Source: an uncultured Candidatus Saccharibacteria bacterium
GTDB taxonomy: Bacteria > Patescibacteriota > Saccharimonadia > Saccharimonadales > JAGQNK01
DNA length: 64,000 nucleotides
Direction: 5' to 3'
Assembly: GCA_964636355.1 (NCBI GenBank)
Contig: CAZWRG010000003.1
Span: 793-64,792, forward strand
Shown here: in pieces, positions 1 to 64,000 of the stretch
Layout: each line of letters begins with the position of its first letter
Numbering within the stretch: the stretch's first letter is position 1
Notes under the pieces: model-generated
Database searches by the model: none
Told to the model about the DNA's origin: nothing
The model's input: the letters and a program-made list of their open reading frames with translations, nothing else
Translations under genes and position numbers: made by a program

Positions 1-318
1 CCTAATTTTGTGCCTGGTGAACGCTCAAAAACTGCCTATGCGCTGAGAGTTGAAGTGCTCGAGCAGGAGTATGACACTTTGCTGAAGCTCTATGATGGGG
101 ACGTCCGAGTTGGCAAGGTCAAAATCTCTGCCTTTAAAGCGCCAAAGGTGCCATCGGTACTTGGTTCACGGATTGATGGCGAGATTGCCCGCGATCAAAA
201 CGGCAGCGTAATTTTACTGCCTATCAGAGATAAAACCATCAAGCTGTCAGTTGAATCACAAAGCTTTATGAAAGATTTCAACGATATCATTCTAGCCAAT
301 CTGGTCTTTGTACCGTAG
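1..318 (+). CDS. 3' end of an unidentified protein-coding gene (5' part outside window)
   Basis: Frame 1 is open from the window edge to the stop at 316-318 (listed ORF 10-318). No motif recognised. Confidence 0.35.
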   Translation, partial: PNFVPGERSKTAYALRVEVLEQEYDTLLKLYDGDVRVGKVKISAFKAPKVPSVLGSRIDGEIARDQNGSVILLPIRDKTIKLSVESQSFMKDFNDIILANLVFVP

Positions 319-377
319 TAACTAAACTGCCTAAAATGTTATAATAAGCCCATAAGGAGAGGGTTTATAGGGAAATT

Positions 378-1076
378 GTGACAGAAGGTATGAATTTTTT
401 ACCGGATGATAGGTTGCTTCGGGCATTAGCCGAAGAGCTTAAATTGCCTCTGCTACAGATTGCCCGCCAGACCGAGCTCCAAAATTTAACTTCCAAAGAC
501 TTAAAATCTATTAATTACATTGCTGATAATGCAATTAACATGATAGACGGATTTTTATTAAGCGCCTCGAGTGCGCGTCAGCAACAGCTCCCCTTAGAGC
601 CAGTTTCATTATCTTCGGTGTTAGCTGATACGGCTCATAAATTGCAACCTTTAGCTCGCTTAAATAGTTGCGAAATTGACATAAGTTTAGCTGGAAAATA
701 TGGTCCGGCAATGGCTCATAAAAAGAGCTTAGAAGCTGCCTTGATGCTTATTGGTCGTAATCTTATTGAGGCTAGACACGTCGAAAATCGGCCGCACCGA
801 GTGGTGCTGGGCGTTCATCGAAGCCGCAATGGTTTGGTGGCCGGGGTCTTTGATAATCAGTCGGGTCTTAGCGCTGACATGCTTAAAAGAGGCAGGGCGC
901 TGTACGGTTCGGCGCGACAGGCCATGCCAAAAGTTAGCGCCACAAGCGGCGCCGGGGTTTTTATAGCTGATGCGCTTTTTAAAGCCATGGAAACCTCAAT
1001 TTACATAGCTAGGCACAAAAACATGACCGGCTTGGCCGCGACACTTCACCCTAGTTCTCAGCTGAGGTTGATCTAG
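378..1076 (+). CDS. Histidine-kinase-like protein with degenerate H-box (Glu in place of phospho-His)
   Basis: AEELKLPLLQI aligns to the HisKA H-box SHELRTPL. N-box-like RNLIEA, G1-like DNQSGL and G2-like SGAGVF follow. No TM or sensor domain. GTG start. Confidence 0.6.
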   Translation: MTEGMNFLPDDRLLRALAEELKLPLLQIARQTELQNLTSKDLKSINYIADNAINMIDGFLLSASSARQQQLPLEPVSLSSVLADTAHKLQPLARLNSCEIDISLAGKYGPAMAHKKSLEAALMLIGRNLIEARHVENRPHRVVLGVHRSRNGLVAGVFDNQSGLSADMLKRGRALYGSARQAMPKVSATSGAGVFIADALFKAMETSIYIARHKNMTGLAATLHPSSQLRLI

Positions 1077-1462
1077 TGAATATCCTGGTCATTGAGCCAA
1101 GCGAAATACTGGCCAAAATATATCAACAAGCTTTTAAAGACAGTGGCCATAGTGTGCAGATTGCCAGCGGAGCACAAGAGGCAATTTCAGCTCTTGACGG
1201 CAACCAAGCGGCTTTTGATGTTATTTTCCTGGAATTACAGTTGGCTGGTCATTTTGGAGTTGAGTTTTTGTATGAGCTCCGTTCGTATAACGAGTGGCAA
1301 AATATTCCAGTCGTAGTTTTGAGCATGATTCCAGAGGCAGAACTTAGCCAGCAACTTAAGAAATTATCCGAACTTGGCATCATAAAATACTTATACAAGC
1401 CAACTACCAGTTTACAAAAATTGACCAGCCTGGTTTCTGATTTAGAATTATCCAGACTATGA
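1076..1462 (+). CDS. Receiver-domain-like protein with Glu at the phosphoacceptor position (pseudo-receiver)
   Basis: CheY-like layout: ILVIEPSE ... DVIFLELQL ... VVVLSM ... YLYKP. The DD pair is EP and the acceptor Asp is Glu. Overlaps the upstream gene by 1 nt. Confidence 0.6.
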   Translation: MNILVIEPSEILAKIYQQAFKDSGHSVQIASGAQEAISALDGNQAAFDVIFLELQLAGHFGVEFLYELRSYNEWQNIPVVVLSMIPEAELSQQLKKLSELGIIKYLYKPTTSLQKLTSLVSDLELSRL

Positions 1463-2151
1463 AAAACCAAATCGTGACCCCGGCGATTGTGCTTAGGCGA
1501 ACTGATTTTAAAGAAGCCGACAGAATAATCGTATTTTCTACGCCACATCACGGTAAACTTAGCGCGATTGCCAAAGGCGTGCGCCGCCCGAAGTCCAAGC
1601 TGGCCGGCGGAATCGAACTACTCAGCACTAATGAAATAATTTATCTGCCCGGCAGGGGTGAGCTCGGCACGGTTCTATCAGCCAGGCCAATCAAACACTA
1701 TAAAAACATCGTAAAAGACATTAATCGGACAATGTTGTCTTATGAGCTTTTAAAGCGCCTGAATCGCATAACCGAAGATGCTGCTGGTGAAGAATATTTC
1801 ATGATTCTGCAGCGGTCGCTGGAGTCTTTGAATAACCTAGACATTCATCAAACTTTAGTTGAACTGTGGTTTAACCTTCATTTGCTGAGCGCTACAGGTC
1901 ATATGTTGGATCTTAAAAATGACTCATCAGGATCACCGCTGTCATCAGAAAAATCATATAATTTTGAATTTTCGGACATGGCTTTTGCGGCTCATCCGGA
2001 GGGAGTCTATAAATCCAATCATCTAAAATTACTCCGATTATTACACTCGGCTCAATCGCCCATAGCCTTAAAAAATTTGCAGATAAATGACGAAGTATTG
2101 TCCAGCTCAGCTAGGCTGATTGAAGGTCTCCTCATAGAACACACCAGCTAG
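1459..2151 (+). CDS. recO: DNA repair protein RecO
   Basis: N-terminal OB-fold signature AIVLRRTDFKEADRIIVFSTPHHGKLSAIAKGVRRPKSKLAG typical of RecO. ATGA overlap with the upstream gene. Confidence 0.8.
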   Translation: MKNQIVTPAIVLRRTDFKEADRIIVFSTPHHGKLSAIAKGVRRPKSKLAGGIELLSTNEIIYLPGRGELGTVLSARPIKHYKNIVKDINRTMLSYELLKRLNRITEDAAGEEYFMILQRSLESLNNLDIHQTLVELWFNLHLLSATGHMLDLKNDSSGSPLSSEKSYNFEFSDMAFAAHPEGVYKSNHLKLLRLLHSAQSPIALKNLQINDEVLSSSARLIEGLLIEHTS

Positions 2152-2200
2152 GCACTACTATAATTTTCGCGATAATAAACACATAGCAAATACAATATAA

Positions 2201-2229
2201 TTGACAATTAATTAAGCTTATGCTAATAT
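2201..2229 (+). promoter_or_regulatory. Sigma70-type promoter TTGACA-N17-TAATAT with TGc extended -10
   Basis: TTGACA at 2201-2206, 17-nt spacer ending TGC, TAATAT at 2224-2229. Confidence 0.6.
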
Positions 2230-2237
2230 GTAACTAG

Positions 2238-2525
2238 TTGAAAAGGAAAACCAAAACTGTGAAACACAAATTTAATGCAATGCCACCAGATGTCGCCCCT
2301 GGCTCTGCTGAAGAGCATCAGTATTTGAGGGCCTTGCGCGAAGAAAGGCTGGCGACTGATATAGCTAGGCAGGCATTTAGGCAAGATGGACTTAAGAAGG
2401 CCGAAACAAAACACGGAGGCTTTGTTCCGCCGTCTGCGGCACAAAGTGTTCAAGCAGAAGTCATAAATGTCTTTGATCAGTCAACCAGTTCTGAATTAGT
2501 AGACGTAAAGCGAGAAAAATCATAG
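2238..2525 (+). CDS. Small hypothetical protein (start uncertain: TTG 2238, GTG 2259 or ATG 2280)
   Basis: ORF directly downstream of a strong promoter. Charged, non-repetitive sequence with no recognised domain. Confidence 0.4.
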   Translation: MKRKTKTVKHKFNAMPPDVAPGSAEEHQYLRALREERLATDIARQAFRQDGLKKAETKHGGFVPPSAAQSVQAEVINVFDQSTSSELVDVKREKS

Positions 2526-2536
2526 GATTAAAGATC

Positions 2537-2809
2537 ATGGTAGCAGCAACATTAGACAAAAGAGAGGCAGAGCCGAAGGTAGATTATTCTGGTGGGGGCA
2601 ATATGGAGCATGTAGCAATTGATCCAGAAACTGGAATTCACCGCCAGAAAGCGGCAGAATATCTGCTGAGCACACAGGGAATTGCACTAGACACAGCTGT
2701 TATAGCTGACAGGCAAGATCGTGACACGACTGATGCAGTCTTTCCGGACTCCAAAGATAGGTTTGAGCCACTTTCGGTTCGCCAGCTTGAAGAGCGTGAC
2801 AAGAATTAA
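2537..2809 (+). CDS. Small hypothetical acidic protein
   Basis: 90-aa ORF 11 nt after the previous ORF, followed by a terminator hairpin. Confidence 0.4.
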   Translation: MVAATLDKREAEPKVDYSGGGNMEHVAIDPETGIHRQKAAEYLLSTQGIALDTAVIADRQDRDTTDAVFPDSKDRFEPLSVRQLEERDKN

Positions 2810-2828
2810 TTAGAGAATAATTTTAAGA

Positions 2829-2854
2829 TTAACCCCTATGAGAATAGGGGTTAA
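2829..2854 (+). terminator. Rho-independent terminator hairpin
   Basis: TTAACCCCTA / TAGGGGTTAA 10-bp stem with a 6-nt loop, followed by TTGTTT. Confidence 0.65.
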
Positions 2855-2877
2855 TTGTTTATAATGTTGATCAAGTT

Positions 2878-4182
2878 ATGAGTGATGTAAAAATGGAAGA
2901 TATTGTTAGTTTGTGCAAACGCCGCGGGTTTATATACCAAGGCTCCGAGGTTTATGGTGGCTTAAGTGGCACGTGGGATTATGGTCCACTCGGCGTAATT
3001 CTTAAGAAAAACATCATGGACCTATGGTGGAAGACATTTGTCGAAGACCGTGATGATATGTACGGAATAGACGCTGCGATACTGATGAACCAGAAAACCT
3101 GGCAAGCCAGCGGCCATGTCGATACATTTACAGATCCGCTGGTGGAGTGCAGTAACTGTAAGGGACGTTTCCGCGAGGACAAAATTGATACCAGTAAATG
3201 CCCGAATTGTGGCGCTAAAAATCCTTTTGGGCCAGCTCGCCAGTTCAACATGATGTTCAAAACAAGTGTGGGACCGGTTGATGATGAGAGCTCCATTAGT
3301 TATTTACGCCCAGAGACTGCTCAAGGAATTTTTACCAATTATAAAAATGTCGTCGATAGCTTTTACCCTGACGTGCCGTTTGGTATTGCCCAAATCGGCA
3401 AAGCTTTTAGAAACGAAATCAGCCCGCGTGATTTTGTGTTCCGCTCGCGTGAGTTTGAGCAGATGGAAATTGAATATTTTATCCATGAAGATAACTGGCA
3501 AGAGCTGTTTGAACAGTGGCGTAAAGCTATAAAGGCGTTCTTAAAAGACGGTCTTGGTCTGCCAGAAAATTCCGTGCACGAGCTGGAGGTGCCGGATGAT
3601 GACTTAGCACATTACAGCAAGCGCACAATTGATTATGAATTTGATTATCCGCATGGTAGGGATGAGTTGCTTGGTCTTGCGTATCGTACTGATTTTGATT
3701 TGAAAAACATCGAGCGGGTGAGTGGCAAGAGCATGGAATATCGGCCAAAAGATGGCGGCAAGTCATTTGTACCGCATGTAATTGAGCCTAGTTTTGGCGT
3801 AGAGCGAGCTCTCATGGCGGTGCTAGTCAGTGCCTATGCAGAGGACGAACAAAACGGCGAAAAACGAGTCTTTTTAAAGCTACCGGTGCATTTAGCTCCC
3901 CAAAAAGTGGCGGTTTCGCCATTGCTCAAAAACAAGCCAGAGTTGGTTGAAAAGGCCCGCGAAGTATACACGGCGCTCAAAAAAGAGTTTGGCAATGTGA
4001 TCTGGGATGACAACGGCAATATTGGTAAGCGTTATCGCCGCCAGGATGAAATCGGCACACCGCATTGTGTAGTGATTGATTTTGACACACTAGAAGACGG
4101 CACAGTGACCGTCCGTGACCGCGATACCACCGAACAAAAACGCGTAAAAATCGACGACCTCGCAGCCCTCATACATAATTAG
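2878..4182 (+). CDS. glyQS: Glycine--tRNA ligase (dimeric class II GlyRS)
   Basis: CKRRGFIYQGSEVYGGLSGTWDYGPLG N-terminus, FRNEISPR motif 2 region, C-terminal anticodon-binding domain. TATAAT at 2860-2865. Confidence 0.9.
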   Translation: MSDVKMEDIVSLCKRRGFIYQGSEVYGGLSGTWDYGPLGVILKKNIMDLWWKTFVEDRDDMYGIDAAILMNQKTWQASGHVDTFTDPLVECSNCKGRFREDKIDTSKCPNCGAKNPFGPARQFNMMFKTSVGPVDDESSISYLRPETAQGIFTNYKNVVDSFYPDVPFGIAQIGKAFRNEISPRDFVFRSREFEQMEIEYFIHEDNWQELFEQWRKAIKAFLKDGLGLPENSVHELEVPDDDLAHYSKRTIDYEFDYPHGRDELLGLAYRTDFDLKNIERVSGKSMEYRPKDGGKSFVPHVIEPSFGVERALMAVLVSAYAEDEQNGEKRVFLKLPVHLAPQKVAVSPLLKNKPELVEKAREVYTALKKEFGNVIWDDNGNIGKRYRRQDEIGTPHCVVIDFDTLEDGTVTVRDRDTTEQKRVKIDDLAALIHN

Positions 4183-4197
4183 AATATTATAATAACA

Positions 4198-4226
4198 TTG
4201 TAATATTATTATAATTGTGCTAATAT
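4198..4226 (+). promoter_or_regulatory. Promoter TTGTAA-N17-TAATAT (TGc extended -10), 7 nt before the ATG
   Basis: TGCTAATAT at 4218-4226 and ATG at 4234, implying a leaderless or near-leaderless transcript. Confidence 0.55.
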
Positions 4227-4233
4227 TTTTAGC

Positions 4234-4455
4234 ATGACAATAACTACTACGCAAAAACTTATCAAGATTGGCACTAGCAAGGGTGTTACATTGCCTGCAA
4301 AAGACCTAAAGGCACTGGGAGTTGATACCGGGGAAGAGCTCGAGTTGGTAGTGCGAAAAAAACAAAGACCAGTAAGTAGCGATAGTGTAAAAGAGATCGC
4401 TGAAGATATTTTACGGCGCTACGACCAAGACTTCAAAAATTTAGCAGGTCGCTAG
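4234..4455 (+). CDS. AbrB/SpoVT-fold antitoxin
   Basis: KIGTSKGVTLPAKDLKALGV swapped-hairpin motif. 73 aa. Stop abuts the Doc start. Confidence 0.7.
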   Translation: MTITTTQKLIKIGTSKGVTLPAKDLKALGVDTGEELELVVRKKQRPVSSDSVKEIAEDILRRYDQDFKNLAGR

Positions 4456-4839
4456 ATGAGCATTTTGACTCTTGAGCAGCTGTTAAAACTTCACATACTG
4501 GTTATTGAGCGGTACGGTGGCTCAGCCGGGGTGCGAGATTTAGGACGCTTAGAGTCTGCAGTAGCCGCCCAGACTCAAGAGGTTTTTGGGCAAGAGCTGT
4601 ATAAGACAGTAGAACAAAAAGCAGCTGTCATGATGCGAAACATCATTGGCGATCATCCATTTGTTGATGGTAATAAACGAACGGCTACGCTTGCAGCGCT
4701 TACTTTACTGGAGTCAAATGGCTATCGGTTCATTGCTAAAAAAGGTGAGCTGGAGAATTTTGCGGTTAAGGTAGCGACAGATAATTTGGATGTTGATCAA
4801 ATTGCCGAATGGCTAAAATCGCATAGCAAGAAAGTATGA
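4456..4839 (+). CDS. doc: Doc (death-on-curing) Fic-fold toxin
   Basis: Fic/Doc motif HPFVDGNKRTA. 127 aa. Immediately follows the antitoxin gene. Confidence 0.85.
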   Translation: MSILTLEQLLKLHILVIERYGGSAGVRDLGRLESAVAAQTQEVFGQELYKTVEQKAAVMMRNIIGDHPFVDGNKRTATLAALTLLESNGYRFIAKKGELENFAVKVATDNLDVDQIAEWLKSHSKKV

Positions 4840-5552
4840 AAGCCAAAGATCTACAGGATGAGTTAGCTAAATATGCCAGCGATGCTGATGCAGTATTTTT
4901 GCAGCGATTTTTCAAAACTGGAAAAGGGCAATATGGCGAAGATGATAAGTTTATTGGCGTACGGGTGCCAATGACCCGCAAAGTCTGCAAACAATTTAAA
5001 GATTTATCGTTGCCAGAAGTGCAAAAATTATTTGATTCTGGAGTCCATGAACATCGCTTGGCGGCCGTAATTTTACTAGTCAACAAATATCCGAAAGCGG
5101 ATAAAAACCAACAATTTAAAATATACGAACTCTATCTTAAAAACATTAAAAATGGACGGGTAAATAATTGGGATTTGGTTGACGCTTCGGCTGAGCACAT
5201 CATCGGGGCACACAGTTTTGATACCGATCGAAAAGTGCTGTTTGAGCTGGCTAGGTCTAATGATTTATGGCAAAAACGGGTAGGCATCATGAGTGCTTTT
5301 AATTTTATAAAGCGCGGTGACGCCAGTACGACGCTTGAGCTGGCAGAAATATTGCTGCATGATCCGCATGACCTGATCCAAAAAGCGGTTGGCTGGCAGC
5401 TACGTGAAGTCGGCAAGCGTGTAGATCAAAATTTGTTGCTTGAATTTTTAGATAAGCACGCCGCTACCATGCCGCGAACAACTCTTCGTTATGCCATTGA
5501 GCATTTAACACCAGAAATCAGACATCACTACATGACTCAAAAACCACACTAA
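4836..5552 (+). CDS. DNA alkylation repair protein (AlkD-like HEAT-repeat glycosylase family)
   Basis: FLQRFFKTGKGQYGEDDKFIGVRVP and WQKRVGIMSAF match the AlkD-type family pattern. ATGA overlap with doc. Confidence 0.7.
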   Translation: MKAKDLQDELAKYASDADAVFLQRFFKTGKGQYGEDDKFIGVRVPMTRKVCKQFKDLSLPEVQKLFDSGVHEHRLAAVILLVNKYPKADKNQQFKIYELYLKNIKNGRVNNWDLVDASAEHIIGAHSFDTDRKVLFELARSNDLWQKRVGIMSAFNFIKRGDASTTLELAEILLHDPHDLIQKAVGWQLREVGKRVDQNLLLEFLDKHAATMPRTTLRYAIEHLTPEIRHHYMTQKPH

Positions 5553-5553
5553 A

Positions 5554-5579
5554 AATGCCCGGGGTGGTTACCGGGCATT
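5554..5579. terminator. Bidirectional terminator between convergent genes
   Basis: AATGCCCGG / CCGGGCATT 9-bp stem flanked by an A-run and a T-run. Confidence 0.65.
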
Positions 5580-5603
5580 TTATTTTATAGACTAAGTGGC
5601 TAA

Positions 5604-6293
5604 TTATTTTGTTCTTTTGAAGTGCGTGTAAACATCAGCCACGATTTTGCCAGCTGTGTCGCGACCGCCAAGACCAAACGCCAGACCAAGAGCCAGCATG
5701 AATCCAGCCACGATGACCGTTATGTTATTGGTCAGAATGGTGGTGTTGAAGCCCAGCTGATCAAGTGCCATTACTGCTCCAAAAATCATTAGAACATAAA
5801 AGGCAATCATTGATACGCCGTTGGCGTAGTCTACGCGCATGCGAGCCAGCGAGGCGCGAACTACATCACGAATGATGCGGGCACCAGCTACGGCCACAGT
5901 TATAACCAACGCGGCGGCTAGCACGTTAGGTAGATAACCGACAAATTCGCGGATTACATCGCGCATTGCGCTGAGCCCCAGAACATCAGCGATGGTCAGC
6001 GCGAAAATAGCAATTACTGACCAAAATACTACTCGACCAGCGATTGACACAACATCTATATCAATCTCGGCGGTGTTCAGGGTCTTAGCAACTGTTTTGT
6101 TTTTTTGTAATTTATCAACTTTTAGTAATCTTAAAGCGTTTTCTATCAAATATTGGAACAGTTTGGCGGCCACTAACGCCAAAATAATTAATATTAAAGC
6201 ACTGACTAATTTTGGCAAAAATGCTCCGACAGCGGTCCAAAATTCGCCCGCAGAATCAGAAAGCCTATCGCCTAAGCTTTGTACTTCGTTCAT
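5604..6293 (-). CDS. Multi-pass membrane protein (TM-helix-repeat type)
   Basis: 229-aa ORF with 5-6 hydrophobic helices. The antisense ORF 5992-6327 was rejected. Confidence 0.6.
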   Translation of the reverse strand: MNEVQSLGDRLSDSAGEFWTAVGAFLPKLVSALILIILALVAAKLFQYLIENALRLLKVDKLQKNKTVAKTLNTAEIDIDVVSIAGRVVFWSVIAIFALTIADVLGLSAMRDVIREFVGYLPNVLAAALVITVAVAGARIIRDVVRASLARMRVDYANGVSMIAFYVLMIFGAVMALDQLGFNTTILTNNITVIVAGFMLALGLAFGLGGRDTAGKIVADVYTHFKRTK

Positions 6294-6438
6294 AAAACGT
6301 CCCTCGTTTAGTTTTGCTAATGCTTAGTATATCAACTTCTTAAGTTTATGTACATAAATACCTGGCTTAACAGTGGTAAATTATGCTTAATGATACATTT
6401 GGCATATTATTAATTTACAAATAATAGGAGTCTATAAG

Positions 6439-6825
6439 ATGGCAAAATCTAGCATTATTTCTGGCGCGGAAATCACCAAGTCAGGATTGATTTATTATCT
6501 GGCGCGAGGTTTACAGCGGCTTGGCCTTGTCGCCTCCGGCGTAGCGGTAGCCAGCCTATATGCACAGTATTTTTCAAGTATGTGGGTGGATGGCACGCTG
6601 GATTCCATCACACTACCTGTGATTGAAATGCTAACCATGATGTGTTTATTATTGTCAATTTTTACGCTGGGCATGAGCTTTTTATTGCTATCTTTCCCAA
6701 GAGTCAAGCTATATCAAAAAAGTTTAGTTTTTGATGGCATTTTAATCAGTTTTCTGTTTATAGTTCTCACAACTTATGTTGAGCCATTGATTCGCTGGAT
6801 GCTTTCCACTTTTGCTTATTGGTAA
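6439..6825 (+). CDS. Small membrane protein (about 4 TM)
   Basis: AGGAG upstream of the ATG. Four hydrophobic segments. Confidence 0.55.
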   Translation: MAKSSIISGAEITKSGLIYYLARGLQRLGLVASGVAVASLYAQYFSSMWVDGTLDSITLPVIEMLTMMCLLLSIFTLGMSFLLLSFPRVKLYQKSLVFDGILISFLFIVLTTYVEPLIRWMLSTFAYW

Positions 6826-6848
6826 ATTTGTTTCGGAGGAGGGTTTAC

Positions 6849-7490
6849 TTATTTGTGTCTTTGGACTTTTGCGATATGTTCTTCGTGTAATCCAGGGGTG
6901 CAGTAATCCAAATCAAGGTATAGATCCCATAAGGCGTTGCAGTCTTCTGCGGCATTCTGAGCTGAGGCTGGTCTCCGGGGCGGAAAGCTGCGGTGGGCTA
7001 AGTTTCCGAGAAGTTTAATGGTGTCGTGGCCAGGAACCAATAGGGTGGTACGCTCTGGCGTTTGCCAGCCTGTTTGACCAACGGGACGATCGAGCACCTC
7101 AACGCTGTGATTTATAAGTGAATGTTTTTTATCAACACAGATGTCCATGAGTTCCAAAACTCGACCGCTCGGGAAGTTTGGCTCATCAGGATCAGGCGAT
7201 CTTGTGGTATTAATACAAACTGCGGTTGCAGTGGGGCTGTCTGTAAATTCCTGGCGATTTGTAACAAATATTTTTGTCTCGTGATCGGCCATCGGTGCTT
7301 TATAAAAGCAAATACCATTATTTTGGATCAAGAGTGGAGTTATTCGCCCGATCTTTTGCAAAACGCTTGCTAGTAGCGTTTTTCTTTCTAGTTGGGCAAA
7401 TTCGTTGATTAAACCTGGCTGCAAAAACTCTGGTGAAAATAGCTGTTCTTCTGGTTTTTTGGGGGTTTCATCAAATGGTGAAAAAGACAT
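6849..7490 (-). CDS. Hypothetical protein
   Basis: 213-aa ORF with no recognised motif. Confidence 0.45.
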   Translation of the reverse strand: MSFSPFDETPKKPEEQLFSPEFLQPGLINEFAQLERKTLLASVLQKIGRITPLLIQNNGICFYKAPMADHETKIFVTNRQEFTDSPTATAVCINTTRSPDPDEPNFPSGRVLELMDICVDKKHSLINHSVEVLDRPVGQTGWQTPERTTLLVPGHDTIKLLGNLAHRSFPPRRPASAQNAAEDCNALWDLYLDLDYCTPGLHEEHIAKVQRHK

Positions 7491-7575
7491 AATGAATTAA
7501 TCTTACACCGGTTATTATTGATTTAAAAAAGCTCATGCTTAGTCTTTAGTCTAAATCAGACTTCTTGGAAATGAT

Positions 7576-8160
7576 ATGATTGTTAAAACCTTGGTATACA
7601 GAATGAATCAGCGATTTAAGATAACACTTAGCGGAACCAGTTGTGTTGGTAAAACAATGCTGTTTGAGGCCTTAAAAGTAAAGTACAAAAATAATTCAAA
7701 AATTAATTTTATAGACGAGGCCGCCAGGGAATTCTTTGTAGCAAATCCAATGCCCGAGACCGAACGATTTTTGCCTGAGACCCAGCGCCGAATTCAGAAT
7801 TTTATAATCCAAAAGGAGAAACAAGGTTTTAATCAAAATACTGATTTACTAATCTGCGACAATTCAATTTTTACATCACTGGCTTTCAGCCGAGTGTTTA
7901 GTGATTCGCTCGACCTTAGGCTGACAGAAAAAGCTATGAAGTTTGCAAAAACCTATACCAAAATCTACATTCTTGATCCAGCCGATGTGCCTTATAAAAC
8001 CGATTCTGTTAGACAAGAGGATCGATTTTTCAGGGATCAGGTTCATGAAGCGTTGTTGTCAATTCTAAGTGAATACAACGTAGAATATGAATTGCTGAGC
8101 GGAAATGGCTTAGATAAGCAAAAACAGGTGACAGATTACATAAAAAGCCTAGTAATTTAA
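7576..8160 (+). CDS. P-loop ATPase (AAA_28 / NadR-C-like); start may be 7603
   Basis: Walker A LSGTSCVGKT. Walker-B-like LLICDNS. Size matches stand-alone AAA_28 ATPases. Confidence 0.6.
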   Translation: MIVKTLVYRMNQRFKITLSGTSCVGKTMLFEALKVKYKNNSKINFIDEAAREFFVANPMPETERFLPETQRRIQNFIIQKEKQGFNQNTDLLICDNSIFTSLAFSRVFSDSLDLRLTEKAMKFAKTYTKIYILDPADVPYKTDSVRQEDRFFRDQVHEALLSILSEYNVEYELLSGNGLDKQKQVTDYIKSLVI

Positions 8161-8241
8161 TTCTTGCAAAATTCTTGTGCTTGCAGTTTAAGGTTTTTAA
8201 TCTAGACTTATTTTTAAGATAATCTCGAGGAATCGAACAAA

Positions 8242-9186
8242 ATGTTGCATAAGGTGTTTGCTCCGGAGGCGTTTAGCGAACGTAACACTGAGTTAATGTT
8301 GGCTGTGGGCCGATCTGTTTTCGGCCAAGCCCTAAATCAACAAATCAGGTACGAAAGATATGTTCATATCCCAGAGGGCGTAGCTCATCTAAATCTACCA
8401 CCAGATCGTAAAAAAGAAGTCCACGCCAACTGGACCGAATCGTTGATGGATGCTGACACCAACAATTTGCAGCACAATGTCCTCACGGCCTTAATAGGTA
8501 GACACGTTTGCCAGGTGGATGAGATTGACGAAGAGACAACCGAGCTTGTCGTAAAGACTCTGCTGGTGCATGACTTAAAAGAATATGTGCTTGATCCAAA
8601 CACTGATCTGGGTGACGAGACTTATGACGATGCCGTTCGAAAAGGAGCGGAAGGCTACAGCAAGGAACATCATGAACTTGGTGAAATACTAAAGAGTAGT
8701 GACTTTTCTATGGTGAGCTGTCATGAAATTGAACAAATAGTTGAAGCTTTGAATGATTCAAAAATTAGTCCTTCAGAGGGTGGCCCAAAAACCCAGGCTG
8801 GACAAATTATTGAGATCGCAGAAAGGCTTGGTTATATGCACTCCGCCCTAAGAGCTCAGAGAGCGGTTGATGAATATTATTTTGATTTTGATCACCCGCA
8901 AAAAGATAAATTATTATGGCTTAGTGAAAACGTTTTAGGGAATCATATCACAAGGCTTATTGAATTAGCTGAAAGATCTGAGACCGTGCGGCAGTTTCTA
9001 GCTAATCGACAGAGCGAGATCAGCAATGCTATTAACTTACTGTGCCATCCGAGTTCTAGGTTTACAGTGATGTCGCTATATATTGATGAAGGCAAAGAAG
9101 ATCCGCATCAAAAAGCTGAGCAGTTCACAGAAGCTGTCAGACAGTGGTATTCGTATAAAGATTCGACAGAGCAAAATAAGGAGTAG
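8242..9186 (+). CDS. Hypothetical protein with candidate HD-type metal-binding motif
   Basis: H(x~30)LLVHDLKE pattern resembles H...HD of HD phosphohydrolases. Otherwise unassigned. Confidence 0.4.
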   Translation: MLHKVFAPEAFSERNTELMLAVGRSVFGQALNQQIRYERYVHIPEGVAHLNLPPDRKKEVHANWTESLMDADTNNLQHNVLTALIGRHVCQVDEIDEETTELVVKTLLVHDLKEYVLDPNTDLGDETYDDAVRKGAEGYSKEHHELGEILKSSDFSMVSCHEIEQIVEALNDSKISPSEGGPKTQAGQIIEIAERLGYMHSALRAQRAVDEYYFDFDHPQKDKLLWLSENVLGNHITRLIELAERSETVRQFLANRQSEISNAINLLCHPSSRFTVMSLYIDEGKEDPHQKAEQFTEAVRQWYSYKDSTEQNKE

Positions 9187-9189
9187 GCT

Positions 9190-10080
9190 ATGTTTAAAAA
9201 AGTCGAGGCTGAACGAAATTGCTACGATGCCATACGGAACATTGATGCGGCGATCAGGGGTAGCTTAAATCCTGGGCAAGATTATGCAATAGTTGGTGGA
9301 ACGGCAACTGGCGCTTACATGGAAGGCTCTACAGCTCACGACCTTGTTAGTCGAGTGTCGTTCGCTGCTCATGAAACGGGTCCTAGTATCCTTAGACCGG
9401 AGAATGGCACCGCCCGAGACATTGATATTTTGATTATCGGTGGTGAGCTACCCGAAGAGCAAGCCAAAGATATACTGGAGGTAGTCGGGCATGAAGTGCC
9501 AGAGCTGGAAATTTCGGTTTTCGGTCTTAGGCGCCATCAGGATCAACTTACAAATTATGATAGGTTAAAAAGGACTGCTTCTAATTGGCTGTCCGAAAGA
9601 ACCATTGATGAAAATGGCGTGCTGCGATATGAATTATATCCATTGAGTAAAGAGATTGATTCTGAAAGCTTAAAACCCTGGAAAGTTGTGGTTGGCGAGT
9701 CGGTGATTTTCAATGCATTGCATCCAGCTGGCCATACCTTGGCCTACCTGACTCGTTCAATTTCTGGTGTCCGTTACAAAGATGCTGAAAAGTTAGCCAG
9801 GCTTGTCGACGCGGTAATGGCGGTTCCGGAATTTAAATCAGAAATTACCGAAGGAGCTTTCAGGGGATGGTATGATTTTGCGTTAGCTGTGTGGGACATA
9901 AGAGATGGCAAAGAAGTTAATCCTAATATGCTTGATCCGCAAGCCGGGGAAGCAGATTTAGCGATTTTTAGGGCCAAAAGCCGACTTCTTAAAAAACTGG
10001 AGCAAAACCCGATGCTTGTAAAATTCGCGCAGTCTGAAAACGGAGCGGCTAGACTCAAGCGTTTCGTTGGTAATGCGTAA
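9190..10080 (+). CDS. Hypothetical protein with candidate nucleotidyltransferase-fold motif
   Basis: IVGGTATGAY ... ARDIDILIIG resembles the GG...DxD pattern of AbiEii/MNT-type NTases, but the spacing is longer than usual. 3-nt gap from the previous gene. Confidence 0.35.
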   Translation: MFKKVEAERNCYDAIRNIDAAIRGSLNPGQDYAIVGGTATGAYMEGSTAHDLVSRVSFAAHETGPSILRPENGTARDIDILIIGGELPEEQAKDILEVVGHEVPELEISVFGLRRHQDQLTNYDRLKRTASNWLSERTIDENGVLRYELYPLSKEIDSESLKPWKVVVGESVIFNALHPAGHTLAYLTRSISGVRYKDAEKLARLVDAVMAVPEFKSEITEGAFRGWYDFALAVWDIRDGKEVNPNMLDPQAGEADLAIFRAKSRLLKKLEQNPMLVKFAQSENGAARLKRFVGNA

Positions 10081-10157
10081 GTTTCCCAAAATACAATTTT
10101 TACAGCATTAATTGATGGCTTTTTGGGTTAGAATTGTTTCTGTTGCCAAAATTTAAT

Positions 10158-10180
10158 AATTTAGGGAAACCCCTAAATTT
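10158..10180 (+). terminator. Hairpin terminator after 9190-10080
   Basis: AATTTAGGG / CCCTAAATT stem with a 4-nt loop and trailing T. Confidence 0.5.
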
Positions 10181-10200
10181 ACTAAAAACGGAGTGAAAAA

Positions 10201-11190
10201 TTGAACGACTCAACAGAGCCTCAGGAAACTGATATTTTTTTATGGACTAATCAACTGGTGCAAATAAAAGAAGAATTAGACATTGAATTATTTTTGTTCA
10301 ACAAAAATTACGTGGTTTATAAATCTCAGCTTAGCAAGGATCTGCGCCGGCAGCTGGAGCCGCTATTGATTGATAATATTTTGGAATTTGTGCTGGATGG
10401 CGCCGAACAGGGAATGGTGGTGCGAGGTTTTGAAGAGGCCGAAGAAGAAAAAAATGTGCTTCAAAAAACCCGGCTTAGTAATGTCGAAAATGCCAAAATG
10501 GTGTTGAACTGGCTAAAGACCCAGGAGCATGAAATTGAAGTTTTTGTAGAAGAAGAGCATGATTTTAAACGCATTAAGGGCTTGGTTGCCCGGTGTAGTC
10601 ACAAAGAATTAGACAAGCGGTTTTATGTTATAAAGGCTCTGCCGCAATCGCTTATTATGAAGGGCAGCGCCGGCTGGATGCTCAAAAATGGCAAATTTGT
10701 GCCGTTTGACGCCGAGGGCGCGCTTAGAATTCCGGCTGATAACCAGCTGCTGATAATCGATCAAGACATTTTTGTGTTCAATCAATCAAAATTATCGACT
10801 CTTTTTGGTTATGACGCCAAAAAATATACCATCGCTGAACAAAAAATGAAGCTCATCTCAGAAAATTTCAAGCTGAATGTCAATCAGGAAATGTCGATTG
10901 AAGAAATGGTCAAAGGCAAAAAGAGCTTAGTGAACAAGCTCCAAAAACTCGACCCGACAGGTGTTAAGCAGGAGGATTTGATTAGTCATGCCGAGGAGCT
11001 GGATCTGCCATTAATGACTGATGACAGCGGCGCGATTATTATTATGGACGGCAAAGATCTGGATGTCTTTGTGAATTTACTCAATCAAGATTATATGGAG
11101 TCGCCGCTGACCGGCCAACGATTTGAAATTAAAAGCAAACGACCGCTCAAACCGGCTGATGAAGACGATTTGTTAAAACAAGTTCTTTAA
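10201..11190 (+). CDS. Uncharacterised 329-aa cytosolic protein (size and layout reminiscent of DUF4868/KwaB; unverified)
   Basis: TTG start 7 nt after GGAG. No TM. Mixed alpha/beta sequence with an acidic tail. 42 nt upstream of the Pif1-type helicase. Confidence 0.5.
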   Translation: MNDSTEPQETDIFLWTNQLVQIKEELDIELFLFNKNYVVYKSQLSKDLRRQLEPLLIDNILEFVLDGAEQGMVVRGFEEAEEEKNVLQKTRLSNVENAKMVLNWLKTQEHEIEVFVEEEHDFKRIKGLVARCSHKELDKRFYVIKALPQSLIMKGSAGWMLKNGKFVPFDAEGALRIPADNQLLIIDQDIFVFNQSKLSTLFGYDAKKYTIAEQKMKLISENFKLNVNQEMSIEEMVKGKKSLVNKLQKLDPTGVKQEDLISHAEELDLPLMTDDSGAIIIMDGKDLDVFVNLLNQDYMESPLTGQRFEIKSKRPLKPADEDDLLKQVL

Positions 11191-11232
11191 AAACATAAGC
11201 ACAAAAACATTTACACATTATAATAGGAGTTA

Positions 11233-12771
11233 ATGGATCAGACTTTAGCACTTGAGATTATGTTGGCTGGCGAGAGCGTGCTGCTCACCGGCCCGGCTGG
11301 TTCTGGTAAAACTTATGTTCTAGGCGAGTTCATTCGACGCGCCAAACAAAGCGGCAAACACGTTTCGATTACCGCCACCACGGGGCTGGCAGCGACTCAT
11401 CTAAACGGCAGCACAATTCACTCCTGGAGCGGAATTGGCATTCATGACCAGCTGCCTAGTAATTTTCATGAAAACCTAAAAGCTGGCCGCCGCGATACGA
11501 TTGCCAAAACCGACGTGCTGATCATTGATGAGGTCTCGATGCTGCACGATTATCGGCTCGATATGATTGATGAGATTGCCAGAAAAGTTCGCGAAACTGA
11601 CGCGCCTTTTGGCGGCATTCAATTAATTTTGTGTGGGGATTTTTTTCAGCTGCCGCCGGTTTCCAGGCGGGACAGTCGAGCCGGTGGCTTCGTGGTCCAC
11701 TCTTATTCATGGCGAGATTTGGACCCAGTGATTTGCTATTTAAAAGAGCAGCATCGGCAAGATGATGAACAGTTTCTGGAAATATTAAATGCTATGCGCT
11801 CTGGTGACGTTCGGCGGGGACATGCCGAGGCTTTAATCAGTCGGCAATCGGCCTATGACCCTTTTTTGGAGGTTACCGAGCTATACACTACAAATACTGA
11901 TGTTGATCAGATAAATCAGTCAAAATTAGACAGGCTGCCGGGCAAAGAACACCGCTTTACAATGGACAGCTCCGGCAAAAATAATTATGTTGAGAGTCTC
12001 AAAAAAGCCTGCCTGGCCCAAGAGGAGCTGATCCTAAAAGAAGGCGCGTTCGTAATGTGCATCCGTAATAATCCAGAGAAAAAATACGTTAACGGGTCGC
12101 TCGGCGTCATAGAAGGTTTTGAAAAGCTAACTGGTTATCCAATTGTTAAGTTAAAAAACGGTCGCAAAATAACAATTACACCCGAAACCTGGGAGCTGCG
12201 CGACGGCGATAAAAAAAGAGCCAGCCTGACACAGTTGCCGCTGCGGCTGGCGTGGGCAATCACAGTTCACAAAAGTCAGGGTATGACACTGGACGCGGCT
12301 CGAATTGACCTAAAAAAAGCTTTTGTTGAAGGCATGGGCTACGTGGCTTTATCCAGAGTTCGGAACTTAAAATCTTTGAGCCTGGCCGGGATTAATAAAA
12401 TGGCGCTTCGCGTCAGCCAGGACGCGCTGGAGATTGATAAACGGCTGCGGGTAAAGGCCGCAAAAGACCAGAAACGATTTGAACATCTGCGGGAATTGGC
12501 CGCGAAACGCGCTGAATCAGAACGGCATAAATCTCCCAGCCCAAAAGCCGGAACCTGGAGTGAAAAACTCGAAACCATGCGTCAAAAGTATCCTAACGCC
12601 TATCGGCCCTGGACCGCCGAGCAGGACAAAAATCTAGTCCAAATGTTTAGCGGCAGCAAGCAATACACCGTAAAAGACCTGACTGAAATCTTTGGCCGCC
12701 ACCCCGGCTCAATTAGGGCGCGACTTAAAAAGCACTTCGGCGAAGACGCGCTAGAAATTAAAAAGTCTTAA
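11233..12771 (+). CDS. Pif1/RecD-family SF1B DNA helicase with C-terminal HTH-like extension
   Basis: Walker A GPAGSGKTY. IIDEVSML. CGDFFQLPPV. TVHKSQGMTLD. Confidence 0.85.
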   Translation: MDQTLALEIMLAGESVLLTGPAGSGKTYVLGEFIRRAKQSGKHVSITATTGLAATHLNGSTIHSWSGIGIHDQLPSNFHENLKAGRRDTIAKTDVLIIDEVSMLHDYRLDMIDEIARKVRETDAPFGGIQLILCGDFFQLPPVSRRDSRAGGFVVHSYSWRDLDPVICYLKEQHRQDDEQFLEILNAMRSGDVRRGHAEALISRQSAYDPFLEVTELYTTNTDVDQINQSKLDRLPGKEHRFTMDSSGKNNYVESLKKACLAQEELILKEGAFVMCIRNNPEKKYVNGSLGVIEGFEKLTGYPIVKLKNGRKITITPETWELRDGDKKRASLTQLPLRLAWAITVHKSQGMTLDAARIDLKKAFVEGMGYVALSRVRNLKSLSLAGINKMALRVSQDALEIDKRLRVKAAKDQKRFEHLRELAAKRAESERHKSPSPKAGTWSEKLETMRQKYPNAYRPWTAEQDKNLVQMFSGSKQYTVKDLTEIFGRHPGSIRARLKKHFGEDALEIKKS

Positions 12772-12833
12772 ATTTTACAGATCATTTTTTATTTCTCGGC
12801 GACAATATAATCAGCTGATTATAGGAGGTGGCT

Positions 12834-12965
12834 ATGATAAATACTTACAATAACAATTATCTGTATAATAATTCTAGGCTGCAGCGCTACGCTAAGCGAC
12901 CGGCGAAATTCATGGGAAAGTTTGTAGCCATCAAACAGCCCAGAGGACGCCTCGGCAAAAGATAA
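12834..12965 (+). CDS. Unlisted 43-codon ORF encoding a very basic peptide
   Basis: AGGAGG 5 nt upstream of the ATG. Peptide MINTYNNNYLYNNSRLQRYAKRPAKFMGKFVAIKQPRGRLGKR. Too short for the ORF track. Confidence 0.3.
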   Translation: MINTYNNNYLYNNSRLQRYAKRPAKFMGKFVAIKQPRGRLGKR

Positions 12966-13007
12966 TAAGAAGGATGATTGCCGGCTTAGTAGTGGTATGA
13001 TTAGATT

Positions 13008-13601
13008 ATGAGAATCAAAAAAAGACGAAGGCGCAGCCGCGTCTACGCGTTTATCGACAGTCAAAATCTCAATATAAGTATTCAAAAACTAGGTTGGAAA
13101 ATTGATTGGCATAAGTTCAGAGATTATTTGACCGAAAAATACGGCGTTAGCAAAGCTTTCATGTTTATTGGTTACGTGCCGGAATTTGAAGACATGTACA
13201 AACAGCTCCATGAAACCGGGTTTCTAATTGTTCTAAAACCAACTTTTGATATGACCCGGCCGCGACCGGAGGCCGGTGAAGAAACGTCGAACTCAAAGCC
13301 TGAAAAGGAAGAAGATAAGCGTCAAACCAAGGGCAATGTTGATGCCGATTTGGTGCTGTGGGCCATGAAAGAGCAGAAAAACTACGACAAAGCCGTGATT
13401 GTATCTGGTGATGGCGACTTTTTCTCGCTGGTAGAGTATTTGGAAGAGCAGGGTAAATTGCTCAAACTGTTGGCCCCAACCGGCCACTACTCTAGCCTAT
13501 ACAATGCTTTCGAAGGCTATGTTGATCGGATTGACCAATCACGGCGCGAACTGGCTTATTACGATCACAAAAAACGCCGTTCAAACGGCAGGAACAGTTA
13601 G
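13008..13601 (+). CDS. NYN-domain (LabA-like, PIN-related) protein
   Basis: VYAFIDSQNL ... VIVSGDGDFFSLVEYL pattern typical of NYN/LabA domains. Confidence 0.7.
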   Translation: MRIKKRRRRSRVYAFIDSQNLNISIQKLGWKIDWHKFRDYLTEKYGVSKAFMFIGYVPEFEDMYKQLHETGFLIVLKPTFDMTRPRPEAGEETSNSKPEKEEDKRQTKGNVDADLVLWAMKEQKNYDKAVIVSGDGDFFSLVEYLEEQGKLLKLLAPTGHYSSLYNAFEGYVDRIDQSRRELAYYDHKKRRSNGRNS

Positions 13602-13642
13602 ATCGGTCGCCAAAAGACCATAAGTGTTATAATCAAAATCAA

Positions 13643-14917
13643 ATGAACGAAAACAGTAACGAAAATGACAGGATTTTTCCTAGGAACTTTTTTTGGGGCG
13701 CCAGTACAGCGGCTCATCAGGTAGAGGGTGGTCTGGTAAATCAGTGGTCAGTGTGGGAGCTGGAGAACGCTAATCAGCTGGCCCAAACTGCCCATCAACG
13801 GCTTGGTTATTTGCCGGCCTGGAATGAATTTAAGTCCCAAGCTGAAGATCCAGACAACTATGTTTCTGGCCGCGGGGTTGATCATTTCAAGCGCTATAAA
13901 GAAGATTTTGATATCATCGAAAAATTAAATCTAAATAGTTTTAGATTCGGGATTGAGTGGGCGCGGCTTGAGCCTGAGGAGGGCAAGTGGGATGACCGGG
14001 CGGTTGAACATTATCGAGCCTATATAAAAGAACTGCGCGGTCGCGGCATTGAACCGTTTGCGAATATTTGGCACTGGACAATGCCGACCTGGTTTACTGA
14101 TAAAGGCGGCTTTAGGCACAGAAGTAATTTGCAGTATTTTGAGCGTTTTGTTCAGAAGATCGCCGACGAATACGCTGATGATTTGACTTACATCATCACG
14201 CTTAATGAGCCGAATGTGTACACCAGTTTTAGCTACGTTATTGGCGAGTGGCCACCCGAAGAAAAAAGCATTTTAGCGGCCCGGGTCTACAGGAATTTGG
14301 TCGCTGCTCATAAAAAAGCTTATAAAATTCTAAAAAAGAAAAAACCGACACTCCAAATTGGGGTTGCCGCTCAGCTGGCTAATATTCAGGCCAAGCGGCC
14401 GCATAATTTATTCGATCAAATATCAACCAAATGGATGCGCTATTATTGGAACTGGTGGTTTTTGCTCAGAATAAAACGCCATCAAGACTACGTTGGTTTC
14501 AATTATTATTTTACTGATTATTATACCGGCTGGTTTAAGCGAGCTAACCCCAGGGTGCCAATGAACGACTTGGGCTGGTATATGGAACCGGAGGGTTTAT
14601 ATCCGTTGCTATTGCGAATTCATGCTCGGTTTAAAAAGCCAATTTTTGTGCTTGAAAACGGAGTGGCTGATGATTCTGATGACTATCGTCGTTGGTGGAT
14701 CGAAGAAACAATAGTAGCCATGCAGCGGGCGCTTAGCGAAGGCGTAGACCTAAAAGGCTACATGCACTGGAGCTTGCTAGATAATTTTGAATGGAAATAC
14801 GGCTGGTGGCCAAAGTTTGGTCTGGTTGAAGTTGACAGGGAGCATGACATGAAACGAACTATCCGCCCAAGCGCCAAGTGGTTTGCCGAAAGAATTCAGA
14901 ACATTCGCAAATCTTAA
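13643..14917 (+). CDS. Glycoside hydrolase family 1 beta-glucosidase
   Basis: FFWGASTAAHQVEGG. Acid/base TLNEPNV. Nucleophile VLENGVAD. Confidence 0.85.
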   Translation: MNENSNENDRIFPRNFFWGASTAAHQVEGGLVNQWSVWELENANQLAQTAHQRLGYLPAWNEFKSQAEDPDNYVSGRGVDHFKRYKEDFDIIEKLNLNSFRFGIEWARLEPEEGKWDDRAVEHYRAYIKELRGRGIEPFANIWHWTMPTWFTDKGGFRHRSNLQYFERFVQKIADEYADDLTYIITLNEPNVYTSFSYVIGEWPPEEKSILAARVYRNLVAAHKKAYKILKKKKPTLQIGVAAQLANIQAKRPHNLFDQISTKWMRYYWNWWFLLRIKRHQDYVGFNYYFTDYYTGWFKRANPRVPMNDLGWYMEPEGLYPLLLRIHARFKKPIFVLENGVADDSDDYRRWWIEETIVAMQRALSEGVDLKGYMHWSLLDNFEWKYGWWPKFGLVEVDREHDMKRTIRPSAKWFAERIQNIRKS

Positions 14918-14935
14918 CACCACCCCTGTAAGCTA

Positions 14936-14964
14936 TTGACAACGTAACCTTCTTATGCTAATAT
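14936..14964 (+). promoter_or_regulatory. Promoter TTGACA-N17-TAATAT (TGc extended -10), 7 nt before the ATG
   Basis: TTGACA at 14936-14941, TGCTAATAT at 14956-14964, ATG at 14972. Confidence 0.6.
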
Positions 14965-14971
14965 CGTAATC

Positions 14972-15412
14972 ATGAAGACCAGTAATAACGTAAAGAAGTT
15001 AGCAGATATGTACGATCAACCTCTTGATAGGAGTAGCGCTGGGCTTGAGTCTAGGCGTAGTCAAGCAAGGCGGGTGGCTTTAGGTGTTGGTTTGGCGGCG
15101 ACGGCACTTGCAGCTACAGTAGCATATTACAGCTCTATCCCTGTTGGAGTTACTGCCGAATATCGAGATGAAGTTAAAGAGATTGTAGATCAACAAGATG
15201 GCCAGGTGATCAAAGTATCATCTGAGGAAGGTACGGGCACTGCCTCAGAAATAATTCAAGATGTAACAGGCCCTGATGGCGAACCCTTAACTGGTCGACA
15301 GGCGATGGAATTAACAGACTTTATTCATGCCCAGGGTAAGGCGGAAAATGGCGGGCTAGCTGATAGTCAAGGCGTTGAGCTGCCAGTTGGTTATACATAC
15401 GAGCAAAAGTAG
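14972..15412 (+). CDS. Membrane-anchored hypothetical protein
   Basis: Single TM (VALGVGLAATALAATVAYY) followed by an acidic extracytoplasmic domain. Confidence 0.55.
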   Translation: MKTSNNVKKLADMYDQPLDRSSAGLESRRSQARRVALGVGLAATALAATVAYYSSIPVGVTAEYRDEVKEIVDQQDGQVIKVSSEEGTGTASEIIQDVTGPDGEPLTGRQAMELTDFIHAQGKAENGGLADSQGVELPVGYTYEQK

Positions 15413-15433
15413 TCATACTTAAATAACAAGCTT

Positions 15434-15462
15434 AAACACACCATATATTGTGGTGTGTTTTT
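15434..15462 (+). terminator. Rho-independent terminator
   Basis: AAACACACCA / TGGTGTGTTT perfect 10-bp stem, 7-nt loop, T-run. Confidence 0.75.
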
Positions 15463-15474
15463 ATGTGTGGACAC

Positions 15475-15486
15475 AATTGTGGATAA
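15475..15486 (+). promoter_or_regulatory. AATTGTGGATAA 12-mer containing a perfect DnaA-box 9-mer
   Basis: TGTGGATAA is the complement of TTATCCACA. The identical 12-mer recurs at 26536-26547. Confidence 0.4.
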
Positions 15487-15528
15487 CTGGTCAAGTTTTT
15501 GGTGTTAATTAGCTTAAAAGACTTGCAA

Positions 15529-15574
15529 GTGGGTAGTAGTGGGTTGTACACTCGTGTTAGTGGGTAATCGTGGG
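15529..15574 (+). promoter_or_regulatory. Putative MraZ operator: four phased GTGGGT boxes
   Basis: GTGGG starts at 15529, 15539, 15560 and 15570 (spacings 10, 21, 10). The array ends 60 nt upstream of the mraZ ATG. Confidence 0.65.
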
Positions 15575-15635
15575 TAGCCCCAAATAGACTACTCCCGACA
15601 AAAATAAAAACCACTAGTAATTTAAACGAGACATT

Positions 15636-15995
15636 ATGGCCACGGTAGACTACTTTGAAAGAAAGCTTGACGACAAGCGCAGGTTGACGATACCTGCAGA
15701 GCTTCGCGCCGAGTTTGCTAGCGGAGTAGTTATCAGCCGAGGGTTTCAAAAGTATCTGCATCTGTACCCAAAATCGGTTTGGGACGAATTGATGGAGCCG
15801 GAACTTCAAGGAAATATTCTTGATGAACGAACGGCCGATCTGAACGTCCAATTCCGAAGAGGCAAGACAGAGGCAAGCTTGGACGAAAAGCAAGGGCGGA
15901 TCGTCATCGAGCAAGACCTTTTGAATTACGCCGGCATTGACCATGATGTAGTCGCCGTAAGGGCAGGAAAGTATTGGCGTTTATCCGCCGCATAA
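15636..15995 (+). CDS. mraZ: Transcriptional regulator MraZ
   Basis: Two SpoVT/AbrB-like halves with LDDKRRLTIP and LDEKQGRIVI. First gene of the dcw cluster. Confidence 0.8.
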   Translation: MATVDYFERKLDDKRRLTIPAELRAEFASGVVISRGFQKYLHLYPKSVWDELMEPELQGNILDERTADLNVQFRRGKTEASLDEKQGRIVIEQDLLNYAGIDHDVVAVRAGKYWRLSAA

Positions 15996-16021
15996 AACTT
16001 CCGTTGCCAGTTCATTAAAAA

Positions 16022-16443
16022 TTCGGCCAAAACCGAAATAGCACCAGTTTCAATTATGAAGCTTGAGGCGTTTGCGTTTGGATGAAGCAGTGAAAAATAT
16101 GCGAGAATCGCAAAGGAGCCGTACTAAGTACGGTGACTGCGACTCGGAGCAGATTTTTCAGTGATTCGCCAAAAATGACAGTGGGCAAGCTGCCTTGCAG
16201 CTTGGCAGACTGGCATGGCGCATACGTCGCGAGGTTAGCTATTCGGCAGTCAACATATGGGCTTGAAGGCATTAAAACCATACAAAAAACCTTTGCACAT
16301 TCATCAAAACACCTCCCAAAACTCCACCTCACACATAAGTCTCTCAACTGATTTCGAGCTTTGAACCTGTTGGTTTGTTAGCAAACCAACAATCACGTTC
16401 TAAGTAATCAAAATCAAACTTTAGCGGCATAAAGCAGCTAAAG
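16022..16443 (+). other. Structured non-coding spacer between mraZ and rsmH (candidate leader or sRNA)
   Basis: Perfect hairpins at 16022-16037, 16108-16142 (nested), 16186-16204, 16369-16390 and 16419-16443. CACCTCC-like tracts at 16310-16330. Confidence 0.3.
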
Positions 16444-16521
16444 AAACAAAAACAAAAACAACCAAAAAACAAAAAGTTGACTGCTGGATAGGTGACCTTG
16501 CAAAAATAAAAACAAAAATGC

Positions 16522-17430
16522 ATGTCAGACACCAAAACAAACAACCAAAATCATTCTAATCAACATTTTCCAGTCCTTTTGGACGAAGTTCTTGATTATC
16601 TCCAACCTAAGGAAGGAGAATCGTATTTGGACTTAACAGCCGGATACGGGGGACACGCCGAAAAGATTCTGGAACGTACCTTACAACCAAGCAATTCTAC
16701 TTTAGTAGATCGCGATCAAAACGCAATTGCGGTTTTAACGCAAAAGTTTTCAGGCGGTGGCGCCCAGATAATTCACAAAGATTTTTTGGGAGCAAGCCAG
16801 GAGCTTTTGGCGTCAAGCCGACAATTCGATATGATTTTGGCTGATTTGGGGGTATCGTCACCGCACCTTGACAATGCAAGTCGTGGGTTCAGTCTCAAGA
16901 TAGATGGTCCGCTGGATATGCGCATGGATCAGACACAAAGCGTAACGGCCGAAATTATAGTTAATAGCTATAAGGAGGAGGAGTTGCGTGACCTAATCCG
17001 GCGTTATGGCGAAGAGCCGCGAGCTGGGAAAATTGCTCGTCTTCTGGTAGAAAACCGTCCAATTAAGACCACGCATGAACTTGCAAAAATCGTCGCCCAA
17101 GCTTGGCCGGGGCGTAGCAAAGTTCATCCCGCAACGCGAACCTTTCAAGCGCTTCGCATAGCGGTAAACAAAGAACTTGATCAGATTGAGCAAGCTTTGC
17201 CGATCTGGATTAATTTGCTGGCCCCCGGAGGGCGAATAGTGGTTATCAGTTTTCACAGCCTGGAGGATAGGATTGTGAAACAGCAGCTTAAAGAGCTGGC
17301 TGGTAATCGCTACGACGCCGTCCTGCAGCTGTTAACTAAACAGCCTGTAGTGGCTGGGCCGGATGAATTAGTTTTTAATCCGCGAGCGAGGAGCGCAAAA
17401 CTTCGAGCCGCAGCAAAACAAAAATCGTAA
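16522..17430 (+). CDS. rsmH: 16S rRNA (cytosine1402-N4)-methyltransferase RsmH
   Basis: HFPVLLDEVL, DLTAGYGGH, LADLGVSSPHLD and ISFHSLEDRIVK motifs. Confidence 0.9.
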   Translation: MSDTKTNNQNHSNQHFPVLLDEVLDYLQPKEGESYLDLTAGYGGHAEKILERTLQPSNSTLVDRDQNAIAVLTQKFSGGGAQIIHKDFLGASQELLASSRQFDMILADLGVSSPHLDNASRGFSLKIDGPLDMRMDQTQSVTAEIIVNSYKEEELRDLIRRYGEEPRAGKIARLLVENRPIKTTHELAKIVAQAWPGRSKVHPATRTFQALRIAVNKELDQIEQALPIWINLLAPGGRIVVISFHSLEDRIVKQQLKELAGNRYDAVLQLLTKQPVVAGPDELVFNPRARSAKLRAAAKQKS

Positions 17431-17619
17431 TCACCTAAAAAGGGTGGTTGCACAAAAAGAAAGGAAGAGGCATGCCAATTACGGTTAAAAACCTCTCCCG
17501 CGCATACAAGGTAAAAGTTCGAGTCGTTTAAGACTTGATCGCCAAGTATGAAGCAGCCTGTGCCCCAGTAAAATGGGGCATGGGACAAAGAAAAACCAAA
17601 ATAAAAACAAATATAAAAT

Positions 17620-17967
17620 ATGACATATTCCAATTCATTAGCGATGGGTAGGCAGCACTATGCGTCGCGAAACAAAAACATCACTACTTTTAAGCAAAAG
17701 CAAAAAACCATTGGTCCGGTTAGCAATACGATTATTTTAATTGTGTTGGCTTGTTTGGTGGGACTTTTGTATCTGACTCAAGTTACTAAGACCAACGCTT
17801 ATAGTTACCAAATGAATGACCTCAAGCAGACTCAGGCTGGTCTTCAGGACAAAAACGATCAGCTGGCAATTGACGCGGCGCGGCTACAGGCTCAGGAAAG
17901 AATCAAAAACAGTGATGTAGCCAAAAATATGGTAACCGTGGTGCCGGCCGGTTCAGTGCGGAATTAA
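17620..17967 (+). CDS. ftsL: FtsL-like cell division protein
   Basis: Bitopic: basic N-terminus, one TM, then a coiled-coil. Sits in the canonical position between rsmH and ftsI. Confidence 0.6.
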   Translation: MTYSNSLAMGRQHYASRNKNITTFKQKQKTIGPVSNTIILIVLACLVGLLYLTQVTKTNAYSYQMNDLKQTQAGLQDKNDQLAIDAARLQAQERIKNSDVAKNMVTVVPAGSVRN

Positions 17968-18013
17968 TATAGAATTTGCGGCGTGCTAAAGTAGGAGAGC
18001 ATTTGCTTAAAAT

Positions 18014-19783
18014 ATGACGCCAAAGAATAACAACCTACCATTTTTAAGTTCGTTGCAGCGCGTGCGGCTGTGGCATGCTTTGCTGCTGATTGTCGCGGCG
18101 GTTTTTGTAGTTCGTTTATTTTATTTGCAGGTTATTCGGCATAATCATTATCAAATTGCGGCGTTAAACAGCCAGTTCAAGCAATATGAAATCCCGGCTG
18201 AGAGGGGTGTTATAGAGGCTTATAACGGTGATCAAGTTGTGCCAATTGTGCTCAATGAAAAGCGCTACACTCTGTATGCCGATCCAATTTATGTTAAAGA
18301 CGCCGCCGCGGCTGCTCAGGCTATAAGCTCGGCAATTGGCGGCAAGCAGCAGGATTATCAGGAATTGCTTAGCACTCCAGACACCAGATATGTGGTGCTA
18401 GCCGAAAAGCTTGATGAAGCTAAAAGTCAAAAGATAGAATCACTGGAGCTAAAGGGTATTGGCACCCGCGAAGTGCCGTACAGAACTTATCCTCAAGGTA
18501 ATTTAGCGGCTCAGCTACTGGGTTTTGTGAATAACGAAGGGCAGGGGAAGTATGGTGTTGAGCAGGCTTTGGATGATGTTTTAAACGGCACTCCAGGTCA
18601 GCTAAAAGCCATCACTGACGCTTCGGGCGTGCCGCTGGCTGCCAACAAAGACAATGTGAATATCGAGCCGCAGGCCGGCGACCGAGTGCTGTTAACAATT
18701 GATATCGCCATGCAACATAAGCTGGAGGAAATTCTCCGATCAGAACTAAAACGTTCAAAATCGGAAGCCGGCAGTGCGCTGATAATGGATCCCAGTAGCG
18801 GGGCGATCAAAGCGATGGCTAACTATCCAACCTATGATCCAGCTAAATTTTCAGAGGTTCAGGATGGCGCCCGGTTTAATAACGCTACCGTCAGCAAGCC
18901 GCTGGAAGTCGGTTCAATCATGAAACCCTTAACGGCCGCGGCTGCCATGAATTTAGGCGCAGTTAATGAAAACTCCAGATTTTACGATTCCGGGCAGATG
19001 CGAATAGGCGATTCGGTGGTTAGCAATGTCGAAGAAGACGGCGGACCAGGCATGAAAGGTGTTCAGGATACCTTGCAGCTGTCTCTAAACACCGGCGCTG
19101 CGTGGTTGTTATCGCAAATGGGCGGCGGCGAAATTAACAGTCAGGCTCGCGGGCGCTGGCATGATTATATGGTTAATAAATATGGCTTTAGTAAATTGAC
19201 GGGCATTGAACAGGGCTATGAAGCCAGCGGTTTTGTGCCTGATCCAAATGACGGGTTTGGTCTTGGCATAACTTACGCTAATACCAGTTTTGGACAAGGT
19301 ATGACAGCTACGCCGCTGCAAATGGCGGCTGCGATTTCTAGTGTCGTAAATGGCGGTACTTACTACCAGCCGCGCTTAATTGCCAAAACTTATAATAATG
19401 ACGGTGAAAAAATATATCATCCAAAAGTCATAAACGACGCAGTTGTTAGTGAAGCGGTCGGGAAAAAAATTAAAGGCATGATGGAGTATACTTACGGCCG
19501 TAATCGAATTGGTTATGGTTCGACCAGAGATTTGCCAAATTATTCAATTGGCGGCAAAACCGGTACGGCTGAAATAGCTCGTCCGGAGGGTGGTTATTTT
19601 GAGAATGTTTTTAACGGAACATACATGGGATTTTTGGGCGGCCAAGAGGCCGAGTACGTTATTGTGGTGGTTGCTGAGAAGCCAAAAATTCCTGGTTACG
19701 CCGGGGCCAAGGCGGCTGCCCCGATATTTATAAAATTAACCGAAATGCTGGTTGATAACTTCAATGTCAGCCCCAAAAATTAA
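18014..19783 (+). CDS. ftsI: Class B penicillin-binding protein (FtsI/PBP2-type transpeptidase)
   Basis: N-terminal TM. SxxK (SIMK), SxN (SLN) and KTG (KTGTA) motifs. Confidence 0.85.
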   Translation: MTPKNNNLPFLSSLQRVRLWHALLLIVAAVFVVRLFYLQVIRHNHYQIAALNSQFKQYEIPAERGVIEAYNGDQVVPIVLNEKRYTLYADPIYVKDAAAAAQAISSAIGGKQQDYQELLSTPDTRYVVLAEKLDEAKSQKIESLELKGIGTREVPYRTYPQGNLAAQLLGFVNNEGQGKYGVEQALDDVLNGTPGQLKAITDASGVPLAANKDNVNIEPQAGDRVLLTIDIAMQHKLEEILRSELKRSKSEAGSALIMDPSSGAIKAMANYPTYDPAKFSEVQDGARFNNATVSKPLEVGSIMKPLTAAAAMNLGAVNENSRFYDSGQMRIGDSVVSNVEEDGGPGMKGVQDTLQLSLNTGAAWLLSQMGGGEINSQARGRWHDYMVNKYGFSKLTGIEQGYEASGFVPDPNDGFGLGITYANTSFGQGMTATPLQMAAAISSVVNGGTYYQPRLIAKTYNNDGEKIYHPKVINDAVVSEAVGKKIKGMMEYTYGRNRIGYGSTRDLPNYSIGGKTGTAEIARPEGGYFENVFNGTYMGFLGGQEAEYVIVVVAEKPKIPGYAGAKAAAPIFIKLTEMLVDNFNVSPKN

Positions 19784-19840
19784 CCTTAAATAGGGCTAGC
19801 TTTAATAGGTATTAACAGAGTATAATTAAAAGAACTAAAT

Positions 19841-20878
19841 ATGAACGAAACAATAAATTTAGTAGTCCAGTCAAATACCGTTATCCGCATTTTGCTGCTG
19901 GGATTTTTGAGTTTTTTGTTGAGCATGGCGCTAACTCCGTTCTATACTTACGTCGCCTATAAATGGAAGTGGTGGAAGCAGCATCGTCAGGATGCTTGGG
20001 GCGGCGGCAAGGCTAGCGTTTACGCCAAACTTCACGCTGCCAAACACAAGCGTAATATTCCAACCATGGCCGGTATTGTGTTTGTTGTGTCCGCTGTTCT
20101 AGTGACGGTTGGACTTAATCTAAGCAGAAGTGAAACCTGGTTGCCGCTGGCTGGTATGGTTGGTTCGGGAATTGTTGGGCTGGTTGATGATTGGATTAAT
20201 ATTCGCGGTAATGGCACTGGAATTGCCGGCATGCGGTCAAAGATTAAGTTTGCGCTGCATAGTTTGGTGGCGCTGTTTGGCGGCTGGTGGTTTTATGCCA
20301 AATTGGATGTCAGTAGTCTCAATTTTGGTTTTGGCGAAGTTACAATTGGTGCTCTGGTGATTGTTCTGTTTTGGTTTGTAGCCGTAGCCACTGCTAACGC
20401 GGTTAATATAACTGATGGGCTGGACGGTTTGGCTGGCGGTTTGTTGGTGTCGTCTTTTAGTGCATATTCGATGATCGCCGTTATCCAAGGCAAGTATGCT
20501 TTAGCTGGTTTTTGCCTAACAATTGTTGGTGCGCTGCTTAGTTACACCTGGTTTAACATTTTTCCGGCGCGGTTCTTTATGGGCGATGTTGGTTCTTTTG
20601 CGCTGGGTACGGCGCTGGGAATAATCGCTCTGCAAACCAACACGATATATGTTTTGCCAATTGTTGGAATTGTTTATGTGGCCGAGACCAGTTCGGTAAT
20701 AATTAACCGTTTGTCTAGAAAGTTCCGAGGTGGTAAAAAGGTATTTTTGTCATCGCCGATTCACCATCATTTTGAAGCAATTGGCTGGCCAGAGACAAAA
20801 GTTACCATGCGTTTTTGGATTGTTGGACAGGTTTCGGCAGTGCTCGGTTTAATACTCTTCCTGCTGGGGCGGCAATAA
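19841..20878 (+). CDS. mraY: Phospho-N-acetylmuramoyl-pentapeptide transferase MraY
   Basis: NAVNITDGLDGLAGG, FMGDVGS and HHHFE motifs. Polytopic membrane protein. Confidence 0.9.
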   Translation: MNETINLVVQSNTVIRILLLGFLSFLLSMALTPFYTYVAYKWKWWKQHRQDAWGGGKASVYAKLHAAKHKRNIPTMAGIVFVVSAVLVTVGLNLSRSETWLPLAGMVGSGIVGLVDDWINIRGNGTGIAGMRSKIKFALHSLVALFGGWWFYAKLDVSSLNFGFGEVTIGALVIVLFWFVAVATANAVNITDGLDGLAGGLLVSSFSAYSMIAVIQGKYALAGFCLTIVGALLSYTWFNIFPARFFMGDVGSFALGTALGIIALQTNTIYVLPIVGIVYVAETSSVIINRLSRKFRGGKKVFLSSPIHHHFEAIGWPETKVTMRFWIVGQVSAVLGLILFLLGRQ

Positions 20879-20882
20879 AATT

Positions 20883-22139
20883 ATGCGGCCGATAGCTGCA
20901 CCAAGACGGCCAGTAATTAGAGGCGGCCAAAACGCTCCCAGGAAGCATAAACCCGATTATATTTTGGTCTTAATGAGCATTTTGCTGCTGGTGGTTGGTC
21001 TGGTGGTTGTCTACGCGATAAGTCCGGGACTGAGCGCTCAGAATGACGTCAGCGAGAATTACTATGTTTTAAAGCAACTAACAGCCATCGGTCTGGGAAT
21101 TGCGGCGTTTAGCGTTATGGCTTTTGTGCCGTACACCAAATGGAAAAATCTGCAGAAGCCTCTGATTGGTTTTGCGCTGGTGGCCACGCTTATTGCGTTG
21201 ATTATGCCGGTAAGTCCTGAGTATCCGGCGCATCGCTGGATACGTTTTGGGGGTTTCTCGCTGCAATCGGTGGAGATTGTCAAGATGGCGCTTATTGTTG
21301 GGTTGGCCGCTTTCTTGGAGAAGCGCATCAGGCAGGGCAGAGTAGGGGACTTTAATGCAACCCTAAAACCGCTGGCGTTATTACTGCTTGGGACGGCTGT
21401 GGTGGTGGCTTTTCTTCAGAAAGATTTGGGCTCGATGGTGGTGATTGCCGCCGCTGTCGGTGCAATGACATTTGTAGCCGGGCTAAGACTTAAGTGGTTG
21501 GCGGCGGCGCTGCTGATAGGCTTAGTGCTTTTGGCAGTGTTTATTTTGCCGTTTGCATACCGAAGAGAGCGTTTGACAACTTTTATGAACCCAGAGGCCG
21601 ACTGTGTTAGCTCTGGTTATCAGGCTTGCCAGGCTTTAATAGCCGTTGGCTCAGGGGGTTTGTTTGGTAAAGGTTTGGCGTATAGCGGGCAGGCTTATGG
21701 CTATTTGCCGGAAGCCGCCAATGACTCGATATTTGCGGTGGTGGCCGAGAAATTCGGTTTTGTTGGCGCGTCACTTTTAGTGATCTTGTTCGCGGCGCTG
21801 TTTACCAGAATTAAAAATATTATCGAACGGGCGCCGGATGATTTTTCGAAGTTAATGGTCGTTGGTATATTGGCCTGGCTAAGCACTCAGGCCTTTATAA
21901 ATATTGGCGCGATGATTGGACTGTTGCCGCTTAAGGGCATTACGTTGCCATTTATAAGTTACGGAGGCACCAGCGTGGTTTTTGTGACTGCGGCGACGGG
22001 CTTGATCTTTAACATTTCCAGATACACATCATATGCAGCAAATAATACAACATATCAAGAAAGGCCCAGTAATGAAGATACTGTTGAGCGGCGGCGGAAC
22101 CGGCGGACACATTACTCCAATATTAGCCGTCGCCGATGA
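20883..22139 (+). CDS. ftsW: SEDS-family peptidoglycan polymerase FtsW/RodA
   Basis: GSGGLFGKGL ... YLPEAANDSIFAV ... LPFISYGGTS motifs. Confidence 0.85.
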   Translation: MRPIAAPRRPVIRGGQNAPRKHKPDYILVLMSILLLVVGLVVVYAISPGLSAQNDVSENYYVLKQLTAIGLGIAAFSVMAFVPYTKWKNLQKPLIGFALVATLIALIMPVSPEYPAHRWIRFGGFSLQSVEIVKMALIVGLAAFLEKRIRQGRVGDFNATLKPLALLLLGTAVVVAFLQKDLGSMVVIAAAVGAMTFVAGLRLKWLAAALLIGLVLLAVFILPFAYRRERLTTFMNPEADCVSSGYQACQALIAVGSGGLFGKGLAYSGQAYGYLPEAANDSIFAVVAEKFGFVGASLLVILFAALFTRIKNIIERAPDDFSKLMVVGILAWLSTQAFINIGAMIGLLPLKGITLPFISYGGTSVVFVTAATGLIFNISRYTSYAANNTTYQERPSNEDTVERRRNRRTHYSNISRRR

Positions 22140-23232
22140 GCTAAAGCGTCTCGACCCAAATTGTTACATCATTTACGTTGGTGAGCGTGGCGGTCAGTTC
22201 TCTTCGATGATTGAAAAAGGTCAAACTATTGACGAGATTCATACCGTTTTTGCCGGAAAGTACCGCCGTTATCATGGCGAATCGATGCTTCGTCGACTAT
22301 TCGATTTTAAGACTAATTTATTGAATATCCGTGATGGATTTTTGTTTGCAATAGGCAGCCTTCAGGCAATGTTTCTGATTAAAAAACTGCGCCCAGATGT
22401 AGTTTTTTTAAAGGGCGGTTTTGTTGGCGTGCCAGTTGGTTTGGCGGCAGCTTTATGGAACCGAATAATTGTAACTCATGATTCGGACGCCGTACCCGGC
22501 CTGGCCAACCGGCTGATAAGTCGATGGGTGAATATTCATGCCACCGGAATGCCGGCAGAGTATTATAATTTTCCGAAAGAATCCGCCCGTCATGTAGGCG
22601 TGTTAGTTAGCAAAGACTACTCACCAGTTGATGACGCACAGCAACTGAAATTCAAGTCAGAGCTTGATATTCCGGTTAAAGCAAAGCTGCTGCTTATAAC
22701 TGGCGGCAGCCTCGGTGCTCAGCGGCTAAACACCGCAGTCAAGTTAAAAGTTCCAGAGCTGCTAGACAAGCACTCAGATCTCTATGTTATTCACCAAGTT
22801 GGTAAAAATAATCTAAAAATTTACGATGATTATAACCATCAGCGTTTGCAGGTTTTAGAGTTCTTAAAGCCAATGCATGTTTATACTGGCGCGGCTGATT
22901 TGGTGGTTTCCCGCGCTGGAGCTAATACTTTAGCGGAGCTTGGAGTTCAGGGTAAGCCCTGCATTGTGGTGCCTAATCCGCAGCTTACTGGCGGCCATCA
23001 ACTGAAAAATGCCGATAACTTAAAAGCTCAAGGCGCAGTGGAGGTGGTCGATGAGCTAACCTTCAAAAATGATCAGACAAAACTAGCCGCAACCATTGAT
23101 CGGCTGCTAACAGATTCATCAGCCCGTAAAGAACTGAGCCGAAAAATTCAATCAGTTACAATAGCTGATGCCAGCACAAAGCTGGCAATGATATTATTAG
23201 AAGCAGGCGAGCGTTCAAATAAAAATAGGTAA
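22072..23232 (+). CDS. murG: UDP-GlcNAc:lipid I GlcNAc transferase MurG
   Basis: MKILLSGGGTGGHITP N-terminus. The listed ORF starts at 22033. The ATG at 22072 is preferred and overlaps the ftsW 3' end by 68 nt. Confidence 0.85.
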   Translation: MKILLSGGGTGGHITPILAVADELKRLDPNCYIIYVGERGGQFSSMIEKGQTIDEIHTVFAGKYRRYHGESMLRRLFDFKTNLLNIRDGFLFAIGSLQAMFLIKKLRPDVVFLKGGFVGVPVGLAAALWNRIIVTHDSDAVPGLANRLISRWVNIHATGMPAEYYNFPKESARHVGVLVSKDYSPVDDAQQLKFKSELDIPVKAKLLLITGGSLGAQRLNTAVKLKVPELLDKHSDLYVIHQVGKNNLKIYDDYNHQRLQVLEFLKPMHVYTGAADLVVSRAGANTLAELGVQGKPCIVVPNPQLTGGHQLKNADNLKAQGAVEVVDELTFKNDQTKLAATIDRLLTDSSARKELSRKIQSVTIADASTKLAMILLEAGERSNKNR

Positions 23233-23235
23233 AAT

Positions 23236-24159
23236 ATGTTTGGCAAAAGAAAAACCAAAACACCTCAGCGAAGAGAGGTAAAAACCCAGCAATCGACGCG
23301 AGTTTTTTCATATTATGCCCAACGTTCTGGGGGCGGCTCAGCCAATCGTCAGCCGCAGGATTCGCGGAAGCCTGGCGCACCATCAGCCAACAGGCCGGGC
23401 ATAAATAGACGCTTAATTATCACAAACCTGCCAGTAATCATGATTTTACTGGTGTTATTTGCGTGCGGTTTTTATCTTTCAACTTTAAGCACCAGGCCTA
23501 AAATCCAAATAATTGGAGATGATAATAAAGCCTCACTGATTAACTTAAAAGCTTATGAAGCTGATGTTGAAGGTTTGCTTAGCGAGTCAATTTTAAATCG
23601 TAGCAAGCTGCTGATTGACACCGACAAAATTACCTCTGATATTAAGCAAAAGTACCCTGAACTGGGCGACGTGGCATTAATATTGCCGCTGGTTAGCCGT
23701 CGTCCAATTTTGCATATCAGCCCAGAAAAACCAGCTTTAATATTGAGTTCACAGGCTGGTTCATTGGTGGTGGCTCAAAATGGTCGAGCCATCTTAGGCA
23801 CCGATGAAGCGCCAAGCTCTGTCAAAAATAACATCCCGGTAGTTCAAGATGACAGCGGTCTGGAGGCAGAGCCAGGGTCTTATGTTCTAGCCGAAGATTC
23901 AGTGGAGTTTATAACAGAAATTTACGCTCAGTTGTCTCGGGCTAAAATGACACCTAAGTCATTTATAATGCCGCCGACCGCTGGTGAGCTGCATGTCAGA
24001 ATTGATAAACAGACATACTATATAAAATTTGACCTGAAAGGGGATGGGCGAAAGCAGGCTGGCACTTATCTGGCAGTGCAGGGGCATTTGAAGTCAAATG
24101 GAATTAGCCCGGCGCAGTATGTAGATGTTAGGGTTCCTGGCCGAGCATTCTATAAATAG
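23236..24159 (+). CDS. ftsQ: FtsQ/DivIB-like cell division protein
   Basis: Basic N-terminus, one TM, POTRA-like extracytoplasmic domain. Sits after murG. Confidence 0.6.
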   Translation: MFGKRKTKTPQRREVKTQQSTRVFSYYAQRSGGGSANRQPQDSRKPGAPSANRPGINRRLIITNLPVIMILLVLFACGFYLSTLSTRPKIQIIGDDNKASLINLKAYEADVEGLLSESILNRSKLLIDTDKITSDIKQKYPELGDVALILPLVSRRPILHISPEKPALILSSQAGSLVVAQNGRAILGTDEAPSSVKNNIPVVQDDSGLEAEPGSYVLAEDSVEFITEIYAQLSRAKMTPKSFIMPPTAGELHVRIDKQTYYIKFDLKGDGRKQAGTYLAVQGHLKSNGISPAQYVDVRVPGRAFYK

Positions 24160-24856
24160 CCCGAAAGTCATCAGGCGTTTAAGGGGGCTACTGCTCCACT
24201 CTCCCCCTCAAGTTCGCATTTTGTTCAGTATTCTTGTTTATGAATAATAGTGAAAAACTATATAAACATATAAAAATTAGTAAAAGTCAAAAATTATATA
24301 AAAAAAGGCAGGGAGTGGGGGAGTCCATATAAAACAAACAAAACAACAAAAAAGCAAATATTTTCACGCAAAAAGCAAATCTGCTGTGGAAAAGTTGTTG
24401 TGGATTATGTAAGTAGCTGTGGATTAGTAGGCCGCCAGATGCCGACACATAGGCATTTAGTACGGGGCTCTTATCCATATAGCATATAGCCTGAGGTCTT
24501 TAACTTACATAAAGCGCACAAACTAACAGCCAGTCACGGCATTATCACTAAATTAGTTGTATGGTCCCCTGCAGAAGAGGTATCAGTTATCATCTATAAT
24601 TCTTAAACAAGAGTCGCAAAATATACATTGTGCGACGTCATGTCTATGTTCAGATTTGGTTCACTGCTACGCTTAGATTTGAGATATTTTTGAGTTTTGC
24701 CCAAGCCTGACTTACATAAGATTTATAATTCTGCCCCGCTCGGTGATTTGTATGTATTTTTTAAGCATGTTTTTATGAATGCCTGCTTTAACGCATGTTA
24801 ATATCTAATTTTACAAATCTAAACCTTGTTCGCAAAACGTTCGGTTTTAATCGAGC

Positions 24857-25309
24857 CTATTTTCTTTTGAACAATGCGGGACTTTGTGTGGCTAGATCAC
24901 CTATAGCCCAACCATATATTAATTCAGGAGTAACTCTAGCTTCTGGAGAATTAACTCCAGTGTATGGATAAGCCTTATCGAGTCGCTGTTTTTTAATATG
25001 CATTGCCAGTTCATGCAGCATATTTACAGGGTTTTTTAACATGCTAGCCTGTTCATGGAAGGTTCTAAGATGTTCCGCACTGGGAACTAATGGCGGACTG
25101 TCTTCCTCTTGCGGATCTGTAACCAGGCTTGCTACGGCAGTTGTAAATGCTGCCCAATAGGCTTTTTCATCCGGGGTCATATGATCCACGGTTTGGTCAT
25201 CAATTTCAAACGTTATTGCTATTTGGTTAAATGCCCAATCTTCGGCGGACCAGGGGAGATCTTCAACTTGCATTTCAATAACAGCAGGCTCTTTTAATAC
25301 ATCTGACAT
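24857..25309 (-). CDS. Hypothetical acidic protein
   Basis: 150-aa ORF, 18 nt downstream of the 25328-26365 gene on the same strand. Confidence 0.5.
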   Translation of the reverse strand: MSDVLKEPAVIEMQVEDLPWSAEDWAFNQIAITFEIDDQTVDHMTPDEKAYWAAFTTAVASLVTDPQEEDSPPLVPSAEHLRTFHEQASMLKNPVNMLHELAMHIKKQRLDKAYPYTGVNSPEARVTPELIYGWAIGDLATQSPALFKRK

Positions 25310-25327
25310 ATTGTTTATATTTTTAGA

Positions 25328-26365
25328 TTATTCAGCGAGGGCGTAGGTGGCTTTGGCGACACGCTTGAACTGTGGCTTGCCTTGGAGGTTTAAAAGAATG
25401 GTAGTTTCTTTGACGTGGCGGCTTTTTAGGACCTGTTTGACGATTTCGTCGCGGTGCATAGGCTCGCCGGTCTTTTTGAGGACTTCGGCGATGATATCTG
25501 CAACCGTTCCCCTGCTATATCCCCACTCTTTAAGAGCGTAGATACCGCGGCCAATGAGCACGAATCGTTTGTCTTTGATGAGTTCGTTGTGGATGGCCTG
25601 AGTGGTGACGTCTTTTCGCTTAAAATCGGACTTTTTGATGGCGTCAGAGATTTCGCTAAAGTGAAGCGGCTTGCCAGTTTCCTGCAAAATGACATAGATT
25701 TTATCGCGAATGTTCTTAGGGTTTACAGTCGGCCACTTAACCAGTCCCCAGCGGCCGTTGAGGGTCGCTAGGTGTTTGCTGATGCTGGCCAGAGCTGCGA
25801 CCTGCTTAACATCAGTCATTTTAGCCTGTTCGGCTACTTTCTCAGCCGAAGCCGGTTCGCCGATTTTCTTAATAGCGTCAATTATAACACCAACCTGATC
25901 TTTGATTTTCTTCTCGTTATGCACGCTTAAAACGCCAACGGCATGATAAAAATGATCGTTGTCTTCAATTACTACTAACTTCGGGGCCAACACAGCCAGG
26001 AAAGAAATTCTGGCCTGATCGATTTTAGAATTATCTTTAGACAGCCGGCTGCCAAGTTCAGAAATGCGCGCCACATTGCCAAGGGCTTCTATTTCCTCCA
26101 AAATGGCAGCTTCTGCTTGGTCGAGGTTTGGTAGCTGCCCTTCTTCGGCAGCAGCTTTCATTTTAATCAGAACAGCTTTTTCCAGCTGCCTGACTCGTTC
26201 CCTGGTGATGCCGAGTAATTCACCAATTTGTTCCAAGGTTTCACGGCGGTCAAACAAGCCAAAACGTCTCGATATTATTTCCCTTTCGCGCTCTCGCTCG
26301 ATGGTTTTCAGAATGTCGGTTGTAATCTTTTCGATTTGGAGTTTTGTTGCTTGAGCTTCAGCCAT
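25328..26365 (-). CDS. Sigma-70 region-4-like HTH fused to repeated HARE-HTH-like domains (not a complete sigma factor)
   Basis: TLEQIGELLGITRERVRQLEKAVLIKMK matches region 4.2. Later units such as IYVILQETGKPLHFSEI ... GIYALKEWGY match the HARE-HTH pattern. No region 2. Confidence 0.6.
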   Translation of the reverse strand: MAEAQATKLQIEKITTDILKTIEREREREIISRRFGLFDRRETLEQIGELLGITRERVRQLEKAVLIKMKAAAEEGQLPNLDQAEAAILEEIEALGNVARISELGSRLSKDNSKIDQARISFLAVLAPKLVVIEDNDHFYHAVGVLSVHNEKKIKDQVGVIIDAIKKIGEPASAEKVAEQAKMTDVKQVAALASISKHLATLNGRWGLVKWPTVNPKNIRDKIYVILQETGKPLHFSEISDAIKKSDFKRKDVTTQAIHNELIKDKRFVLIGRGIYALKEWGYSRGTVADIIAEVLKKTGEPMHRDEIVKQVLKSRHVKETTILLNLQGKPQFKRVAKATYALAE

Positions 26366-26535
26366 TATTACTGTTCCCTTACCTTTAATATTCTCTTAAT
26401 TTAACCTTATTGTAAAACAAATATTGAATCAAGTCAATAGAGTCTCTAAATATATACTTATTTTAGCACGAAATAGACTTAATTGCTGAATCTATTATAT
26501 AGAAGCTTACAACAATATATATTGCCACTCTGTAA

Positions 26536-26547
26536 AATTGTGGATAA
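26536..26547 (+). promoter_or_regulatory. Second copy of AATTGTGGATAA (perfect DnaA-box 9-mer)
   Basis: Identical 12-mer to 15475-15486. Lies about 175 nt upstream of the minus-strand gene starting at 26365. Confidence 0.4.
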
Positions 26548-26592
26548 ATATTTAATTATTTTATAAGCGGAAGCTTAGCTTTTGGCGAAGAT

Positions 26593-27123
26593 TTATTGTT
26601 CGGTGGCGGTTGTATATAGCTGTCGTTCTACATTTTTTAAGACTTCAAAACAACTATCACCGAAGCTACGTGGTCGTAAATTGGGGTCTTTTAGTATGTC
26701 ACACAACGTTTCTAACCGGTCTGCTCTTAGCCCGATCACTCGCTTTGAGTCAGAGCTAAATACACAGTAATCATTAAACGGCAGCGTGTCACCGCTACTC
26801 ACAAACCTGGGCGATAATGAGCTAAAAATTCGCTGAGTTAAGCCAATTTGACCTCTTGCCTGGCGTTCAATTTCAGAAATTCGATTTTTTGCAATAAACG
26901 GAACTGGATCAGCGTCATCAGACAGTCGGGCCAATGTAACCAGTTGTGGATTGTAGTGAAGCGGCTCTTCATCAGATAGTGGTTGTGGGTGGTTACCGAT
27001 AATCTTAATTGTTACATCTTCAAAATCAGCGGTAATTTTTCCAAGTCGCGAGAATATCTCAGACAGGTGTCTGGTGGGTGCTAATATTTCTAATTTACTG
27101 AGTTGTTCTGGGGACCGCGACAT
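26593..27123 (-). CDS. Hypothetical protein (listed ORF extends to 27150)
   Basis: No motif recognised. Start at MSRSPEQL is preferred. Confidence 0.45.
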   Translation of the reverse strand: MSRSPEQLSKLEILAPTRHLSEIFSRLGKITADFEDVTIKIIGNHPQPLSDEEPLHYNPQLVTLARLSDDADPVPFIAKNRISEIERQARGQIGLTQRIFSSLSPRFVSSGDTLPFNDYCVFSSDSKRVIGLRADRLETLCDILKDPNLRPRSFGDSCFEVLKNVERQLYTTATEQ

Positions 27124-27165
27124 GACGCTATTACACCACAATAACGGCACGCAGGCAATCTTGGT

Positions 27166-29478
27166 TTATTTTTTGGTGGTTTTGCGGCGAGTAAAGCGCT
27201 TTTTAGCAGCCGGCGCTTCAGCGAGTAATTTTTTGGCCTGTTCGTGGGTGATGTCTTTAGGTTCGGTATCTTTGGGGATTTTGGCATTCTTTTTGCCATC
27301 GGTGATGTACGGGCCATAGCGTCCTTTGAGGACTTTTATACCGTCGCCAAAATCAGCAATGTTCTTTTCTGCTTCAGCCTGAAGCTTAGCCTCATAGAGG
27401 TCACGAGCTTCGGCTAGCGTAATGGTATGAGGATCGAGCGGCTTAATGCTTGCAAAGAGTTTATCGACTTGTATATAAGGACCGAACCGACCGATGTTGG
27501 CTTTGATATCTTTGCCATCTGCAGTTTGACCGACCAAGCGAGGCAGTTCAAAGGCTTTGAGGGCCTGTTCAATTGTAACGGTTTCTATCTTGGTGCCGCG
27601 TGGCAATGGCGCAAACTGCGGCTTGTCGGTATCGTCTGTCGCGCCGAGCTGAAGCATTGGTCCAAACCGGCCAAACCGTGCCAAAATTGGTTTGCCAGAC
27701 TTGGGGTCAATGCCGACTTCGCGTGACTGCCCAACGGTTGAGCGGTCGATTCCGCCAGATTTTTCTATTAGTTCATGGAACGGTGTGTAAAACTCATTTA
27801 GCATCTTATTGCGATCGAGTTTGCCGGCTGCTATCTGGTCAAATTCTTCCTCTACGTTGGCAGTAAAATCGTAATCTACTACTTGGTCAAAGTGGTTATT
27901 AAGAAAGTCGCTGATGAGCTGTCCGCTGGCCGTTGGCACTAGTTTGCCGCGATCAGAGCCGGTTTTTTCTTGAATAATCTCTCTGTTAACGGTGTTGTTC
28001 TGTAGATTTAGAACAATCACATCCCGCGGCGTGCCTTCGCTCTCGCCTTTTTCGGCGTAGCCGCGTACCTGCACAGTATTAATGATAGTGGCGTAGGTCG
28101 ATGGACGGCCAATTCCGAGGTCTTCGAGTTTTTTGACCAAGCTACCCTCGGTATAACGAGCCGGTGGCTTGGCAAAGATCTGTTTGGCGGTGGCTGATTG
28201 CAACTCTAGACTGTCGTTGACAGTCACTGCTGGCAGGATATCGGGATCTTTTTTGCTGGCTCCATACACTTTGAGGAAGCCATCAAACACAATGACTTCA
28301 CCTTTGGCTTCAAATGTTTCGGCTTGACCGGATATTGCTATAGTGACAGTGGTTTTCTCGAGCTTGGCTGATGCCATTTGGCTGGCTAGCGTGCGCCGGC
28401 GAATAAGATCATAGAGTTTCTGGTTATACTCGTCGCTGCTGGCCTTTTCGGCGCTGATATTTGTGGGGCGAATGGCTTCATGAGCTTCTTGGGCGCTGGC
28501 AGATTTGTTTTTAAAGGTTCTAATTTGATGATACTCTTTGCCAAATGCTTCGGTGACGTAATTTGTGATTTGTGAAAGTGCTTGCCCGCTCAAGACAACA
28601 GAGTCGGTACGCATGTAGGTGATTTTTCCCTCTTGGTAGAGTTTTTGGGCGGCCGACATGGTAGCTTTGGCGCTAAAACCGAGGCGGGCGTTGGCTTCCT
28701 GTTGCAGGGTGCTGGTGGTAAACGGTGCGCTGGGGTTGCGCGTGCCAGGACTAGTGACAACGTCGGTTACCGTAAATGTTTGACCAACAAGGCTTTCTAG
28801 GAAAGCCTGTGCTTCTGCTTCGGTTTCGAAACGTTTTGGTAATTCGGCTTTGAGTAAGCCATCATCTGTGCGGAATTCAGCCGTCACCTTAAAAGTAGAT
28901 GAGCTTGCAAAGGCGTCAATTTCTCGTTCGCGCTCCACCAGAAGCCGCACAGCTGGTGATTGGACGCGTCCGGCAGATTTGCCGCCTGGGACCTTTTGCC
29001 AAACGACTGGGCTGAGTTCAAAACCGACAATACGGTCCAGGATTTGTCGTGCTTGCTGAGCTTGGACGAGGTTCATATCGACGGTACGCGGGTTTTTGAT
29101 AGCTTCTTCGATAGCGCTCTTTGTGATTTCGTGAAATACAATTCGTTTAGTGGTTTTTGGGTCGAGTCCGAGCACCTCGCACAAATGCCAGGCAATCGCC
29201 TCTCCTTCGCGGTCTTCATCAGTTGCCAGCCAGACTTGTTCGGCTTCGCGAACGGCTTTTTTGAGTTCAGTAATGACCTTTTTCTTCTCTGGATCAATTT
29301 CGTAGACAGCCTTAAAGCCATTTTTGACATCGATAGCGTCGCTGCCGTCCTTGGTCTTTTTGGCGATTGACCGAATATGACCAACACTTGAAAGCACCTT
29401 AAAATCACTACCGAGATATTTCTCGATAGTCTTGGCTTTGGCCGGGCTCTCAACTATTACTAGATTTTTTGCGCTCAT
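27166..29478 (-). CDS. topA: DNA topoisomerase I
   Basis: TOPRIM N-terminus LVIVESPAKAKTIEKYLG, ATDEDREGE, active-site region ITYMRTDS. Zn-finger-less C-terminal repeats with a Lys-rich tail. Confidence 0.92.
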   Translation of the reverse strand: MSAKNLVIVESPAKAKTIEKYLGSDFKVLSSVGHIRSIAKKTKDGSDAIDVKNGFKAVYEIDPEKKKVITELKKAVREAEQVWLATDEDREGEAIAWHLCEVLGLDPKTTKRIVFHEITKSAIEEAIKNPRTVDMNLVQAQQARQILDRIVGFELSPVVWQKVPGGKSAGRVQSPAVRLLVEREREIDAFASSSTFKVTAEFRTDDGLLKAELPKRFETEAEAQAFLESLVGQTFTVTDVVTSPGTRNPSAPFTTSTLQQEANARLGFSAKATMSAAQKLYQEGKITYMRTDSVVLSGQALSQITNYVTEAFGKEYHQIRTFKNKSASAQEAHEAIRPTNISAEKASSDEYNQKLYDLIRRRTLASQMASAKLEKTTVTIAISGQAETFEAKGEVIVFDGFLKVYGASKKDPDILPAVTVNDSLELQSATAKQIFAKPPARYTEGSLVKKLEDLGIGRPSTYATIINTVQVRGYAEKGESEGTPRDVIVLNLQNNTVNREIIQEKTGSDRGKLVPTASGQLISDFLNNHFDQVVDYDFTANVEEEFDQIAAGKLDRNKMLNEFYTPFHELIEKSGGIDRSTVGQSREVGIDPKSGKPILARFGRFGPMLQLGATDDTDKPQFAPLPRGTKIETVTIEQALKAFELPRLVGQTADGKDIKANIGRFGPYIQVDKLFASIKPLDPHTITLAEARDLYEAKLQAEAEKNIADFGDGIKVLKGRYGPYITDGKKNAKIPKDTEPKDITHEQAKKLLAEAPAAKKRFTRRKTTKK

Positions 29479-29657
29479 GCTTTTATCACGTTACAGGTAT
29501 TAATTATCAATTGCAACTTTGAGATACAGATCCTTAAGTTAAATCTGTCCTGGCAAATACTTATGCAGCTAAGCCTGGACAATTAGCAATGCGCCGATTC
29601 GGCACAACAGGAAGTAAGACTATAGAGTTAGGGGCGTGGAGTCAATAGTTAATTTGT

Positions 29658-30026
29658 GCTTGAGGATTCTCCGGTAGCCTTCTTAAGCAAGCCCCTATTG
29701 CCTGCGGCCTCCTGGCCGCTGAGGCAAGCTACCTTTTCCATTCGGGGAAAAGGTAGCCCAAAAGCCGACAGGCGACTGTCTATTCTTGAAACGTCTGTTG
29801 TCAAAGACCACAATGCGGTAAGACGTTCCGCTAGCGCTGCTCAGTCTTCCGCATACTATTGTGGCTTTGACTAACATCCGTATCAGGAATAGCCAGAGCC
29901 TGAGGGGAAACTATGCAGCGACTCAGTCGCTGCTATTAATTAAATAGCGAGGCTTATGCCCCCGCTAGTATCCCTACAGGCTCTATTTAGGCAAAGGTTG
30001 AAAGCTTCCTGAGGTCAGACCTCAGG
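29658..30026 (+). ncRNA. Candidate structured RNA of unknown class, antisense to the flanking genes
   Basis: Helices at 29658-29688 (9 bp, 2 G.U valid only on +), 29704-29719, 29728-29757 (12 bp), 29801-29870 (nested), 29895-29984 (multibranch) and 30008-30026, then a T-rich tail. Confidence 0.4.
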
Positions 30027-30086
30027 TGGTCTTATTGGTTTTGGATAACTGCTTGTTGGATCAAAGAGGTATCGGATATGAGGTTT
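30005..30086. repeat. Copy A of an ~80-nt repeated intergenic element
   Basis: CTTCCTGAGGTCAGACCTCAGG is identical to 49864-49885. Further blocks (TTATT, TGCTT, TCAAA(G/A)AGGTAT, GATGAGG) are shared. Confidence 0.7.
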
Positions 30087-30122
30087 ACTGTTGTTATTTT
30101 AGATAGCGAGGAAATGTGACAT

Positions 30123-30980
30123 TTAGCAGATGGTCCAGTGGTTGGCGCCGGTGGAGCGGATTTTGCCAGTAATTTCCATCATCGTCAGTGTTTGATTAAA
30201 TGTAATGGCGTCTAGTTTACTATGACTCAGCAGAAGATTGCCCTCAGTTATTCCCTCTTTTAAGAGTTGTATAATTGCCTCTTCTTCAGCGTTAGCGGCC
30301 AGTGTTTGAACTATCTCCAGCTGCTCGCCAATGCCCAGCTCATTAAAAATATCTTGAGCAGAGGTTACAACAGAGGCGCCGGTTTTAATCAGATTATTGG
30401 TGCCGCGTGATAAGTTGCTGGTTATATTTCCTGGCACGGCCATAACGGTTTTACCCTGATCAAGCGCAAAGCCGGCAGTGTGCAGAGTGCCGCTTTTCTC
30501 CGCAGCTTCAGTTATTAATACTCCGCTGCTTAGACCAGAGACTAGCCGATTGCGGGCTATAAAGTGTGGTCTGAGCGGCGGCGTGCTTTCCGGATATTCG
30601 CTAATTAACGTTCCACCTTCCTCTAAGATCCGCTTGGCTAGTTGGCGGTTGGTGGAGGGATAGGGCTTGTCCAACCCGCATGGCAACACAGCGATAGTTC
30701 GGCCGCCGGCGTCCAGCGCGGCCTTATGGGCAATAGCATCGACCCCTAGCGCCAAGCCGCTGATAATTACTATGCCCTTCGCGGCTATTTGACTGACTAA
30801 ATCTTCAGTTACGCCCCTTCCATATGGTGTGACTTTGCGGCTGCCAACTACAGCTAACGAGTTGCTTTCATGAAGCAAATCGATGCTTCCGATCACGTAG
30901 ATTTCACCTGGCGAGTCTGGGATTCTCCGTAGATTTTCGGGAAAATGTACCGATTTTGAGCTGATTTTTTGAATTTTCAT
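30123..30980 (-). CDS. dprA: DNA processing protein DprA (Smf)
   Basis: VVGSRKVTPYGRGV ... SGLALGVDAIAHKAAL ... GTLHTAGFALDQGK Rossmann-like DprA core. Confidence 0.85.
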   Translation of the reverse strand: MKIQKISSKSVHFPENLRRIPDSPGEIYVIGSIDLLHESNSLAVVGSRKVTPYGRGVTEDLVSQIAAKGIVIISGLALGVDAIAHKAALDAGGRTIAVLPCGLDKPYPSTNRQLAKRILEEGGTLISEYPESTPPLRPHFIARNRLVSGLSSGVLITEAAEKSGTLHTAGFALDQGKTVMAVPGNITSNLSRGTNNLIKTGASVVTSAQDIFNELGIGEQLEIVQTLAANAEEEAIIQLLKEGITEGNLLLSHSKLDAITFNQTLTMMEITGKIRSTGANHWTIC

Positions 30981-31119
30981 ACCCTAGCCCCTGATTATTT
31001 GGCATATAACAGATTGAATAATCTGAACTTCAAGTATTTAACCTGCTTAAATACTAATGCTTTTAACTGCGTTTTACAATGATTTTATAGCTAAAACTGG
31101 ATAAAAAGTCCAAAAGGTA

Positions 31120-31147
31120 TTGACAAAGATAATATTTTTGCTAAAAT
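31120..31147 (+). promoter_or_regulatory. Strong promoter TTGACA-N16-TAAAAT (TGc extended -10) with no ORF behind it
   Basis: TTGACA at 31120-31125 and TGCTAAAAT at 31139-31147. Downstream sequence is non-coding and highly structured. Confidence 0.55.
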
Positions 31148-31337
31148 GACAACTTGTAATTACTGTAATGGTATTTACGCACCTTATACCCCTATTCTAA
31201 CATCTCGCTTATGCGAGATTTAAGTTAGAGTGTTTTAGAACGGCTACGTAAGTTGTTACCCTCCACTTATCTTAGCGGTGCCATTTCTCTTTTGGGAAAA
31301 GCGGCAACGTTCTAAAACATACTAACCCCTTTAACTT

Positions 31338-31632
31338 CCCGCACCTTTTAGCGGTATAATCGACGTATGTATTACGTCTACTTGCTAAAAAGTGAGGCTA
31401 CCAATAAATGGTATATAGGCTGTACAAGTGATCTGCGACGTCGATTAAATGAGCACAACAGATCAAAAAGTATTTCAACAAAAAGTGGAATACCTTGGAA
31501 GCTAATGTACTATGAGGCTTTTCCGACCGAGCAATCAGCTCTGCGACGAGAGCAGAAGCTCAAGCATCACGGAAAAGGACTTAGCGAACTGAAGCGACGC
31601 ATTATGCTCGGTTGATCGCTAAAAGGTGCGGG
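31338..31632 (+). repeat. Perfect 16-bp inverted repeat bracketing the GIY-YIG ORF
   Basis: CCCGCACCTTTTAGCG (31338-31353) and CGCTAAAAGGTGCGGG (31617-31632). The right arm starts 2 nt after the stop codon. Confidence 0.9.
31367..31615 (+). CDS. Stand-alone GIY-YIG (URI-domain, YhbQ/COG2827-like) nuclease, 82 aa
   Basis: YYVYLLKSEATNKWYIGCTSDLRRRLNEHN ... E(x)KLK pattern. TATAAT at 31355-31360 lies 6 nt before the ATG (leaderless-type). Confidence 0.8.
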   Translation: MYYVYLLKSEATNKWYIGCTSDLRRRLNEHNRSKSISTKSGIPWKLMYYEAFPTEQSALRREQKLKHHGKGLSELKRRIMLG

Positions 31633-32073
31633 ACCCGGTTCAAAGTGAGTACGTCAGGTATGCTCAGTCTGTCTGAGCGGCGCGAGTCTTTATGGAGTTT
31701 GGACATCGACGCTTACACTCGGGTGGGTTGAAGGGTATTACGGAGCTAATGCTTGCATTGGCTCCTGAAAAACGGTCTTCGAGCGGTGCCCACCCCCTCT
31801 CGGAGGCCGTTTTTCAGTTTATGCCCAGCCACGTTTCGCGCTCACATCCTGCGAGCCCAACTTCAACTTACTTGGGACAAGCCCCAAAACAGTTGATAGT
31901 TCTTGCGGTGAGTTACTGACTCACCTCACCCGAAACTTCATCTATGAAAACAAGTTTTCAAGAAAAGATTTCCTTGCATCATGCCACTGGCATGCTTCAC
32001 CCTCTGTGAGCTCTTTTTATTTTTTGACAAAAAGCGTTGCCTAGACCATAAAAAGTGATATAGTGCCAATAGT

Positions 32074-32385
32074 ATGATTGAAGATTATGAAGCAAGGTGT
32101 TTTAGGCTTGACACAGATGAAGCGTTTAGATTGAAAGCCGACAGAATGGAGATCCCTTTCAGAGAAGCGCCAGGGTTTCTCGCGTGGGTTCAATACAGAC
32201 AGGCTCTAAATGAGGAGATAGACCCTAGTGTTTACCCTTCAGGGGCTGATAAAAGCCACGTTGTGCAACGACAGATCACCGATCGAGATCTATTCGCGGG
32301 CATTATAGATATTTTGGAGCCGCACGTCGCCCCTTCAATCGCTAAAGGCGCAGAGTTATTGTTGAGGTCCCAGACAGATAGCTAG
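32074..32385 (+). CDS. Hypothetical protein
   Basis: 103-aa ORF. Its 3' end overlaps the convergent pth by 4 nt. Confidence 0.4.
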   Translation: MIEDYEARCFRLDTDEAFRLKADRMEIPFREAPGFLAWVQYRQALNEEIDPSVYPSGADKSHVVQRQITDRDLFAGIIDILEPHVAPSIAKGAELLLRSQTDS

Positions 32386-33023
32386 ATTAAGAAACTGCGG
32401 GTTTCGTGGGCTATTTGGCCGGAAAAAACAAAATCGGTTAGAATGCTGATTACTTCTTTGGTTAGGTTGTCTAGTTGGGCTTTTTCTTTGGCCGTGAACT
32501 TTGCTAAAACATAATCAGCGCTGTCCATGGCCTCTGGTCTGGAGCCGTCAATCCCAATTCTGACTCTGCCAAAATCTTCTCCGATACATTGAATAATCGA
32601 CTTCACCCCATTATTTCCGGCATCACTGCCACCGGTTCGGATCCTGATTTGCCCAAACTCAATCGCCAGCTCGTCATGAACAACTATGATCTGATCGCTG
32701 TGAATTTTATAAAAATGAGCGATTTTTTGAACCGCCTGGCCGCTTAGATTCATCATGGTGGTTGGCTTGCACAAAATAACCCTGGTATCGCCTAGATTAG
32801 AGCTAGTCATTAGGCACTTAAAATCCTTCTTTTCAATCCAGGGCTCAAACTCATGCGTTCTGGCGAATTCCTCCAGGCACTTAAAACCGATGTTATGACG
32901 AGTGTCTTGATATTTATCGCCAATATTTCCAAGGCCAACAATCAACACTGTTTTGTTGCTGCCAAGCGTAAAGAGCGGTTTGTTGTCGGTGATAGTGTGA
33001 GGGTTTCGCTGAAATAAAGCCAT
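32382..33023 (-). CDS. pth: Peptidyl-tRNA hydrolase
   Basis: LIVGLGNIGDKYQDTRHNIGF ... VVHDELAIEFGQIRIR ... GGSDAGNNGVKS. Confidence 0.9.
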   Translation of the reverse strand: MALFQRNPHTITDNKPLFTLGSNKTVLIVGLGNIGDKYQDTRHNIGFKCLEEFARTHEFEPWIEKKDFKCLMTSSNLGDTRVILCKPTTMMNLSGQAVQKIAHFYKIHSDQIIVVHDELAIEFGQIRIRTGGSDAGNNGVKSIIQCIGEDFGRVRIGIDGSRPEAMDSADYVLAKFTAKEKAQLDNLTKEVISILTDFVFSGQIAHETRSFLI

Positions 33024-33090
33024 TTGGTTTAGCTTAGCGCTAAACAGTTAAAAGTTCAAAAGTTTATAAAGCAGAAAGTAAAAACCAGCT

Positions 33091-33111
33091 GTAAAACGAC
33101 CGCCGTTTTAC
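33091..33111 (-). terminator. Terminator after der
   Basis: GTAAAACG / CGTTTTAC 8-bp stem. On the minus strand it is followed by GCTGGTTTTT. Confidence 0.6.
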
Positions 33112-33162
33112 CACCACCTTCCACCTTCTAACTTCTATCTTCCATCTTCTAACCTCCAACTC

Positions 33163-34506
33163 CTACTCCTTGGTGGGGCTGCGGCCGTGTTTGTGAGCGA
33201 CGTGTTTTTCAAAGAACCAAAATCTTACTGGCGTGCCTTCAAAACCATAGGCTTCTCGTAGCTTGCGGTCCATAAAACGTTTATAGCTCCAGTGTAGAAA
33301 TTTGGTTTGCGAGCCATAAACCTTGAAGTTGGTTGGCTCTTTGTCTTCCTGGACGATGTAGTTCAGCTTAGGCGAACGATTTTTAAGCCCAGCGGGTGGG
33401 TGCTCCATAGTGACTTGTTTGAGCCAACGGTTAAGCTCTGTAGTGCGGATTCGTTTATGACGGGCTTTGTCGATATCAAGTACTAAATCAAAAATTTTGG
33501 TGACGTTTTGACCAGTAACTGAGCTAGTAAAAATCAGCGGTGCCCAAGGTACGAACTCATAGTTTGCAGCAATTTGCGGTGCCATGTGGTCGCGGGTGTA
33601 GGCGTCTTTGTCCAGGCTGTCCCACTTGCTGACAACCAGTATTAGGCCCTTGCCGGCCTCTTTGACCATGCCGGCAATTTTTTGATCCAAGGCCACATTT
33701 ATCTCGTTGGCATCCATGAGCAGTAAGCAAATATCAGCTTGCTCGATGGCCGCCAACGAACGAACCACGCTGAAGCGTTCTATTCCCTGCCCGATTTTGC
33801 CGGAGCGCCGAATTCCGGCAGTGTCCATCAGCTCAATCTCTCGTCCTTCATACTTTACGGCTGTGCGGTTTACATCTCTGGTGGTTCCAGCTCTGTCAGC
33901 TACAATCGCTTGTTGTTTTTTAGCCAGAGCGTTAAACAGGGCTGATTTTCCGACGTTTGGGCGGCCCAGCAGCGCAACATGCAATCTATCGTCAGCCTCC
34001 TTGAGCGTAGCTTTTGGGATATTTGCCACAAGAGTATTTAAGAGATCTTCGATACCGCGGTGCTGAGTGGTGCTGGTCAGTAGGATGGGTTTAATACCCA
34101 GGCGCTGGAAATCAGCCGGCGCGGCTTTTGGTTTTTTATCGATTTTATTAACCACCAACATAACTGGCTTTTTACTTTTAAGCGCCAGCTTGGCGACCCG
34201 GCGGTCTTCTTCGGTGATAATAGAGTTGGCCTCGATGACCACCCAAATTACATCGGCGCTGTCGGCTGCTTGGGTGATTTGCTCTTGGATGGTAAATTCA
34301 AACTCATCCTCGGCGTCTTTAAGCCCAGCAGTGTCAACTAGCCAAAAATCCTGACCGTTGTGAGTGGCCTTGGCAGTGATACTGTCGCGGGTGGTGCCTG
34401 GCTCTCTGGCGACAATTGCCTCTCGCCGCTCTAATATGGCGTTAAAAAGACTTGATTTGCCCACATTTGCGCGGCCCACAATGGCCACAATTGGAAGTTT
34501 CTTCAT
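33163..34506 (-). CDS. der: Ribosome-associated GTPase Der (EngA)
   Basis: Two tandem G domains (GRANVGKSSLFN and GRPNVGKSALFN, DTAG twice, NKID / SKWD) followed by a KH-like C-terminus. Confidence 0.92.
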   Translation of the reverse strand: MKKLPIVAIVGRANVGKSSLFNAILERREAIVAREPGTTRDSITAKATHNGQDFWLVDTAGLKDAEDEFEFTIQEQITQAADSADVIWVVIEANSIITEEDRRVAKLALKSKKPVMLVVNKIDKKPKAAPADFQRLGIKPILLTSTTQHRGIEDLLNTLVANIPKATLKEADDRLHVALLGRPNVGKSALFNALAKKQQAIVADRAGTTRDVNRTAVKYEGREIELMDTAGIRRSGKIGQGIERFSVVRSLAAIEQADICLLLMDANEINVALDQKIAGMVKEAGKGLILVVSKWDSLDKDAYTRDHMAPQIAANYEFVPWAPLIFTSSVTGQNVTKIFDLVLDIDKARHKRIRTTELNRWLKQVTMEHPPAGLKNRSPKLNYIVQEDKEPTNFKVYGSQTKFLHWSYKRFMDRKLREAYGFEGTPVRFWFFEKHVAHKHGRSPTKE

Positions 34507-34544
34507 CCCTTATATTTTAACAGAGGTGTTCAAATTGGTATAGC

Positions 34545-35039
34545 TTAGGAATGGTTGTGGTAAATAGCCGAGCTGAACTTGTCTTGAAATTTGTCTAGAA
34601 AAAGGGTGAATTGAGAGTGCAGTGGTGTAGGTAGGTTGTCTAGCGTAAACCAGCCTTGGTCGTCAACGTTTTCGGGCTCCATAATTTTGACTTTTTTGGG
34701 GTCTACGTGCAAGGCGAAAATCATCGCCAGCCAGTGTGTTGGCAAGCCGTCCGGAGTTTGCCGGAAGGCGTCAAAATAGCCGATGAATTCATAATCTAAC
34801 GGTGTTACGCCGTATTCTTCTTTGACTTCCCTAAGCAGATTTTCTTCAATCGCCTGACCATGCTTCAGTCCGCCGCCGCCTGGATCCCAGCGGCCGTGTT
34901 CGTCGCGGGTATTTTTGCTTCTTTTTGTTAGAAAGATTTTGCCGTTGCCATCATGGCACACAAAAACAGTGGTGATTCCTGTAAAGCTAACGCCTTTATG
35001 TCTGCGTAGTTCTTCTGGGGTTAGCTTTTTGAAACTCAT
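34545..35039 (-). CDS. NUDIX hydrolase
   Basis: Nudix box GGGLKHGQAIEENLLREVKEEYGV. Confidence 0.8.
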   Translation of the reverse strand: MSFKKLTPEELRRHKGVSFTGITTVFVCHDGNGKIFLTKRSKNTRDEHGRWDPGGGGLKHGQAIEENLLREVKEEYGVTPLDYEFIGYFDAFRQTPDGLPTHWLAMIFALHVDPKKVKIMEPENVDDQGWFTLDNLPTPLHSQFTLFLDKFQDKFSSAIYHNHS

Positions 35040-35067
35040 TTACTAAATGATAGCAAACATGCATTAA

Positions 35068-35487
35068 CTATTCTAACAGCGGCTGTTTGCCGGGGTAGTC
35101 GATGCCGAGTTCGTGCATTATCATTTTGCTGGCGATTCTTATCTCGTCTGAACAAGTTCCGTCTGGATTAAGCCGACTAGCTTCGGTTAATTTCATGCTT
35201 TCGACAACAATATAAAAATAGTTATCTAGCCATGCTTTTTGCCTGATGGATTCCGGTTGATATCTAGTCAAGCTGAATAAGACCAATGACATCGCTTCGC
35301 AGACCTTAACTTGAGGCGGCTTTGTTTCATTCAGATAGCTGATTTTCCAATATGCTAGCTGATGTTCCGGGCTATTTGGGATAAATGCTCTCAGCTCAGC
35401 CTCTCGGTCAAGCGCCTCATGTTCTAGATCGATGAGCGATAACGAATAGTGAACAATTGGCTCGTCGGCAGCGTCAAACACTTCCAT
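35068..35487 (-). CDS. Hypothetical protein
   Basis: 139-aa ORF with no motif recognised. Confidence 0.45.
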   Translation of the reverse strand: MEVFDAADEPIVHYSLSLIDLEHEALDREAELRAFIPNSPEHQLAYWKISYLNETKPPQVKVCEAMSLVLFSLTRYQPESIRQKAWLDNYFYIVVESMKLTEASRLNPDGTCSDEIRIASKMIMHELGIDYPGKQPLLE

Positions 35488-35512
35488 TTACATATAGCCT
35501 CCTGACTAACGT

Positions 35513-36175
35513 TTATCGTACTTCAGTGTAGGTGCCAATCGGCAGTGAATCTAGGAGATATTTATCAAAATGTGTGCGGTGGAGTTTGACTACGCGGTAA
35601 CCTAAGGCTTCGAAAGTGCGGCGAATTTGGCGGTTGCGGCCTTCGCTCATTACGACTTTCCATTCTTTTTTCTGATTATTCATAGGTGCAAGTTCTAGCT
35701 TGCTCAAGCCGTCTTCTAGCTTTACGCCCGGCATGATGATTTGCTTAAAATGCTCGTCAGATAAATCTTTATTAAGCGCAATCTTATATCTTTTTTGTTT
35801 CTCGAATTTTGGATGAGTGAGTTGGTAGGCTAAATCGCCATCATTGGTCAGTAGCAATAGGCCTGAGGAGTTTTTATCCAGCCGGCCGATAGGTTTTAAG
35901 TGATGAAGATTTGCCGGTAAGATGTCATAAATAGTTTTACTTCCCTGCCCATCGCGCGAGCAGACATAGCCAACTGGTTTGTTAAACATGATGGTCAGCG
36001 TTTCTTGTTCGGCTTTTAAAATATCTCCATCAAGAGTGACGGTGTCTGATTCGGTGATTGTTTGGCCCAATTCAGGCAGTTTTCCGTTGACCAGTATTCG
36101 CTGTTGGGTAATTGCAGAGTCAGCCGCCCGCCGCGACATTCCAGTAGCCACCGCAATAAATTTATTAAGTCTCAT
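35513..36175 (-). CDS. RsuA/RluB-family pseudouridine synthase
   Basis: N-terminal S4 domain (RLNKFIAVATGMSRRAAD) and catalytic GRLDKNSSGLLLLTNDG. Confidence 0.85.
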   Translation of the reverse strand: MRLNKFIAVATGMSRRAADSAITQQRILVNGKLPELGQTITESDTVTLDGDILKAEQETLTIMFNKPVGYVCSRDGQGSKTIYDILPANLHHLKPIGRLDKNSSGLLLLTNDGDLAYQLTHPKFEKQKRYKIALNKDLSDEHFKQIIMPGVKLEDGLSKLELAPMNNQKKEWKVVMSEGRNRQIRRTFEALGYRVVKLHRTHFDKYLLDSLPIGTYTEVR

Positions 36176-36268
36176 AATGATATTCTAACAGGTGCTAACA
36201 GATTACGGATATCAGGAAACAAACCGCATAAATTTAACAGCAGGCAGATGCCACAAGCCAATTTGAAT

Positions 36269-36310
36269 CTATACTAAAAACGTGTCCGATCGGACATGTT
36301 TTTAGTATAG
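36269..36310 (-). terminator. 42-nt near-perfect palindrome (terminator-like) after the response-regulator gene
   Basis: CTATACTAAAAACGTGTCCGA / TCGGACATGTTTTTAGTATAG with one G.U. Its core resembles the palindrome at 61289-61334. Confidence 0.5.
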
Positions 36311-36384
36311 GAGAAATTACTTTAGTCTGAGGCCTGAAGTCTGAAAAATCTCTGACTTCTGTTTTTTGGTATCTGACAAATGCT

Positions 36385-37569
36385 TTACAATGCTATGCTG
36401 TTTGGGTCGACGCCGTCAGAGTTTTTAGCTGGAGGAGCCTCTTCGGGAGCGGCTGCTGGGGCTTCCGGCGCGGCCGGTGTCTCGGCTGGTGTTTGCTCCG
36501 CCGGAGAAATTACAGTGGTGGCACCAGGTGTTGGCACGGCATTATTAGCCTCTTCTTTGGCTAGCAGCGCATTTAGATCCGGTGTCGATGAGGCTGGATC
36601 ATGTAGCGGCTGAATGACTTTTTTGCCCGGTAGTCCGCCGCCAGTTGCCGCTTTCTCACTTGGGGCGGCCTGCTCGGTGCTGTTTTGGAGCAGTTCATTA
36701 GCAGCTTCAGCCATCTTGGCGGCGTTTTCGGCAGCGGCATTAGTAGCATCAACCGATAGTTCTTCGGTGTTTGTTGAACTTGTATCAGGTGTTTCTGGCG
36801 GCTGTGCTTGAGTTGGGGTTGTATCAGTTGCCGGCTGATCAGTGGGTGGCTCGGTTACTGCAACTTCGGCTGGCGGCTCAACTGGTAAATTATTAACAAA
36901 TTCTTCAATTTTAGCCTCCACGGCATCTTCTTCTTTAGCGGTTGGCTGAGCTACAGCAGCTGGATCATTGCTGGTTGCTGGCTCGTCAGCTACTGGTGGA
37001 TTAGCGGTAGCTTGAGTTTGATCATCTTGAGCAGCCGGCGCAGGATCGGCAACTGGAGTTACTGGAGTTGCGGCAGCGCCGTCATTGGCTGGTTCAGCCG
37101 GAGCCTGAGCTGTTGCGTCGTCGGAAGCTGGTGTTGCTGGAGCGGTAGCCGCTGGATCTGACGCTGGTGCAGCACTTGTTGGTGACGGGCTGGCTGCATC
37201 ATCGCCGCCAAGGACTTCTTTAGCAACTTGAGCCACGTCTTCCAGCGTAACTTGAGATTTAACCAGATAGCGATCGGCGCCAAGTTTGTCAGCCCGAGTT
37301 TTGTCCTCTGCCTGCGACAAAGCGGTCATCATGATGACTTTAGTGTGCTTGGTTTCTGGAGTACTGCGCAGAATATCAAGCATGTCAAAACCACTGATTT
37401 TGGGCATCATAACATCAGAGATAATTAGATCGGGCTTTTCTTTTACGGCAAGCGCTAAGGCTTGTTCGCCATCCTCTGCGGAAACGATTTCATAGCCCTC
37501 GGCGAGCAGCCGGGCTTCATAAATTTCTCTAAGGTTATTGTCGTCCTCGACAAGCATTATTTTTGGCAT
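36385..37569 (-). CDS. Response-regulator receiver fused to a ~270-aa Pro/Ala/Thr/Glu-rich low-complexity tail
   Basis: IMLVEDDNN ... DLIISDVMMP ... VIMMTAL ... ADRYLVKS canonical receiver. No output domain. Confidence 0.8.
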   Translation of the reverse strand: MPKIMLVEDDNNLREIYEARLLAEGYEIVSAEDGEQALALAVKEKPDLIISDVMMPKISGFDMLDILRSTPETKHTKVIMMTALSQAEDKTRADKLGADRYLVKSQVTLEDVAQVAKEVLGGDDAASPSPTSAAPASDPAATAPATPASDDATAQAPAEPANDGAAATPVTPVADPAPAAQDDQTQATANPPVADEPATSNDPAAVAQPTAKEEDAVEAKIEEFVNNLPVEPPAEVAVTEPPTDQPATDTTPTQAQPPETPDTSSTNTEELSVDATNAAAENAAKMAEAANELLQNSTEQAAPSEKAATGGGLPGKKVIQPLHDPASSTPDLNALLAKEEANNAVPTPGATTVISPAEQTPAETPAAPEAPAAAPEEAPPAKNSDGVDPNSIAL

Positions 37570-37637
37570 AACTGGCTCCTGGGATTATGTGCTAATTAGG
37601 CTTATGTTTAATATTGTACCACGATAAGTTTTCAAGT

Positions 37638-39008
37638 TTAGTGATGGTCCAGCGGGCTGGCGATTGCCTGCTGCTCGGCCTCCTGTTTTTTAAGTTCATC
37701 AGCTTTTTGAGAAGTTAACCTTGGTAAATTAATATAAAACGTACTGCCCTTGCCGACTTCGCTTTCGGCCCAGATTCGTCCCTTGTAAAGTTCGACGATT
37801 TTGCGGCTAATAAACAGACCAAGGCCGGTGCCGCCGATGGTTCTGGTGGCGGAATTATCGACCCGGTAGAACTTTTGGAACAGATGAGATAAGTCATTGG
37901 CCGGGATTCCTGGGCCGGTGTCTTTTATGAAGAACTGAATAACTTCGTTGTTGCCGGTTAAGCCAATTGAAATACTGCCGCTGGGCGTGTATTTGACGGC
38001 ATTATCAAAGAGGTTGGTTATGACTTCTCGTAGACGATCTGGGTCAACATGAGTGTAGTAAAGCGGTTTGATCATTTTGCCGCCGCCAGCGCCCGGTGTT
38101 TCTGGGCTGCTAACACCTACAGTGAAATCTACCTTTAAGCCCTTTTTATCGGCTGCAAAGCGCAGTGATTCGACTAACTGTTCTAAATATTCGCTCATCT
38201 CAACCACCACTGGATTGCTGACTAATCGGCCGTCTTCGGCGCGGGCGCTGGTAAGTAAATCCTGGAAGAGCTTACCGAGATGTTCAGTGCTGGAATGGGC
38301 TTTTTCCAGATAAGATCGGGCCTTAGCATCAATGCTTGAAACTTTGTCATTCATAGCCAGCGCCAGGTAGCCTTCAATGGCGGCCACTGGTGTTCTCATC
38401 TCGTGGCTGGCAGTGCTGATGAAGTCGGCTCGTCGCTGCTCTTCGGTTTTTTCTTTGCTGATATCTCGAAAAACCGCCACTACACCGCTGATCTTTTTGT
38501 TTTTATCCCAAATTTGCGACACGCTAATACTGATGAACTGCGCGGTTCCGGACTTGTTAACCAGCTTGATATTGCTGTTGCGAACATGATCATTGCTGGA
38601 CAAACCCATACCAATTGGATTTTTATCGGCCGCCAGGTCAGCGCCTTTGTCATCTGTGAATTTCAAAACTGAGCGGTAGTCAATTCCTAGTGTGTCGCCA
38701 ACTTCCCAGCCAGTCAAAATCGCCGCCGCCGGATTGCATAGCCGAATAATATTTTGACTATCAATCACCAGAACTCCGTCCTCAATGGCGTTTAAGATCA
38801 GACTGGATTTAGCTTTCTCGGCTTGCAGATTGCCGATACTGCCCTCGGCCTCGTCCTTGATGTTGATAATTCGCTTTTTCATCAGAAAAATAACCACCCC
38901 GACAATCGCCAGCCCAACAGAAAACCCAATCGCAATGTGGGTGATGGTCATCCCTGGTGTATGTTCGCTGTGGGACTGCCCCACCAAGTAAAATATGACG
39001 TTTTTCAT
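37638..39008 (-). CDS. PAS-domain sensor histidine kinase
   Basis: One TM, a PAS-like region, H-box SHEMRTPV, N box NLFDNAVKY, G1 DTGPGI, G2 GGTGLGL. Confidence 0.88.
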   Translation of the reverse strand: MKNVIFYLVGQSHSEHTPGMTITHIAIGFSVGLAIVGVVIFLMKKRIINIKDEAEGSIGNLQAEKAKSSLILNAIEDGVLVIDSQNIIRLCNPAAAILTGWEVGDTLGIDYRSVLKFTDDKGADLAADKNPIGMGLSSNDHVRNSNIKLVNKSGTAQFISISVSQIWDKNKKISGVVAVFRDISKEKTEEQRRADFISTASHEMRTPVAAIEGYLALAMNDKVSSIDAKARSYLEKAHSSTEHLGKLFQDLLTSARAEDGRLVSNPVVVEMSEYLEQLVESLRFAADKKGLKVDFTVGVSSPETPGAGGGKMIKPLYYTHVDPDRLREVITNLFDNAVKYTPSGSISIGLTGNNEVIQFFIKDTGPGIPANDLSHLFQKFYRVDNSATRTIGGTGLGLFISRKIVELYKGRIWAESEVGKGSTFYINLPRLTSQKADELKKQEAEQQAIASPLDHH

Positions 39009-39115
39009 AAAATGCTTAAGCTCCAGTATACGCCACTAATCAGCTAAAGCCTAGACGTTTCTTCCCTGTTATGATAGACTTTTTGAGTTAATGATGGTCC
39101 TAGCAGCCAAGCCAT

Positions 39116-39150
39116 GGCCCCGTCGTCTAGCGGTTTTAGTAATCAGCAGA
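39116..39150 (+). pseudogene. tRNA 5'-half-like fragment (no matching 3' acceptor strand)
   Basis: GGCCCCGTCGTCTAGCGGTT parallels the acceptor and D arm of the neighbouring tRNA-Glu (GGTCGCATCGTCTAACGGTT). No anticodon arm, T arm or CGGGGCC follows. Confidence 0.2.
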
Positions 39151-39212
39151 CACCACTGGGTGTCGTAGTAGTTAGGCGAAAGCAAGTACATTTCACAGGT
39201 AATTAACCATGA

Positions 39213-39287
39213 GGTCGCATCGTCTAACGGTTAGGACACCAGGTTCTCATCCTGGCAATCGGGGTTCGATTCCCCGTGCGATCACCA
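39213..39287 (+). tRNA. tRNA-Glu (anticodon CTC), CCA encoded
   Basis: Acceptor GGTCGCA/TGCGATC. Anticodon arm CCAGG-TTCTCAT-CCTGG. T arm CGGGG-TTCGATT-CCCCG. Ends ACCA. Confidence 0.9.
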
Positions 39288-39313
39288 CACGTGGATTTTA
39301 CTGATTTACAGAT

Positions 39314-39348
39314 AAAAAAGGTTCCAAAATCTATTTGGAACCTTTTTT
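39314..39348 (+). terminator. Terminator after tRNA-Glu
   Basis: AAAAAAGGTTCC / GGAACCTTTTTT 12-bp stem with an 11-nt loop. Confidence 0.7.
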
Positions 39349-39484
39349 CTTTGCACTACCACCCCTGTTAATTCGTGTTCTATCCACATAAGGCGTAACT
39401 TTCCTAATATGATGACTTGTGTCACAAGCATACATAGAGTATACTTATGCGTATGAATTATTACTCAACAAAAGGAGGAGAAAA

Positions 39485-40315
39485 ATGAGTGTAAAAGTAA
39501 CTCTATCAGGCGACGGTCTTAATTATGAGAGCGATGCTTCGTTAGTGCAGGCTGCAAAGATTATAGGTTTTCTTAATACTGAGGAGCCGCTTGCTGCTGA
39601 TTACAGCTCAGCTGCAACAACTAACGCGGGTTTCATTGATGCACCCCAGGCTAAGCCTCTTTCATCTCCCAGAGAGGCAATTTTAAGCACTGGTGCGAAG
39701 ACAAACGCTCAAAAAATTCTTGTCTTAGGCGCTTATCTCGCACAAAGAGATAATTCTGACGATTTTGCTACTGCCGAGCTGAAAACTCTTTTCGTAAAAG
39801 CGGGAGAACCAGCTCCACGTAATCTAGCGAGAGACATTCGCGATGCCGTGAAGGCAGGGTACATTATGGAGAGTATAACCTCTTCTGATATGTACGCAGT
39901 GACTAATACTGGGTATAAAGCGCTTGAAGATGGGTTTAGCTCGACAACAGTAAAAAAGACACGTAAAAGATCTGGAGCCAGACCCGCGAGAAAAGCAGAT
40001 ACTCCCGAGTGGCTTATAGACACTTCTGTAGACGATCAGCTTGAAGGATTTCCTTCTTATCGTCAGCTGAATACGAGAGGCAATCGTGCGCTTTGGATCT
40101 TGCAGTGGGCCATAACGGCAGGTCGTGAGCGCCTCTCAGGTGCTGAAATTAGTGCGGTGGCGGATAAGTTGTCGGATAACATACCTACCAAACAGGTAGC
40201 AGCAACATTCTCGCCTCACCTTTCAAATAATCGAGTATCTAAGACCGCAGAAGGTTACAAGATACTCTATAGCGGTAGTGAATTTCTCAAAACACTTGTA
40301 AGCCAAGAGGGTTAG
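39485..40315 (+). CDS. Hypothetical protein with two winged-helix-like segments (start moved to the SD-linked ATG)
   Basis: AGGAGG 6 nt before the ATG at 39485 (listed ORF begins 39419). Basic linker KKTRKRSGARPARK. Confidence 0.5.
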   Translation: MSVKVTLSGDGLNYESDASLVQAAKIIGFLNTEEPLAADYSSAATTNAGFIDAPQAKPLSSPREAILSTGAKTNAQKILVLGAYLAQRDNSDDFATAELKTLFVKAGEPAPRNLARDIRDAVKAGYIMESITSSDMYAVTNTGYKALEDGFSSTTVKKTRKRSGARPARKADTPEWLIDTSVDDQLEGFPSYRQLNTRGNRALWILQWAITAGRERLSGAEISAVADKLSDNIPTKQVAATFSPHLSNNRVSKTAEGYKILYSGSEFLKTLVSQEG

Positions 40316-40318
40316 AAC

Positions 40319-40708
40319 ATGGAACGCTTACCGACAAAAGATTTAATTGCAAAATATCGAGCAGAGTATATAAAGCTTAAGCCCATACACTCAAAAGCTA
40401 TTGGTGAAAAGGTTTATTTCAATATGCCCGGTTTTAAGCACTTAATCTTTAAAGGTAGGCACCGCCGGGAATCTGCATCCATATTCAACCGATTGGTACT
40501 GGTACCCCTTATTGCCCCCGTTATTCATAACTGTACTGAAGAAGTTGAAATTCGAATCCGCAAAGAGATGATAGATGGTAAAAAGGTTAAGGTCACCTAC
40601 TATGCTCTTGAGGCACATGTTGGGAAAGATAGTGTTCGTGTACGTGTAATAACGCGTAAGGTCGGAGAAAAAGGCAAACACTACTTTCAAAGTATCATGA
40701 AGTACTAA
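40319..40708 (+). CDS. Hypothetical 129-aa basic protein
   Basis: 3 nt after the previous stop. No motif assigned with confidence. Confidence 0.5.
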   Translation: MERLPTKDLIAKYRAEYIKLKPIHSKAIGEKVYFNMPGFKHLIFKGRHRRESASIFNRLVLVPLIAPVIHNCTEEVEIRIRKEMIDGKKVKVTYYALEAHVGKDSVRVRVITRKVGEKGKHYFQSIMKY

Positions 40709-40893
40709 AAAACGCCCCAGATGGGACGCACTTTAGTGTGTTCGTTTCCAGACTTAGGAGATTTAACCTTGGCCGGTTCTAGGGCGAGCCCCACGAACAC
40801 ATTATTATGATAACATAGATGTCAATAATTTGCAATACTCACTCAAATGTTATATGTATAAAAGAGGCCGATACTAAAAGGAGAATAAAGGAT

Positions 40894-41115
40894 ATGAGTA
40901 TTGTAAATAAGAATGAAGAGTCCCTCCGAGCAGCATTTCAAAAAATGACTCAAGCAGATGAGGCACCAGCTGTAGTGAAGAGTCTGCTCAAGAAAGCGGA
41001 TCAACGTAATATGCAACTACTTGATTATATTACTAAAACAGGGCCAGAAATTCGTGAGATCTTTGATCGTATGCTTGCCGCAGCTGCAGCACAGCGCCAA
41101 GCAGAGAAAAAATAA
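40894..41115 (+). CDS. Hypothetical 73-aa helical protein (start moved to the SD-linked ATG)
   Basis: AAAGGAG upstream of the ATG at 40894. The listed ORF begins at 40819. Confidence 0.4.
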   Translation: MSIVNKNEESLRAAFQKMTQADEAPAVVKSLLKKADQRNMQLLDYITKTGPEIREIFDRMLAAAAAQRQAEKK

Positions 41116-41303
41116 GCCTATTTCAGTAAATCATCAATATCGGCTAGATATATACTTCCCTCTCTGCATTCCATGCCAAGATCTCTGAAACGATCTCGCA
41201 ACTTAAAAAGATCGTCAAATAACAGTTCTAAATTGATATGTGTGAGCTCACCAGATAAAGCTTATTGACCAGTAGCTGCTCCAAGGGGTGCTATCATAGA
41301 GTT

Positions 41304-41747
41304 ATGAATCAAAAAGAATGGGAAGCAAGTATTGCCTGGTCACGGGTTGTTGCGGCTTGTGTGATACGAAATGACGAAGACAAATATCTTTTGGTGCAAG
41401 AAGCGCAGCCCAAAGTGTATGGCCTCTGGAATTTGCCGGCTGGGCATGTTGATAAGGGTGAGTCTATAGAATCTGCAGCTGTGCGGGAGGTCAAAGAAGA
41501 AACTGGTTACGATGTTGAGCTCGGCGACAAGGTGGATATTTATCACGAAGCAATTGATACGCCAGTGAGGCATGCTTTTGTGGCCTATATAATCGGTGGT
41601 GAGCTAGCTGTGCAGCCAGGCGAGATTTTGGATGCAAAATGGCTGAGTTACGACGAAATTACAACCATGAAGCATGACAGCAAGCTCCGAGTTGAGTGGA
41701 TTTATGACGCCATCACTCGTGTCGAGAAAATTCAACAAACAGTATAA
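41304..41747 (+). CDS. NUDIX hydrolase
   Basis: Nudix box GHVDKGESIESAAVREVKEETGYDV. TGCTATCAT extended -10 lies 6 nt before the ATG at 41304 (listed ORF begins 41265). Confidence 0.8.
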   Translation: MNQKEWEASIAWSRVVAACVIRNDEDKYLLVQEAQPKVYGLWNLPAGHVDKGESIESAAVREVKEETGYDVELGDKVDIYHEAIDTPVRHAFVAYIIGGELAVQPGEILDAKWLSYDEITTMKHDSKLRVEWIYDAITRVEKIQQTV

Positions 41748-41758
41748 TTACATTTAGT

Positions 41759-41789
41759 AAAACAACCACTCTGTAAAAGCGGTTGTTTT
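41759..41789. terminator. Bidirectional terminator between convergent genes
   Basis: AAAACAACC / GGTTGTTTT 9-bp stem. Confidence 0.6.
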
Positions 41790-41809
41790 ACTTGGTTACT
41801 TAGGATTGA

Positions 41810-41992
41810 TTATGAATTTCTGCCGCGGCGGCTAGTTTGTCCGCCCTTCTTGCCTGCTGAGCTGGCTTTTTGGGTGTCGTTTGCAAAGTTACCAGGGTTG
41901 TTCTCTGCTCCTTGCGATTGACCGCCTTTACTTGCAATATTCTTACGCTCTTGTTCGTCCATAGATGCGAATCCACGATTGCCTTTTGCCAT
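41810..41992 (-). CDS. KGG-repeat general stress protein
   Basis: GFASMD ... SKGGQ ... GKKGGQ repeats, typical of the small stress-induced KGG family. Confidence 0.7.
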   Translation of the reverse strand: MAKGNRGFASMDEQERKNIASKGGQSQGAENNPGNFANDTQKASSAGKKGGQTSRRGRNS

Positions 41993-42095
41993 ATGCGCCT
42001 CCTTAATTAGTTTGCACCCTTTATACTATGGACCGATTGCTGCAAAAGTTCTACGAAAAATCTTATAGCTGAGGTATTGCCGGAGTTTTAAGGAT

Positions 42096-43106
42096 TTAGT
42101 TGTTTATTCCAACCTGGGTTGAGCTGCTCTGGGTGTTCTTGCTGCTTCCGCTGGTGGCCGCGCCGCCTTTGGTGTTGCCGCTGACTGCCCCACTGCCGCT
42201 GCTGGAATTTTGAGTTACGTTATTGGTTGAAGATATGTTATTTGAATTATTAATTTCTACGCTGGAGCTGGATTTATATTTACTGGCGTTATATGAATCG
42301 GGGCCGGTGTGGTTTATGGAGTAGTTATTGGATTCGGATGGATGCTGTGAGCCGCCACCCCCAGCTCCTGGGCCGCTGCTGCCTGCTCCACCGCTTCCGC
42401 TGGTACTTGGGTAATGGATGCCGCTAGTCGCTCCGCCGCCACCTCCCAGACTGGTTATCCAGGCGCTTAAACTACTGCCACCTTGTCCGCCGCCGACGCC
42501 ACTGCTAGATCCTAGTACAGCTGCTTGATTTGGCGATTTTGATGAGCTGCTGCCAAGTACGTGGCCGTCACCCTGCCCGGGGTTGCTGCCTGGGTTATTA
42601 GGATTACCGGGAAAGTTGATGGCTGCCGTGCAAGCTCCGCTGTTGTCGATTTTTAGACTAGTTTGTTGATTGCTGACATTGCTGGCGTCACCACTTGTAG
42701 CATCACCGCCAGTGGTATTACCGCCCCCACCTGACTGGCCCCAACTGCTGCTCCAGTTTGACTGATTGGCCGCCAGATAAGATGCCAGGGCTGCCTGCCA
42801 CTCGTCATAGCTAAAGCCCCTGGTTTGCCAAACTCTGGGGTTGTATTGCTCCCAATCGCCACCGCCCACTACAGCATCGCCAGTTTGGGCATTTTGATTT
42901 ATATTGTTTCGGACATCGACATCGTTATCATTATCAACCTCACAGCTGTTTTGATGCTCAATTTCGATCTTGTTGTATGAGTCAGGGCCAGTGTTATTGA
43001 TTCTGGCCTGCTCCGCCGCCGCTAGTCCTGGGAATCCAAAAAAGAATGCCATAAAACCGGCACTCATCAGAGATATCCGCTTAACAAATAATTGTCTCGT
43101 CATCAC
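42096..43106 (-). CDS. Secreted Gly/Ser/Asn-rich protein with duplicated NTGPDSYN modules
   Basis: Signal peptide ending LAAAEQ. INNTGPDSYN near the N-terminus and INHTGPDSYN near the C-terminus flank a G/S-rich core. Confidence 0.65.
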   Translation of the reverse strand: MMTRQLFVKRISLMSAGFMAFFFGFPGLAAAEQARINNTGPDSYNKIEIEHQNSCEVDNDNDVDVRNNINQNAQTGDAVVGGGDWEQYNPRVWQTRGFSYDEWQAALASYLAANQSNWSSSWGQSGGGGNTTGGDATSGDASNVSNQQTSLKIDNSGACTAAINFPGNPNNPGSNPGQGDGHVLGSSSSKSPNQAAVLGSSSGVGGGQGGSSLSAWITSLGGGGGATSGIHYPSTSGSGGAGSSGPGAGGGGSQHPSESNNYSINHTGPDSYNASKYKSSSSVEINNSNNISSTNNVTQNSSSGSGAVSGNTKGGAATSGSSKNTQSSSTQVGINN

Positions 43107-43191
43107 TACCCTCCTATAAACTCTTTAGCCTCGGCGATAATTTAATAACTTTATATAGCAAAATGTCTGTAATTTATTTTGCAAAGTGAGC

Positions 43192-44490
43192 TTATTTGAT
43201 GATTTTTATAGCTGGTAGCTCGTCTAAACTAGTGGTGTAGCGGGGGCTGCGCAAGCGGTGTTTGGGTTGCCAGTTTTTAGCCAGATCTTCGGTGGCGTAA
43301 TGGATGGTTTGTTTGCCATGACGGTTGTTTAAGTGGTCAATAGCCTTGAGTAGTCTGGTGGTTTGGTGGTGGACGCTTAGGTCAAAATTGTTAAATATAT
43401 CTGTTTGAAGGTGATTTTGAGGCACAAAATCAGTCAGTATGACCCCGGCTCGATGGTAAGAGGCGTTGGGATTATGAATGGCTCTAAAGGCCTGAATTAG
43501 GTCGCTGATTAACCGCCCAGTATTGGCAGTTGGGTTTTGATAAATAATTTCCTTTTCCCATTTGGTGTAGCCCGGTTTATGGCGACTGGAAGTGATAAAA
43601 AAGCTTGCTCGTTTAGCCAGCTGGCCGCTTTGTCTCAGGCGAAAAGCAGCGGTTGATGCAAATGATGCCAAGGCTGATTCAATTACGTCTGGCTGATTGG
43701 TGTCTTCGCCGAAAGTTCTGGTTCGAGCGATGCTTTTGGGCTTTTGATGCTCCAGAGTCAGCTTATAGCAGGCTTCGCCGTTTAGTTCGGCTACCAGTTG
43801 GCGGCCGTGGATTCCGGCCAGTTGTTGAGCCCGCTTGGGGTTTAGGCAGGCAAGCTCATAGGCGTTCGCAATGCCCTCAGCGCGCATTTTGGGGGCCAAT
43901 CGCCAGCCAATTCCCCAGACATCACTAATGGGCGTAGCCTTTAGTTCTCTCTTTAAGATTTGCTTATCCAAGGCTGGACCCAGGCAAAATATGCCGCTAG
44001 AGGGTGATTTTTTGGCTCTAAAAACAGCTACTTTAGCCAGCGTTTTGGTTGGTGCGATGCCAATTGACACCGGAATCCCAGTCCATTTTAAAATCGCCTG
44101 TCTGACCATCTTTCCCCAGGCTTGATAGTCATCGATTTCAAGCTCTGATAAATCTAAAAAAGATTCATCTATTGAGTAAACTTCTAGTCGCGGTGTTATG
44201 GTAGCCAGGACATCGGTGATCCGCCGGGACATATCGCCGTAGAGTTCAAAATTAGCGCTGAACTGAATGATCTGATGTTGCTTGAACTGCCACTGATACT
44301 TAAATACTGGCGCGCCCATTGGAATTCCCAGCTGCTTAGCCTGATTGGAGCGGGCCACCACGCAGCCGTCATTACTGGACAGCACTACCACCGGTTTATC
44401 TTCCAGATCAGGCCGAAAGACTCTTTCGCAGGATACGAAGAAATTATTACAATCAATTAGCGCGAAAATTGGCGACTTCACTTTTTCCAC
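43192..44490 (-). CDS. umuC: Y-family translesion DNA polymerase, UmuC-like
   Basis: FALIDCNNFFVSCERVFRPDLEDKPVVVLSSNDGCVVARSNQAKQLGI closely parallels the UmuC N-terminus. Overlaps the umuD-like gene by 13 nt. Confidence 0.8.
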   Translation of the reverse strand: MEKVKSPIFALIDCNNFFVSCERVFRPDLEDKPVVVLSSNDGCVVARSNQAKQLGIPMGAPVFKYQWQFKQHQIIQFSANFELYGDMSRRITDVLATITPRLEVYSIDESFLDLSELEIDDYQAWGKMVRQAILKWTGIPVSIGIAPTKTLAKVAVFRAKKSPSSGIFCLGPALDKQILKRELKATPISDVWGIGWRLAPKMRAEGIANAYELACLNPKRAQQLAGIHGRQLVAELNGEACYKLTLEHQKPKSIARTRTFGEDTNQPDVIESALASFASTAAFRLRQSGQLAKRASFFITSSRHKPGYTKWEKEIIYQNPTANTGRLISDLIQAFRAIHNPNASYHRAGVILTDFVPQNHLQTDIFNNFDLSVHHQTTRLLKAIDHLNNRHGKQTIHYATEDLAKNWQPKHRLRSPRYTTSLDELPAIKIIK

Positions 44491-44819
44491 CTGTAGCGAT
44501 GAATAACACTGGTCACCACCCCCCAGACTTGAGTGCCGCTAGGAAGTTTGGTTTTAATAGACAGCCCAAAGCTATCCCCTGCCCACCAGGCCACTAAATC
44601 ATTATTGCCGGGGCTCAAAGAGCGGTCGATCAGCACAATATCGCCGCTGAATATTCCATTTTCACGCCAATCTTCGCCAGCTATTTTCATCATATAAGTG
44701 CTGACGCTGTTTTTAATTAGCAATTTATTAAGGTCAATAGTTTGCAGGCTTTTGTCAGTCGCGGCGTTTGGAAAACCGCTATGAACACTGACGCCCGAAG
44801 GAGTTTCATAAAGCATTAC
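44478..44819 (-). CDS. umuD: UmuD-like S24-fold protein lacking the nucleophile Ser (start moved to the GGAG-linked ATG)
   Basis: SGFPNAATD ... IDLNKLLI ... IAGEDW ... GDIVLID ... SIKTKL aligns with E. coli UmuD [10 protein letters not shown] ... ASGDSM ... GDLLIVD ... TVKKL. The listed ORF extends to 44975. Confidence 0.7.
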   Translation of the reverse strand, partial: VMLYETPSGVSVHSGFPNAATDKSLQTIDLNKLLIKNSVSTYMMKIAGEDWRENGIFSGDIVLIDRSLSPGNNDLVAWWAGDSFGLSIKTKLPSGTQVWGVVTSVIHRYRWKK

Positions 44820-44892
44820 AAATTCATCTCCGATTAGAGTTGGCTTAATTCGATGAGCTTGAGATTGGACAGTCTCATCCCCTGTCGAGCCA

Positions 44893-44908
44893 TTTGTGAA
44901 TTCACAAA
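44893..44908. promoter_or_regulatory. Perfect 16-bp palindrome upstream of the umuDC-like pair (candidate operator)
   Basis: TTTGTGAATTCACAAA, 74 nt upstream of the preferred umuD-like start. Confidence 0.45.
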
Positions 44909-45000
44909 AGACCAAAGATAGAATATGTAAGCTTGCGGGTAAAAAGGCGCCTTTTTGGGCGGCCAGTACCGGCACTGCTAAGATTAATTATAACGCTTTT

Positions 45001-45393
45001 TTAGGCGATTTGGCCAAGAAATTCGGCCATTTGGCGCGGGGTCAGCTCAGCCTTGACGACGTAGCCGTCGGCTTCGGCTTCAATGGCCGCCCGGTTTTCT
45101 TCGCTAAGCTCCAGATTGGTCGTGATGATAACTTTAGCCTTCAGGTCCGGCTTTTCTTTGCGGAGGCGTTTTAATATTTCGGTGCCGATCATATTTGGCA
45201 CCATAATATCGAGCAGAATAATATCAAATTCATCTGTCAGGGCTTTTTTGAGCCCCTCCTCGCCGTCCATAGCCACCGAGACCTGATAGCCGGCCTTACT
45301 CAGTGCCCGCTCGTACAGCTCATTTATAAAATGCTCGTCCTCTATACAAAGAACTTTTTTTCCATTTGGCTGGGAGTTATTTTGAGGATCCAT
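45001..45393 (-). CDS. Single-domain CheY-like response regulator (listed ORF starts at GTG 45465)
   Basis: KVLCIEDEH ... DIILLDIMVP ... KVIITTN ... ADGYVVKA canonical receiver. Confidence 0.8.
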   Translation of the reverse strand: MDPQNNSQPNGKKVLCIEDEHFINELYERALSKAGYQVSVAMDGEEGLKKALTDEFDIILLDIMVPNMIGTEILKRLRKEKPDLKAKVIITTNLELSEENRAAIEAEADGYVVKAELTPRQMAEFLGQIA

Positions 45394-45539
45394 TAGCTTA
45401 ATAATATCATGAAATGTTACTTGTGATTGTTTTGCGTGCCTGATCTTTTTGGCCTTAAGGAGCACTTTATAGGTAGTCTGCGGCTAGCCTGTGGCGTTTG
45501 CTGACCCCTTAAGGTCCAAAATTTAGGCATCCCCATATT

Positions 45540-47066
45540 CTAATGGCGGTACATAGAGTGGTTTTTGATCCAGCCATGAGCCTGACGGACTATTTCGCCG
45601 CTATCCTTCTTTTCATCGCTGAGCTGAGAATAAGGTTGGAGGGTGAAAGTAAAGCTGCTGCCTTCATCAACCTTCGACCTAACCCAGATGTTGCCGCCAT
45701 GAGCATTGACAATAGCTTTGGTAAGAAACAATCCCAGGCCAGTGCCGCCGATGTTATTTTTGGTTCGGTGATTACGGTAGAATTTTTCGAATAAATTGGG
45801 CAAGATGCCCTCTGGGATACCAACTCCAAAATCCTGAATCGTGGTTTCAACCATTCCCTCTTGGTTTACAGAGGCGCTGATAATAACTTCGTTGCTTTCG
45901 CCGCCGTATTTGAAGGCATTATCCAGTAAGTTGTTGACGACTTCTGAAATGCTAACGCTGTCTACGGCCACGGTTGGCAGGTCTTTGGCAATGTTGAATG
46001 AAATTGTCTTACCGAGCGCTTTAGCGCGGGTTTGCATGCTTTCAGTGGCTTTTAGGAGGGTTTTGCTCCAATCGGCTTCATTAAGATGCAGTGACAATTG
46101 ATTGCCCTCAACTTTCACGACATTTAAAACGGTTGAAACAAAGGCTGTTAACTGGTCGGCTGAAACCTTTAATTTGCGTAGATAACTCTGCAGATTTTCG
46201 TCTTGGACGCTGGCCAGTTCTTCTTCAAAGACTTCAATATAGCCGCGCAATATGGTTAAAGGCGTGCGCAGCTCATGAACCGCCAGAGCCACAAAGCCCA
46301 GGGTTTCATCATCTTGATTATATTGTTGGCTGTGGTCAAACAATGTCACAATAAACTCTGTGCCGCTAGTGTTATCGCGGTTGTAATAAGCAGCCAGGTC
46401 GCACTGTTTTACAGTTTTGCCATCTTTTAATCGAACCCGGACCCGTTGCCAATAAGCTCGGCTGGTTACTTTTTGGTCCTGACATTCGGCAATCCATGAT
46501 TTTAGGGTGTGCTCGCTTGGAAACTCCAAGTCAACACTTTCCAGCAGTTGCTGGCCAAACAATTCAGGGCTTTTTATATCCAAATAATCGAGTGCCGAGT
46601 TGCTGGCGTTGGTGACAATTAGATTTTTATTAAACACGAATAGCGGCAGCGGAAAATGATTAACAATATTGACAGCCTGAATCACCGATTCACGGTGAGA
46701 AGTCAGATCATTATCATCGCGTTGACTGGCAAACTGATAAACCCGATTAGCTAGCGAAGTTACTAGTTCGCGCCCAAAACTCAGCTCCTCCATATTGGGC
46801 GGCGGCACACTTTGATTGCCGGGCGTGACGTGCAAAATAGCCTGCCAAAGCTTATGAAATGGCCGCATGACTATTTTGCTGGCCAGCCGTGAAGCCAGAT
46901 GCGCCATGATCAGTGTCGCCAGTCCATCAGCAAAAGCGACCAAGATAAAATCATAACCCAGGTGTGTGCCTATTAGGAAAAAACACAGCGCAAAAACAAT
47001 TAAAACCGAGTGGATCAACATCAGGTGCCAGTAGGCTTTTCGTTCTAATCGTTGAAAATCATCCAC
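45540..47066 (-). CDS. Sensor histidine kinase
   Basis: Two N-terminal TMs, a PAS-like segment, H-box VHELRTPL, N box NLLDNAFKY, G1 DFGVGI, G2 GGTGLGL. Confidence 0.88.
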   Translation of the reverse strand: MDDFQRLERKAYWHLMLIHSVLIVFALCFFLIGTHLGYDFILVAFADGLATLIMAHLASRLASKIVMRPFHKLWQAILHVTPGNQSVPPPNMEELSFGRELVTSLANRVYQFASQRDDNDLTSHRESVIQAVNIVNHFPLPLFVFNKNLIVTNASNSALDYLDIKSPELFGQQLLESVDLEFPSEHTLKSWIAECQDQKVTSRAYWQRVRVRLKDGKTVKQCDLAAYYNRDNTSGTEFIVTLFDHSQQYNQDDETLGFVALAVHELRTPLTILRGYIEVFEEELASVQDENLQSYLRKLKVSADQLTAFVSTVLNVVKVEGNQLSLHLNEADWSKTLLKATESMQTRAKALGKTISFNIAKDLPTVAVDSVSISEVVNNLLDNAFKYGGESNEVIISASVNQEGMVETTIQDFGVGIPEGILPNLFEKFYRNHRTKNNIGGTGLGLFLTKAIVNAHGGNIWVRSKVDEGSSFTFTLQPYSQLSDEKKDSGEIVRQAHGWIKNHSMYRH

Positions 47067-47080
47067 CTTTTTGTGTCTTT

Positions 47081-48331
47081 CTATGGCTTATAGCTTACAG
47101 CGCCGTTACTACTTACTAATGATAACCAAGTTTGACCGGGATTAATACCAAGCGGCGAACCGTTTTTGTCACCGAATTTGAATTGGCTTTTGCGATTTTT
47201 TTTCTCCCAAATGCCCTTTGTGACCTTGCCATCCTGAAAAATATAGGCTGTGCCGCTGCCGGTTAGTTTATAAACCGAGTAGATTCCCGCATAGTGATGC
47301 GGCGTGACTATCGCGATCACCACTTTTGGAGCGATGCGTTTGCCGGTTTTTTCGTCTTTGTGTGGTTTGCCGGCTAAGCTTCTGGGGTAGGAATTGGTTT
47401 TAGGGTCGTAGTCAAAGCGCGGATTGTACAAGAAGCTGGAAATTGAAAAATTAATGGTTTTAGCAGTTGGCTTGCCTTTCGGTTTTTCTTCATTCTTTCT
47501 GACAAAACCAGTGTACTTACTTTTATTCCAGCCTTTGGCTTTCTGAAGCTGTAGCAGTTTTTGCCGACTGGTGTACAAATTATGCGGAGCATAACGATTT
47601 GTCACCCGTTGATAATAATTTGGGTTTTGAAAGGCTTCTAAGTCTTTGAATTTTTGGCTTCTCAGCTGAGCTAGCGCTTCGGCGCTGCCGCCAGCGTGAG
47701 CGATTGGTGCATCAAATGGTGCTAAAAAGTCCAGATAATACGGACGGACAGATCTAACCGGGCCAATGTGCGCCGGGCTGGATTCCTGATAAACCGCCAA
47801 AAAGCGAGTAATTCCGCCTTCAGCGATAGCTTCAAAAACCACGCCAGCCTGCTGCAGACCAGATTGCGGCCTGGCGTCGGGACTGTTTTCGATCATCACA
47901 GCTGTTGACGGCAATTCATTTAGCTTTGGTTCAATCTGAACGCCGGTAAGCCGAGAGGCTACGGTGGTGGGCGCTGGCGGCTCTTCCTCTTTTTGGATTA
48001 CTACTGGTTCTGGCGGTGGTGGCGATGGCCTAAGAATAAACCACCAAACTAGCCCGGAAATGGCAATTAAAATTCCAACCAGAGCGCTGATGACAACAAT
48101 TTTTTTGTTTCTATCGAGTTTTTTAAATGAATCAATTAAATGCTTGAGCCTTGATTTTTTTGCCTTATTTGGGTTGCTGTTTGGAAGTTCCGGAACTTTT
48201 ATGGCACCAGAATCATTGCCAATAAGCGTGGTTTGCGGCTGAGTTGGCGTTGGCAACTCGGAATTGGATTGGTCGTCTGTTTTGGGCATAAACGCCCGCC
48301 CCGGAGCCGGCGGCTCAAAATCATCTTTCAT
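47081..48331 (-). CDS. DUF3048-family membrane-anchored protein (YerB-like)
   Basis: One TM, a Pro-rich linker, then ENSPDARPQSGLQQAGVVFEAIAEGGITRFLAVY, typical of DUF3048. Confidence 0.7.
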   Translation of the reverse strand: MKDDFEPPAPGRAFMPKTDDQSNSELPTPTQPQTTLIGNDSGAIKVPELPNSNPNKAKKSRLKHLIDSFKKLDRNKKIVVISALVGILIAISGLVWWFILRPSPPPPEPVVIQKEEEPPAPTTVASRLTGVQIEPKLNELPSTAVMIENSPDARPQSGLQQAGVVFEAIAEGGITRFLAVYQESSPAHIGPVRSVRPYYLDFLAPFDAPIAHAGGSAEALAQLRSQKFKDLEAFQNPNYYQRVTNRYAPHNLYTSRQKLLQLQKAKGWNKSKYTGFVRKNEEKPKGKPTAKTINFSISSFLYNPRFDYDPKTNSYPRSLAGKPHKDEKTGKRIAPKVVIAIVTPHHYAGIYSVYKLTGSGTAYIFQDGKVTKGIWEKKNRKSQFKFGDKNGSPLGINPGQTWLSLVSSNGAVSYKP

Positions 48332-48368
48332 ATCTAAAATATTGTACCACGCCTAAAATACAGCTAAG

Positions 48369-49808
48369 CTATGTAGCTTGAATAAATTCTATGGTGGATT
48401 TCAGCCGGCGTAAGCTTAATTCTTTTCCGAGGACTTCGAGGGTTTCGGACAGGCCGGGGCTGGCTGGCGCCCAGGTTACAGCAATTCTGATGAGGCTAAA
48501 TAGTACAGCTGGCTTAGTGTGGGTGATGGTCAAAAGTGCGTTTAGGCGGGCGCTGAGGTCGGACTCAGAAAAGTCACTTTCGCTTAGGCTGCTTAAAGTG
48601 GTGCTTAAGAGTGCCAGCAGATCATCTTTGGATAATTTTTTAAGCTGTTTATGGTTTGCAATCAGCTCCGGATCAATCGGTAAATCGACAAAGAAAAATC
48701 TGGTTAAATCCGGCAGCTCAGCAAAGAATTTCAGCCTTTCCTGAACAAGCCTAAGGACCTGTTTTTTGTAATCATCGTCAAAATCCTTAGCTTCTTCTGG
48801 CCAATAATCGGCGGTCTTTTTATAAAGATCATCCAGATTTAAATCTCTTATAAAATGACCGTTGATCCAAAGCAATCGGCGCTGGTCAAAGTGAGCGCCG
48901 CTTCGCCCGACTCTATTTAGGCTGAATTTCTTGATTAGCTCATCTCTTGTAAAAATTTCTTGCGTGGTGCCGTCATTCCAGCCAAGAGTGGCGATAAAGC
49001 TCACTAACGCGTCGGGCAGAAAGCCGTCTTTTAGGTAGTCGAGCACATCTTTAGCGCCGTCGCGTTTGCCGAGTTTTTTGTTGCCTTGTTCGTTTAAAAT
49101 ATGCGGCATCGTGGCAAAAATGGGTTGATCAAGATTAAGAGCCTCATAAAGATTGAGATAATTTGGCTGGCTAGCGATAAATTCCTGACCGCGGATAACA
49201 TGGGTGATTTGCATTTCGGCATCATCAACGATGTGCGCAAAGTTATAAGTTGGATAACCGTCGGACTTAATGAGAATGAAGTCGTCGATGACCTCTGGTC
49301 CGGTTTTTAGCTGGCCCATCACCTCATCGTGCCACTGGTAGGCCTTGGGCTCAGACTTAAAGCGGAGTGGACGACTGCCATCCCACTCTGGAGTGTTGTC
49401 TGGACGGTAGTTGCGATACAAAAATGGTTTTTTGGCTTTCTGAGCTTGCTCACGGAAAGCCTGGACTTCCTCGGGGGTGTAGGGGTCGGCATAGGCACGA
49501 CCAGAATCAATTAATTTTTGAGCCCACTTTTTATAAATATCGAGCCGCTCTGACTGACGATACGGCCTAAAATCTCCCGGTTTATCCGGCCCCTCATCGT
49601 AATCAAGCCCTAAAGCCTTCAAGCTGTCCATCAAATGTTGAGCGGAGCCTTCGACTTCACGTTTTTGATCAGTATCCTCCAGCCGAAGCACAAATTTGCC
49701 CTTGTTTTGGCGGGCAACTAGCCAGGCAAAAAGCGCTGTTCTAATGCCGCCAACGTGCAAGAACCCAGTTGGGCTGGGAGCAAAACGTGTTCTAACCTCT
49801 TTAGTCAT
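48369..49808 (-). CDS. gltX: Glutamate--tRNA ligase
   Basis: RFAPSPTGFLHVGGIRTALF (HIGH-type) and KLGKRDG (KMSKS-type). TGATAAAAT extended -10 lies 7 nt before the ATG. Confidence 0.92.
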   Translation of the reverse strand: MTKEVRTRFAPSPTGFLHVGGIRTALFAWLVARQNKGKFVLRLEDTDQKREVEGSAQHLMDSLKALGLDYDEGPDKPGDFRPYRQSERLDIYKKWAQKLIDSGRAYADPYTPEEVQAFREQAQKAKKPFLYRNYRPDNTPEWDGSRPLRFKSEPKAYQWHDEVMGQLKTGPEVIDDFILIKSDGYPTYNFAHIVDDAEMQITHVIRGQEFIASQPNYLNLYEALNLDQPIFATMPHILNEQGNKKLGKRDGAKDVLDYLKDGFLPDALVSFIATLGWNDGTTQEIFTRDELIKKFSLNRVGRSGAHFDQRRLLWINGHFIRDLNLDDLYKKTADYWPEEAKDFDDDYKKQVLRLVQERLKFFAELPDLTRFFFVDLPIDPELIANHKQLKKLSKDDLLALLSTTLSSLSESDFSESDLSARLNALLTITHTKPAVLFSLIRIAVTWAPASPGLSETLEVLGKELSLRRLKSTIEFIQAT

Positions 49809-49863
49809 GGTTGATATTTTATCAAAACAGAGGTGAAATTGCGAATATCATAAATTACTCAAT

Positions 49864-49944
49864 CTTCCTGAGGTCAGACCTCAGGATGGGTTATTTTATG
49901 TTATAATTTTTTGCTTAATCAAAAAGGTATGAGGGATGAGGCTT
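49864..49944. repeat. Copy B of the ~80-nt repeated intergenic element
   Basis: The 22-nt block with hairpin CCTGAGGT-CAG-ACCTCAGG is identical to copy A. Roughly 70 percent similarity by eye over the rest. Confidence 0.7.
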
Positions 49945-50009
49945 GGGGGATGCGAGCTACCGAAGCTGGGCTTGAGAGCCGGTGCAAATTAGTCAATATT
50001 AAGATGCTT

Positions 50010-51071
50010 TTATAAGCTGGATGCTATGCGCAGTAATTGGTCACTGTTAAGAGCTGAATTCCCCTCAACTTGATACCAAATTCCGCCATCCACCCAGGTG
50101 GCGTTATTATCATAAATATAAATTGTTTTACCGTTGCTCTGGAAGGTTTGATAGGCGCGTTTGCCAACCGCCACATAGCTCTCGAGTAGGCTCTGGCTGT
50201 TTAGCTGAGAGGCATTTTGAGTGACGTTGAATGATCGACCGTCAGAGTTGGACTTAAAGCTTAAAACAATCTGCCCTGGCTGATATTTAATTGGTCCATC
50301 CATGTCAAAGCCGGCTGGTCGATATGCTGGAAAATTACCATTCACACCAGAACGAGTGGCCGCAATCCGCATGCTGAAATTTGGAACATTTTGATAAGCA
50401 ATAAATCCAGCCAGTAAAATAACAGCTAAACTGGCTGCGGCAGTATTTATAACTTTGGGGCTGACCCGAAGTTTCTTGGACAGTTTTTGGCGTCTGGTTG
50501 GCTTTTTGGCTGGAGCTTGTTTGTGGCTGGTAGCCGAATCAATGGCTTGCTGGAATCTATCAACAGCCGGCATCGCTAAATTACCAAGCTGATGGCCAAT
50601 AATTTCGGCCACCGGCTTTTTGGGCTCTGGCTTAACCGGCAAAGCAGCGGTTTTGGATTTAACTGGCTTGGGCGGCTGACTGGCTGGCGCCCCAAAACGA
50701 CTAATCAAGTTACTTTTGGATATGGCCTGGCTCTTTGATAAGCGCTTAGGGTCAACTGACAATCTGGGCGACGGTTTTTTCAGAACTACCGGAGCAGCCT
50801 TGGGCGCTGGCTTGGCGGCTGGTTTTTTGACCGTACTCCTCATCAGAGTCTTGGATCGTTCAGTTTTGGAATGAACTTTTCGGGCGGCTATCTCTTTAGA
50901 TCTGGTCCGGGCGGGAGTATTAGTGGCTTTTTTGACGAACCCATCAATCACCTTGCCACTGCTTTTAGCTGCTGGGGCGGTTTTTTTGGTTTGGTTGGCT
51001 GTTAATAGCTTTCCGGTTCGAGCATCATATCGTTTGCCGTTGAGCTCAATTGTATTGTGCTTATTTGCCAC
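50010..51071 (-). CDS. Membrane-anchored protein with Lys/Ala/Pro-rich N-terminal region
   Basis: KKPAAKPAPKAAP-type basic tract, one TM, and a ~130-aa C-terminal extracytoplasmic domain. Confidence 0.55.
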   Translation of the reverse strand: MANKHNTIELNGKRYDARTGKLLTANQTKKTAPAAKSSGKVIDGFVKKATNTPARTRSKEIAARKVHSKTERSKTLMRSTVKKPAAKPAPKAAPVVLKKPSPRLSVDPKRLSKSQAISKSNLISRFGAPASQPPKPVKSKTAALPVKPEPKKPVAEIIGHQLGNLAMPAVDRFQQAIDSATSHKQAPAKKPTRRQKLSKKLRVSPKVINTAAASLAVILLAGFIAYQNVPNFSMRIAATRSGVNGNFPAYRPAGFDMDGPIKYQPGQIVLSFKSNSDGRSFNVTQNASQLNSQSLLESYVAVGKRAYQTFQSNGKTIYIYDNNATWVDGGIWYQVEGNSALNSDQLLRIASSL

Positions 51072-51230
51072 TACTTTTTATACCCTCAAATGTCTAAGCT
51101 AAAGCTGCTAATGTAATTTATATTAATCCTTGTTGCCTCAAATCGCAACCATGCGGTAACTGTGATTATACAGGTTTTATGAATTATATTTTAGTAGTAT
51201 ATAAAATTCGCTATACTAGATAATCAGCAT

Positions 51231-52712
51231 ATGGACTTCCTGGACCCCAAAAAGAAACGAGCTCACAAAATTCGACTATATGTCGGATATTTTTTGATGG
51301 CCATTGCGCTGAGCATCGGGTCTTTTATTTTACTGATGGAGGCTTATGGCTACGATGTTAATCGCAAAACTGGCGATGTTATCCAAAACGGGATGTTGTT
51401 TGTCGATGCTCATCCAGAACAAGCCGAGATTTATTTAAACGGACGGCGCGAAGGCAGCACGCGTTCGCGGCTGGTGTTGCCTAGCGGCGATTATCATCTG
51501 GAACTTAGGCGCAAAGGCTACAAATCCTGGAGCCGGCAGTTTAAACTGGGCGGCAGCAAGATTGAACGCATGGATTACGCATTTTTGGTACCAGAAGAAC
51601 TATCTTCTACCGACATTCAGCTTTATAGCACTAATCCGCCATTCGCCACCCAAAGCCCGGATCGTAAATGGCTGCTGATTCAAAGACCAACTGCTTTTGA
51701 AGAATTCGACGTGGTTGATTTAAGCACCGAGGGCCAGGATATAGCTGAACTTAAACTGCCCGCCGGGCTATTTTCATCGACCAAAGGTCGCCGCAGTCTG
51801 GAGTTGGTGGAGTGGTCAACCAACAACCGGCATGTGCTGATTAAGCACAATTTTAGTGGCGGGTTTGAGTTTTTGATGATTGACCGCGAGCGACCCTCAG
51901 ACAGCCTGAACCTTAATAAGACCTTTAATATGAATCTCACCCAGGCGGCTTTAAGGGATAAAAAGTTTGATAAGCTGCACCTTCTGGAGGCTAAAACCGA
52001 GGCTTTATATTTTGGTGATAGTAAAGCCGGTTCTAAGGAAGTTATTCTAAACAAAGTAAAAGCTTTCAAGTCCTACGGCACCGATGCGATTATCTATGTC
52101 ACCACTAATAACGTCGCTAAAAATAAGGCTGAGGCTAGAATCAGACGCGATTCTAACGATTATAGGATTCGCGAGCTTAATATTGATCAAAAGTTTTTAG
52201 TTGATATTACTCGCTATGATGACCACTGGTACATGGGCGTTTCCGGGGCCAATGACAAACGAACTTACGTTTATAAAGACGTTTTTGATACTGTTGAGCG
52301 CAGCGATCGACCGCTACTGCCAGCGCCGGTGGCAGTGCTAAGGCTTGATGGCAACGTGCAAAATATATCATTTTCGGCGAACACTCGTTTTTTGGGTACT
52401 CAATCGGGTGGTGAGTTTGCGGTTTACGATGCTGAGCACGACGAACAATATCGCTTCAAGACCAGGCTGAAGCTCGACAGTTCAACAAATGCGCTTTGGA
52501 TGGATGGGCATCGTTACATGGTGGTCAGTGACGGCAAGGCTGTAATTTTTGATTACGATGGGCTGAATCTTCGTGAATTGGCTGCAGCTAACCCGGGGCA
52601 AATATTCTTTGATCGAGACTATGATTTTCTCTATTCGATTGGTAAATCCAACACCGTAAATGGTCGGGCGGCACTAGCGCAGACTTCAATGCGAACACCA
52701 GAAGACCAGTAA
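51231..52712 (+). CDS. PEGA-domain membrane-anchored protein with beta-rich C-terminal domain
   Basis: N-terminal TM, then AEIYLNGRREGSTRSRLVLPSGDYHLELRRKGYKSW (PEGA pattern). Confidence 0.6.
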   Translation: MDFLDPKKKRAHKIRLYVGYFLMAIALSIGSFILLMEAYGYDVNRKTGDVIQNGMLFVDAHPEQAEIYLNGRREGSTRSRLVLPSGDYHLELRRKGYKSWSRQFKLGGSKIERMDYAFLVPEELSSTDIQLYSTNPPFATQSPDRKWLLIQRPTAFEEFDVVDLSTEGQDIAELKLPAGLFSSTKGRRSLELVEWSTNNRHVLIKHNFSGGFEFLMIDRERPSDSLNLNKTFNMNLTQAALRDKKFDKLHLLEAKTEALYFGDSKAGSKEVILNKVKAFKSYGTDAIIYVTTNNVAKNKAEARIRRDSNDYRIRELNIDQKFLVDITRYDDHWYMGVSGANDKRTYVYKDVFDTVERSDRPLLPAPVAVLRLDGNVQNISFSANTRFLGTQSGGEFAVYDAEHDEQYRFKTRLKLDSSTNALWMDGHRYMVVSDGKAVIFDYDGLNLRELAAANPGQIFFDRDYDFLYSIGKSNTVNGRAALAQTSMRTPEDQ

Positions 52713-52714
52713 TT

Positions 52715-53935
52715 TTAGCTGCTAAAAAAGCTCGTAAACCGTTGCCATAAAGTCGGTGAATTGCTGGGCAAAATTTCAACTTGAGTTGGGGTTTTGTTTT
52801 CTACCGAACTGGCTACGTTGGTCGATGGATTGGGGCTGATTTGCTCGCCAACTACCACCAATCGATTAATAGTTGTGCCCGGCGGGTCACAAGTAATCAA
52901 GGTTACAGTTGACTTATCACCGTGATTATTTAAAACCGACAAGTCTTTGGGGCTGACAACTTTTTTGTCAAAAACTTTGTAAACGTAGCGTTTGCCGTCT
53001 TTTTCCAGCATAAAAGTATCGCCGTTTTCCAATCTGTTAAGCAGCACAAAAGCAAATTTATATTTTCCGCGGTTTAGGATGTTATTGCTGGAGTGGCCAA
53101 ATATCGCAGCATTGCCCTTCTCTCCTGGGTTTGGAGTGGTGGCGTAATGCAACACGCCGCGCTCCAGAGCCTTTTGGACTTTATCCTCCTCTACTGACGG
53201 CTCATCGTAAACAACCGGTATTTCGACATTAATTTTAGGGATTATTATTTTAGGGTCTTTGCCCACAGAAGTGCCGTTTATGTCAGAGATTATTGGCGTG
53301 CTGCTGACTGCCCGGCTGGGTGTGATGAACGGCGCGATAATTCGCTCGTTAAAGAAACTAAATAACAAAATTGCCACCACAATAGTGCCCATTCCCAGAC
53401 CAAAAAGCATAGATTGCAGGTGCGGATTTTTGGGCTTGGCTCGCTTTTGGATTTTATTAATTAATTGCTGTTTAATCTCTGATGATGACCGGGTATCTGG
53501 TTGTGCTGTTGGCTTGGCAGGCTTTGGTTGCTGTGTGGGCTGCGGCTGATAATTGACGCCCGATTTATTGTGCTGGTCATAAAATTCTTTCCAGACGTGG
53601 TGTTTTTCTTCATCTGGTAAATTTACATAATATTCGTACCAGGCGGTTTGAATTTCAGCCAATGATTTACCAGACTTTCTAAGATCGTACATGAATTTTT
53701 GATGCTTGGTGTGGATGGTTCGTGGTTTATCATCTTGCGGTGAAGCAGATTTAGCGGTTTGCGGCGAAGCATGTTTGACGGCTTGGGGCTGAGGTTTGTT
53801 CTGCTCGGCATATAAAGAGTCAATTTTACTTCTGATAAGCTCAACCGCTTTATTATCATCATCGCCGCTCTGACCCGGCAACGGATCTACGACTTTCGGC
53901 TTCTTGGGCTGGTAGTGGTTATCTGAGTCATTCAT
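52715..53935 (-). CDS. Sortase-family transpeptidase with long N-terminal extension
   Basis: AIFGHSS (His), TLITCDP (TLxTC Cys) and NRLVVVGE (Arg), preceded by one TM. Confidence 0.8.
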   Translation of the reverse strand: MNDSDNHYQPKKPKVVDPLPGQSGDDDNKAVELIRSKIDSLYAEQNKPQPQAVKHASPQTAKSASPQDDKPRTIHTKHQKFMYDLRKSGKSLAEIQTAWYEYYVNLPDEEKHHVWKEFYDQHNKSGVNYQPQPTQQPKPAKPTAQPDTRSSSEIKQQLINKIQKRAKPKNPHLQSMLFGLGMGTIVVAILLFSFFNERIIAPFITPSRAVSSTPIISDINGTSVGKDPKIIIPKINVEIPVVYDEPSVEEDKVQKALERGVLHYATTPNPGEKGNAAIFGHSSNNILNRGKYKFAFVLLNRLENGDTFMLEKDGKRYVYKVFDKKVVSPKDLSVLNNHGDKSTVTLITCDPPGTTINRLVVVGEQISPNPSTNVASSVENKTPTQVEILPSNSPTLWQRFTSFFSS

Positions 53936-54068
53936 AATTAAAAATATATTACAGCTTATGCTAGCGGTAACAGATTAATTATATTACAATACAGCAGTCT
54001 TACCTATTTATGGGGTGAAAGACTTTAAGTAGTTTACAGCGCGCTCACGTAAACTTTTAAAAACCAAT

Positions 54069-54153
54069 GGCTCTGTGGCGGAACTGGTATACGCGTACGA
54101 CTCAAAATCGTATGGGGCAACCCGTGTCGGTTCGATCCCGACCAGAGCCACCA
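54069..54153 (+). tRNA. tRNA-Leu (anticodon CAA), class II, CCA encoded
   Basis: Acceptor GGCTCTG/CAGAGCC. Anticodon arm TACGA-CTCAAAA-TCGTA. Long variable arm. T arm GTCGG-TTCGATC-CCGAC. Confidence 0.88.
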
Positions 54154-54167
54154 TTTGAAACTGAATT

Positions 54168-54416
54168 ATGATAAAAAATAAAAACCTATTCGCAGAAGTT
54201 GCCGGCTGGTATGGCATGACGGCTATTTTGTTGGCATATGTAACGGTTAGTTTTGGGGTGATTAGCGCTGAGGGTTACATTTTCCAGCTACTTAACTTAA
54301 CCGGCGCAATTGGAATTATGATCATTTCAGCTCATAAGAACGTCAAACAATCATTGGTACTAAATATATTTTGGGCTGGCGTCGCCATCCTCGCCCTCTT
54401 CCGGATCCTATTTTAA
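54168..54416 (+). CDS. Small 3-TM membrane protein
   Basis: 82 aa with three hydrophobic helices. 14 nt after tRNA-Leu. Confidence 0.5.
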   Translation: MIKNKNLFAEVAGWYGMTAILLAYVTVSFGVISAEGYIFQLLNLTGAIGIMIISAHKNVKQSLVLNIFWAGVAILALFRILF

Positions 54417-54450
54417 ACACTCCCGCTGACTATTTGTTAATCATTATTGA

Positions 54451-55374
54451 TTAGGATATCTCATCAATTCTATCTAGCAATCGGCCAGTGCGCTTATCAA
54501 GGTTATCGGTAATTCTAGCGGTGTATCTAATACGCGGATCGAGCTCATAGTTTAGCTCATTAATTATAAGAGTTGGTATATGTCTTTCGGCGCTATTAAT
54601 ACGTAGGTTAGGGTCGATAAATAGCATGGGAGAGTCATTGCCTTGTCCAAAATCATAGCCTTTTATTTGAATAGCATAGGTTTTTTCAGGGTTCCTGCCC
54701 TCTGAGGCAGTAAAAATATCCATGTCGAAACAAAGATTCTTTTTGTCCTGACCGCTGCCAGGTTTACAGCTTCCGCCGTGGTCATCCCGGAACCTACTCT
54801 GAAGGGGCAACCACGTGTCTGATCCTATACCGCTAGTTAGTGAAAATCGCATCGCTAGACCAAGTACAGCTATCTCACCAAGTAGACCACCTATTTCTTT
54901 TGCATGATCATTATTAATCTTTGTTTCGTAGCGGTAATTGGTTGCAATTCTGTGACCGACCCCAACAAGCTGTGAGTAGGAGCGGCTTACGCTTGATTCG
55001 CTAGGTAGTCGCTGGTTTCTAATCAGACACTGAATTAGTGATAATTGTGGCAGCCTCATGGCGGCGCGGGCATGTGGTGTAGGAATCAGCCCCGGGTTTA
55101 AAGGGTCTTCCTTTTCCGGTTTTTTCTGGCAATCCTTCAGCAACCCGTCTGCTACGGTCAGCCAAGTACTAGCCATTGATGGTCTATCATCAATGGCATA
55201 ATCAATTACTATCTCAGCTGCCAGTAGGCTACCAAGAGACCCTTTGCTACTGAGCTGATTAACGACCTCAGCCCGATCAGCCCCCTCCAAATACTGATTG
55301 GCGATTGCAAGTACTTCATGTTTAGCTGGTTTGAGTCTGGGTTCAGTATACGGTCCTGATGCAATTAAAGCCAT
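54451..55374 (-). CDS. Hypothetical protein with candidate PD-(D/E)xK nuclease core
   Basis: GEIAVLGL ... CFDMDIF ... YAIQIKG gives an E ... D ... QxK arrangement with typical spacing. Helical N-terminal half. Confidence 0.4.
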   Translation of the reverse strand: MALIASGPYTEPRLKPAKHEVLAIANQYLEGADRAEVVNQLSSKGSLGSLLAAEIVIDYAIDDRPSMASTWLTVADGLLKDCQKKPEKEDPLNPGLIPTPHARAAMRLPQLSLIQCLIRNQRLPSESSVSRSYSQLVGVGHRIATNYRYETKINNDHAKEIGGLLGEIAVLGLAMRFSLTSGIGSDTWLPLQSRFRDDHGGSCKPGSGQDKKNLCFDMDIFTASEGRNPEKTYAIQIKGYDFGQGNDSPMLFIDPNLRINSAERHIPTLIINELNYELDPRIRYTARITDNLDKRTGRLLDRIDEIS

Positions 55375-55429
55375 AAGACAGTTATAACATGATAAGCATA
55401 AGAAATCAAAATAATCTCAAACTTAGCTT

Positions 55430-56230
55430 TTATATATCACCCCATAGGCTGGTGGTGAGGGCTTCGAGGGGTTTTTCGGGGTTTTGCATCCACCATACTG
55501 CTGCGTTTGTAGCGGTTTTAAGTCGCCAAACTTCATCGGCTGGGCTGGTTGGCGTGCTAATTATTTGGCCGCCTAAGGCAGCGTGAATAAAGCCCTGGTG
55601 ACTCGTCATGATCATCAGCGAGTGCTCCAGAGTCAGCTCCCTAAGCAGTTTTACGAATCTTAAAGTATCCATCTCAAAGGTAAAAGCCTTGGTAAATTTT
55701 AGCTGAGTGGCCAGTTTTTGCAGCTGAGCAAAACTGATGACTAGCAGTGTATTTGGCCGGTTTTTAATGCTCTCAGCCATGCCTATTAAATAGTCGGCGG
55801 CATCAGTAGTGGCCGTCAGTTGACCGGAGAATTTTAAGACAAATTTTTCAAGTAAAATAGCGGTTTCAGAATTTCTGCCCAACTCTCCGGCTAGTAAAAC
55901 TGCGTCCGACCAAGCTGCTAAATCCAGTAGCTCAGCCAGCGCTTTTTGTGAAAAACTGCCGCTTGGCGTACTGGGGGCGTATTGACCGTTTTCTAAAATT
56001 CGGCCGACGGTCTTAGACAGCGCATCAGGCAATAAAACTTTTATGTGTCCGGCGCCGGCTTTTTGCGCCAACTGATAAGCCTCGGCCGCCGCAGAAAAAC
56101 CATATAAATTACCGCCCACAATTAGCAATTTGCCGGCCGCTGATTTATGTTCCGGCCGGCTCCAAATCATGTCCGGAAATAGCGGCTGGTTGGGCTGTTG
56201 CTTACGCCAATAGGTATTTTCCATGATCAT
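55430..56230 (-). CDS. YjeF-C / ribokinase-fold-like protein (weak assignment)
   Basis: GKLLIVGGNLYGFSAAAEAYQLAQKAGAGHIKVLLP resembles the NAD(P)HX-dehydratase N-terminal pattern. The C-terminal GxGD motif was not seen. Confidence 0.35.
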   Translation of the reverse strand: MIMENTYWRKQQPNQPLFPDMIWSRPEHKSAAGKLLIVGGNLYGFSAAAEAYQLAQKAGAGHIKVLLPDALSKTVGRILENGQYAPSTPSGSFSQKALAELLDLAAWSDAVLLAGELGRNSETAILLEKFVLKFSGQLTATTDAADYLIGMAESIKNRPNTLLVISFAQLQKLATQLKFTKAFTFEMDTLRFVKLLRELTLEHSLMIMTSHQGFIHAALGGQIISTPTSPADEVWRLKTATNAAVWWMQNPEKPLEALTTSLWGDI

Positions 56231-56912
56231 TTTCCAGCTCGTAAATTACATTTTTGCGCTCAATAACGATTTTCCAGTTGTTTTTGGTGGCGATTTCATA
56301 AAGTTCCTGATTGGGGTTAAAAGCTATCGGGTTTTCTGCCAATTCAAGCATACTGGCGTCGCTTAAGCTGTCGCCAACTGCGTAGCTGTCTTTCCAGGTT
56401 AATTTATGCTTGGCTACTAATTTTTGCAGTGTTGATTTTTTGTCGTGACTGCCAACAAATTTGTTGCCAGTGAAAGCTTCGCCCAGACGCTCATATTTGG
56501 TGCCTACAGCATCATCAAAGCCATAATATTCGGCAATTTTAGAGACTAATTCATGGTGCGAGCCGGATATGGCCAGTAGCACATAACCCTTGTCTTTTAA
56601 GGTTTTTGCTAGCTCTTTAGTGTAGGTGTAGGTCTGATCTTTGTACTCTTCAATGATGTCGTTAATTAAATTATCAAAATCGGCGGTTTCGATTGTTGGC
56701 ACTGCCGCCTCGTAAATCTCGATTAATTTAGCTTCGTAGTCATGAAAAGCTTTACTGTGTTCGCGGCGCTTCCACTTCATGCGCGCCGTTTTAAGCTGGT
56801 CTTTGGCGCTCGGCCCTAGCAATCCGTTTTTGGCTAATTTATCAGCCATGACATGATAAAGTTGCCAGCGAATAAGCGTGCCATCGATGTCAAAAACCGC
56901 AAACCTAGTCAT
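56202..56912 (-). CDS. HAD-superfamily hydrolase (subfamily IB, SerB-like)
   Basis: Motif I FAVFDIDGTL, motif II LLAISGS, motif IV AVGDSLSD. Confidence 0.75.
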   Translation of the reverse strand: MTRFAVFDIDGTLIRWQLYHVMADKLAKNGLLGPSAKDQLKTARMKWKRREHSKAFHDYEAKLIEIYEAAVPTIETADFDNLINDIIEEYKDQTYTYTKELAKTLKDKGYVLLAISGSHHELVSKIAEYYGFDDAVGTKYERLGEAFTGNKFVGSHDKKSTLQKLVAKHKLTWKDSYAVGDSLSDASMLELAENPIAFNPNQELYEIATKNNWKIVIERKNVIYELENDHGKYLLA

Positions 56913-56987
56913 AAATCTATTTTAGCAATATATTGCTGACTAATAAAATTCATGTTATGTTCGTGGTCAGTAATTTAAGGAGTTTTT

Positions 56988-57638
56988 ATGGCTGGATCAA
57001 TGAAGGATACAATTTCTGTGCCTATAAAAGCGACCGTAGGCCGAGAAATTATTGCAGATACGCAAGATAATAATCGTGGCACTAGATCTGTTGAGTTTGA
57101 GGTTAGCCTACCAATTCCGACCAGAGATCACTCCCCCCATAAATATGTTGTGAGCTTTCCAAAGGATGGAGCTATTGAGGAGGTTGAAGGCTCTATTGAT
57201 GAGTTTTTTGAAGCCCGCCCAGAAGAAGCTCTAGTCTATGATCCAGTGGTTGACCATGTGGACTCAAGGTTAGAAAACGACAAGTGGTCATTGAGGGGCC
57301 ATATTAACAGACGCCTTAAGAACCATCTATGGACTGGGTATGCCTACGGCGCAATAACTGGAGCAGCTGCAGTTAGCACGGCCGTTTCTTTATCAAAGGA
57401 GCTCCATTTAGCTTCAGTGTCTAGTTTGTCTATCGGGATTCTGGCCACGGTAGTGACCTGTTCGAATGCTCGTAAGGCACACGACAACGAGACGTGGCAA
57501 GATGTGTCTATGAACAATTTAGTCGCAGAGGCTGGTAATCACGCGGTTTTTCATACAATGAGACACGCCGTGCTAAATCAAGAAGCATTACCCTCTGAAA
57601 GCGCTATGATCGACACAGAAAGTCAGACCACATCATAG
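56988..57638 (+). CDS. Hypothetical protein with two predicted TM helices
   Basis: 216-aa ORF with AAGGAG upstream. Confidence 0.45.
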   Translation: MAGSMKDTISVPIKATVGREIIADTQDNNRGTRSVEFEVSLPIPTRDHSPHKYVVSFPKDGAIEEVEGSIDEFFEARPEEALVYDPVVDHVDSRLENDKWSLRGHINRRLKNHLWTGYAYGAITGAAAVSTAVSLSKELHLASVSSLSIGILATVVTCSNARKAHDNETWQDVSMNNLVAEAGNHAVFHTMRHAVLNQEALPSESAMIDTESQTTS

Positions 57639-57659
57639 TCATTAGCTAATATTTCAAAT

Positions 57660-58217
57660 TCAGCTATGATTGTAGCCGTGTCGCTGTCTTGGGGCGATAG
57701 GCTCCTCCGGATCCTCAGGCTCATCCGGCTCCTCCGGTTCAGGCTGTTCTGGTTCCTCTGGTTTTACGGCATCCGGATCTGGCTTTGGGGTGGCAACCCT
57801 ATCATTCTCGGCTGGTTTTTTATCATCCTCCGGCTCCTCCGGTTCTGGCGGCGGATTTGGTATTTCGCGTACTAAAACCGGATCTGGGAGCTTCATCTTC
57901 TTTTGGTCAACCAGCTCCCACTTTTTGTCGTAAAGCAGGTGAATTAATTCTGTGTCGCTAAATTCATCATCGTCGCGGTCAACTTTTAAACGATACAGTT
58001 CCTGACCGTTTTCAACCACTTTAGTGGCCTTAGTGACGGCGTGACCCTGATACTCTAGCTGGGCATAAATCAGGACTTCATACGGCACGACAATATTGTC
58101 TATGGTAGCGCCGGTTAGTTCAGTCTTCGGCTCGGCATGGGCCACAGAACCAGACGTTAAGGCGACACCAGTTGCGACAAGCAGTGAAATTACAGAAATT
58201 TGCAGTAGTTTTGGCAT
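57660..58217 (-). CDS. Secreted protein with Pro/Glu-rich C-terminal tail
   Basis: Signal peptide ending VAHAEP. PEPEEPEDD-type tail. Confidence 0.55.
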   Translation of the reverse strand: MPKLLQISVISLLVATGVALTSGSVAHAEPKTELTGATIDNIVVPYEVLIYAQLEYQGHAVTKATKVVENGQELYRLKVDRDDDEFSDTELIHLLYDKKWELVDQKKMKLPDPVLVREIPNPPPEPEEPEDDKKPAENDRVATPKPDPDAVKPEEPEQPEPEEPDEPEDPEEPIAPRQRHGYNHS

Positions 58218-58357
58218 AATACCCTCCTTTAAAGTAGGTCTCTTAGGAAATATAGGACTACAAAGGAAACTATAGGTATTTCAAAAAAACTACGCCATAA
58301 AATATTTCACATAAAATCAAAATCGTTATATGAAACTGGAATTTATCTGCTTAAATT

Positions 58358-58588
58358 TTAAACTGTTGGGTGAGTTAGGCTTCGTCCCCTATCAGATGTA
58401 AGCTTTGGTACTACGCTTAGCAAGCACCATAGTGCCGAAAGTCCTACGAGGATATAAACCAGTCGGCTTAAGAAGCTTTCTTCACCAAAGATGGAGGCCA
58501 CCAGATTGAAGTCAAACGCTCCGACCAACCCCCAATTTAAGCCGCCAATTATAACTAAAACTAGTGCGGTAACGTCTGCTGCTCTCAT
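58358..58588 (-). CDS. DUF378-family small membrane protein
   Basis: IGGLNWGLVGAFDFNLV signature. Confidence 0.7.
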   Translation of the reverse strand: MRAADVTALVLVIIGGLNWGLVGAFDFNLVASIFGEESFLSRLVYILVGLSALWCLLSVVPKLTSDRGRSLTHPTV

Positions 58589-58683
58589 AGCATATCTCCT
58601 TATTTAATTAATAACTTAAATATACTAAGCAGCAACCGTTTATGAATATGAGATATCTTACAGATAAAAACCGGCGGTTGCTG

Positions 58684-59478
58684 TTATTTCAGCTCGATAC
58701 TGACCGGACAATGATCGGAACCCATTTGTTCGGGGTGAATTTCGGCTTTTTTGATCCTGTCTTTTATGGTTTCGGATACCAAGAAATAATCAATCCGCCA
58801 GCCCACATTCCGAGCCCGGGCGTTGGCAAAATGACTCCACCAGGTGTAATGCCCTTTACCGCTAACAAACATCCGAAAAGTGTCCACAAAGCCTGCCGCC
58901 AACCAGTTGTCAAAACCGCTTCTTTCTTCCGCGGTAAAGCCTTTTTTGCCGACATTGGCTTTGTCATTAGCTAGGTCATCAGGGGTGTGAGCGACGTTCA
59001 TATCGCCGCAGTAAATAACCGGCTTCTTCTTTTGAAGATCAGCGCAGTAAAGCATCATGGCCTTATCCCATTGCTGACGTAGTGGAATGCGAGTCAGGTC
59101 ATCCTTGGCATTTGGGGTGTAGGCTGTGACGACATAATAATCCTCAAACTCAGCGGCAATTACCCGCCCTTCGTCATTGCTGTGTCCGTAATTATCAAGT
59201 ATCAGCCCGCCGGCTTTAACGAACTTCTCAGGAATGTCATTGATTACGGCGATTGGTTTGATTTTGGTGAAGATAGCCGTGCCAGAGTAGCCTTTTTTGG
59301 CTTTTGATGAATTCCAATATTCTTCATACTGCGGCAAGTCAATCTCTGCCTGACCCTGTTCGGCCTTGGTTTCTTGAAGGCAAAGAATATCCGGATCATA
59401 CTTAGCGATAAATTTCTGAAATTCGCCCTTTCTAATAACCGCCCGGATGCCATTCACATTCCAGCTAAAGATTTTCAT
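58684..59478 (-). CDS. xth: Exodeoxyribonuclease III (AP endonuclease)
   Basis: MKIFSWNVNGIRA, LCLQETK, GDMNVAH and SDHCPV motifs. Confidence 0.9.
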   Translation of the reverse strand: MKIFSWNVNGIRAVIRKGEFQKFIAKYDPDILCLQETKAEQGQAEIDLPQYEEYWNSSKAKKGYSGTAIFTKIKPIAVINDIPEKFVKAGGLILDNYGHSNDEGRVIAAEFEDYYVVTAYTPNAKDDLTRIPLRQQWDKAMMLYCADLQKKKPVIYCGDMNVAHTPDDLANDKANVGKKGFTAEERSGFDNWLAAGFVDTFRMFVSGKGHYTWWSHFANARARNVGWRIDYFLVSETIKDRIKKAEIHPEQMGSDHCPVSIELK

Positions 59479-59527
59479 AATTATTTAGTATAGCGATGAG
59501 AGGGCTGTTCTGCTAGACTATGACTCA

Positions 59528-60232
59528 ATGTACAAACGAGTTTTACTGAAATTATCAGGTGAGCAATTAGCTGGAAAGTTTGAAAGCGGCATTGATCCGG
59601 AGCACGTTGCCTGGCTGGCCGAGGAAGTCAAAAAAGTTTCGGAAGCCGGAACCCAAGTTGTAATTATGGTTGGCGGTGGCAACTTTCTGCGCGGCGCTCA
59701 GATTGCCGGGCACGGCATCAAGCGAGTAACCGCCGACCACATGGGTATGCTGGGCACGATGATGAACGCTTTGGCGCTGACTGATATTTTTGAGGATCAC
59801 GGTGTTAAAACCAGATGTTTGAGTACAATTTTTGCCAACCAGGTGGCAGAACCATTCGTTCACCGCTTAGCTGAAAAGCATTTAAACAAAGGCCGGGTGG
59901 TGATTGTTGGCGGCGGAAGCGGCCGGCCATTTGTAACCACAGATACCGCAGCCTTGATTTTGGCGCTGGAACTGGAGTGCGATGTAGTGCTTAAAACCAC
60001 CAAAGTTGATGGAGTTTATGACAAAGATCCGCTCAAGCATGACGATGCCGTTAAGTTTGATAACCTGACTTACCAGCAAGCTGTCCAGGACGGTGCAATA
60101 CGAGTTATGGATAAATCAGCACTAGGACTAGCCATGGAGCAAGACATGCCGCTAATTATCTTTAGTGCTGATCAAAAAGATTCGCTGGTTCGGGTGGCTG
60201 GCGGTGAAAAAATCGGCACCATCGTAACTTAG
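59528..60232 (+). CDS. pyrH: UMP kinase
   Basis: KRVLLKLSGE ... MVGGGNFLRG ... TTDTAAL ... KVDGVYDKDP. Confidence 0.9.
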   Translation: MYKRVLLKLSGEQLAGKFESGIDPEHVAWLAEEVKKVSEAGTQVVIMVGGGNFLRGAQIAGHGIKRVTADHMGMLGTMMNALALTDIFEDHGVKTRCLSTIFANQVAEPFVHRLAEKHLNKGRVVIVGGGSGRPFVTTDTAALILALELECDVVLKTTKVDGVYDKDPLKHDDAVKFDNLTYQQAVQDGAIRVMDKSALGLAMEQDMPLIIFSADQKDSLVRVAGGEKIGTIVT

Positions 60233-60239
60233 AAGCGTA

Positions 60240-60995
60240 TTATTTTAACCAATCTGGCCCGAGTTTATTATCCAGCTGCTGACAGGCTTTTTTAAACTTG
60301 TCATTTATATCTTTAGCGTAAGGATTTTCACTTAAAATTGATTGAAACAAATCCCAACTGTCGCTTCCCTGCACTCGCTTCATTTCCAGCAAATCTTTGT
60401 AGGCTAGTGTTGACATTGGGCTGTCCGGAATCTCCATAATTTGCATTACCCGGGCAATATAATGGCTAAGGCCCATGACGTAAGCCATTTCCTGGTCGTG
60501 TTGCTCGGCCGAGGAGGTAATGATCTCAAGTTTCAGATTTTTTGACAAAAAATCGTAAAAAGCCTTCCGTGTTTGTTCGTCAATTCGCACCGGACAAACC
60601 ACAATATTCTGGCCACTTAGTCCATTATTCTTGGCGATGCTCTGCGGCCCAAACAGCGGATGAGTTCCAATAATTTTGCAACTTTTTGGCAGCAGCCGGT
60701 TAAGCGCATCAAGCGGTTTTGACTTGACTGAGCAAACATCAACTACTAAAGCCTCGGGGTTAATTAAAGGTTTGTTTTTTGAGAAAAATTCTTCAAAAAA
60801 CTGAGACGGAATCGACGGAATTATAATTGGCTGGGCTAGGACTTTTTCTAGGCTTTCAAACCGGGCTCCGAATTCAGCGGGACCGGTTGTGTGGACTCGG
60901 GAGCTAATTATTATGTCGGCGTAGGGCTCTAAATATTTGGCAATAATTTTTGTGAAGTCACCATAGCCGACGATGCCAATTTTATATTTCTTCAC
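60240..60995 (-). CDS. tyrA: Prephenate dehydrogenase-like NAD-binding protein
   Basis: [12 protein letters not shown] Rossmann N-terminus. [10 protein letters not shown] motif. Confidence 0.65.
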
Positions 60996-61018
60996 GAGTT
61001 TGGTATTAGTTTAATGAT

Positions 61019-61108
61019 TGGCGGAGAGAGAGGGATTCGAACCCTCGAGGCGGTTGCCCGCCTACACACTTTCCAGGCGTGCCAGTTCAACCACTCCTGC
61101 ACCTCTCC
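61019..61108 (-). tRNA. tRNA-Ser (anticodon GGA), class II, CCA encoded
   Basis: Read on the minus strand: acceptor GGAGAGG/TCTCTCC, anticodon loop CTGGAAA, long variable arm, T arm GAGGG-TTCGAAT-CCCTC, then GCCA. Confidence 0.88.
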
Positions 61109-61288
61109 ACATCCCCTGAATTTTAATATAAATCTTCCCTAAAGTCTAAATAGTAGAATCTACTAAAAATCCACAGTTCCACCAAGACCAAACCGAAAAC
61201 CCTCACCGCGAACCCAAAAACCCCCAATACCCCAAACCTCAAAAACCTCAACCCTTCAACATTTAATCAATTCACCAACTCAGCAAAA

Positions 61289-61334
61289 AAACATTCTCAA
61301 AAAGTGTCCGGCCGGACACTTTTTGAGAATGTTT
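61289..61334. repeat. Perfect 46-nt palindrome (23-bp arms) in a divergent intergenic region
   Basis: AAACATTCTCAAAAAGTGTCCGG / CCGGACACTTTTTGAGAATGTTT. The core GTGTCCGNNCGGACA is shared with 36269-36310. Confidence 0.85.
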
Positions 61335-61427
61335 GCGATGAGAGTTTTGTTGTGGTTTTTGCAAAAATATTGCAATTTTTGAGATGTATCTTGCCAACAG
61401 ATGTAGTTCAGGGGTAAGATTTATATA

Positions 61428-62315
61428 ATGCCACTAATTGAGATTAACGAAGTCAGCAAACTGTACGGTTTTGGTGATGCTACCACCGTAGCTCTTGATG
61501 AGGTTTCCCTGTCTATTGAGCCGGGAGAGTTTGTGGCGGTGATGGGGCCGAGCGGTTCTGGCAAAACAACGCTAATGAACATTATTGGGCTGCTCGATCG
61601 TCCAACGCACGGTGATTATAAGCTTAATAATCGAAATGTTGAGCGCCTGAGACCTAACCGGCAGGCCAAGTTGCGGCGCGATACAATCGGTTTTGTTTTT
61701 CAATCATTCAACCTTTTGCCTAAGCTAAATGTTTTGGAAAACGTAGCACTGCCGCTGGCTTATAAGGGTACGACACAAACTCGCCGCTTAAAACGGGCGG
61801 CTGAGATGCTTGAGCGGGTCGGTTTGTCGGACAGAGAGTATTTTATGCCGCGGCATTTGAGCGGCGGCCAAGCTCAGCGGGTGGCGATTGCTCGGGCGTT
61901 GATAAACAATCCGAGCATTATTATTGCTGACGAACCCACCGGAAACTTGGATAGTGGTTCTTCCCGACTGGTCATGGAGCTGCTCAGTGATGTTCACAAG
62001 GCTGGCAACACAATTTTGCTGGTAACTCACAATCCGGAGCTTACGCGCTATGCTAACCGAGTGATTTTTATGCACGACGGCGCAATTATTGCTGACGAAA
62101 AATCAAAGATTGGCGAAGTTTTGGAGTCGGTCCGCCGCAGCATGTATTTTTTGCCGAAATCAACTGAAGAAGATGATTTAGCTGGAGTTTCGGCGTTGAT
62201 GCAAGCGATTCCCGACGATAAAGGCCCTAAAGAAGAAAAGCCCAAGCGAAAATCGCGCAAAGCTTCAAAAGCTAAAAGTAAATCAAAGGCCAAGAAACCG
62301 CGAGGTAAGTCATGA
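61428..62315 (+). CDS. ABC transporter ATP-binding protein (MacB/LolD family) with Lys-rich tail
   Basis: Walker A GPSGSGKTT, signature LSGGQAQRVAIARAL, Walker B IIIADEPT. Confidence 0.9.
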   Translation: MPLIEINEVSKLYGFGDATTVALDEVSLSIEPGEFVAVMGPSGSGKTTLMNIIGLLDRPTHGDYKLNNRNVERLRPNRQAKLRRDTIGFVFQSFNLLPKLNVLENVALPLAYKGTTQTRRLKRAAEMLERVGLSDREYFMPRHLSGGQAQRVAIARALINNPSIIIADEPTGNLDSGSSRLVMELLSDVHKAGNTILLVTHNPELTRYANRVIFMHDGAIIADEKSKIGEVLESVRRSMYFLPKSTEEDDLAGVSALMQAIPDDKGPKEEKPKRKSRKASKAKSKSKAKKPRGKS

Positions 62316-63544
62316 TTTTTTCCTCCGGCAATGTCAAGATGGCCATCGAAGCCATTCGGTCCGCTCGGTGGCGAAGTTTGTTGACAATTTTGGGGATTGT
62401 CATCGGTGTGGTGAGCGTGGTGACGATTGTCAGTCTTGGTGAGGGTACCAAGCGTCAGATTGTGGGTCAGATTAATCAGTCCGGCCCCGATCTGATCACG
62501 ATTCGGCCTGGCAATACTATTAAACTTGATGAAAACGGCGAAGTTTCCGGGGTTAGCTTGGTTGGCGCTCTGAACGTTGGTTCGTTTAGCGAGACAGATT
62601 TTAAGACTGTTCAATCAGTGCCTGAACTGCGTGACGTGACGCCGTTTAGCTATGTTACCAGCCAGGTTTCAACCGATGAGGTAACCTATGATAGTGGAAT
62701 AGTGGTCGGCACCAATCAGTATTTGCCGGATGTTTTAGGTCAAAAAATAGAGTACGGCGTGTTTTTCACAGAAGATGAGTTAAACCGAAAGGTAGCTGTG
62801 ATTGGCAAACGGGTGGCCGAGCAGTTGTTCAAAGAAAACGTGCCGATTGGTAAAGTTTTTAATATTCGCGGCCAAGAGTTTGTGGTTCGGGGAGTTTTTG
62901 AAGAGTTTAAGACCAGTCCTTTATCGCCGAACAACGATTACAACGCGGCGATATTTATTCCCAAAGAAGTTGGCAGCCAGCTAACCGACGCCGACGGCAA
63001 AATGTATCAAATATTGGCCCGCCCCAACGATCCCAGTCGCTTAGATACGGCAATTACAGCGGTTACCGAAGCCCTCCAGCAAGCTCACGCCGGACAGCAG
63101 GATTTTACGGTTTTACGCCAAGAAGATAACCTGATAATTGCCAGTAGTATTTTAAATATCCTGACCACTTTTGTTAGTGGTGTCGCTGCCATTTCTCTGC
63201 TTGTAGGCGGCATTGGAATTTTAAATATTATGTTAGTTTCAGTGACCGAGCGAACCCATGAAATTGGCATCAGAAAAGCAATTGGCGCCACCAATCGTCA
63301 GATTTTGGGACAGTTTTTAACCGAATCAATTATTCTCAGTTTACTGGGAGGTTTTTTGGGCGTCATCCTATCGCTGCTGACAAATTATCTATTCCGAATA
63401 TTTACTGATTTAACTCCAGTTATATCATTGCCAATTATAATTATCGCCGTCGGTGTGGCGGTGATGGTCGGCGTAATCTTTGGTATCACGCCAGCTCTTA
63501 AAGCGGCTCGAAAACATCCAATTGATGCTTTGCGGCACGTGTAG
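62312..63544 (+). CDS. ABC transporter permease (MacB-type, FtsX domain)
   Basis: N-terminal TM, a large periplasmic-type domain, and a C-terminal FtsX 3-TM bundle (ERTHEIGIRKAIGA). ATGA overlap with the ATPase gene. Confidence 0.88.
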   Translation: MIFSSGNVKMAIEAIRSARWRSLLTILGIVIGVVSVVTIVSLGEGTKRQIVGQINQSGPDLITIRPGNTIKLDENGEVSGVSLVGALNVGSFSETDFKTVQSVPELRDVTPFSYVTSQVSTDEVTYDSGIVVGTNQYLPDVLGQKIEYGVFFTEDELNRKVAVIGKRVAEQLFKENVPIGKVFNIRGQEFVVRGVFEEFKTSPLSPNNDYNAAIFIPKEVGSQLTDADGKMYQILARPNDPSRLDTAITAVTEALQQAHAGQQDFTVLRQEDNLIIASSILNILTTFVSGVAAISLLVGGIGILNIMLVSVTERTHEIGIRKAIGATNRQILGQFLTESIILSLLGGFLGVILSLLTNYLFRIFTDLTPVISLPIIIIAVGVAVMVGVIFGITPALKAARKHPIDALRHV

Positions 63545-63658
63545 TTAATTACAAAAGATAAAAGAGCCTTTTATGGTACGATCTTACCTGGTGACCATCC
63601 AGCAGGTTGTACGCTAAGGCTCTTTATCTCTCGGTTAGGACGCTTTGTTAAGGTTAGC

Positions 63659-63823
63659 TCAGGCGCAAGGAAAAGCTGATATGCCTGAATGTATTGGCGG
63701 TTCGGGCTCTCCGTAGGGTCCACCGTCTGGGGGTGGAACGACAACCGGTGGTTCTTCGCCGTTGACATCAGCAAATATAGCTCCAAACCAGTTGTTTGAT
63801 GGGTTTTGGATTCTACCTTTCAT
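63659..63823 (-). CDS. Possible small Pro-rich protein (54 aa)
   Basis: AAGGAAGG 6 nt upstream of the ATG at 63823. Overlaps another listed ORF (63571-63786) in a different frame. Confidence 0.3.
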   Translation of the reverse strand: MKGRIQNPSNNWFGAIFADVNGEEPPVVVPPPDGGPYGEPEPPIHSGISAFPCA

Positions 63824-63913
63824 TGATGCCTTCCTTTCCCCCTCGTCATTTATTAATGACAATTTAAGAGTAACCGGTTCTTAGATTTAGTAATATAAGA
63901 TTTCTTACAAATA

Positions 63914-63942
63914 AAATCGCCCCTAATTTTAAGGGGCGATTT
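63914..63942 (-). terminator. Terminator for a minus-strand gene whose 3' end enters at the window edge
   Basis: AAATCGCCCCT / AGGGGCGATTT 11-bp stem. The in-frame stop of an edge ORF is at 63963-63965. Confidence 0.6.
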
Positions 63943-64000
63943 AAGTCATTTAGCTCCAGTAATTATCTGGCGACTGTGCTGCCGCGGCCGCCACCAACTA

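Follow-up and report, generated by a model that had tools for sequence, protein, structure and literature searches.

What occupies the gap between topA and dprA in this Saccharibacteria genome is the question raised by the locus. The gap (29479–30122, 644 bp) is bounded by the dprA stop codon and the topA start codon, and gene calls agree with the initial annotation in placing both flanking genes on the minus strand. All positions are those of the window, the whole 64-kb stretch of DNA that was analysed. The gap had been read as a single large, ornate RNA gene, apparently transcribed from the opposite strand. The 80 best relatives of the 770-aa TopA protein are all encoded in Saccharibacteria MAGs, with identities of 75–82%. 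The nearest DprA proteins in a collection of 5.8 billion proteins are only 72–75% identical, so that no close sister genome is represented in it.

Folding of the gap gave a minimum free energy (MFE) of −243.2 kcal/mol on the plus strand (z −10.4) and −231.5 kcal/mol on the minus strand (z −9.2), and on both strands 0 shuffles folded equally well. In a GC-corrected sliding scan of 300-nt segments over the whole window, 29701–30000 was the top outlier on both strands (z about −6). The description of the gap as densely structured was thus borne out: the region is non-coding, its fold z is about −10 on both strands and it is the strongest outlier in the window. Every helix that had been listed for it was recovered in place. 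The features are collected in Table 1.

Table 1. Coordinates of genes, helices and modules at the topA–dprA gap, and of the second, partial copy in the window.
Feature	Position	Strand	Description
topA	27166–29478	minus	Toprim, Topoisom_bac and Toprim_C_rpt domains
Left arm	29591–29697		small hairpin (29593–29603) and domain A; outer boundary anywhere within 29600–29657
Domain A	29629–29635/29691–29697		stem enclosing the hairpin 29657–29666/29680–29689; MFE helices
Helix in domain A	29657–29666/29680–29689		two G.U pairs
Module B	29698–29727		two-tier hairpin TTGCCT-GCGGCC-tcct-GGCCGC-tg-AGGCAA; 2–3-nt bulge on the 3' side
Helix GCGGCC/GGCCGC	29704–29719		extended by TTGCCT/AGGCAA
Module C	29728–29757		perfect 12-bp hairpin GCTACCTTTTCC/GGAAAAGGTAGC; arms 29728–29739/29746–29757
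Linker CCAAAAGCC	29758–29766		conserved beside C in every copy (alignments)
Module D	29767–29780		hairpin GACAG-GCGA-CTGTC; GNRA loop when read on the plus strand
Module E	29781–29891		111-nt long hairpin
Nested long hairpin	29800–29871		extends to 29781–29891
Module F	29892–29992		three-way junction with two internal hairpins
Closing helix of F, AGAGCCTG/CAGGCTCT	29895–29902/29977–29984		encloses GCAGCGAC/GUCGCUGC and AGCG/CGCU
Right end module	30002–30086		hairpin H, linker GGTTTTGG (30038–30045) and inverted hairpin C' (30046–30075)
Hairpin H	30008–30026		within the right end module
Motif GTTTACTGTTG	30085–30095		abuts the right end; resembles GTTACTTTTG, which borders both L055 copies (similarity only)
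dprA	30123–30980	minus	PF02481
Partial second copy	49861–49945		right end module only: hairpin H, degenerate linker, C' hairpin

The coding capacity of the gap was analysed. The two listed ORFs (29656–29874, plus strand; 29695–29877, minus strand) exist and had been regarded as translation noise. No Pfam match was obtained for three gap ORFs including these two, the concatenated ORF translations of the element matched nothing among the 5.8 billion proteins, and tblastx against the dprA–topA gaps of relatives returned nothing. The longest ORFs are 72 aa in the window copy and 119 aa in the homologous copy of the genome L087 (see below), and the frames are not conserved. Within the 75 nt that are most conserved between the window and L087 there are two indels of 1 nt; single-base indels in a conserved stretch rule out coding. 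A decayed protein gene would accord with the 60–72-aa ORFs present on both strands of the window copy and with the many different small ORFs in other Saccharibacteria gaps, where gene decay is plausible. The negative Pfam and tblastx results, the frame-breaking indels, the fold z of −10 and the pair-preserving divergence described below, the last two unexpected for a dead gene, speak against it. Palindromes arisen by chance, with neither function nor mobility, could not account for homologous copies at other loci. Decay or chance is thus scarcely credible as the origin of this stretch.

Known RNA families were searched as well. At the gathering score, Rfam gave no match anywhere in the window; at E≤10 over 29400–30200 only chance-level matches appeared (E 0.76–7.4), and Rfam on L087, L055 and 14 relatives' loci gave nothing relevant. 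The chance matches were to a BMV pseudoknot, a snoRNA, a CRISPR repeat and a miRNA. RNase P, tmRNA, SRP, 6S, OLE, GOLLD, ROOL, HEARO, raiA, group I/II introns and riboswitches all fell below the Rfam gathering threshold, and ARAGORN found no tRNA or tmRNA in the gap. The Rfam and ARAGORN results agree with the earlier failure to see RNase P, tmRNA or SRP hallmarks in the letters. In the gaps of relatives, conserved blocks of 70–80 nt are present which, according to ARAGORN, are not tRNAs.

Comparison with relatives shows that the structured block does not belong to the locus. Adjacency of dprA and topA is widespread in Saccharibacteria, with gaps ranging from 42 to about 3900 nt and unrelated contents; many are just 60–150 nt long and the larger ones hold unrelated small ORFs. 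The element sequence was missing from the orthologous site in 80 topA loci and in the five closest dprA loci (blastn, nhmmer and covariance models (CMs)). The latter have gaps of 97 nt (L085, L086), about 240 nt (L082) and 458 nt with an 81-aa ORF (L083, L084), each without the element. A promoter-like motif common to the window and its closest relatives lies at most about 60 nt from the topA start codon, outside the element, and would be the topA promoter. The structured block is accordingly placed after the dprA stop and ahead of this putative promoter, as an insertion rather than a conserved leader. A single ornate RNA gene at this locus is thus not supported: about 85 other Saccharibacteria, the closest included, have the same gap without the sequence, which recurs instead at unrelated loci, carries inverted end modules and is matched by empty sites in near relatives.

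These observations also bear on a cis-acting role, in which the minus strand would provide a dprA 3' UTR or terminator, or a leader or regulatory element of topA. The position between two co-oriented genes would fit such a role, as would a minus-strand terminator-like hairpin running from 29967 to 29945 followed by TTTAATTAAT, and some relatives have a conserved stretch of about 220 nt, containing a palindrome, upstream of topA. Yet the closest relatives do without the element, a gap of 97 nt being sufficient, and the shared topA promoter-like motif would lie outside it. No riboswitch or leader family was matched in Rfam. Moreover, the homologues adjoin unrelated genes in both orientations, and the copies in L087 and L089 stand next to cobA, not always topA or dprA. 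A cis-acting role is therefore very unlikely, and both this explanation and that of a dead gene or chance palindromes are largely excluded.

Copies of the element were found at other loci. The Saccharibacterium L087, among the matches listed in a translated metagenome search with the spurious 72-aa ORF and six degenerate probes, carries a 773-nt non-coding copy directly after cobA. Window positions 29730–29936 align with it in reverse orientation (78% over 211 nt), and 29723–29778 match a second place in L087 in forward orientation (93% over 56 nt). A covariance model, R2, comprising hairpin C, the linker and hairpin D, identified a 549-nt copy in L055 located 13 nt after the topA stop (25 bits), and BLAST revealed a second L055 copy where this 5.8-kb contig begins (80% identity over 223 nt). 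The L089 copy is truncated by the end of its contig and stands after a duplicated 3' end of cobA; 26 nt of the L055 C hairpin are identical in it. The partial second copy in the window lies between a DUF4367-domain gene (stop 50010) and gltX (start 49808). Here, 49861–49944 is 74% identical to the right end module 30002–30086 over 86 nt, and 49890–49931 is 81% identical to the L087 C hairpin (E 3e-4). Weak R2 matches in L048, L081 and L007 look like a conserved coding stretch and were rejected as copies.

At least 4–6 copies are thus known, at distances of 4–65 nt from stop codons, and further copies may exist beyond those found. Two copies occur on the 5.8-kb L055 contig, and one full and one partial copy in the 64-kb window. 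Two copies lie at contig ends, as is typical of assembly breaks at repeats. The three full copies, in the window, L087 and L055, are all extremely structured, with z values of −10.4, −15.7 and −11.1 respectively.

At two of the new loci, near relatives reveal the site without the insertion. In L088 and L090–L093, whose CobA proteins are near-identical to that of L087, 78 nt separate cobA from the next gene in place of the interval holding the 773-nt element of L087; L088, 98% identical to L087 in the cobA nucleotide sequence, has 33 nt where the element stands. The element was missing from the orthologous cobA site in nine cobA loci, the exception being L089. The second case is L028, 91% identical to L055 in the flank, where CTCGTTACTTTTGATTAAC corresponds to CTTGTTACTTTT, 549 nt and GTTACTTTTGATTAAC in L055. 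L028 carries GTTACTTTTG once, L055 reads GTTACTTTT, 549 nt, GTTACTTTTG, and the BLAST pieces overlap by 9 nt. Thus, a 9-bp direct repeat, GTTACTTTT, flanks the L055 insertion, and this repeat is documented for L055 copy 1 only. The motif GTTACTTTTG also borders the right end of L055 copy 2, and the similar GTTTACTGTTG borders the window copy, so that the 9 bp, instead of being a duplication, could be an end carried by the element or a target that it prefers. The window copy has no clear direct repeat beside it and lacks a defined left boundary; a weak GTTAATTTG at 29648–29656 resembles the GTTACTTTT target. Presence or absence was observed at three loci in all, namely between dprA and topA, after cobA and after topA.

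The copies share an architecture. In the orientation of the window plus strand, a full copy consists of B, C, the CCAAAAGCC linker, D, a variable interior, the inverted linker GGTTTTGG and the inverted C'. Modules made of C and its linker, inverted with respect to each other, are found at both ends of the three full copies; they are subterminal, 60–75% alike, and the two linkers are complementary. The outermost termini are undefined, and in the window the inverted end module is decayed: its C' hairpin GATAACTGCTTG/CAAAGAGGTATC retains 10 of 12 pairs, and R2 gives a weak minus-strand match of 11.6 bits at 30032–30075. The left arm has no counterpart in the other copies by BLAST. The design of B recurs in L087 (two versions), L055 and L089 with the bulge at the same position and other stem sequences. 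Hairpin C measures 10–12 bp across the copies and was matched by R2 twice in L087 and once in L055; its core ACC-TTTT/AAAA-GGT is kept while the base and top pairs covary. The GCGA loop of D is kept in both L087 versions, and in L087 a G-C pair of its stem is changed to A-U. The interior is made up of E and F in the window and L087, and of other long hairpins in L055, from which E–F is absent. Between the window and L087, identity is about 95% in the upper 75 nt of E, and the neighbouring helices have drifted. An additional long hairpin with the motif GAGGACTGTCTGAG...GAGTTCC is common to L087 and L055. The words CAAAGCCACAATAGTATGCGGAAGACT and CATACTTTTGCCAGTAGCTGCAAAAG are conserved in the element family.

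This arrangement changes the assignment of hairpin H, which had been annotated as a terminal hairpin. It is a piece of the right end module, a unit of about 85 nt with a second example at 49861–49944, and no stand-alone terminator. The T-rich tail reported after 30026 is interrupted (TGGTCTTATTGGTTTTGG). Genuine bidirectional terminators in this genome have another appearance, such as AAAAAGTGTCCGGCCGGACACTTTTT at 61289–61334.

The homologous copies allowed the helices to be compared pair by pair, each comparison involving only 2–4 sequences. For E–F, window versus L087, all cells of the 61 pairs are paired (100%) and 13 pairs are changed on both sides, against 0–1 in slid controls. For C–D in four copies, 91% of the cells of 17 pairs are paired and 7 pairs are changed on both sides (slid controls 0–2). 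In the right parts of the two L055 copies, 11 of 66 pairs are changed on both sides, a count made without slid controls. At the level of single helices, 6 of the 12 pairs of C helix 1 are changed on both sides with 97.9% of cells paired. The lower stem of E covaries (TATTC/GAATA versus GGCTC/GAGCC) and in helices 1–5 all cells are paired, and helices 6–9, in F, show 9 pairs changed on both sides and 0 broken. The comparison thus supports the annotated structure, the helices being kept by compensatory changes with almost no broken pairs. The pair-preserving change shows that hairpin formation matters, be it in RNA or in single-stranded DNA. In quasi-palindromes, hairpin-templated correction could also yield pair-preserving change.

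The plus strand had been favoured on account of two G.U pairs. The window fold indeed has 10 G.U pairs on the plus strand as against 5 on the minus strand, and an additional 15-bp closing stem on the plus strand. Across the copies, G.U and A.C counts are 5 and 7 for B-C-D (alignment A2; alifold forward −30.6, reverse −28.3), 2 and 5 for E–F (A3; −75.0, −85.5), and 18 and 6 for the L055 right parts (A8; −63.8, −63.7), and the whole L087 copy folds better opposite to the window plus orientation (−317 versus −299 kcal/mol). These mixed counts and energies leave the strand call unsupported: no consistent G.U versus A.C asymmetry exists across the copies and E–F folds better when reversed. Orientation-specific hints of an RNA are limited to the GNRA loop kept in D and, at the right end, the U-rich tails; no promoter conserved between the copies was found. 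The helices are symmetric between the strands, as would be expected for DNA palindromes.

In another explanation, the element is a gene that moves horizontally and encodes a large structured non-coding RNA of a new ornate class, much as GOLLD, ROOL and HEARO ride on mobile DNA. Its plus-strand transcript would end near hairpin H, and the helices would be kept since the folded RNA is what functions. Such a gene would account for the fact that every variable helix changes in a pair-preserving manner (13/61, 7/17 and 11/66), for the retention of D's GCGA loop, GNRA on the plus strand only, with a compensated stem change, and for an E core that has remained nearly the same in two distantly related genomes. 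The excess of G.U pairs and the 15-bp closing stem on the plus strand of the window copy, together with U-rich tails after the last hairpin in plus orientation in the window and both L055 copies, point the same way. However, the strand signal is inconsistent across the copies, with L087 folding better in the opposite sense, and a shared promoter is missing. Because E–F is lacking in L055, no RNA core is common to the family, whose members have just the ends in common. The closing stem has its 3' arm within the repeated end module, and the pair-preserving change could also arise by hairpin-templated correction or by selection on single-stranded DNA hairpins. A mobile RNA gene is therefore considered unlikely, although it is the main rival.

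The stretch is better explained, and with moderate confidence, as one copy of a non-autonomous, probably mobile intergenic repeat of Saccharibacteria, 450–770 bp long, which is a mosaic of hairpin modules and resembles MITEs, BIMEs and BOX elements. This reading is based on the dispersal of the element to unrelated loci in both orientations, with two copies on one contig and copies at contig ends, and on the empty sites at three loci, the inverted hairpin-bearing ends and the 9-bp repeat at a recurrent T-rich motif. The location of the copies 4–65 nt from stop codons, the lack of coding capacity and the strand symmetry of the helices are also in line with it. Several observations count against it. 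Just 4–6 copies are known, no transposase with matching ends was found, the window copy shows no clear direct repeat, and the 9-bp repeat documented for one L055 copy could be something other than a duplication. The dense pair-preserving divergence of the interior, taken up below, also counts against it. In addition, BLAST against phage and plasmid collections gave no match to the element, and exact-pattern and translated scans of viral contigs were all empty.

The dispersal, the presence and absence at three loci, the single direct repeat, the inverted ends and the pair-preserving divergence were observed; transposition itself, the enzyme behind it and any influence on adjacent genes are inferred. 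The hairpin ends would be recognised by a transposase acting in trans. Insertion would take place at T-rich sites resembling GTTACTTTT, from a few to a few tens of bases beyond a stop codon, and would leave a 9-bp direct repeat. The window copy, placed after the dprA stop and ahead of the topA promoter, has a decayed right end. Ends that are themselves hairpins point to an HUH-type enzyme acting on single strands, as in IS200/IS605 or RAYT, but a 9-bp repeat would be more in keeping with DDE cut-and-paste transposition. No transposase gene was found near either window copy, no RAYT or Y1 transposase among the ORFs examined in the 64-kb window, and no transposase with matching ends or autonomous element in the 870 kb examined.

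With regard to its present role, the window copy is most likely only a passive, very stable structured spacer, which may stop or stabilise the dprA transcript. The interior could work as RNA, since its dense pair-preserving divergence exceeds the neutral decay of ordinary MITE copies; the near-identical E core in distant genomes and D's GNRA loop add to this possibility. Taken further, the element would be the vehicle of a new class of large structured RNA in the CPR, with the covarying interior (E–F, or the other hairpins of L055) expressed, an extension which we regard as doubtful. By analogy with omega and bridge RNAs, such an RNA might guide a recombinase or nuclease encoded in trans, or provide its scaffold. 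Alternatively, the element might be a self-propagating parasite at the RNA level that uses the hairpin ends for its own mobilisation.

Among known systems, MITEs such as Correia/NEMIS of Neisseria, bcr1 of the Bacillus cereus group and ERIC/IRU of enterobacteria are likewise small, non-coding and intergenic. Like them, the element has a size below about 800 bp, inverted ends, one documented flanking direct repeat, presence that varies between close strains, multiple copies within a genome, a fold predicted to be strong and a location near gene ends, and no transposase or other conserved ORF. It differs from them in being far larger and more ornate than most, in having a hairpin at each end in place of a plain terminal inverted repeat (TIR), and in its interior, which is a mosaic of independent hairpins diverging by compensatory changes. 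Moreover, no parent insertion sequence is known for it and its copy number appears low.

A modular palindromic mosaic that occurs in both orientations is also characteristic of REP/REPIN/BIME sequences (RAYT, HUH Y1) and of pneumococcal BOX (boxA-boxB-boxC). As in these, the element is found just after stop codons, hairpins are kept while the sequence drifts, and the hairpin ends would be readable by a single-strand-specific enzyme. REPs are palindromic units of 20–40 nt that begin with a conserved 5' tetranucleotide and number from tens to hundreds in genomes that also encode a RAYT; for the element, the comparison covers 64 kb of its genome. It departs from REPINs in its long and unique interior (domains E and F) and possibly in a 9-bp duplication, since REPINs produce none. 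IS200/IS605-derived PATEs, with the omega-RNA region, share with it subterminal hairpins at both ends and the lack of a transposase. The L055 junction carries a short, conserved TTAC-containing motif (GTTAC|TTTT), and PATEs insert 3' of a fixed tetra- or pentanucleotide. IS200/IS605 elements lack inverted ends and produce no target duplication, whereas the element has inverted end modules and a 9-bp direct repeat; it gives no HEARO or other Rfam match and no tnpA or tnpB lies nearby.

OLE, GOLLD, ROOL, HEARO and raiA resemble the element in being several hundred nucleotides long and untranslated, with many covariation-supported helices and a patchy occurrence in variable genome regions. Unlike these ornate RNAs, it shows no covariance-model match, no core common to all copies and no evident strand or promoter, and has inverted end modules and empty sites. 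It is best described as a structured non-autonomous intergenic repeat of a known type, unusually large and ornate, in a phylum thought to be poor in such elements. In the literature, no paper on Saccharibacteria or the CPR was found that describes MITEs, palindromic repeats or structured RNAs.

Saccharibacteria and other CPR bacteria have tiny, streamlined genomes in which, by most descriptions, repeats and mobile DNA are scarce. If the interpretation as a mobile repeat is correct, a family of hairpin mosaics of 0.5–0.8 kb moving between loci and between distant genomes would open a new route to genome plasticity in these organisms. It would explain some of the contig breaks in MAGs and provide a handle for finding the enzyme that moves it. 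For scans aimed at ornate RNAs, the finding is a caution that mobile palindromic DNA can give extreme fold scores and even compensatory changes. If, on the other hand, the interior is expressed, the element would add a new class of large structured RNA to a phylum that has hardly been explored.

Besides the copy of the element in the dprA-topA gap, a partial second copy was detected in the window. It retains the right-end module only, consisting of hairpin CCTGAGGTCAGACCTCAGG and a degenerate C' hairpin, the inverted counterpart of hairpin C. In the contig end-truncated copy at the cobA locus of another Saccharibacterium (L089), the element begins immediately after the second of two 40-nt repeats. 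The first repeat is the final 40 nt of cobA; the second lies 3.6 kb downstream and is 92.5% identical. Together they bracket an island carrying nitroreductase and YcaO genes, and they resemble att sites of an integrated island.

Among the Saccharibacterial topA-locus relatives (L002-L081), dprA and topA are separated by a hypervariable hotspot, 42 to about 3900 nt long, with many unrelated hypothetical ORFs, one of them encoding 1224 aa (L010). Three relatives share a 220-250-nt stretch immediately 5' of topA, 80-87% conserved among them, which encloses a palindrome with a 13-bp stem (CAGTTGCGCAA...TTGCGCAACTG). This stretch, which is not related to the element, might serve as an operator or a terminator. 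Weak, AGCCAAAAAACAACAGGCGATTGTTGC-like matches to the linker and hairpin D, part of the module at the element's other end, were seen in three further relatives; the pattern of their differences suggests a conserved coding stretch.

Two near-perfect palindromes of 42-46 bp in the window share the design A5-(C)GTGTCCG / CGGACAC(G)-T5 and have the appearance of bidirectional intrinsic terminators. GTGTCCG, the word in their stems, showed no clear enrichment across the window (8 matches vs 3.5 expected). AATTGTGGATAA, which includes the perfect DnaA-box word TGTGGATAA, occurs twice in the window, and TTTGGATAA, a DnaA-box word with one mismatch, lies within the right end of the dprA-topA copy.

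A tRNA-Ser(GGA) was called by ARAGORN and was unreported by the Rfam tRNA model at gathering score. The second strongest folding outlier of the + strand (z about -3) takes in the 3' end of mraW together with the 580-nt gap between it and the next gene. The 1.4-kb dprA-pth interval has only small + strand ORFs (75-103 aa), a hairpin with 22-nt arms and two moderately structured stretches (z about -2.6); in relatives, it is occupied either by small genes on the opposite strand or by about 840 nt in which no gene is called.

Coordinates of the features described, in the window or in relatives
Feature	Source	Position	Surroundings
Partial copy	window	49861-49945	gltX 52 nt downstream; DUF4367-domain gene 65 nt upstream, ending toward copy
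cobA-end repeats	L089	10533-10572; 14143-14182	
topA-upstream stretch	L032	about 3710-3991	
topA-upstream stretch	L041	about 3712-3991	
topA-upstream stretch	L057	about 3700-3986	
Linker-plus-D weak match	L048	99-141	about 3.8 kb 5' of topA
Linker-plus-D weak match	L081	206-248	about 3.8 kb 5' of topA
Linker-plus-D weak match	L007	1883-1926	about 2.1 kb 5' of topA
Palindromes	window	61289-61334; 36269-36310	
AATTGTGGATAA	window	15475-15490; 26536-26551	
TTTGGATAA	window	30040-30048	
tRNA-Ser(GGA)	window	61019-61108, minus strand	
Folding outlier	window	17100-17600	
dprA-pth interval	window	30981-32381	
Hairpin, 22-nt arms	window	31765-31817	
Structured stretches	window	31100-31500; 31700-32000

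Follow-up and report, generated by a model that had tools for sequence, protein, structure and literature searches.

Intervening sequences (IVS) of 23S rRNA are known at helices 9, 25 and 45 in Salmonella, Coxiella, Leptospira and Campylobacter, and some of them encode S23p / 23S_rRNA_IVP proteins. GIY-YIG open reading frames (ORFs) have been reported in non-intron insertions of rRNA genes of CPR bacteria (PMC11270868, J Bacteriol 2024; citing Brown et al. 2015), and that article suggests that short non-intron insertions located at known IVS sites undergo IVS processing of the RNase III type. Here we describe a locus, in a 64,000-nucleotide stretch of Saccharibacteria DNA (the window), which we read, with a probability of about 0.78, as an uncatalogued, strongly conserved structured RNA gene of Saccharibacteria, approximately 400 nt long, with a GIY-YIG cassette at one hairpin tip. 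While GIY-YIG insertions in CPR rRNA are already published, the host RNA is unpublished as far as our literature search reached, and so are the cases in RNase P RNA: searches on both subjects found nothing relevant beyond PMC11270868 and PMC8172020.

Extent of the host RNA gene

The locus contains the following features, of which H1 to H5 belong to the 5' domain of the host RNA, and H8, H9 and the variable hairpin to its 3' domain.

31120..31147, + strand: host RNA promoter, TTGACA, 16-nt spacer, extended -10 TGcTAAAAT (score 11/12)
31152..31335, + strand: 5' domain of the host RNA, multi-branch fold, matched by CM R2
31156-31178, + strand: H1
31196-31201/31224-31229, + strand: H2, enclosing an inner hairpin at 31202-31219
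31230-31242/31308-31320, + strand: H3, palindromic
31248-31253/31265-31270, + strand: H4, with an invariant 11-nt loop, UGUUACCCUCC, at 31254-31264
31279-31306, + strand: H5
31327..31335, + strand: 5' strand of P6, CCCUUUAAC; partner GUUGAAGGG at 31727-31735; a long-range helix that closes the 3' domain (RNAalifold)
31337..31633, + strand: GIY-YIG cassette, 297 bp, replacing a short variable hairpin of relatives
31337-31353 / 31617-31633, + strand: cassette arms, perfect over 17 bp, TCCCGCACCTTTTAGCG / CGCTAAAAGGTGCGGGA
31355..31360, + strand: internal -10 TATAAT, 6 nt before the ATG (31367), in TTAACT-18-TATAAT (10/12)
31367..31615, + strand: GIY-YIG ORF, 82 aa, Pfam PF01541 (E=2.6e-17), UPF0213/YhbQ, Slx1-like
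31634..31818, + strand: 3' domain of the host RNA, matched by CM R1, with junction helices CCCGG/CUCGGG and GUGAG/CUUAC
31662-31678, + strand: H8
31679-31713, + strand: H9
31721-31726, + strand: G-rich GGGUGG, invariant, adjoining the 3' strand of P6
31742-31765, + strand: variable hairpin
31768-31814, + strand: terminator hairpin, with a near-invariant loop at 31784-31798 (…GCCCACCC…)
31819..32030, no strand assigned: tail outside the conserved RNA, with a hairpin, CATGCCACTGGCATG (~31980-31994), and a T-run at 32012-32025

The first-pass annotation had proposed a unit of about 0.9 kb that starts at a TTGACA-N16 promoter and ends in the T-run. The promoter is present, including the TG of an extended -10, and it has been kept, as TTGAC-N17-20-T(A/G)n(A/T/C)AT stands at the homologous position in 20 of the 20 homologues checked. 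The T-run is present too, but the conserved RNA ends instead at the terminator hairpin with its U-run. The unit measures approximately 0.67 kb with the insert, not 0.9 kb, and approximately 375 nt without it. The remainder, 31819-32030, is separate and poorly conserved, having a counterpart in the nearest relative only; its alignment to locus L008 is confined to 31927-32031, which there lies directly past the pth stop codon. This tail is probably terminator or spacer sequence adjoining the 3' end of the convergent pth of relatives. A similar bidirectional terminator hairpin also occurs in L014. The folding exceeds chance by a wide margin, with z=-4.7 for the left flank, z=-5.3 for the right flank and z=-10.6 for the whole transcript. 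Transcript ends, like processing and translation at the locus, are predicted here from sequence.

The structured flanks could also be a cis-regulatory leader (a riboswitch or an attenuator), as the RNA ends in a terminator-like, conserved hairpin, which in that case would govern a gene further downstream. Some riboswitches contain pseudoknots, and pairing of the invariant terminator loop with the invariant G-run upstream of it would be comparable. However, the sole gene downstream of the RNA in relatives is pth, which is convergent, on the opposite strand and tail-to-tail with it, and the downstream ORF103 was found in the window only. That a leader of approximately 375 nt should be so highly conserved and regulate no gene is implausible, and we consider this explanation very unlikely. 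We favor a stand-alone RNA gene, which would have its own strong promoter, run divergently from dprA and end at the conserved terminator hairpin.

Conservation, structure and identity of the host RNA

The host RNA is kept in 23 Saccharibacteria loci with the synteny der-pth-[RNA]-dprA-topA, both flanks of the cassette being conserved beside dprA and the RNA lying divergent from it. CM searches found both domains in 23 loci and neither domain in 8 others (L027-L029, L031, L034, L047, L048, L053), mostly from other phyla; the Saccharimonas-like genomes L020-L022 were part of the search set. In the loci sampled the host RNA is restricted to Saccharibacteria, a distribution that describes a dprA-linked sample, the loci having been gathered via dprA. 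The first-pass annotation had paired the locus with another structured RNA, the two bracketing dprA. This pairing is not supported, as intergenic 29479-30122 has neither similarity nor a counterpart in any relative examined. The sequence blocks of the host RNA are conserved more than the adjacent proteins. Since Saccharibacteria live as ultrasmall epibionts and their genomes are reduced, an RNA of approximately 375 nt, having its own promoter and conserved above its neighbour proteins, is likely to have an important role.

Covariation, suggested in the first-pass annotation as a check, is strong in both domains. The 5' domain, aligned over 23 homologues, has 92.3% of cells paired and compensatory changes in 33 of its 42 pairs; for the 3' domain the values are 93.2% and 53 of 66. 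Over both domains compensatory changes fall in 86 of the 108 pairs, and approximately 92-93% of cells are paired compared with 30-51% when partners are slid. Although CM-derived alignments lean to the model structure, the controls by partner sliding and by shuffling give far lower values. CM R2 scores 176.6 bits on the + strand and 22.4 bits on the reverse.

Both long helices that had been picked out at the outset are present, one formed by 31224-31242 with 31308-31326 (19 nt, 89% complementary) and the other, close to where it had been placed, by 31765-31786 with 31796-31817. The stem of the terminator hairpin covaries in 12 of 14 pairs and the core of its loop is invariant. P6 shows a C-G to G-C swap in L011 and L015 and is retained in the full-transcript MFE structure. 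GUUAG (31224-31228) can pair with two alternative copies of CUAAC, of which L030 favors the upstream and L014 the downstream one. The conserved single strands of the 5' domain are ACGCACCUUAUACCCCUA and ACUAAC, and C-rich single strands are exposed. The invariant GGGUGG is complementary to the invariant CCCACC of the terminator loop, which suggests a pseudoknot; since the strands of this putative pseudoknot and the C-rich loops are invariant, covariation is unable to test them. A comparison by eye of the H4 loop and 5' single strand with the H9 loop gave no pairing partners conserved among distant homologues.

The pattern of variation also bears on whether the flanks could be remnants of a protein-coding gene broken by the cassette. 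A 75-aa ORF (31692-31919) overlaps the right flank and has short tblastn matches in relatives, but these are scattered over different frames, which argues that the flanks are non-coding. There is no Pfam match, the cassette-free relatives likewise have no ORF, and variation is mostly compensatory and inside stems. We give a broken gene almost no credence and take the flanks to be RNA.

Rfam, to which the first-pass annotation had pointed as a check, contains no known family for this RNA. With Rfam 15, no family matched the window, eight relatives or the insert-free L006 at gathering thresholds or at E<=10, apart from chance microRNA/sRNA matches to the palindromic H3 helix. The RNase P, tmRNA, 6S, SRP, ROOL, GOLLD, OLE, raiA and HEARO models do not match the locus, nor do the rRNA models, and ARAGORN finds no tmRNA there. 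The host RNA could still be a highly diverged RNase P RNA, tmRNA, 6S RNA or SRP RNA of the kind that Rfam misses in CPR bacteria: standard thresholds often miss CPR RNase P RNAs (PMC8172020), those of L133, L154 and L098 fall under gathering here, a length of approximately 375 nt and two domains resemble RNase P RNA or tmRNA, and housekeeping RNAs are the preferred hosts of the cassettes. However, diverged CPR RNase P RNAs still reach E<1e-7, whereas neither the window nor the insert-free L006 matches at E<=10, and the universal GGAAAGUCC (P4) motif is missing. A tRNA-like acceptor/T-arm and a CCA end are absent, in line with the ARAGORN result, the unpaired 5' and 3' ends leave no 6S-like rod, and the SRP domain IV motif was not found on reading the sequence. 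We therefore hold a diverged copy of one of these RNAs to be unlikely and keep to an uncatalogued RNA. As grounds against its own reading the first-pass annotation had named a known family, unconserved flank structure and decayed coding sequence; the flanks covary, Rfam gives no match, and none of the three was found.

The cassette and its nuclease

Within the host RNA, a perfect 16-bp inverted repeat had been noted around an 82-aa GIY-YIG ORF with TATAAT 6 nt before its ATG. The ORF and its TATAAT are as described, and the repeat is perfect but 17 bp long rather than 16; no further copy of it occurs within the window. Loci with and without the cassette, the comparison that the first-pass annotation had advised, set the boundaries through an alignment of L006-L009, giving 297 bp where 295 bp had been estimated. 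The cassette is missing in L006, L007 and L008, which have a hairpin of approximately 25-35 nt at the site, and among the 23 homologues it occurs in the window locus only, being absent from the 22 others. The flanks are one conserved RNA and the insert is absent in relatives, which bears out one of the alternatives first offered, namely a new large ncRNA into which a GIY-YIG cassette flanked by a hairpin has moved. The order within the cassette is terminal stem CCCGCACC…GGTGCGGG, internal -10, nuclease ORF and 3' arm. As in IVS-type insertions, the tip of a helix is replaced, complementary arms form a stem, and the insert is sporadic among orthologues. In the full-transcript MFE structure (z=-10.6) the cassette stem forms alongside the host helices.

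Introns that bear homing endonucleases, the analogy originally drawn, have a similar layout, with a nuclease ORF placed in a helix loop of a structured RNA. On that view the whole locus would be either a mobile intron of group I or II or else a self-splicing RNA of a new type, and a peripheral loop would carry its homing endonuclease. Introns are plentiful in the rRNA and tRNA genes of CPR genomes, and the cassette-bearing 16S gene L099 also carries a true group I intron. The Intron_gpI model (RF00028) finds that intron, but neither it nor group II models match at E<=10 in 29400-32500, and the ORF encodes a GIY-YIG nuclease, not an RT/maturase. A conserved promoter and terminator belong to the flanks themselves, whose syntenic place is fixed across 23 genomes, and there is no exon on either side. 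Relatives hold the RNA without the ORF, their flanks being contiguous with just a short hairpin at the ORF site, and in the available text of PMC11270868 the GIY-YIG ORFs of CPR rRNA all lie within non-intron insertions. The analogy breaks down on these points, an intron being extremely improbable, and we retain a cassette inserted in a host RNA.

The 82-aa protein had been called YhbQ-type, and its best solved relatives are indeed UPF0213 proteins and Slx1, not I-TevI. Profile comparison with solved structures matched 1zg2 (E=5e-15), 1ywl (1.5e-8) and Slx1 7cq2 (1.7e-7), with a marginal match to I-TevI (E=5e-3). Residues Y3, Y5, Y16, G18, R26, H30 and E62 are invariant over 35 homologues, and the catalytic residues are intact in this ORF. 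The protein consists of the catalytic domain only, with no DNA-binding extension, as had been observed at the start. An I-TevI-type homing endonuclease was considered and rejected on the lack of a sequence-reading DNA-binding domain and the marginal I-TevI match. An exact-protein look-up returned no record of an identical protein; identity is 62-71% to P0001-P0006, including 65% to P0006, which is encoded inside a 23S rRNA gene. The closest relatives of the nuclease, P0001, P0004 and P0005 (up to 71% identity), are not in this host RNA, where homing within one family would put them.

Homologous cassettes are abundant in CPR bacteria, and JGI metagenomes contain more than 536 of them. Rfam places 26 of 41 cassette loci in SSU rRNA (11), LSU rRNA (4) or RNase P RNA (11), and approximately 15 of the 41 lie outside any recognised RNA gene. 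The metagenome scan for cassettes used an 11-sequence alignment, and its sample is biased to the KLKHHGKG subfamily. Structured-RNA genes are strongly favored as targets, though not without exception. The flanks of the insertion sites have no common sequence, so classical homing is not evident. One 23S gene (L001) holds a GIY-YIG cassette together with two IVP ORFs. A cobalamin riboswitch as host in L088, where the flanks look alike by eye, was discarded, there being no Rfam match at E<=0.01.

Cassettes of this family have ORFs of approximately 80-88 aa, a range that the window ORF fits, being homologous to the rRNA-borne GIY-YIG proteins. Most of 54 cassettes have arms of the consensus CCC(C/A)GCACC … GGTGC(G/T)GGG, or covarying variants, and the stem begins 0-2 nt past the stop codon. 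In 22 of the 54 distinct cassettes a TAnnnT has its end exactly 6 nt ahead of the ATG, compared with 0-8 at other tested offsets, and 13 of those 22 also have TGn. Judged by this spacing statistic, the internal -10 probably directs a leaderless mRNA whose first nucleotide is the A of the ATG.

Proposed explanation and comparison with known systems

We propose that the host RNA accepts expansions at its hairpin tips in the same way as rRNA and RNase P RNA, and that a selfish 297-bp cassette replaced the tip hairpin after CCCUUUAAC in this genome. As the cassette arms pair into a 17-bp stem, the host fold would be preserved, following the logic of 23S rRNA intervening sequences. The nuclease would be made from a leaderless mRNA begun at the internal promoter, and the long stem might either be a substrate for RNase III or just persist as a tolerated expansion segment. 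A structure-specific nuclease of the Slx1 type could promote spread to palindromic, hairpin-coding DNA. As a guess, the host RNA may act in trans as a stable RNA, or serve as the scaffold of a ribonucleoprotein, with its exposed C-rich motifs, which resemble an anti-Shine-Dalgarno sequence, binding either a protein or G-rich RNA. A wider and tentative proposal, which we regard as doubtful, is that the host RNA represents a new Saccharibacteria class at the housekeeping level (a ribonucleoprotein scaffold, a ribozyme, or a global regulator acting via its anti-Shine-Dalgarno-like loops), and that the cassettes are distinct mobile elements directed by their structure-specific, Slx1-like nuclease to palindromic, hairpin-coding DNA in structured-RNA genes with high expression. 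If this were true, the 15 of 41 loci whose cassettes have no assigned host could act as beacons for further structured RNAs in CPR bacteria.

These results turn a published curiosity of CPR rRNA into a defined element with conserved arms, a predicted internal leaderless promoter, and RNase P RNA and a new RNA as hosts. They indicate a general strategy for a selfish gene, to hide at the hairpin tip of a stable RNA and bring its own closing stem. Cassette inserts break covariance-model annotation of CPR RNase P RNA and rRNA, and they may flag further structured RNAs.

The insertion resembles the GIY-YIG insertions of CPR rRNA in its protein family, its small ORF of approximately 80-88 aa, its non-intron nature, its position at the helix tip of a stable RNA and its patchy occurrence. 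It differs in that the host here is an uncatalogued RNA and that the cassette also occupies 11 RNase P RNA loci as well as sites outside known RNA genes. The terminal stem (CCCGCACC…GGTGCGGG) and the predicted leaderless -10/N6 arrangement are defined here and are not described in the available text of PMC11270868. As with 23S IVS, the cassette replaces a terminal hairpin, has complementary arms that form a long stem, is missing in orthologues and may carry a small ORF. Unlike them, its host is neither 23S nor 16S rRNA, its ORF has a promoter of its own and codes for a nuclease instead of S23p, and excision by RNase III is here an inference. Homing-endonuclease genes of group I introns and free-standing GIY-YIG genes (I-TevI, Seg) share the catalytic core and a selfish character, being sited for little harm to the host transcript, whereas the cassette has no ribozyme, no DNA-binding domain (82 aa compared with approximately 245 aa for I-TevI) and no common insertion-site sequence.

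The host RNA itself is, like OLE, ROOL, GOLLD, raiA and HEARO, long, multi-helix, covarying and lineage-restricted, with a fixed neighbourhood and its own promoter and terminator, but it matches none of these in Rfam, is at approximately 375 nt shorter than OLE, ROOL and GOLLD, and is found only in Saccharibacteria in our sample. RsaE/RoxS are C-rich regulatory sRNAs. The conserved C-rich motifs of the host RNA (CCCUCC, CCCC) could likewise pair with a Shine-Dalgarno-like G-rich sequence, a likeness that is one of resemblance only, while the host RNA is longer by a factor of three to four, and its conserved, tertiary-type architecture is elaborate.

The host RNA gene and its insert

The first-pass annotation had read 31120-32030 as having the layout of a homing-endonuclease intron or, alternatively, as a novel ncRNA into which a hairpin-flanked GIY-YIG cassette had inserted. 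The following features were found:

31120-31147, plus strand: host RNA promoter, sigma-70-type, 11/12 match, extended -10
31224-31242 with 31308-31326: inverted repeat
31337-31353 with 31617-31633: perfect 17-bp inverted repeat bracketing the ORF
31355-31360: TATAAT, ending 6 nt 5' of the ATG
31367-31615: GIY-YIG ORF, 82 aa, Pfam E=2.6e-17
31765-31786 with 31796-31817: inverted repeat
32074-32385: ORF103, 103 aa

The near-consensus promoter, the two helices, the nuclease ORF in its stem loop and the TATAAT before its ATG were all located as described, and the stem around the ORF is indeed perfect, at 17 bp rather than the 16 bp claimed. As had also been noted, the sequence outside the nuclease holds no ORF of note; protein-like similarity in the right flank falls in different frames, and relatives lack an ORF there.

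The window genome was placed in Saccharibacteria by DprA, the divergent neighbour, with best relatives at 65-68% DprA identity. In the loci of these relatives both flanks are kept directly upstream of dprA, and in three insert-free comparison loci from other genomes (L006, L007, L008) the gap from left to right flank is only ~25-35 nt. Left and right flank thus form a single contiguous element, and the proposed comparison of loci with and without the cassette shows a 297-bp insertion in the window. The intron reading, for which the layout had spoken, is rejected, the flanks being one contiguous conserved RNA gene that in relatives lacks the ORF insert; the alternative of an invaded ncRNA is supported.

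Covariance-model searches of dprA loci found the host RNA in 23 Saccharibacteria loci and not in 8 other dprA loci searched, most from other phyla (L027-L029, L031, L034, L047, L048, L053). The order der-pth-[host RNA]-dprA-topA is invariable among host RNA loci, and the promoter, TTGAC…T(A/G)n(A/T/C)AT, is retained in 20/20 homologues examined. The 3' end is a hairpin followed by a U-run, with compensatory stem substitutions and an invariant loop core, GCCCACCC. Homologues range from ~270 to 560 nt, the added length always lying at hairpin tips or one junction. The Rfam search that had been suggested (Rfam 15) gave no match for the locus at gathering thresholds, and relaxing the cut-off to E<=10 added chance matches only; insert-free relatives likewise matched no family, and ARAGORN found no tmRNA at the locus. 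Diverged RNase P RNAs of CPR (Patescibacteria) lineages, unlike the host RNA, are still detected by Rfam at E<1e-7. No description of the host RNA was found in the searchable literature. We conclude that Saccharibacteria have here an uncatalogued structured RNA, predicted to be transcribed independently and extending from 31152 to ~31818 (~375 nt without the insert).

The claim that structured RNA reaches the T-run at 32012-32025 was not supported, and the 3' boundary was corrected: 31819-32030 lies outside the conserved RNA. Within this tail only 31927-32031 matches a relative, L008 alone, where the match falls just after the pth stop. A hairpin in this segment, CATGCCACTGGCATG, is similar to one in L014, AAAACGTGCCACTGGCACGTTTT, that is a perfect bidirectional terminator, and several tails end in a repeat of the CACCCTCT…stem…T-run seen in the host RNA terminator. 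ORF103 overlaps the pth stop codon tail-to-tail, and a promoter-like TTGCCT-16-TGaTATAGT ends 9 nt 5' of its ATG (region 32037-32385). Neither Pfam nor NCBIfam gave a match, and none of the relatives examined has a counterpart, so that this ORF is unique to the window; it may have been inserted, in this lineage only, between pth and the former pth terminator. The 640-bp topA-dprA gap (29479-30122), annotated earlier as the other structured RNA, has several terminator-like hairpins and no long ORF; in the related loci neither blastn nor nhmmer matched this gap, in contrast to the host RNA.

Structure and covariation of the host RNA

We built a covariance model for each half of the host RNA and then re-aligned all homologues. 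The suggested covariation check found compensatory pairs in both domains, and the 5'-domain model scored the plus strand at 176.6 bits against 22.4 bits for the minus strand. The gene is conserved and structured.

Pairing and covariation in the two domains of the host RNA, with controls in brackets.
3' domain: cells paired 93.2% (shuffled 73%; partners slid 38-51%); double changes in 53/66 pairs; covariation score 0.336 (slid about 0.05)
5' domain: cells paired 92.3% (shuffled 71%; partners slid 30-42%); double changes in 33/42 pairs; covariation score 0.499 (slid at most 0.10)

Against shuffled controls, the two flanks folded with z=-4.7 and -5.3 and the whole transcript with z=-10.6; the fold predicted for all 674 nt of the transcript accommodates both the cassette stem and the host helices. 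The 3' domain is closed by a long-range helix, CCCUUUAAC (31327-31335) with GUUGAAGGG (31727-31735), in which C-G is swapped to G-C in L011 and L015. The invariant unpaired segments are ACGCACCUUAUACCCCUA, the loop of helix H4 (UGUUACCCUCC, 31254-31264), ACUAAC, GGGUGG (31721-31726) and the terminator loop. GGGUGG is complementary to CCCACC of the terminator loop, which suggests a pseudoknot; because both strands are invariant, it lies beyond the reach of covariation.

Several further observations concern this RNA. GUUAG at 31224-31228 has two possible partners, both of them invariant CUAAC copies, forming hairpin H2 with the upstream one (31197-31201) or an extension of H3 with the downstream one (31322-31326); covariation in L030 favours the upstream copy, L014 has no upstream partner, and the arrangement could be an alternative-pairing switch. 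ORF-less insertions occur in other homologues at a point a few nucleotides 5' of the cassette site, within ACUA|ACCCCUUUAAC: L009 (about 5510-5700) has one of ~165 nt bounded by a ~20-bp inverted repeat (GTAGACTCCTCCCCAGATAAG… / …TTTATCCGGGGAGAAGTCTAT), and L016 has a 37-nt hairpin at the homologous junction. Large expansions are found elsewhere, in H5 (L017, L019), H2 (L012, L013) and H1 (L010). The invariant host single strand CGCACCTTATA (31178-31188) resembles the cassette 5' arm CGCACCTTTTA (31340-31350) and is 91% complementary to the 3' arm (31620-31630), a likeness that may be chance (~1 in 10, allowing for multiple 8-mers) or a shared binding motif.

The cassette family and its hosts

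The nuclease ORF family is abundant in CPR/Patescibacteria: the protein collection yielded 60 close homologues and JGI metagenomes >536 relatives. The GIY-YIG catalytic residues are invariant among aligned homologues. Among proteins of solved structure, the nuclease is closest to BH0048 and EF2693, both of UPF0213, and to the nuclease domain of the structure-specific endonuclease Slx1; the match to I-TevI is marginal only. A strong stem brackets homologous ORFs, its outer part being CCC(C/A)GCACC…GGTGC(G/T)GGG, and pairing is kept in all arm variants (CCCAGCAC/GTGCTGGG, CCGAGCACC/GGTGCTCGG, CCCTCACC/GGTGAGGG and GCCGCACC/GGTGCGGC). TAnnnT ends exactly 6 nt 5' of the ATG in 22/54 distinct intact cassettes (other tested offsets, 0-8 each), 13 of them with a TGn extended -10; this is the spacing expected for leaderless mRNAs starting at the A of the ATG. 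Judged from the aligned sequences, the family thus has conserved arms, a predicted internal -10 at N6 and a nuclease intact by its residues.

Hosts were assigned by Rfam for 41 cassette loci. The cassettes are commonly inside rRNA and RNase P RNA genes: 11 lie in 16S rRNA, 4 in 23S rRNA and 11 in RNase P RNA genes. In the last, the 3' arm often continues directly into GAGGAAAGUCC, and from this junction the stem is read as placed at P3. The remaining 15 are in no RNA gene recognised by Rfam, one of them (L162) between two tRNAs; outside the 41, the L166 cassette adjoins rpmH. The host RNA is not the site of the window protein's closest relatives (71% identity), and no sequence is common to the flanks of the insertion sites. 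From this census, the window cassette is a member of a mobile family strongly enriched at the hairpin tips of stable structured RNAs, its terminal stem substituting for the hairpin replaced.

Individual loci add detail. L088 and L090 lie on one 575-kb contig (Ga0326597_10000002) at a distance of ~129 kb, so that a single CPR genome has two cassettes; that of L090 has an early stop after 2 codons and is therefore decaying. The L088 flanks (…GGAAGTCGGGTGAAAATCCCGCGCTGTGCCGCAACCGTAAA|cassette|…) were considered by eye as a cobalamin riboswitch, a candidate dropped with no Rfam match at E<=0.01. Cassettes L089, L091, L092 and L093 share one unassigned host site, where the cassette stem runs on into a further host stem (GCCATATGTGGGCT… / …AGCCTCCACATAGAC); the site may be another, unrecognised structured RNA. 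In L099 (4073-4860) a 16S rRNA gene has a cassette in the V2 region and, directly after and slightly overlapping, a bona fide group I intron near the gene 3' end. In L171 (1427-2923) and L172 (707-1594) the GIY-YIG ORF lies downstream of a NUDIX-RNase H fusion gene, in L171 also preceded by a T5orf172/MUG113 (GIY-YIG-related) gene, so that some members may have a different, protein-gene context.

Proposed mechanism and known systems

The host promoter would produce a full-length RNA in which the 17-bp cassette stem forms. RNase III cuts the stems of 23S rRNA intervening sequences (IVSs), and the cassette stem, by analogy, might be either cut by this enzyme or retained as an expansion segment. 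The nuclease would be translated from a leaderless mRNA starting at the internal promoter, whose -35-like TTAACT (31331-31336) lies within host sequence. As a Slx1-like enzyme with no DNA-reading domain, it may act on structured DNA, for example cruciforms or hairpins formed at palindromes encoding RNA hairpins; alternatively, insertions may persist only at sites where a helix can be restored by the arms. Most tentatively, the host RNA could act in trans as a stable RNA or RNP, with its C-rich loops binding G-rich partners.

GIY-YIG ORFs have been described in non-intron insertions of CPR rRNA genes, and for short insertions of this non-intron kind that fall at known IVS sites, RNase III-type IVS processing was suggested (PMC11270868). 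Functionally, the cassette has a close parallel in classical IVSs with S23p ORFs, and one 23S gene (L001) contains a GIY-YIG cassette together with two IVP ORFs. Extended helices have been noted in diverged CPR RNase P RNAs (PMC8172020), and cassettes may be one cause of them. The searchable literature, as far as its accessible text goes, yielded no account of conserved terminal arms, of the leaderless promoter arrangement or of RNase P RNA occupancy by cassettes. Cassettes of this type were already known in rRNA; the family of the host RNA is new, and so, it appears, are the defined cassette architecture and the wider range of hosts.
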